Of a stretch of DNA of 64,000 nucleotides, positions 1 to 64,000 are shown one piece after another. The DNA is from Lingula anatina. Lineage: Eukaryota; Animalia; Brachiopoda. The notes below the pieces were generated by a model. That model searched no databases. It saw nothing but the letters and a program-made list of their open reading frames with translations, and had not been told where the DNA came from. The stretch is taken from NCBI GenBank assembly GCA_051362555.1, contig CM120642.1, positions 12,834,001 to 12,898,000 on the forward strand, written 5' to 3'. A program made the translations under genes and the position numbers. The first letter of the stretch is position 1; every line of letters starts with the position of its first letter.

Positions 1-3000
1 AACTAAGGTTAGTAAATTTTATTTTTTGGGGTGGTGGGATGGGTAAATTGAATAAATCTAATCTTGTTTTTCATTTCTTTTTACAGGACAAAGAAGATGA
101 AGAGCGACCCCACCCGGACATGGACTTCATTCTTGCATCCAAGCTAAGGTTAGTAAATTTTATTTTTTTGGGGTGGTGGGATGGGTAAATTGAATAAATC
201 TAATATCATTTTTCATTTCTTTTTACAGGACAAAGAAGATGACAAGCGACCCCACTCAGACATGGACTTCACTCTTGGATCCAAGCTAAGGTTGGTAAAT
301 TTTATTTTTTTGGGGTGGTGGGATGGGTAAAAGAATAAACCTAATCTCTTTTTTCATTTCTTTTTACAGGACAAAGAAGATGACGAACGGCCCAATCTGG
401 ACATGGACTTCACTCTTGGATCCAAGCTAAGGTTAGTATATTTTATTTTTTTGGGGTGGTGGGATGGGTAAATTGAATAAATCTAATATCATTTTTCATT
501 TCTTTTTACAGGACAAAGAAGATGACAAGCGACCCCACTCAGACATGGACTTCACTCTTGGATCCAAGCTAAGGTTAGTAAATTTTATCTTTTTGCTGTG
601 GTGGGATGGGTAAATTGAATAAATCTAATATCATTTTTCATTTCTTTTTACAGGACAAAGAAGATGACGAGCGACCCCAACCTGACATGGACTTCACTCT
701 TGGATCCAAGCTAAGGTTAGTAAATTTTATTTTTTTGGGGTGGTGGGATGGGTAAATTGAATAAATCTAATATCATTTTTCATTTCTTTTTACAGGACAA
801 AGAAGATGACGAGCGACCCCAACCTGACATGGACTTCACTCTTGGATCCAAGCTAAGGTTAGTACGGTAATTCTCCAATCTATACGAACGATTAAAATTA
901 ATTATTTTTGGAAGATAATCATTTTGTTTGTAAGGCTTGAAATTCAGTCTGCTAAAAATTGCCACGCGTTCGTATCAATTGAAATACGGATGGAATACGG
1001 CTGTACCTGAAGTTATTTCCACTTACCTACATTGCTAAGTGTAAGCATTACTTTCAGATTAAATCACTGTGATCAGCTAAAAGCACAAACAAATTATTCT
1101 TGCAATATTGCAATGAATTAAAACAAACTAAACAAAAGTCGGGAATTCAAGTTAAAAAACAATTTCTTCATACTAAAGAGGTACATTTCTCCCAAGACAA
1201 GACAACATCGTTTTTCCCTGTTATGTTTTACCAAAACAGGACAACATCGTTTTTCCCAACTTCTGTCAAAAACAGACACGAATATTTTCGTATCCAGTTG
1301 CATATTTTATTTATTGCATGTTTACTTTTAATATGATTTCACATATAGAAAATTTGCAATATTAATAATGTCACCCCCCCCCCCCATTAGGCCTAAATAA
1401 ATTTCTCCCGCCAAAACAAAATACTTGAAACTCCTCAGTAGATATCACTGACGTTAATAGAGATTATACTTGATATAAAAAAATAACATCAGCTCAATTC
1501 AAGTCTATTTATGAAAGTCTTATACAGCATATTAATTTGCACGCAATCAATGTAAACTTAATTAGAAAAAATACAGAAAACTGCAGGCAAATTTGTATAA
1601 GGTCATACGGCACCTTTATTTTTCACAATCACTAATATCAGTAAGGTTTACCTAATAGTTGTTCATGAGACAAGGTCTTTAACAAGGAAAAACAAACAAA
1701 CAAACAAACAAAAAAGTACATTAACTTTATCACAACTCCAATTAGAAAAATAAATACAATACAAGACAGAACTCTTAAAAAAATTAATTTCCTGATGACT
1801 ACCAAAAACAAATGAAAAACTCGATCATTGACAATGGATTTCTCATACTCTTCTGTTGTGCGTGGGTTTCAAGTTTATAGATTTTACTAGAAACCAGTTA
1901 TCGGTGAAACACTGATGGTGGATGTTGATGATCCAGTCGGCCGGCAGAAGTTAAGAAATGATAATAAACAGTAAGTAATTTATGCGTACTGATGCTGTCA
2001 ATAATTTCTCAATAACAATAGGGTTTTAAAACTACTGGCCTGTAGCTGCTGGCGGGCAGGTTGAGTCCTCCTATCGTCTCATTCAAAAACAGCACAAATA
2101 CATGATAACAATCTCTCCTGTCAAGTGGCAGTTCCTTTGTTTGGAACGGTGGTCTGAAAACTCGCTTTGATGAATCATGGGGCGAGTTTCAATCGGGCAC
2201 ACTTTCTTGCGTTCGGAAAATTTAAATTGTGCCCAAGGTGAGTTTAGCGATCGTTCGTACAGAACGGAGACAAAAAATTCAGATTCAGAGAATAAACATT
2301 TCGTTCGTAATTATTGCGGCGTTCGTATAGATTGGAGAATTACCGTAAATTATATTTTTTTGGGGTGGTGGGATGGGTAAATTGAATAAATCTAATCTAG
2401 TTTCTTATTTCTATTTACAGGACAAAGAAGATGACGAGCGACCCCACCTGGACATGGACTTCACTCTTAGATCCAAGCTAAGGTTAGTAAATTTTATATT
2501 TTGGGGTGGTGGGATGGGTAAATTGAATAAATCTAATCTTGTTTTTCATTTCTTTTTACAGGACAAAGATGACGAGCGACCCCAGCCAGACATGGACTTC
2601 ACTCTTGGATCCAAGCTAAGGTTAGTAAATTTTATTTTTTTGATGTGGTGGATTGGGTAAATTGAATAAATCTAATCTTGTTTTTCATTTATTTTTACAG
2701 GACAAAGAAGATGACGAGCGACCCCAACCGGACATGGACTTCACTCTTGGATCTAAACTAAGGTTAGTAAATTTTATTTTTTGGGGTGGTGGGATGGGTA
2801 AATTAAATAAATCTAATCTTGTTTTTTATTTCTTTTTACAGGACAAAGAAGATGAAGAGCGACCCCACCCGGACATGGACTTCATTCTTGCATCCAAGCT
2901 AAGGTTGGTAAATTTTATTTTTTTGGGGTGGTTGGATGGGTAAAATGAAAAAATCTAATCTTGATTTTCTTTTCTTTTTACAGGACAAAGAAGATGACGA

Positions 3001-6000
3001 GCGACCCCAACCGGATATGGACTTCACTCTTGGATCCAAGCTAAGGTTAGTAAATTTTATTTTTTTGGGGTGGTGGGATGGGTAAATTGAATAAATCTAA
3101 TATCATTTTTCATTTCTTTTTACAGCACAAAGAAGATGACGAGCGACCCCAACCTGACATGGACTTCACTCTTGGATCCAAGCTAAGGTTAGTAAATTTT
3201 ATTTTTTGGGGGTGGTGGGATGGGTAAATTGAATAAATCTAATATCATTTTTCATTTCTTTTTACAGGACAAAGAAGATGACGAACGGCCCAATCTGGAC
3301 ATGGACTTCACTCTTGGATCCAAGCTAAGGTTAGTAAATTTTATTTTTTTGGGGTGGTGGGATGGGTAAATTGAATAAATCTAATATCATTTTTCATTTC
3401 TTTTTACAGGACAAAGAAGATGACAAGCGACCCCAGCCAGACATGGACTTCACTCTTGGATCCAAGCTAAGGTTAGTAAATTTTATCTTTTTGGTGTGGT
3501 GGGATGGGTAAATTGAATAAATCTAATATCATTTTTCATTTCTTTTTACAGGACAAAGAAGATGACGAGCGACCCCAACCTGACATGGACTTCACTCTTG
3601 GATCCAAGCTAAGGTTAGTAAATTTTATTTTTTTGGGGTGGTGGGATGGGTAAATTGAATAAATCTAATATCATTTTTCATTTCTTTTTACAGGACAAAG
3701 AAGATGACAAGCGACCCCAGCCAGACATGGACTTCACTCTTGGATCCAAGCTAAGGTTAGTAAATTTTATCTTTTTGGTGTGGTGGGATGGGTAAATTGA
3801 ATAAATCTAATATCATTTTTCATTTCTTTTTACAGGACAAAGAAGATGACGAGCGACCCCAACCGGACATGGACTTCACTCTTGGATCCAAGCTAAGGTT
3901 AGTAAATTTTATTTTTTTGGGGTGGTGGGATGGGTAAATTGAATAAATCTAATATCATTTTTCATTTCTTTTTACAGGACAAAGAAGATGACGAGCGACC
4001 CCAACCTGACATGGACTTCACTCTTGGATCCAAGCTAAGGTTAGTAAATTATATTTTTTTGGGGTGGTGGGATGGGTAAATTGAATAAATCTAATCTAGT
4101 TTTTCATTTCTATTTACAGGACAAAGAAGATGACGAGCGACCCCACCTGGACATGGACTTCACTCTTGGATCCAAGCTAAGGTTAGTAAATTTTATTTTT
4201 TTGGTGTGGTGGATTGGGTAAATTGAATAAATCTAATCTTGTTTTTCATTTCTTTTTACAGGACAAAGATGACGAGCGACCCCAGCCAGACATGGACTTC
4301 ACTCTTGGATCCAAGCTAAGGTTAATAAATTTTATTTTTTTGATGTGGTGGATTGGGTAAATTGAATAAATCTAATCTTGTTTTTCATTTATTTTTACAG
4401 GACAAAGAAGATGACGAGCGACCCCAACCGGACATGGACTTCACTCTTGGATCTAAACTAAGGTTAGTAAATTTTATTTTTTGGGGTGGTGGGATGGGTA
4501 AATTAAATAAATCTAATCTTGTTTTTTATTTCTTTTTACAGGACAAAGAAGATTAAGAGCGACCCCACCCGGACATGGACTTCATTCTTGCATCCAAGCT
4601 AAGGTTGGTAAATTTTATTTTTTGGGGTGGTTGGATGGGTAAAATGAAAAAATCTAATCTTGATTTTCTTTTCTTTTTACAGGACAAAGAAGATGACGAG
4701 CGACCCCACCCGGACATGGACTTCACTCTTGGATCCAAGCTAAGGTTAGTAAATTTTATTTTTTTGGGGGTGTTGGGATGGGTAAATGAATAAACCTAAT
4801 CTCTTTTTTCATTTCTTTTTACAGGACAAAGAAGATGACGAGCGACCCCAACCGGACATGGACTTCACTCTTGGATCCAAGCTAAGGTTAGTAAATTTTA
4901 TTTTTTTGGGGTGGTGGGATGGGTAAATTGAATAAATCTAATCTAGTTTTTCATTTTTATTTACAGGACAAAGAAGATGACGAACGGCCCAATCCGGACA
5001 TGGACTTGACTCTTGGATCCAAGATAAGGTTAGTAAATTTTATTTTTTTTGGGATGGTGGGATGGGTACTTTTAATAAATCTAATCTTGTTTTTCATTTC
5101 TATTTACAAGACAAAGAAGATGATGAGCCACCCCAACAGGACATTGACTTCACTCTTGGATTCAAGCTAAGGTTAGTAAATTTGATTTTTTTGGGGTGGT
5201 GGGATGGGTAAATTGAATAAATCTAATCTTGTTTTTCATTTCTTTTTACAGGACAAAGAAGATGACGAGCGACCCCAACCAGACATGGACTTCACTCTTG
5301 GATCCAAGCTAAGGTTAGTAAATTTTATTTTTTGGGGGTGGTGGGATGGGTAAATTGAATAAATCTAATATCATTTTTCATTTCTTTTTACAGGACAAAG
5401 AAGATGACGAGCGACCCCAACCGGATATGGACTTCACTCTTGGATCCAAGCTAAGGTTAGTAAATTTTATTTTTTTGGGGTGGTGGGATGGGTAAATTGA
5501 ATAAATCTAATATCATTTTTCATTTCTTTTTACAGGACAAAGAAGATGACGAGCGACCCCAACCTGACATGGACTTCACTCTTGGATCCAAGCTAAGGTT
5601 AGTAAATTTTATTTTTTTGGGGTGGTGGGATGGGTAAATTGAATAAATCTAATATCATTTTTCATTTCTTTTTACAGGACAAAGAAGATGACGAGCGACC
5701 CCAACCTGACATGGACTTCACTCTTGGATCCAAGCTAAGGTTAGTAAATTTTATTTTTTTTGGGTGGTGGGATGGGTCAATTGAATAAATCTAATCTAGT
5801 TTTTCTTTTCTATTTACAGGACAAAGAAGATGACGAGCGACCCCACCTGGACATGGACTTCACTCTTGGATCCAAGCTAAGGTTAGTAAATTTTATATTT
5901 TGGGGTGGTGGGATGGGTAAATTGAATAAATCTAATCTTGTTTTTCATTTCTTTTTACAGGACAAAGAAGATGACGAGCGATCCCAGCCAGACATGGACT

Positions 6001-9000
6001 TCACTCTTGGATCCAAGCTAAGGTTAGTAAATTTTATTTTTTTGATGTGGTGGATTGGGTAAATTGAATAAATCTAATATCATTTTTCATTTCTTTTTAC
6101 AGGACAAAGAAAATGACGAGCGACCCCAACCTGACATGGACTTCACTCTTGGATCCAAGCTAAGGTTAGTAAATTTTATTTTTTTGGGGGTGTTGGGATG
6201 GGTAAATGAATAAACCTAATCTCTTTTTTCATTTCTTTTTACAGGACAAAGAAGATGACGAACAGTCCAATCTGGACATGGACTTCACTCTTGGATCCAA
6301 GCTAAGGTTAGTAAATTTTATTTTTTGGGGGGTGTTGGGATGGGGAAATGAATAAACCTAATCTCTTTTTTCATTTCTTTTTACAGGACAAAGAAGATGA
6401 CGAACGGTCCAATCTGGACATAGACTTCACTCTTGGATCCAAGCTAAGGTTAGTAAATTTTATTTTTTTGGGGTGGTGGGATGGGTAAATTGAATAAATC
6501 TAATATCATTTTTCATTTCTTTTTACAGGACAAAGAAGATGACGAGCGACCCCACCCAGACATGGACTTCACTCTTGGATCCAAGCTTAGGTTAGTAAAC
6601 TTTATCTTTTTGGTGTGGTGGGATGGGTAAATTGAATAAATCTAATATCATTTTTCATTTCTTTTTACAGGACACAGAAGATGACGAGCGACCCCAACCT
6701 GACATGGACTTCAATCTTGGATCCAAGCTAAGGTTAGTAAATTTTATTTTTTGGGGGTGGTGGGATGGGTAAATTGAATAAATCTAATATCATTTTTCAT
6801 TTCTTTTTACAGGACAAAGAAAATGACGAGCGACCCCAACTTGACAGGGACTTCACTCTTGGATCCAAGCTAAGGTTAGTAAATTTTATTTTTTTGGGGT
6901 GGTGGGATGGGTAAATTGAATAAATCTAATCTAGTTTTTCTTTTCTATTTACAGGACAAAGAAGATGATGAGCGACCCCACCTGGACATGGACTTCACTC
7001 TTGGATCCAAGCTAAGGTTAGTAAATTTTATATTTTGGGGTGGTGGGATGGGTAAATTGAATAAATCTAATCTTGTTTTTCATTTCTTTTTACAGGACAA
7101 AGAAGATGACGAGCGACCCCAGCCAGACATGGACTTCACTCTTGGATCCAAGCTAAGGTTAGTAAATTTTATTTTTTTGGGGTGGTGGGATGGGTAAATT
7201 GAATAAATCTAATATCATTTTTCATTTCTTTTTACAGGACAAAGAAGATGACGAGCGACCCCACCCAGACATGGACTTCACTCTTGGATCCAAGCTAAGG
7301 TTAGTAAACTTTATCTTTTTGGTGTGGTGGGATGGGTAAATTGAATAAATCTAATATCATTTTTCATTTCTTTTTACAGGACACAGAAGATGACGAGCGA
7401 CCCCAACCTGACATGGACTTCACTCTTGGATCCAAGCTAAGGTTAGTAAATTTTATTTTTTTGGGGTGGTGGGATGGGTAAATTGAATAAATCTAATATC
7501 ATTTTTCATTTCTTTTTACAGGACAAAGAAAATGACGAGCGACCCCAACCTGACATGGACTTCACTCTTGGATCCAAGCTAAGGTTAGTAAATTTTATTT
7601 TTTTGGGGTGGTGGGATGGGTAAATTGAATAAATCTAATCTAGTTTTTCTTTTCTATTTACAGGACAAAGAAGATGACGAGCGACCCCACCTGGACATAG
7701 ACTTCACTCTTGGATCCAAGCTAAGGTTAGTAAATTTTATATTTTGGGGTGGTGGGATGGGTAAATTGAATAAATCTAATCTTGTTTTTCATTTCTTTTT
7801 ACAGGACAAAGAAGATGACGAGCGACCCCAGCCAGACATGGACTTCACTCTTGGATCCAAGCTAAGGTTAGTAAATTTTATTTTTTTGATGTGGTGGATT
7901 GGGTAAATTGAATAAATCTAATCTTGTTTTTCATTTATTTTTTACAGGACAAAAAAGATGACGAGCGACCCCAACCGGACATGGACTTCACTCTTGGATC
8001 TAAACTAAGGTTAGTAAATTTTATTTTTTGGGGTGGTGGGATGGGTAAATTGAATAAATCTAATCTTGTTTTTCATTTCTTTTTACAGGACAAAGAAGAT
8101 GACGAGCGACCCCACCCGGACATGGACTTCACTCTTGGATCCAAGCTAAGGTTAGTAAATTTTATTTTTTTGGGGTGGTGGGATGGGTAAATTGAATAAA
8201 TCTAATATCATTTTTCATTTCTTTTTACAGGACAAAGAAGATGACGAGCGACCCCACCCAGACATGGACTTCACTCTTGGATCCAAGCTAAGGTTAGTAA
8301 ACTTTATCTTTTTGGTGTGGTGGGATGGGTAAATTGAATAAATCTAATATCATTTTTCATTTCTTTTTACAGGACACAGAAGATGACGAGCGACCCCAAC
8401 CTGACATGGACTTCACTCTTGGATCCAAGCTAAGGTTAGTAAATTTTTTTTTTTTGGGGTGGTGGGATGGGTAAATTGAATAAATCTAATATCATTTTTC
8501 ATTTCTTTTTACAGGACAAAGAAAATGACGAGCGACCCCAACCTGACATGGACTTCACTCTTGGATCCAAGCTAAGGTTAGTAAATTTTATTTTTTTGGG
8601 GTGGTGGGATGGGTAAATTGAATAAATCTAATCTAATTTTTCTTTTCTATTTACAGGACAAAGAAGATGACGAGCGACCCCACCTGGACATGGACTTCAC
8701 TCTTGCATCCAAGCTAAGGTTGGTAAATTTTATTTTTTTGGTGTGGTGGGATGGGTAAATTGAATAAATCTAATCTTGCTTTTCATTTCTTTTTACAGGA
8801 CAAAGAAGATGACGAGCGACCCCAACCAGACATGGACTTCACTCTTGGATCCAAGCTAAGGTAAGTAAATTTTATTTTTTTGGGGTGGTGGGATGGGTAA
8901 ATTGAAGAAATCTAATATCATTTTTCATTTCTTTTTACAGGACAAAGAAGATGACGAGCGACCCCAACCTGACATGGACTTCACTCTTGGATCCAAGCTA

Positions 9001-12000
9001 AGGTTAGTAAATTTTATTTTTTTGGGGTGGTTGGATGGGTAAATTGAAAAAATCTTACTTTGTTTTTCATTTCTTTTTACAGGACAAAGAAGATGACGAG
9101 CCACCCCAGCCAGACATGGACTTCACTCTTGGATCCAAGCTAAGGTTAGTAAATTTTATTTTTTTGATGTGGTGGATTGGGTAAATTGAATAAATCTAAT
9201 CTTGTTTTTCATTTATTTTTACAGGACAAAGAAGATGACGAGCGACCCCAACCGGACATGGACTTCACTCTTGGATCTAAACTAAGGTTAGTAAATTTTA
9301 TTTTTTGGGGTGGTGGGATGGGTAAATTGAATAAATCTAATCTTGTTTTTCATTTCTTTTTACAGGACAAAGAAGATGAAGAGGGACCCCACCCGGACAT
9401 GGACTTCATTCTTGCATCCAAGCTAAGGTTGGTAAATTTTATTTTTTTGGTGTGGTGGGATGGGTAAATTGAATAAATCTAATCTTGCTTTTCATTTCTT
9501 TTTACAGGACAAAGAAGATGACGAGCGACCCCAACCAGACATGGACTTCACTCTTGGATCGAAGCTAAGGTTAGTAAATTTTATTTTTTGGGGGTGGTGG
9601 GATGGGTAAATTGAATAAATCTAATCTTGTTTTTCATTTCTTTTTACAGGACAAAGAAGATGAAGAACGACCCCAACCGGACATGGATTCACTCTTGGAT
9701 CGAAGCTAAGGTTAGTAAATTTTATTTTTTTGGGGTGGTTGGATGGGTAATTTAAAAAATCTAATCTTGTTTTTCATTTTTTTTTTAACAGGACAAAGAA
9801 GATGACGAGCGACCCCACCTGTACATGGACTTCACTCTTGGATCCAAGCTAAGGTTAGTAAATTTTATTTTTTGGGGTGGTGGGATGGGTAAATTGAAAA
9901 AATGTAATCTTGTTTTTCATTTCTTTTTACAGGACAAAGAAGATGACGAGCGACCCCGCCTGGACATGGACTTCAGTCTTGGATCCAAGCTAAGCTTAGT
10001 AATTTTTATTTTTTGGGGTGGTTGGATGGGTAAATTGAAAAAATCTTACTTTGTTTTTCATTTCTTTTTACAGGACAAAGAAGATGACGAGCGACCCCAC
10101 CCGGACATGGACTTCACTCTTGGATCCAAGCTAAGGTTAGTAAATTTAATTTTTGGGGTGGTGGGATAGGTAAATTGAATAAATCTAATATTGTTTTTCA
10201 TTTCTTTTTACAGGACAAAGAAGATGACGAGCGACCCCAACCGGACATGGACTTCACTCTTGGATCCAAGCTAAGGTTAGTAAATTTTATTTTTTTGGGG
10301 TGGTGGGATGGGTAAATTGAATAAATCTAATATCATTTTTCATTTCTTTTTACAGGACAAAGAAAATGACGAGCGACCCCAACCTGACATGGACTTCACT
10401 CTTGGATCCAAGCTAAGGTTAGTAAATTTTATTTTTTTGGGGTGGTGGGATGGGTAAATTGAATAAATCTAATCTAATTTTTCTTTTCTATATACAGGAC
10501 AAAGAAGATGACGAGCGACCCCACCTGGACATGGACTTCACTCTTGCATCCAAGCTAAGGTTGGTAAATTTTATTTTTTTGGTGTGGTGGGATGGGTAAA
10601 TTGAATAAATCTAATCTTGCTTTTCATTTCTTTTTACAGGACAAAGAAGATGACGAGCGACCCCAACCAGACATGGACTTCACTCTTGGATCCAAGCTAA
10701 GGTAAGTAAATTTTATTTTTTTGGGGTGGTGGGATGGGTAAATTGAAGAAATCTAATATCATTTTTCATTTCTTTTTACAGGACAAAGAAGATGACGAGC
10801 GACCCCAACCTGACATGGACTTCACTCTTGGATCCAAGCTAAGGTTAGTAAATTTTATTTTTTTGGGGTGGTTGGATGGGTAAATTGAAAAAATCTTAAT
10901 TTGTTTTTCATTTCTTTTTACAGGACAAAGAAGATGACGAGCCACCCCAGCCAGACATGGACTTCACTCTTGGATCCAAGCTAAGGTTAGTAAATTTTAT
11001 TTTTTTGATGTGGTGGATTGGGTAAATTGAATAAATCTAATCTTGTTTTTCATTTATTTTTACAGGACAAAGAAGATGACGAGCGACCCCAACCGGACAT
11101 GGACTTCACTCTTGGATCTAAACTAAGGTTAGTAAATTTTATTTTTTGGGGTGGTGGGATGGCTAAATTGAATAAATCTAATCTTGTTTTTCATTTCTTT
11201 TTACAGGACAAAGAAGATGAAGAGGGACCCCACCCGGACATGGACTTCATTCTTGCATCCAAGCTAAGGTTGGTAAATTTTATTTTTTTGGTGTGGTGGG
11301 ATGGGTAAATTGAATAAATCTAATCTTGCTTTTCATTTCTTTTTACAGGACAAAGAAGATGACGAGCGACCCCAACCAGACATGGACTTCACTCTTGGAT
11401 CGAAGCTAAGGTTAGTAAATTTTATTTTTTGGGGGTGGTGGGATGGGTAAATTGAATAAATCTAATCTTGTTTTTCATTTCTTTTTACAGGACAAAGAAG
11501 ATGAAGAACGACCCCAACCGGACATGGATTCACTCTTGGATCGAAGCTAAGGTTAGTAAATTTTATTTTTTTGGGGTGGTTGGATGGGTAATTTAAAAAA
11601 TCTAATCTTGTTTTTCATTTTTTTTTTAACAGGACAAAGAAGATGACGAGCGACCCCACCTGTACATGGACTTCACTCTTGGATCCAAGCTAAGGTTAGT
11701 AAATTTTATTTTTTGGGGTGGTGGGATGGGTAAATTGAAAAAATGTAATCTTGTTTTTCATTTCTTTTTACAGGACAAAGAAGATGACGAGCGACCCCGC
11801 CTGGACATGGACTTCAGTCTTGGATCCAAGCTAAGCTTAGTAATTTTTATTTTTTGGGGTGGTTGGATGGGTAAATTGAAAAAATCTTACTTTGTTTTTC
11901 ATTTCTTTTTACAGGACAAAGAAGATGACGAGCGACCCCACCCGGACATGGACTTCACTCTTGGATCCAAGCTAAGGTTAGTAAATTTAATTTTTGGGGT

Positions 12001-15000
12001 GGTGGGATAGGTAAATTGAATAAATCTAATATTGTTTTTCATTTCTTTTTACAGGACAAAGAAGATGACGAGCGACCCCAACCGGACATGGACTTCACTC
12101 TTGGATCCAAGCTAAGGTTAGTAAATTTTATTTTTTTGGGGTGGTGGGATGGGTAAATTGAATAAATCTAATCTAGTTTTTCATTTTTATTTACAGGACA
12201 AAGAAGATGACGAACGGCCCAATCCGGACATGGACTTGACTCTTGGATCCAAGATAAGGTTAGTAAATTTTATTTTTTTTGGGATGGTGGGATGGGTACT
12301 TTTAATAAATCTAATCTTGTTTTTCATTTCTATTTACAAGACAAAGAAGATGATGAGCCACCCCAACAGGACATTGACTTCACTCTTGGATTCAAGCTAA
12401 GGTTAGTAAATTTGATTTTTTTGGGGTGGTGGGATGGGTAAATTGAATAAATCTAATCTTGTTTTTCATTTCTTTTTACAGGACAAAGAAGATGACGAGC
12501 GACCCCAACCAGACATGGACTTCACTCTTGGATCCAAGCTAAGGTTAGTAAATTTTATTTTTTGGGGGTGGTGGGATGGGTAAATTGAATAAATCTAATA
12601 TCATTTTTCATTTCTTTTTACAGGACAAAGAAGATGACGAGCGACCCCAACCGGATATGGACTTCACTCTTGGATCCAAGCTAAGGTTAGTAAATTTTAT
12701 TTTTTTGGGGTGGTGGGATGGGTAAATTGAATAAATCTAATATCATTTTTCATTTCTTTTTACAGGACAAAGAAGATGACGAGCGACCCCAACCTGACAT
12801 GGACTTCACTCTTGGATCCAAGCTAAGGTTAGTAAATTTTATTTTTTTGGGGTGGTGGGATGGGTAAATTGAATAAATCTAATATCATTTTTCATTTCTT
12901 TTTACAGGACAAAGAAGATGACGAGCGACCCCAACCTGACATGGACTTCACTCTTGGATCCAAGCTAAGGTTAGTAAATTTTATTTTTTTTGGGTGGTGG
13001 GATGGGTCAATTGAATAAATCTAATCTAGTTTTTCTTTTCTATTTACAGGACAAAGAAGATGACGAGCGACCCCACCTGGACATGGACTTCACTCTTGGA
13101 TCCAAGCTAAGGTTAGTAAATTTTATATTTTGGGGTGGTGGGATGGGTAAATTGAATAAATCTAATCTTGTTTTTCATTTCTTTTTACAGGACAAAGAAG
13201 ATGACGAGCGATCCCAGCCAGACATGGACTTCACTCTTGGATCCAAGCTAAGGTTAGTAAATTTTATTTTTTTGATGTGGTGGATTGGGTAAATTGAATA
13301 AATCTAATATCATTTTTCATTTCTTTTTACAGGACAAAGAAAATGACGAGCGACCCCAACCTGACATGGACTTCACTCTTGGATCCAAGCTAAGGTTAGT
13401 AAATTTTATTTTTTTGGGGGTGTTGGGATGGGTAAATGAATAAACCTAATCTCTTTTTTCATTTCTTTTTACAGGACAAAGAAGATGACGAACAGTCCAA
13501 TCTGGACATGGACTTCACTCTTGGATCCAAGCTAAGGTTAGTAAATTTTATTTTTTGGGGGGTGTTGGGATGGGGAAATGAATAAACCTAATCTCTTTTT
13601 TCATTTCTTTTTACAGGACAAAGAAGATGACGAACGGTCCAATCTGGACATGGACTTCACTCTTGGATCCAAGCTAAGGTTAGTAAATTTTATTTTTTTG
13701 GGGTGGTGGGATGGGTAAATTGAATAAATCTAATATCATTTTTCATTTCTTTTTACAGGACAAAGAAGATGACGAGCGACCCCACCCAGACATGGACTTC
13801 ACTCTTGGATCCAAGCTTAGGTTAGTAAACTTTATCTTTTTGGTGTGGTGGGATGGGTAAATTGAATAAATCTAATATCATTTTTCATTTCTTTTTACAG
13901 GACAAAGAAGATGACGAGCGACCCCGCCTGGACATGGACTTCAGTCTTGGATCCAAGCTAAGCTTAGTAATTTTTATTTTTTGGGGTGGTTGGATGGGTA
14001 AATTGAAAAAATCTTACTTTGTTTTTCATTTCTTTTTACAGGACAAAGAAGATGACGAGCGACCCCACCCGGACATGGACTTCACTCTTGGATCCAAGCT
14101 AAGGTTAGTAAATTTAATTTTTGGGGTGGTGGGATAGGTAAATTGAATAAATCTAATATTGTTTTTCATTTCTTTTTACAGGACAAAGAAGATGACGAGC
14201 GACCCCAACCGGACATGGACTTCACTCTTGGATCCAAGCTAAGGTTAGTAAATTTTATTTTTTTGGGGTGGTGGGATGGGTAAATTGAATAAATCTAATC
14301 TAGTTTTTCATTTTTATTTACAGGACAAAGAAGATGACGAACGGCCCAATCCGGACATGGACTTGACTCTTGGATCCAAGATAAGGTTAGTAAATTTTAT
14401 TTTTTTTGGGATGGTGGGATGGGTACTTTTAATAAATCTAATCTTGTTTTTCATTTCTATTTACAAGACAAAGAAGATGATGAGCCACCCCAACAGGACA
14501 TTGACTTCACTCTTGGATTCAAGCTAAGGTTAGTAAATTTGATTTTTTTGGGGTGGTGGGATGGGTAAATTGAATAAATCTAATCTTGTTTTTCATTTCT
14601 TTTTACAGGACAAAGAAGATGACGAGCGACCCCAACCAGACATGGACTTCACTCTTGGATCCAAGCTAAGGTTAGTAAATTTTATTTTTTGGGGGTGGTG
14701 GGATGGGTAAATTGAATAAATCTAATATCATTTTTCATTTCTTTTTACAGGACAAAGAAGATGACGAGCGACCCCAACCGGATATGGACTTCACTCTTGG
14801 ATCCAAGCTAAGGTTAGTAAATTTTATTTTTTTGGGGTGGTGGGATGGGTAAATTGAATAAATCTAATATCATTTTTCATTTCTTTTTACAGGACAAAGA
14901 AGATGACGAGCGACCCCAACCTGACATGGACTTCACTCTTGGATCCAAGCTAAGGTTAGTAAATTTTATTTTTTTGGGGTGGTGGGATGGGTAAATTGAA

Positions 15001-18000
15001 TAAATCTAATATCATTTTTCATTTCTTTTTACAGGACAAAGAAGATGACGAGCGACCCCAACCTGACATGGACTTCACTCTTGGATCCAAGCTAAGGTTA
15101 GTAAATTTTATTTTTTTTGGGTGGTGGGATGGGTCAATTGAATAAATGTAATCTAGTTTTTCTTTTCTATTTACAGGACAAAGAAGATGACGAGCGACCC
15201 CACCTGGACATGGACTTCACTCTTGGATCCAAGCTAAGGTTAGTAAATTTTATATTTTGGGGTGGTGGGATGGGTAAATTGAATAAATCTAATCTTGTTT
15301 TTCATTTCTTTTTACAGGACAAAGAAGATGACGAGCGATCCCAGCCAGACATGGACTTCACTCTTGGATCCAAGCTAAGGTTAGTAAATTTTATTTTTTT
15401 GATGTGGTGGATTGGGTAAATTGAATAAATCTAATATCATTTTTCATTTCTTTTTACAGGACAAAGAAAATGACGAGCGACCCCAACCTGACATGGACTT
15501 CACTCTTGGATCCAAGCTAAGGTTAGTAAATTTTATTTTTTTGGGGGTGTTGGGATGGGTAAATGAATAAACCTAATCTCTTTTTTCATTTCTTTTTACA
15601 GGACAAAGAAGATGACGAACAGTCCAATCTGGACATGGACTTCACTCTTGGATCCAAGCTAAGGTTAGTAAATTTTATTTTTTGGGGGGTGTTGGGATGG
15701 GGAAATGAATAAACCTAATCTCTTTTTTCATTTCTTTTTACAGGACAAAGAAGATGACGAACGGTCCAATCTGGACATGGACTTCACTCTTGGATCCAAG
15801 CTAAGGTTAGTAAATTTTATTTTTTTGGGGTGGTGGGATGGGTAAATTGAATAAATCTAATATCATTTTTCATTTCTTTTTACAGGACAAAGAAGATGAC
15901 GAGCGACCCCACCCAGACATGGACTTCACTCTTGGATCCAAGCTTAGGTTAGTAAACTTTATCTTTTTGGTGTGGTGGGATGGGTAAATTGAATAAATCT
16001 AATATCATTTTTCATTTCTTTTTACAGGACAAAGAAGATGACGAGCGACCCCGCCTGGACATGGACTTCAGTCTTGGATCCAAGCTAAGCTTAGTAATTT
16101 TTATTTTTTGGGGTGGTTGGATGGGTAAATTGAAAAAATCTTACTTTGTTTTTCATTTCTTTTTACAGGACAAAGAAGATGACGAGCGACCCCACCCGGA
16201 CATGGACTTCACTCTTGGATCCAAGCTAAGGTTAGTAAATTTAATTTTTGGGGTGGTGGGATAGGTAAATTGAATAAATCTAATATTGTTTTTCATTTCT
16301 TTTTACAGGACAAAGAAGATGACGAGCGACCCCAACCGGACATGGACTTCACTCTTGGATCCAAGCTAAGGTTAGTAAATTTTATTTTTTTGGGGTGGTG
16401 GGATGGGTAAATTGAATAAATCTAATCTAGTTTTTCATTTTTATTTACAGGACAAAGAAGATGACGAACGGCCCAATCCGGACATGGACTTGACTCTTGG
16501 ATCCAAGATAAGGTTAGTAAATTTTATTTTTTTTGGGATGGTGGGATGGGTACTTTTAATAAATCTAATCTTGTTTTTCATTTCTATTTACAAGACAAAG
16601 AAGATGATGAGCCACCCCAACAGGACATTGACTTCACTCTTGGATTCAAGCTAAGGTTAGTAAATTTGATTTTTTTGGGGTGGTGGGATGGGTAAATTGA
16701 ATAAATCTAATCTTGTTTTTCATTTCTTTTTACAGGACAAAGAAGATGACGAGCGACCCCAACCAGACATGGACTTCACTCTTGGATCCAAGCTAAGGTT
16801 AGTAAATTTTATTTTTTGGGGGTGGTGGGATGGGTAAATTGAATAAATCTAATATCATTTTTCATTTCTTTTTACAGGACAAAGAAGATGACGAGCGACC
16901 CCAACCGGATATGGACTTCACTCTTGGATCCAAGCTAAGGTTAGTAAATTTTATTTTTTTGGGGTGGTGGGATGGGTAAATTGAATAAATCTAATATCAT
17001 TTTTCATTTCTTTTTACAGGACAAAGAAGATGACGAGCGACCCCAACCTGACATGGACTTCACTCTTGGATCCAAGCTAAGGTTAGTAAATTTTATTTTT
17101 TTGGGGTGGTGGGATGGGTAAATTGAATAAATCTAATATCATTTTTCATTTCTTTTTACAGGACAAAGAAGATGACGAGCGACCCCAACCTGACATGGAC
17201 TTCACTCTTGGATCCAAGCTAAGGTTAGTAAATTTTATTTTTTTTGGGTGGTGGGATGGGTCAATTGAATAAATCTAATCTAGTTTTTCTTTTCTATTTA
17301 CAGGACAAAGAAGATGACGAGCGACCCCACCTGGACATGGACTTCACTCTTGGATCCAAGCTAAGGTTAGTAAATTTTATATTTTGGGGTGGTGGGATGG
17401 GTAAATTGAATAAATCTAATCTTGTTTTTCATTTCTTTTTACAGGACAAAGAAGATGACGAGCGATCCCAGCCAGACATGGACTTCACTCTTGGATCCAA
17501 GCTAAGGTTAGTAAATTTTATTTTTTTGATGTGGTGGATTGGGTAAATTGAATAAATCTAATATCATTTTTCATTTCTTTTTACAGGACAAAGAAAATGA
17601 CGAGCGACCCCAACCTGACATGGACTTCACTCTTGGATCCAAGCTAAGGTTAGTAAATTTTATTTTTTTGGGGGTGTTGGGATGGGTAAATGAATAAACC
17701 TAATCTCTTTTTTCATTTCTTTTTACAGGACAAAGAAGATGACGAACAGTCCAATCTGGACATGGACTTCACTCTTGGATCCAAGCTAAGGTTAGTAAAT
17801 TTTATTTTTTGGGGGGTGTTGGGATGGGGAAATGAATAAACCTAATCTCTTTTTTCATTTCTTTTTACAGGACAAAGAAGATGACGAACGGTCCAATCTG
17901 GACATGGACTTCACTCTTGGATCCAAGCTAAGGTTAGTAAATTTTATTTTTTTGGGGTGGTGGGATGGGTAAATTGAATAAATCTAATATCATTTTTCAT

Positions 18001-21000
18001 TTCTTTTTACAGGACAAAGAAGATGACGAGCGACCCCACCCAGACATGGACTTCACTCTTGGATCCAAGCTTAGGTTAGTAAACTTTATCTTTTTGGTGT
18101 GGTGGGATGGGTAAATTGAATAAATCTAATATCATTTTTCATTTCTTTTTACAGGACACAGAAGATGACGAGCGACCCCAACCTGACATGGACTTCAATC
18201 TTGGATCCAAGCTAAGGTTAGTAAATTTTATTTTTTGGGGGTGGTGGGATGGGTAAATTGAATAAATCTAATATCATTTTTCATTTCTTTTTACAGGACA
18301 AAGAAAATGACGAGCGACCCCAACTTGACAGGGACTTCACTCTTGGATCCAAGCTAAGGTTAGTAAATTTTATTTTTTTGGGGTGGTGGGATGGGTAAAT
18401 TGAATAAATCTAATCTAGTTTTTCTTTTCTATTTACAGGACAAAGAAGATGATGAGCGACCCCACCTGGACATGGACTTCACTCTTGGATCCAAGCTAAG
18501 GTTAGTAAATTTTATATTTTGGGGTGGTGGGATGGGTAAATTGAATAAATCTAATCTTGTTTTTCATTTCTTTTTACAGGACAAAGAAGATGACGAGCGA
18601 CCCCAGCCAGACATGGACTTCACTCTTGGATCCAAGCTAAGGTTAGTAAATTTTATTTTTTTGGGGTGGTGGGATGGGTAAATTGAATAAATCTAATATC
18701 ATTTTTCATTTCTTTTTACAGGACAAAGAAGATGACGAGCGACCCCACCCAGACATGGACTTCACTCTTGGATCCAAGCTAAGGTTAGTAAATTTTATTT
18801 TTTTGGGGTGGTGGGATGGGTAAATTGAATAAATCTAATATCATTTTTCATTTCTTTTTACAGGACAAAGAAAATGACGAGCGACCCCAACCTGACATGG
18901 ACTTCACTCTTGGATCCAAGCTAAGGTTAGTAAATTTTATTTTTTTGGGGTGGTGGGATGGGTAAATTGAATAAATCTAATCTAGTTTTTCTTTTCTATT
19001 TACAGGACAAAGAAGATGACGAGCGACCCCACCTGGACATAGACTTCACTCTTGGATCCAAGCTAAGGTTAGTAAATTTTATATTTTGGGGTGGTGGGAT
19101 GGGTAAATTGAATAAATCTAATCTTGTTTTTCATTTCTTTTTACAGGACAAAGAAGATGACGAGCGACCCCAGCCAGACATGGACTTCACTCTTGGATCC
19201 AAGCTAAGGTTAGTAAATTTTATTTTTTTGATGTGGTGGATTGGGTAAATTGAATAAATCTAATCTTGTTTTTCATTTATTTTTTACAGGACAAAAAAGA
19301 TGACGAGCGACCCCAACCGGACATGGACTTCACTCTTGGATCTAAACTAAGGTTAGTAAATTTTATTTTTTGGGGTGGTGGGATGGGTAAATTGAATAAA
19401 TCTAATCTTGTTTTTCATTTCTTTTTACAGGACAAAGAAGATGACGAGCGACCCCACCCGGACATGGACTTCACTCTTGGATCCAAGCTAAGGTTAGTAA
19501 ATTTTATTTTTTTGGGGTGGTGGGATGGGTAAATTGAATAAATCTAATATCATTTTTCATTTCTTTTTACAGGACAAAGAAGATGACGAGCGACCCCACC
19601 CAGACATGGACTTCACTCTTGGATCCAAGCTAAGGTTAGTAAACTTTATCTTTTTGGTGTGGTGGGATGGGTAAATTGAATAAATCTAATATCATTTTTC
19701 ATTTCTTTTTACAGGACACAGAAGATGACGAGCGACCCCAACCTGACATGGACTTCACTCTTGGATCCAAGCTAAGGTTAGTAAATTTTATTTTTTTGGG
19801 GTGGTGGGATGGGTAAATTGAATAAATCTAATATCATTTTTCATTTCTTTTTACAGGACAAAGAAAATGACGAGCGACCCCAACCTGACATGGACTTCAC
19901 TCTTGGATCCAAGCTAAGGTTAGTAAATTTTATTTTTTTGGGGTGGTGGGATGGGTAAATTGAATAAATCTAATCTAATTTTTCTTTTCTATTTACAGGA
20001 CAAAGAAGATGACGAGCGACCCCACCTGGACATGGACTTCACTCTTGCATCCAAGCTAAGGTTGGTAAATTTTATTTTTTTGGTGTGGTGGGATGGGTAA
20101 ATTGAATAAATCTAATCTTGCTTTTCATTTCTTTTTACAGGACAAAGAAGATGACGAGCGACCCCAACCAGACATGGACTTCACTCTTGGATCCAAGCTA
20201 AGGTAAGTAAATTTTATTTTTTTGGGGTGGTGGGATGGGTAAATTGAAGAAATCTAATATCATTTTTCATTTCTTTTTACAGGACAAAGAAGATGACGAG
20301 CGACCCCAACCTGACATGGACTTCACTCTTGGATCCAAGCTAAGGTTAGTAAATTTTATTTTTTTGGGGTGGTTGGATGGGTAAATTGAAAAAATCTTAC
20401 TTTGTTTTTCATTTCTTTTTACAGGACAAAGAAGATGACGAGCCACCCCAGCCAGACATGGACTTCACTCTTGGATCCAAGCTAAGGTTAGTAAATTTTA
20501 TTTTTTTGATGTGGTGGATTGGGTAAATTGAATAAATCTAATCTTGTTTTTCATTTATTTTTACAGGACAAAGAAGATGACGAGCGACCCCAACCGGACA
20601 TGGACTTCACTCTTGGATCTAAACTAAGGTTAGTAAATTTTATTTTTTGGGGTGGTGGGATGGGTAAATTGAATAAATCTAATCTTGTTTTTCATTTCTT
20701 TTTACAGGACAAAGAAGATGAAGAGGGACCCCACCCGGACATGGACTTCATTCTTGCATCCAAGCTAAGGTTGGTAAATTTTATTTTTTTTGGTGTGGTG
20801 GGATGGGTAAATTGAATAAATCTAATCTTGCTTTTCATTTCTTTTTACAGGACAAAGAAGATGACGAGCGACCCCAACCAGACATGGACTTCACTCTTGG
20901 ATCGAAGCTAAGGTTAGTAAATTTTATTTTTTGGGGGTGGTGGGATGGGTAAATTGAATAAATCTAATCTTGTTTTTCATTTCTTTTTACAGGACAAAGA

Positions 21001-21612
21001 AGATGAAGAACGACCCCAACCGGACATGGATTCACTCTTGGATCGAAGCTAAGGTTAGTAAATTTTATTTTTTTGGGGTGGTTGGATGGGTAATTTAAAA
21101 AATCTAATCTTGTTTTTCATTTTTTTTTTAACGGGACAAAGAAGATGACGAGCGACCCCACCTGTACATGGACTTCACTCTTGGATCCAAGCTAAGGTTA
21201 GTAAATTTTATTTTTTGGGGTGGTGGGATGGGTAAATTGAAAAAATGTAATCTTGTTTTTCATTTCTTTTTACAGGACAAAGAAGATGACGAGCGACCCC
21301 GCCTGGACATGGACTTCAGTCTTGGATCCAAGCTAAGCTTAGTAATTTTTATTTTTTGGGGTGGTTGGATGGGTAAATTGAAAAAATCTTACTTTGTTTT
21401 TCATTTCTTTTTACAGGACAAAGAAGATGACGAGCGACCCCACCCGGACATGGACTTCACTCTTGGATCCAAGCTAAGGTTAGTAAATTTAATTTTTGGG
21501 GTGGTGGGATAGGTAAATTGAATAAATCTAATATTGTTTTTCATTTCTTTTTACAGGACAAAGAAGATGATGTGCGACTCCACCGGACATGGACTTCACT
21601 CTTAGATCCAAG
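1..21612 (+). repeat. ~142-bp tandem repeat array (~140 units, truncated by left window edge); each unit looks like an exon plus intron
   Basis: Unit tctaat..ttttcatttctttttacag|GACAAAGAAGATGACGAGCGACCCCAACCTGACATGGACTTCACTCTTGGATCCAAGCTAAG|gttagtaaattttatttttttggggtggtgggatgggtaaattgaataaa recurs every 141-143 bp with a BamHI site in most units; the array ends mid-unit at ~21612. Confidence 0.99.
865..2345. mobile_element. Non-autonomous Tc1/mariner-pogo-type DNA transposon (1481 bp) inserted in the array
   Basis: Perfect 26-bp TIRs cggtaattctccaatctatacgaacg (865-890) and cgttcgtatagattggagaattaccg (2320-2345); TA duplication at 863-864 and 2346-2347; subterminal cgttcgta motifs at 967, 2252 and 2302; no transposase ORF. 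Confidence 0.93.
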
Positions 21613-21984
21613 TAGTAACATGTATTAACATGATATGAATAACCCCACTAAGTTTGAGAAAAATAAGGCACTGTTATTCATCTATAGTGTTAAAGTTGGC
21701 GTAACACAAATTTTTTTCTGTTGTAAATTTATTTGCAACATTAAACAACATTTAACTGCATAATTATCATCAAATCCTAATTATGTGACACAGTTAAGAA
21801 AGCTGAACCTATGGGACTTTAAAGGGAAATCTCATTGAGTGTTATATGTAATCTCATTTAATGGCCAATTGAAAATTAATTACTAGGCAGGTGACTTTAT
21901 AGACCTTAATTTAATTACGTAGTGATCTCCCAAAGGACATCCTGACTGCCAGCCATACATTACCATCATATAGTACTCTGTAGA

Positions 21985-23083
21985 ACTGCATTGCTTACAA
22001 TACAGAAAACAATCACACTGATTTTCCAACACAAGCTTGACTTTTCAGTAAGTATCCATAAGTAACATGGTTTTCCTTGATGGTCATCAGTGTCCAAATT
22101 AGGTTTTTTTTTTCCATTTTGATGCAATATTACATAATGCTTAACAGTATAATGACCATCAATTTTTAAGAATAAAATAAAAGTGCCATGGATATTCAGA
22201 AAATGTGACATGGAAAGGTCTTCAAGGCCATGGAAGTTTAGAGTTACACCTCCAATTTGCTCCATTCTGAGATTCTGAACATAGTGAATGATTGAATCTG
22301 ACAAACTGTAAAGATAGGAGTTTTTTCCCATTTTTGACACTTTATTACACAATAACAGGTTTACCATCATTTTTATATAATCAACTAACAACGTTGTTAA
22401 GATGCAGAAAATGTCAAAAGAACAACTTAACATATCTAATTAGTTAAAAAATGACTGTTAACATGCCTGAGAATTAGATTTGAGGAAATAACACTTATAT
22501 ACAAAAAAAAAGGCATAACTTCACCAAACTTTAACTGATCAAGCTTATTTTCAAAAGTTAATCTGTATTTCAGTAACATTGATTACTCCTGTGAATTTCA
22601 AGACAATTGGCTAATCGATTTTCCTTAAAATGTGTCAAATGGGTTGCATATATGCTGAAAAAAGTGAAAAACAGCATAACTTTTATAAAAAAAAAAGGCC
22701 CTGATCACGCCACTTTTCGAACTTGACCTGCGTATTATAAATATTTATCAGGTCTGTAAGTTTCAAGCCAAAAGGGAAATGGTTTTTCACTTATCGTGTT
22801 ATCGGTGTTGCATAAAATCAGGTCTGTAAGTTTCAAGCCAAAAGGGAAATGGTTTTTCACTTATCGTGTTATCAGTGTTAAATGCTAAAAGTGAAAAAAA
22901 AAAACAGCATAAGTTCCACATATATGGCCCGATCATGTCTTGCGTATTATGAATATTCATCAGTTCTGTAAGTTTCAAGCCAAAAGGTAAAACGGTTTTT
23001 CACTTATTGTGTTATTGGTAAAAGTGCACGCCGACAGACGCAGGTGATGGCTATATGTGCAGACACGTGTCTGTACATAAAAA
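21985..23083 (-). mobile_element. Partial copy of the HINE (Helentron-associated) element family
   Basis: Shares blocks with 26337-29513 and 50886-52392 and ends in the same gtctgtacataaaaa terminus; internal 70-bp tandem duplication at 22747/22817; left boundary approximate. Confidence 0.75.
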
Positions 23084-23274
23084 GTTCTCCAGTAGTAAAA
23101 CGTCGTGTCTGGGTTTAATATTCTCAAGTTGTGTTATCTCAAAAAAGTAGTACTGAATATTGATCAATTTATTGGTCAGGAATTATGGGTGATTATGTAT
23201 AGCAAAATGGCATTTGCTATTTTGAAAGCTTATTCGAATGTTAGAAAATAAGGTGAGACTGGTTGATTTATACA

Positions 23275-23280
23275 TTTATT
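23275..23280 (-). promoter_or_regulatory. Candidate polyadenylation signal for CYFIP (3' UTR about 1.9 kb)
   Basis: AATAAA on - about 1.87 kb past the stop codon, just before repeat-derived DNA; not confirmable from sequence alone. Confidence 0.3.
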
Positions 23281-25141
23281 TATTTCATTGTTATTTCCAC
23301 TTTAAAACTATGTAGCTAGAATAATTTACAATTTAATAATTAATGTGATACTAGTATACTAGTTGTATAAAAATGTATAAACTATGTCAACTAATTGCAA
23401 AGCATTTTCTTTACTGTCAAATGTCTCTACCACATAACTCACAGTAATTCTAGACTTGGATACCCATGAACACAAAATAGACCCCCCTCCCTAAATCAAA
23501 ATAGAAAAAGCAGGTGTCAATAAGTTAAGGTGGTAATGGGTTTCTCTTCTTAACCTTATCATACACTCAGATGGTTTAAGACAAAACCATAGAATTTCCA
23601 TTTATGCAAATGGGAAAGAGAAAAGGTTCTTCCAATTCGCACCCTCAACAGGTCCAACTCTCGTCATCCCACAGCTATCCTGATAAATATGTTAATTTTA
23701 TGTCTACACCCTTTATCAACTATCAAGGTACAGATAATTTCAGAAACCCCTGTGAATGTCTTACAACAAGAACATGCCTTTTACACTTTTACATCTATCA
23801 CTTTTCTAAGTACTAATTTTTTGCAACTCTTATAAATAAATGTGCCACGTTCAAAACACTTCTGGACAACCTCTACCACAAAGTACCCAAAGAGATAAGG
23901 GGTTATTTACAGCAGACCTCCACACATTGAAAACATTGCATTCCTCAGTAAAATGTATCAAATGACAATATGTCAGCAGAAAAGCATTAACCTTAAAGAC
24001 ATCATGGACACTACGACACGAAATGCTTCCCACAAATTAAATACAACTACTTGCAGCTATTTGAAGTATAAGTCCATCTTAAATTCAGACCAGCAAAGCT
24101 TGTTACTGTGAACTCAGAGAGTCAAAACACAAACATGATGCATAACACTTTCAAGTCAGAAGGCCTGGATTCACTTCATCATTCTCTTTGCCAAAAAGCA
24201 TATGTAATTCAAAAGAAAAAAATCAGAAAACTGCACTTTTTCTGACTAAATCTTCGCGGTTGTACTATCCACTGCACTCTATCACAAAAAGCAATATTCT
24301 GAGTTCAGTTTTGTGAGTGCCCTACAATATACAAATTTTACCAGAAGAGCCCAAGAATATTGTCAACCAGTTTAAGTAATACTGTAAATGAGACGGCTAC
24401 CCTCTCAGAGGTCTGATATAAAAATCTTTGCAACTACATTTCCTTCGTCTCAAATACACAACATATCAGCAAAACATTACCTGGTTTCCACACACCAATA
24501 CATGTTAAACATTTCTGTGAAACCTATTACAATACGAAACAACCACAGGCTGTCTTGTAATATTTAATCTCAGCAAAATAGTTACATGGTAGCTATTATG
24601 CTGTTCATATTATTTTGATATATTTTGCAGCTGCAATAAAAACAAGTCCAGATGGTGGACAGCAGGTTTCTTACTTGGCATCTAACAGGATTATCTTGTG
24701 GCCTAACAGCAGAACAAAACCAAAACATAGATGAAGCAGAATCTGGTGTTTGTGGTCTGTGGAGTGCTATGGCTTCATCACACTTTGAAGAGTGTCTGAG
24801 AACATGTGGAACAGTCCTGGTTCAATGCCTCCACTTACTCAGGACATGGCATAATTTAGTGCAAAGACCTCCCCATTGAAAACATTGATGACCTGGATAG
24901 GTTCCTTAGAGGGGTCTTTTATGTATGTTAGTCTAATTATACAAACACTTGAAAAGTTCAGTTAGCCATGCAATTGCCTTCCATCCAAGATGACACTCTT
25001 TAATGCAAACTCACAATTTAAATAATATACAATAGTGCCTTTCAAAACTGCCTTTCAATGATTATTCTGACCAATGTAAGAACTACCCAGAAGCCTATGT
25101 TATTAACCTAAACCTCAGCACAGTGTACATGTGAATGCCTA

Positions 25142-58606
<33,465 letters not shown>

Positions 58607-58876
58607 TTATAGTTTACTGGGTAAATGCAACATAACTATGACATGATTGCAATATTTCTTGAGTCTGTTTGATTATTAGGAAAATTTCGCACTGCTATTC
58701 TCCAGTAATACTGAAAAAAAAGTCATCAAAATGAAGTACCATGCAGATTGTATTTCAACGGGAAAATCACTGAATTGATCCAGCAAAAACATTCCTATTT
58801 TTATTATGACATTTACTTGTGTAGGTAACTATATAAACTTTCCTATGAAGTCAATGTTATAACCACTAAAAATAGT

Positions 58877-59030
<154 letters not shown>

Positions 59031-59176
59031 TGAACGTATTTATAAATCAAAACAATCTATAATATATATATTATCCAACTATCGCGTCACATATAACTGT
59101 AATAAATTGGAAGATAACCGCTTATCAATAACTACGCTGTGTATGCGAGAGAATTATTGAAATGCAGTGTCCTCAC

Positions 59177-59215
59177 CCGTCAACATGGCGGCTATCGTAT
59201 ACTTCCGGTTATTGG
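59177..59215 (-). promoter_or_regulatory. Likely CYFIP core promoter and short 5' exon
   Basis: On -: CCAAT (59211-59215), ETS CCGGAAGT (59201-59208), YY1-type GCCGCCATGTT (59182-59192), donor G|gtgagg at 59177/59176; strong acceptor tttttttttcag at 58711. Confidence 0.7.
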
Positions 59216-60398
59216 CGCAATGAAGGATGCGCTACAGGCACATCTATCGCAATAGCCTACACTGCAGCATATCTTAACAATGCCACTGGAGAAATGCATA
59301 ATCATTTAAATTTTAATTGTAAGTAAACCAAATACAAACCAAAAACAATTCTCTTAGTCTAAATACATTTGCAATATTTATTGTTTTTTATTCTAGATCA
59401 AAACAAAAATCGAATGACCTGAGCAAACAAGGCAAAGCAAACATGCATGCAAACTCATGATTTGCTGTCCACAGGCATCGTTCGAAACGGATATCTGTAA
59501 CGATGTTCTTCTTTCATATGATATTGATGAAATTAATGTTTGAAAAGTAAAAGTCTGGCATGGTAGCAAAATCGCCCAAGCACGTTCGCGTTGGGTCTAA
59601 TTATCAATCTGAAATTTAAACAGCTACAATTAATGTAGGCATTGTTGGGTCTTACTGTTCAAAGTATAAACCTTTTATTTAAAAGGATATTTTTTCCGCC
59701 TGCAAAGAGTTTCGATTCATCTAAAATGATCACTGAAGTCTTATGTCCATGCAATCTCATTTCTTACCCGTGTTCAATTCTAATATCTCTTCTTACATAA
59801 CTGTCAGCGAGTTTACTGATTAGACCTACGCCGTTATTAAAAGGGGTATCATTTAAGTAACGTACATTGTTAGTCTAAAATTGACTTGAGATTTGATAAA
59901 TTACGCACCAATATTTGACGCCACAGAGTGTCTTGACCACTGCACTTCCATGTCAACATTTCTCTTAATCTAGTCTCTTTTAAATAAACGGAGATTTTGA
60001 ATAACTTCCAACTGACGGACCCATAGCCATTTATTAATGGAAGGCTTAATGACAAGAGGGATAGGGGCCCTACATCTTAAATATTAAAATCCTACAGCGT
60101 GCCTTTTTGTTAAATTAGATTTTCATTCATTAGTAGCAGGGATTGGGAGCAGCTATTGTAATAAATGTAACCACTGATAAAGATGCAATTGCAAAGACAA
60201 GCCGAGAACGGCACAACAGAAAATTTGTTTTTTTTCCCCAATACTTTTTTATTCTTGCCCCCCCCCCAACTGCTCCCTCCATTCCATCCCCACCGTCCCC
60301 ACCCCTTTAAACAAAACTTTGATCCGTTAGTTTAAAGTACTGATAGATAAACTTGATAACCATTGCAAGGCACGAGAGATAGACGGATGGAATATATC

Positions 60399-60500
60399 TA
60401 CCCTCTACCAGGGCCGCAGTTATTATTATGTAGACATTTTCACTGAGGCAGTACAGAGAAAATCTAGTGAAAAATCAATCTGTGGCCCTGGTAGAAGGTA
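60399..60500. mobile_element. 102-bp MITE, same family as 56843-56976, opposite orientation
   Basis: TIRs taccctctaccagggcc / ggccctggtagaaggta; 9-bp TSD gaatatatc / gaatatgtc. Confidence 0.85.
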
Positions 60501-61399
60501 GAATATGTCCTCCTATTCATATTCTGACGCACCCCGGTATTAACGTACGTGGGAGTTAAAGGCCTAGGCTGACACAGTGTTCTATATATAACTGCTGCGG
60601 TCGCCTGCGGGTTTGATAGCATAGCCTCTATGATGCTCGTGACATTGATATTGCAGTTATGGTTACGAAAAAGAAGGACAGCTATTTACCCAGTTTCAAG
60701 CTTCTTATACAAAATGTCGATCATACTTACACAAAATTATGTGTTTTACATAAAATATGCCCAGCATGCCTTGAAACTTTTCCATATCATTTGCAATTTT
60801 TTTATATATTTTCACAAAGAAAACCTAATTATCTGGGTAAAATAATCATCTTCGGTTCGGAGAAGGCACGTTTTTTTCGTTAGTTAATAGAACAAAGATT
60901 CAAAGTGCCAAAAATACAATGAACGACATACTGCCAGCCTCAACAGTTTTCTAGCACTTACTTACCTTAATTCTTTCGAATCCTTAATTCAAAGATTACA
61001 AATGTTATAATATAAGTTTCCAAGAGCACCTATCTGGAATGGCTTAAGCCTACTGAACGACTGCAAACATTCTTCATTTACTTTGCTTTTCTGTTGCGGA
61101 GTTCCCAATTTCGACGGCTGATTTACACAGCGTTAGCACATCTAAGATTCTTGATGTAATATGCGTTTGAAATTTAAGTGCCTTTTATAAAGAATATCTG
61201 AAGGTTGAACACCCCCCCCCCTTGGCCTTTAATTTCTTTCTTTCCTTCTTTCTCTTCTAATTTTGTTTATTTTATTTTATTCTATCTATTCATTTATTCA
61301 TTTATTTATTTATTTATTTATTTATTTTGCGTAATTAATACGAGTCCTTTCTGTTGGTTTAAGAAGGGAATGGGGGTAAAAAGGGACTCTGTTTATATT

Positions 61400-61912
61400 A
61401 CCCCATTCCCGTAGAGACCATTCCCAGACCCAATCGTACTAATATGGATTGAACTATCTCCGAGAGGATTCTCGCTTAATTGCTATTAACTTGAGCGGCT
61501 AGATGTATGTCATGCCTGCTGAGGCTGATAAGGGGGTAAATAACTATCGTTTAGCAGCTTTAGTGGACGTACCAGACGCCTAAGCCGCTTGGGCTGAAAG
61601 CAATTTAGCGAGGGACCCCGTGGAGATAGACCGATCCTGTTAGATCGATCTAGGGATGGGAACCCAGTCTTAGACACAATCGGTCAAAGCGGATCGACCC
61701 AACCCTGCGGGAACTCTCGCTAAGTGCAATCAGCTTCAATGAATGACACGCCTCTTCTTGTTTTCAACGAACTGACATAATAACCGACTTTTCTGTATTC
61801 TTCTTCACGCCAGGAGGAGGCGTGTTTTTCAGTGAAACTGATTGCAGCCAGCGAGAGTCCACCCAGGGTTGAGTCGATCCACGTAGACTGATGGTGTCTG
61901 TGGGAATGGGGT
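61400..61912. mobile_element. Two adjacent related ~250-bp foldback MITEs
   Basis: Arms ctatctcc..ctcgcttaattgct..agcggct / agccgct..agcaatttagcgag..ggagatag (61418-61662) and ggatcgacccaaccctg..ctctcgct..tgcaatcag / ctgattgca..agcgagag..cagggttgagtcgatcc (61663-61912). Confidence 0.75.
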
Positions 61913-63151
61913 CCAACTCGACTTAGAAAATGATATTTCTTTTAGATACTAAAGACTGATGTTTGTCAAGCATGGCATATATGATTTACGACTTCAATGT
62001 CAAGCTGTTGATACGCTGAGTTGTCTTTTCTTAGTCATGATACTATTCTAAAAATTTACACCTTCTCAAACAGAAATTTGAAAAAGAAACTTCGCTAAAA
62101 TTTCGGTACTTGAAGTGGCAACGGAATCGGTTGCAATGTGAGAAAAATGTCCTTGTCATCTCTCTTGCGGTCTACATGCAATGACCTTGAGAAAAAAAGT
62201 GCACATATTTTTTCCCTTGTAAAAGTGAAACAAGGGAATCATGGATTAGTCCCTCTCTTCAGAGGTTCGAGCGATTGGGACTAAATAACCAAAAATATCA
62301 GTACTATATTAGTTAACATTTGATTTATCAAGAACCTATGCGTGGAATTGACAACATTTCAGATATATCAAATATGGAGCCATACCTATGAGTTTCAGTT
62401 TCCTAAAGGACTGAAACCCTTCACTTGATAAATTTCCACATAGGTGTTTATTATGCGTAAATGCAATCTATCTTATTTTCTTGATAGCGAACACTAGAGT
62501 GGAGGGGCAATAGGTTTCTCTGTTATAGGTTTTTGCATTATCACGTTCATTTTATGCGTCAGAGTCTTACGACTGTGACACAAGGTATAGTGGGTTGACA
62601 TGGCCCCGGGAGAGAAAAAAAAAGAAAGGAAAAATAAACGTAGGTTGTCTAAGTAATCTTTGATACAAAGAATTTCAAATGATACAGTAAAAATATTATT
62701 CAGATATTTAATGAGAAGATGGTAGCGGATCCATGTTTTATCCAGATTCTTTTAGCCATTAATCAAAAACATACATTGCGCAGCGAATTTTCTTTGCAGT
62801 AGATGCTGAATAGTGGGTTCAGATATCCTTGTAGTCCTTTGTGTATACTATCCTGTCAACACTAAAGTCAAGTACGTAATCAAACAAATATTCAGTGATA
62901 TTTGGCCCCTAGGCCTTAATATAAATTACACAATACCCGACAAAAATCAGTCGGGGAATCATTGAAACGAAATGACTTGTGAACAACGGATAAACAACCC
63001 AATCCAATACGCTACCGCAAATGTGGAAATGAAGTCACGAACTGAAAACTTGAAATAAGACAACCTCCTCAAATCTTAAAATGTATTCAATTTTCCGATC
63101 GCTTTAAAGCCCGACTTCTCCCCTCCGAACACTCCAAATATGGATATGAAA

Positions 63152-63290
63152 CTTACCAACTGAAAGCCCAGAATAGTGGACAATAGTTAATCAAATGCAT
63201 GATCATATGCTAATACATTTTTAATGTTGTGACCGGCGACTGACGTCACAAGCGTGCGCAAATACGGAAAGCAGCGCGGACGGGTAGTGA
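63152..63290. promoter_or_regulatory. CpG-rich patch with a full CRE (TGACGTCA 63241-63248) and a - strand donor (gtaagt near 63156); possible promoter or first exon
   Basis: Motifs visible in sequence; target gene unknown. Confidence 0.3.
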
Positions 63291-64000
63291 ACATTCAATA
63301 TTTGATGAAGGTCAACGGTCTATGAGATGGATGGCCAAAAATGCGATCAGGGCGGCAACTGGTCAATTTTGATCTCATTCCGGATGTCGTACTCAGCGGT
63401 CATTTCATAAGACCGACAGTGGACCATTGTCTTTCAGGAGGGGCAGTTTTTTATTTATTATTTAGATGATTGTTAAGAAGTGGTAAAGGGAATTGGGGGT
63501 GTGTCAACAGTGCAATGCCTTATTCTTCATTGGTAGACCATCGAACGAATAATGCGTGTTAAGATTTGGCGCCTAGTAAAGCAATAATTTATTACGTCTT
63601 TATACCTTCTTTCACAATGATTAGGGCCTATTGGATGTAAAATGATTCAAATTATTTTTATCAAATATCATACACTTTCACCGCATTCCAGATCTACACT
63701 ATATCTCTGCTAAAAAATCCATGATCTAAATAAAAAATGTTGATAGTTTTGTTGCTATTAACCCGTTGTTTCAAACATACGTGTATTTTCACTGGGCTTA
63801 ATTTGCTGGTAACCTGAGAGTTTTGCCACTATTTGAATCCGGTTCATTAAACTTCCAGTGATAAGCTATCAGTAAGTACTCAACATTAATTCCGATTACG
63901 CATTAAAAGTTGTTTCATCTCGCAGATAACTGTTTACTTCTATTCACTGACTTACTCTCGGTCTGTCTACCAATTACGTGACACGTCTGGTGGTGGAGGG

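What the first reader, a model, noticed from the sequence alone, without database searches (positions are those of the whole stretch)
1..21612. A satellite whose monomer is a complete spliceosomal exon-intron cassette (~140 copies)
Seen: nearly every 142-bp unit has a branch-point-like CTAAT about 25-30 nt before a long polypyrimidine tract and CAG, then a 62-nt segment open in phase 0 (DKEDDERPQPDMDFTLGSKL+AG), a donor AAG|GTTAGT (GTAAGT in some units, e.g. 8861), and G-triplets typical of short-intron enhancers. Splice signals are retained almost throughout. Substitutions cluster in codons 6-10 (RPQP, RPHP, RPHL, RPNL, RPNP, GPHP, QSNL, RPRL). Because 62 is not a multiple of 3, splicing two units in a row gives ...KLRTKKMTSDPNLTWTSLLDPS* and stops. 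Inference: (a) a huge array of alternative or mutually exclusive exons of an upstream + strand gene with frame/NMD-enforced single choice, loosely Dscam-like but young; (b) a multi-exon lncRNA or 3' UTR; or (c) a satellite born from a genic exon-intron unit. No downstream + strand exon was recognised, and the last unit lacks a donor.
Basis: partly seen in the sequence, partly recalled or inferred. Interest (0 to 1): 0.85.

Follow-up and report, generated by a model that had tools for sequence, protein, structure and literature searches.

The report
Satellite built from spliced exon-intron unit
In what is likely a lamp-shell (brachiopod) genome, a 142-base piece made of one whole exon and one whole intron is repeated at least 142 times in a row; RNA reads show related copies spliced to each other at the same signals, while these particular copies hardly appear in the RNA, so it is likely a recent, mostly silent overgrowth of a non-coding transcript rather than a protein-diversifying exon array.

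Summary
Observation confirmed: 142 head-to-tail units (62-nt exon, 80-nt intron), strong splice signals on the + strand only, higher-order repeats and one inserted transposon. The array lies tail-to-tail with a CYFIP gene matching Lingula anatina.

Raw poly(A) RNA shows that the signals work. Depth steps at both predicted sites, and reads join unit to unit and non-unit sequence to the acceptor. But the spliced units are diverged relatives: 69 of 71 sense reads carry a letter found in 7 of 142 window units, and 9 of 12 listed exon variants occur in no window unit.

Within the window, splice signals vary as much as the rest of the monomer, and there is no coding selection. Two joined units are closed in 133 of 140 pairs, and no protein relative was found. 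A Dscam-like coding array is not supported.

Best reading: a young satellite-like expansion of one cassette from a repeat-built, non-coding spliced transcript family. Open: whether the RNA animals carry another haplotype of this same array, and what the host gene is (left of the window, not held). It is a new variant of known architectures (C19MC-HG, SmPoMuc, amphioxus mirages).

The parts
1..21612 (+). Tandem array of 142-bp exon+intron units, 142 exon copies, cut by the window's left edge; mean pairwise identity 92%
654..715 (+). Representative 62-nt exon (unit 5), after CAG and before GTTAGT; phase 0 reads DKEDDERPQPDMDFTLGSKL; phases 1 and 2 are closed in nearly all units
   Evidence: boundaries used in RNA of relatives
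716..795 (+). Representative 80-nt intron: donor, G runs, CTAAT, pyrimidine tract, CAG; no hairpin beyond shuffles, no Rfam family
865..2345 (.). 1481-bp element with 26-bp perfect terminal inverted repeats and duplicated TA, inserted just behind the donor of unit 6; no Pfam hit in the two open stretches scanned
8515..12116 (+). 13-unit higher-order block duplicated in tandem (units 50-62 and 63-75)
11915..18074 (+). 15-unit higher-order repeat, about three copies (units 74-117)
16451..21478 (+). Near copy of units 25-61 (offset 80-81 units)
21417..21478 (+). Unit 141 exon, on which RNA reads were laid: depth steps at both ends, unit-to-unit joints, loose ends at the acceptor
21557..21612 (+). 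Terminal diverged unit: 1-nt deletion, no donor; shares the T at exon nt 15 with the transcribed relatives; no read continues past 21614
25142..58585 (-). Convergent neighbour: CYFIP gene (Pfam FragX_IP), last three coding exons 100% identical to Lingula anatina XP_013390578; context, not part of the array

Best explanation
The array is 142 or more tandem copies of one whole exon plus one whole intron, likely amplified recently by unequal crossing-over from a family of related units that RNA reads show spliced to each other on the + strand into a likely non-coding transcript. Shown: real splice signals, higher-order repeats, use of both splice sites in relatives, unit-to-unit joins, closed frames on joining, and no selection on signals or codons among the window's copies. 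Inferred: a duplication whose period equals exon plus intron gives a complete cassette in every copy, so the intact signals are inherited and need no selection. Also inferred: block duplications (13, 15 and about 37 units) and a transposon insertion built the present array; the older, more diverged units lie left of the window or at another locus, behind non-unit exons; the window's copies are mostly skipped or not transcribed. If the host has a reading frame, the second unit would end it, and further units would be 3' non-coding exons that invite nonsense-mediated decay.
For: Depth steps at acceptor 21417 (X1 14.6 to 33.0, X2 5.3 to 13.7, X3 9.2 to 20.1) and donor 21479 (28.7 to 12.4, 11.8 to 7.0, 19.6 to 9.0). 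A joint 'goes back 62' in 1, 2 and 4 reads; loose ends behind the donor read as the start of another unit (X1 8, X3 5 reads); loose ends before the acceptor are unit ends or non-unit sequence (X1 11+6, X2 3, X3 4+4). First mates lie on the minus strand (X1 33 to 0 over the exon), i.e. + strand RNA by the tool's usual convention; one search shows X1, X2, X4 stranded and X7 not. 69 of 71 such reads in X1-X3 have T at 21431, against 7 of 142 window units. 9 of the 12 exon variants listed are in 0 of 139 aligned window units. No read is 99% or more alike. Five X3 reads of the opposite orientation lack the T, a weak hint that window-type units exist in that animal but not in sense RNA. Neutral pattern: signals 11 of 17 vs 65 of 125 columns variable; 11 synonymous of 40 changes vs 9.05 expected, P=0.26. 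Joined pairs closed in 133 of 140 in phase 0. RNA variants at 21435 and 21465 would, alone, make TGA in phase 0. No protein relative. Higher-order repeats.
Against: The RNA animals are tied to the window only by a species label. I had no lay left to measure their identity on CYFIP, and L. anatina diverges among localities (PMC8146825, abstract), so their allele of this same array could have another consensus. Only 6-25% of each run was read; counts are tens of reads, and mates of one fragment are not independent. X7 shows no step at the donor (9 to 9), and X4 had almost no reads on the units. No DNA control for the joined form was given, so an intron-less 62-bp DNA repeat is not formally excluded. 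The host gene and the left end of the array were not seen. 127 of 141 units are still fully intact, and the selection tests have low power on 60 distinct monomers with shared ancestry.
Confidence: 0.6

Rival explanations
1. The array itself is the body of a live multi-exon lncRNA or 3' UTR with more than 140 short introns, and the reads differ only because the RNA animals carry another, separately homogenised haplotype or belong to another Lingula lineage.
For: Spliced sense reads use the exact sites; 127 of 141 units are intact; the terminal unit shares the T of the RNA type; lineages diverge within L. anatina (PMC8146825 abstract); C19MC-HG cDNAs also failed to match the reference exactly (PMC2691840 passages).
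Against: Reads are more diverse among themselves than the window units (many reads under 90% alike, one relative far more diverged), which looks like an old family, not one homogenised allele. Opposite-strand X3 reads are window-like. Donor- and acceptor-dead units were copied along in the higher-order repeats (CTTAGT 5 times, CAA 4 times).
Confidence: 0.25
2. A mirage-like expansion in the last intron or 3' end of a protein-coding gene: the normal mRNA skips or ends before the array, and the spliced units are leaky by-products.
For: Non-unit sequences are joined to the unit acceptor, two of them with related ends; about 40% of depth at the junctions stays in the intron; mirages of 150-160 bp with AG/GT signals do not disturb splicing in amphioxus (PMC3087553 passages).
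Against: No protein holding the unit peptide was found (weak for a 20-residue match). No read continues from the last unit into a terminal exon. The unit spans both boundaries, not one.
Confidence: 0.1
3. A Dscam-like array of mutually exclusive coding exons, with the frame shift and decay enforcing one choice.
For: Phase 0 is open in 138 of 142; changes cluster in codons 5-10; no single-change nonsense allele among 40 (1.5 expected, P=0.18).
Against: Unit-to-unit splicing is seen. Many units are identical (38 distinct exons among 141). No excess of synonymous change. Half of the cluster lies on CpGs. No downstream + strand exon is seen in RNA. An open frame is expected by chance.
Confidence: 0.05

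Closest known systems
C19MC-HG, host transcript of the primate miRNA cluster (PMC2691840; passages read); the SNORD115/116 host transcript is similar (search listing only)
   Same: A short non-coding exon (123 nt, 37 similar segments) repeated in tandem units and spliced unit to unit; no reading frame; cDNAs hard to place on the reference.
   Different: Those units are 400-700 nt and carry a miRNA or snoRNA in the intron. Here the intron is 80 nt with no hairpin or Rfam family, and there are at least 142 copies in higher-order repeats.
SmPoMuc polymorphic mucins of Schistosoma mansoni (PMC2576457; passages read)
   Same: An exon with its flanking introns repeated in tandem, homogenised by concerted evolution and spliced unit to unit.
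   Different: There the exon is 27 nt, frame-preserving and coding, units are about 1 kb, and there are at most 20. Here the exon is 62 nt and joining closes the frame.
Amphioxus 'mirage' minisatellites: Adh3, globins BflGb6 and BflGb9 (PMC3087553; passages read)
   Same: Tandem copies of genic sequence with AG/GT signals, units up to 150-160 bp, concerted evolution with divergent edge units, copies mostly unused.
   Different: Mirages span one exon-intron boundary, and the globin cases have 6 copies or fewer. This unit holds both boundaries, has at least 142 copies, and its relatives are spliced.
FIRRE lncRNA with the RRD exonic local repeat (PMC4820808; passages read)
   Same: A repeat that forms many exons of a non-coding transcript (7 of 13 human, 11 of 23 mouse exons).
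   Different: RRD copies are discontinuous local repeats with a shown nuclear-retention role. Here the copies are head-to-tail and no function is shown.
CapA satellite from a NOS1AP intron (10.1101/213868; abstract and opening text read)
   Same: A satellite born from genic sequence.
   Different: Purely intronic, about 1.5-kb monomer, no exon cassette described in the text I saw.
Dscam1 mutually exclusive exon arrays (PMC4835542; passages read)
   Same: Tandemly duplicated exons.
   Different: Dscam exons encode domain variants and one is chosen per transcript; neither is seen here.

Membership tests
Satellite DNA with higher-order repeats | Long head-to-tail array of a >100-bp monomer with multi-unit periods | tested here: met
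   21.6 kb, 142-bp period, 13- and 15-unit blocks
Satellite DNA with higher-order repeats | Heterochromatic location or several arrays in the genome | not testable with these tools
   No genome held
Repeat-built non-coding host transcripts (C19MC-HG, SNORD115/116 host) | Repeated exon spliced unit to unit | tested here: met
   Met for diverged relatives, not shown for the window's copies
Repeat-built non-coding host transcripts (C19MC-HG, SNORD115/116 host) | No reading frame across joined exons | tested here: met
   133, 139 and 137 of 140 consecutive pairs closed in phases 0, 1 and 2
Repeat-built non-coding host transcripts (C19MC-HG, SNORD115/116 host) | miRNA or snoRNA carried in each intron | tested here: not met
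   No Rfam match near gathering score in 1-4000; intron folding z +0.8 and +1.2; small-RNA data not examined
Dscam1-type mutually exclusive exon array | One exon of the array per transcript | tested here: not met
   Unit-to-unit joints and loose ends
Dscam1-type mutually exclusive exon array | Exons under coding constraint, encoding variants of a protein domain | tested here: not met
   11 synonymous of 40 vs 9.05 expected; no Pfam or protein hit
Dscam1-type mutually exclusive exon array | Constitutive in-frame exons on both sides | tested here: inconclusive
   No read past 21614; upstream side outside the window
Mirage minisatellite | Unit spans one exon-intron boundary of a protein-coding gene | tested here: not met
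   Unit holds both boundaries; coding host not identified
Mirage minisatellite | Copies largely ignored by splicing; edge unit divergent | tested here: inconclusive
   Window-type units rare in sense RNA (at most 2 of 71 reads) and last unit divergent, but haplotype not controlled
SmPoMuc-type repeated coding exon | Frame-preserving repeated exon | tested here: not met
   62 nt in 136 of 141
FIRRE/RRD-type lncRNA | Exonic repeat acts as a nuclear-retention module | not testable with these tools
   Needs fractionation or FISH

The most novel reading that the evidence does not exclude
A living satellite-gene: the whole array of more than 140 cassettes is transcribed and spliced into a variable-length non-coding RNA or decay-triggering 3' tail, whose exon number changes between animals by satellite turnover. 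Copy number of a satellite would then directly set the number of exon junctions, and with it the stability or location of a transcript.
Probability: 0.2. Interest if true: 0.75.

Novelty: new variant of a known kind. Interest (0 to 1): 0.5.

Why it matters
It is a clear case of satellite DNA arising from a working splicing unit, with the spliced family and the runaway copies both visible. It makes two questions testable: how the spliceosome treats more than a hundred near-identical, intact 62-nt exons in a row, and whether satellite turnover can build or resize multi-exon non-coding transcripts. It also warns that intact splice signals and an open frame in a young repeat are not evidence of exon function.

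Tried and rejected
No whole genome is held, so the left end and the host gene could not be read.

My first idea, that unit 142 is the gene's true terminal exon, is not supported: depth is zero from 21615, and reads from 21622 on come from dispersed repeats.

Protein searches with phase-0 translations found nothing: 0 of 162 candidates, 0 of 1, and 0 hits at E 0.001 among 1.84 billion representatives. All are weak tests for a 20-residue exon. The ESM Atlas gave no answer.

An exact 29-nt pattern in metagenome contigs gave 0 matches. A mirtron or snoRNA payload was not supported. Three short motifs from the reads' non-unit ends are not in the window at 2 mismatches or fewer. No indexed RNA holder was listed; the raw-read runs came by species label. 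No earlier notes exist on this genome or sequence. The fourth 'CpG' (monomer position 59) is an artefact of the column consensus and was disregarded.

Literature: ten searches listed no description of this repeat. A term search of the main text of a recent Lingula genome paper found 'satellite' and 'tandem repeat' 0 times (PMC13121700); its supplements were not opened and could list it. PMC11076287 (passages) was not relevant.

Full report
Anatomy. The stretch 1-21612 is a head-to-tail array of period 142 with 142 exon-like units. The exon is 62 nt in 136 of 141, preceded by CAG in 137 of 142 and followed by GT in 136 of 141. CTAAT lies just before the pyrimidine tract in 130 of 142. Of the 142 units, 139 intron+exon monomers were aligned; left out were the first (its intron is cut by the window), the one holding the transposon, and the last (no donor). 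They are 92% identical on average and fall into 60 distinct types. There is a tandem 13-unit block, a 15-unit block in about three copies, and a duplication at offset 80-81 units. A 1481-bp element with 26-bp inverted ends and a duplicated TA sits behind the donor of unit 6; TA duplication is typical of Tc1/mariner-type elements (recalled, not tested). The last unit is diverged and lacks a donor. The left end is outside the window, and no genome is held.

Context. The rest of the window is a minus-strand CYFIP gene ending about 3.5 kb from the array. Its exons match Lingula anatina XP_013390578 at 100% in the last three coding exons and at 93.9% in a proline-rich first exon, so the window is likely from Lingula. 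The array's splice signals point towards CYFIP, tail to tail.

Are the signals real? Scored with matrices from 26 CYFIP introns, the acceptor exceeds all or nearly all background AGs, and the donor is moderate (top 3.2%). None of 594 tiles of unique sequence has both, and the minus strand of the monomer has nothing similar.

Are they used? Nine raw RNA runs came by species label, and five were laid on the array end. In the stranded runs, first mates over the units lie on the minus strand, i.e. + strand RNA by the usual convention. Depth steps at the acceptor (X1 14.6 to 33.0; X2 5.3 to 13.7; X3 9.2 to 20.1) and at the donor (28.7 to 12.4; 11.8 to 7.0; 19.6 to 9.0). A joint from exon end back to exon start (62 nt) is in 1, 2 and 4 reads. 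Loose ends behind the donor read as the start of a different unit (8 and 5 reads). Loose ends before the acceptor are unit ends or non-unit sequence, and motifs from the latter are not in the window. Against this: X7 shows no donor step, X4 has almost no reads on the units, roughly 40% of junction depth stays in the intron, and no DNA control of the joined form was given.

Which copies are used? Not evidently the window's. No read is 99% or more alike. T at exon nt 15 is in 33 of 33, 13 of 15 and 23 of 23 sense reads of X1-X3, but in 7 of 142 window units. Of 12 exon variants listed, 9 are in none of 139 window monomers; 22 further rows of that table were not shown. A far more diverged, intron-retaining relative appears in all four runs. 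Five opposite-strand X3 reads lack the T. No read continues beyond 21614. So an older, diverse family is spliced, and the homogeneous array here is either under-used or absent from those animals. The identity of the RNA animals to the window could not be measured, and L. anatina diverges among localities (PMC8146825, abstract).

Selection and coding. Splice-signal columns vary as often as others (11 of 17 vs 65 of 125, p=0.44). Synonymous changes are 11 of 40 vs 9.05 expected, P=0.26. Dead donors and acceptors were copied along in the higher-order blocks. An open phase 0 arises in 41% of shuffles. The hot spot in codons 5-10 holds the exon's three CpGs, which carry half of its changes. Two consecutive exons are closed in 133 of 140 pairs in phase 0. 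Two common RNA variants would alone create stops in phase 0, unless neighbouring changes not shown offset them. No protein or Pfam relative was found (weak for so short a peptide). The intron has no hairpin or Rfam family.

Mechanism. Inferred: a tandem duplication whose length equals exon plus intron yields a full cassette in each copy. Repeated unequal exchange first made a family of diverged units in a + strand transcript, where they are spliced into a product that cannot code beyond the second unit. One variant then expanded with higher-order periods into the present array, which drifts neutrally and is mostly skipped or not transcribed (0.6). Rivals: the array is itself the live transcript and the reads come from another haplotype (0.25); a mirage-like by-product in a coding gene (0.1); Dscam-like single choice (0.05).

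Comparison. It works like C19MC-HG (repeated non-coding exon spliced in ladders; PMC2691840, passages) but lacks an intronic small RNA. It is built like SmPoMuc repeats (PMC2576457, passages) but is not frame-preserving. It turns over like amphioxus mirages (PMC3087553, passages) but spans both boundaries. FIRRE's RRD (PMC4820808, passages) is discontinuous, and CapA (10.1101/213868, abstract and opening text) is intronic only. It fails the Dscam tests (PMC4835542, passages). Ten literature searches listed no description of this repeat, and a five-term search for spliced satellite monomers returned 0 papers; the library lacks most subscription journals. Earlier scan notes describe similar arrays in other genomes; these are unchecked leads that suggest the type recurs.

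Verdict. A real feature and a new variant of a known kind: a satellite whose monomer is a working splicing cassette, with RNA proof for its relatives and none yet for these copies. Interest 0.5.

Noticed in passing
window:53168-54094 (-): CYFIP has an alternative proline-rich first exon of about 310 codons, matching the N-terminus of the long Lingula isoforms at 93.9%.
   Followed up: partly
window:44163-44246 and 44670-44757 (-): Two similar exons for the same part of CYFIP; different database isoforms map to one or the other, so likely a mutually exclusive pair.
   Followed up: partly
window:865-2345: TA-flanked element with perfect 26-bp inverted ends and sub-terminal repeats, apparently non-autonomous; perfect ends suggest a recent insertion.
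   Followed up: partly
window:21622-22250: The array ends against dispersed repeats that draw many partial RNA reads, with depth in the hundreds or more in run X7.
   Followed up: no
window:26400-29520 and 51000-52400: Several related 137-402-bp tandem repeats with a short GC-rich microsatellite core fill CYFIP introns; they resemble Helitron-derived elements of bivalves (recalled, not tested).
   Followed up: no
window:752-757 (and the same place in most units): A second donor-like site (TGG|GTAAAT) 36 nt into the intron scores slightly above the main donor; no depth step was seen there.
   Followed up: partly
reads laid on window:21538-21576: A strongly diverged relative of the unit is found in all four runs with its branch point and acceptor retained in the RNA; its locus is not in the window.
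   Followed up: partly
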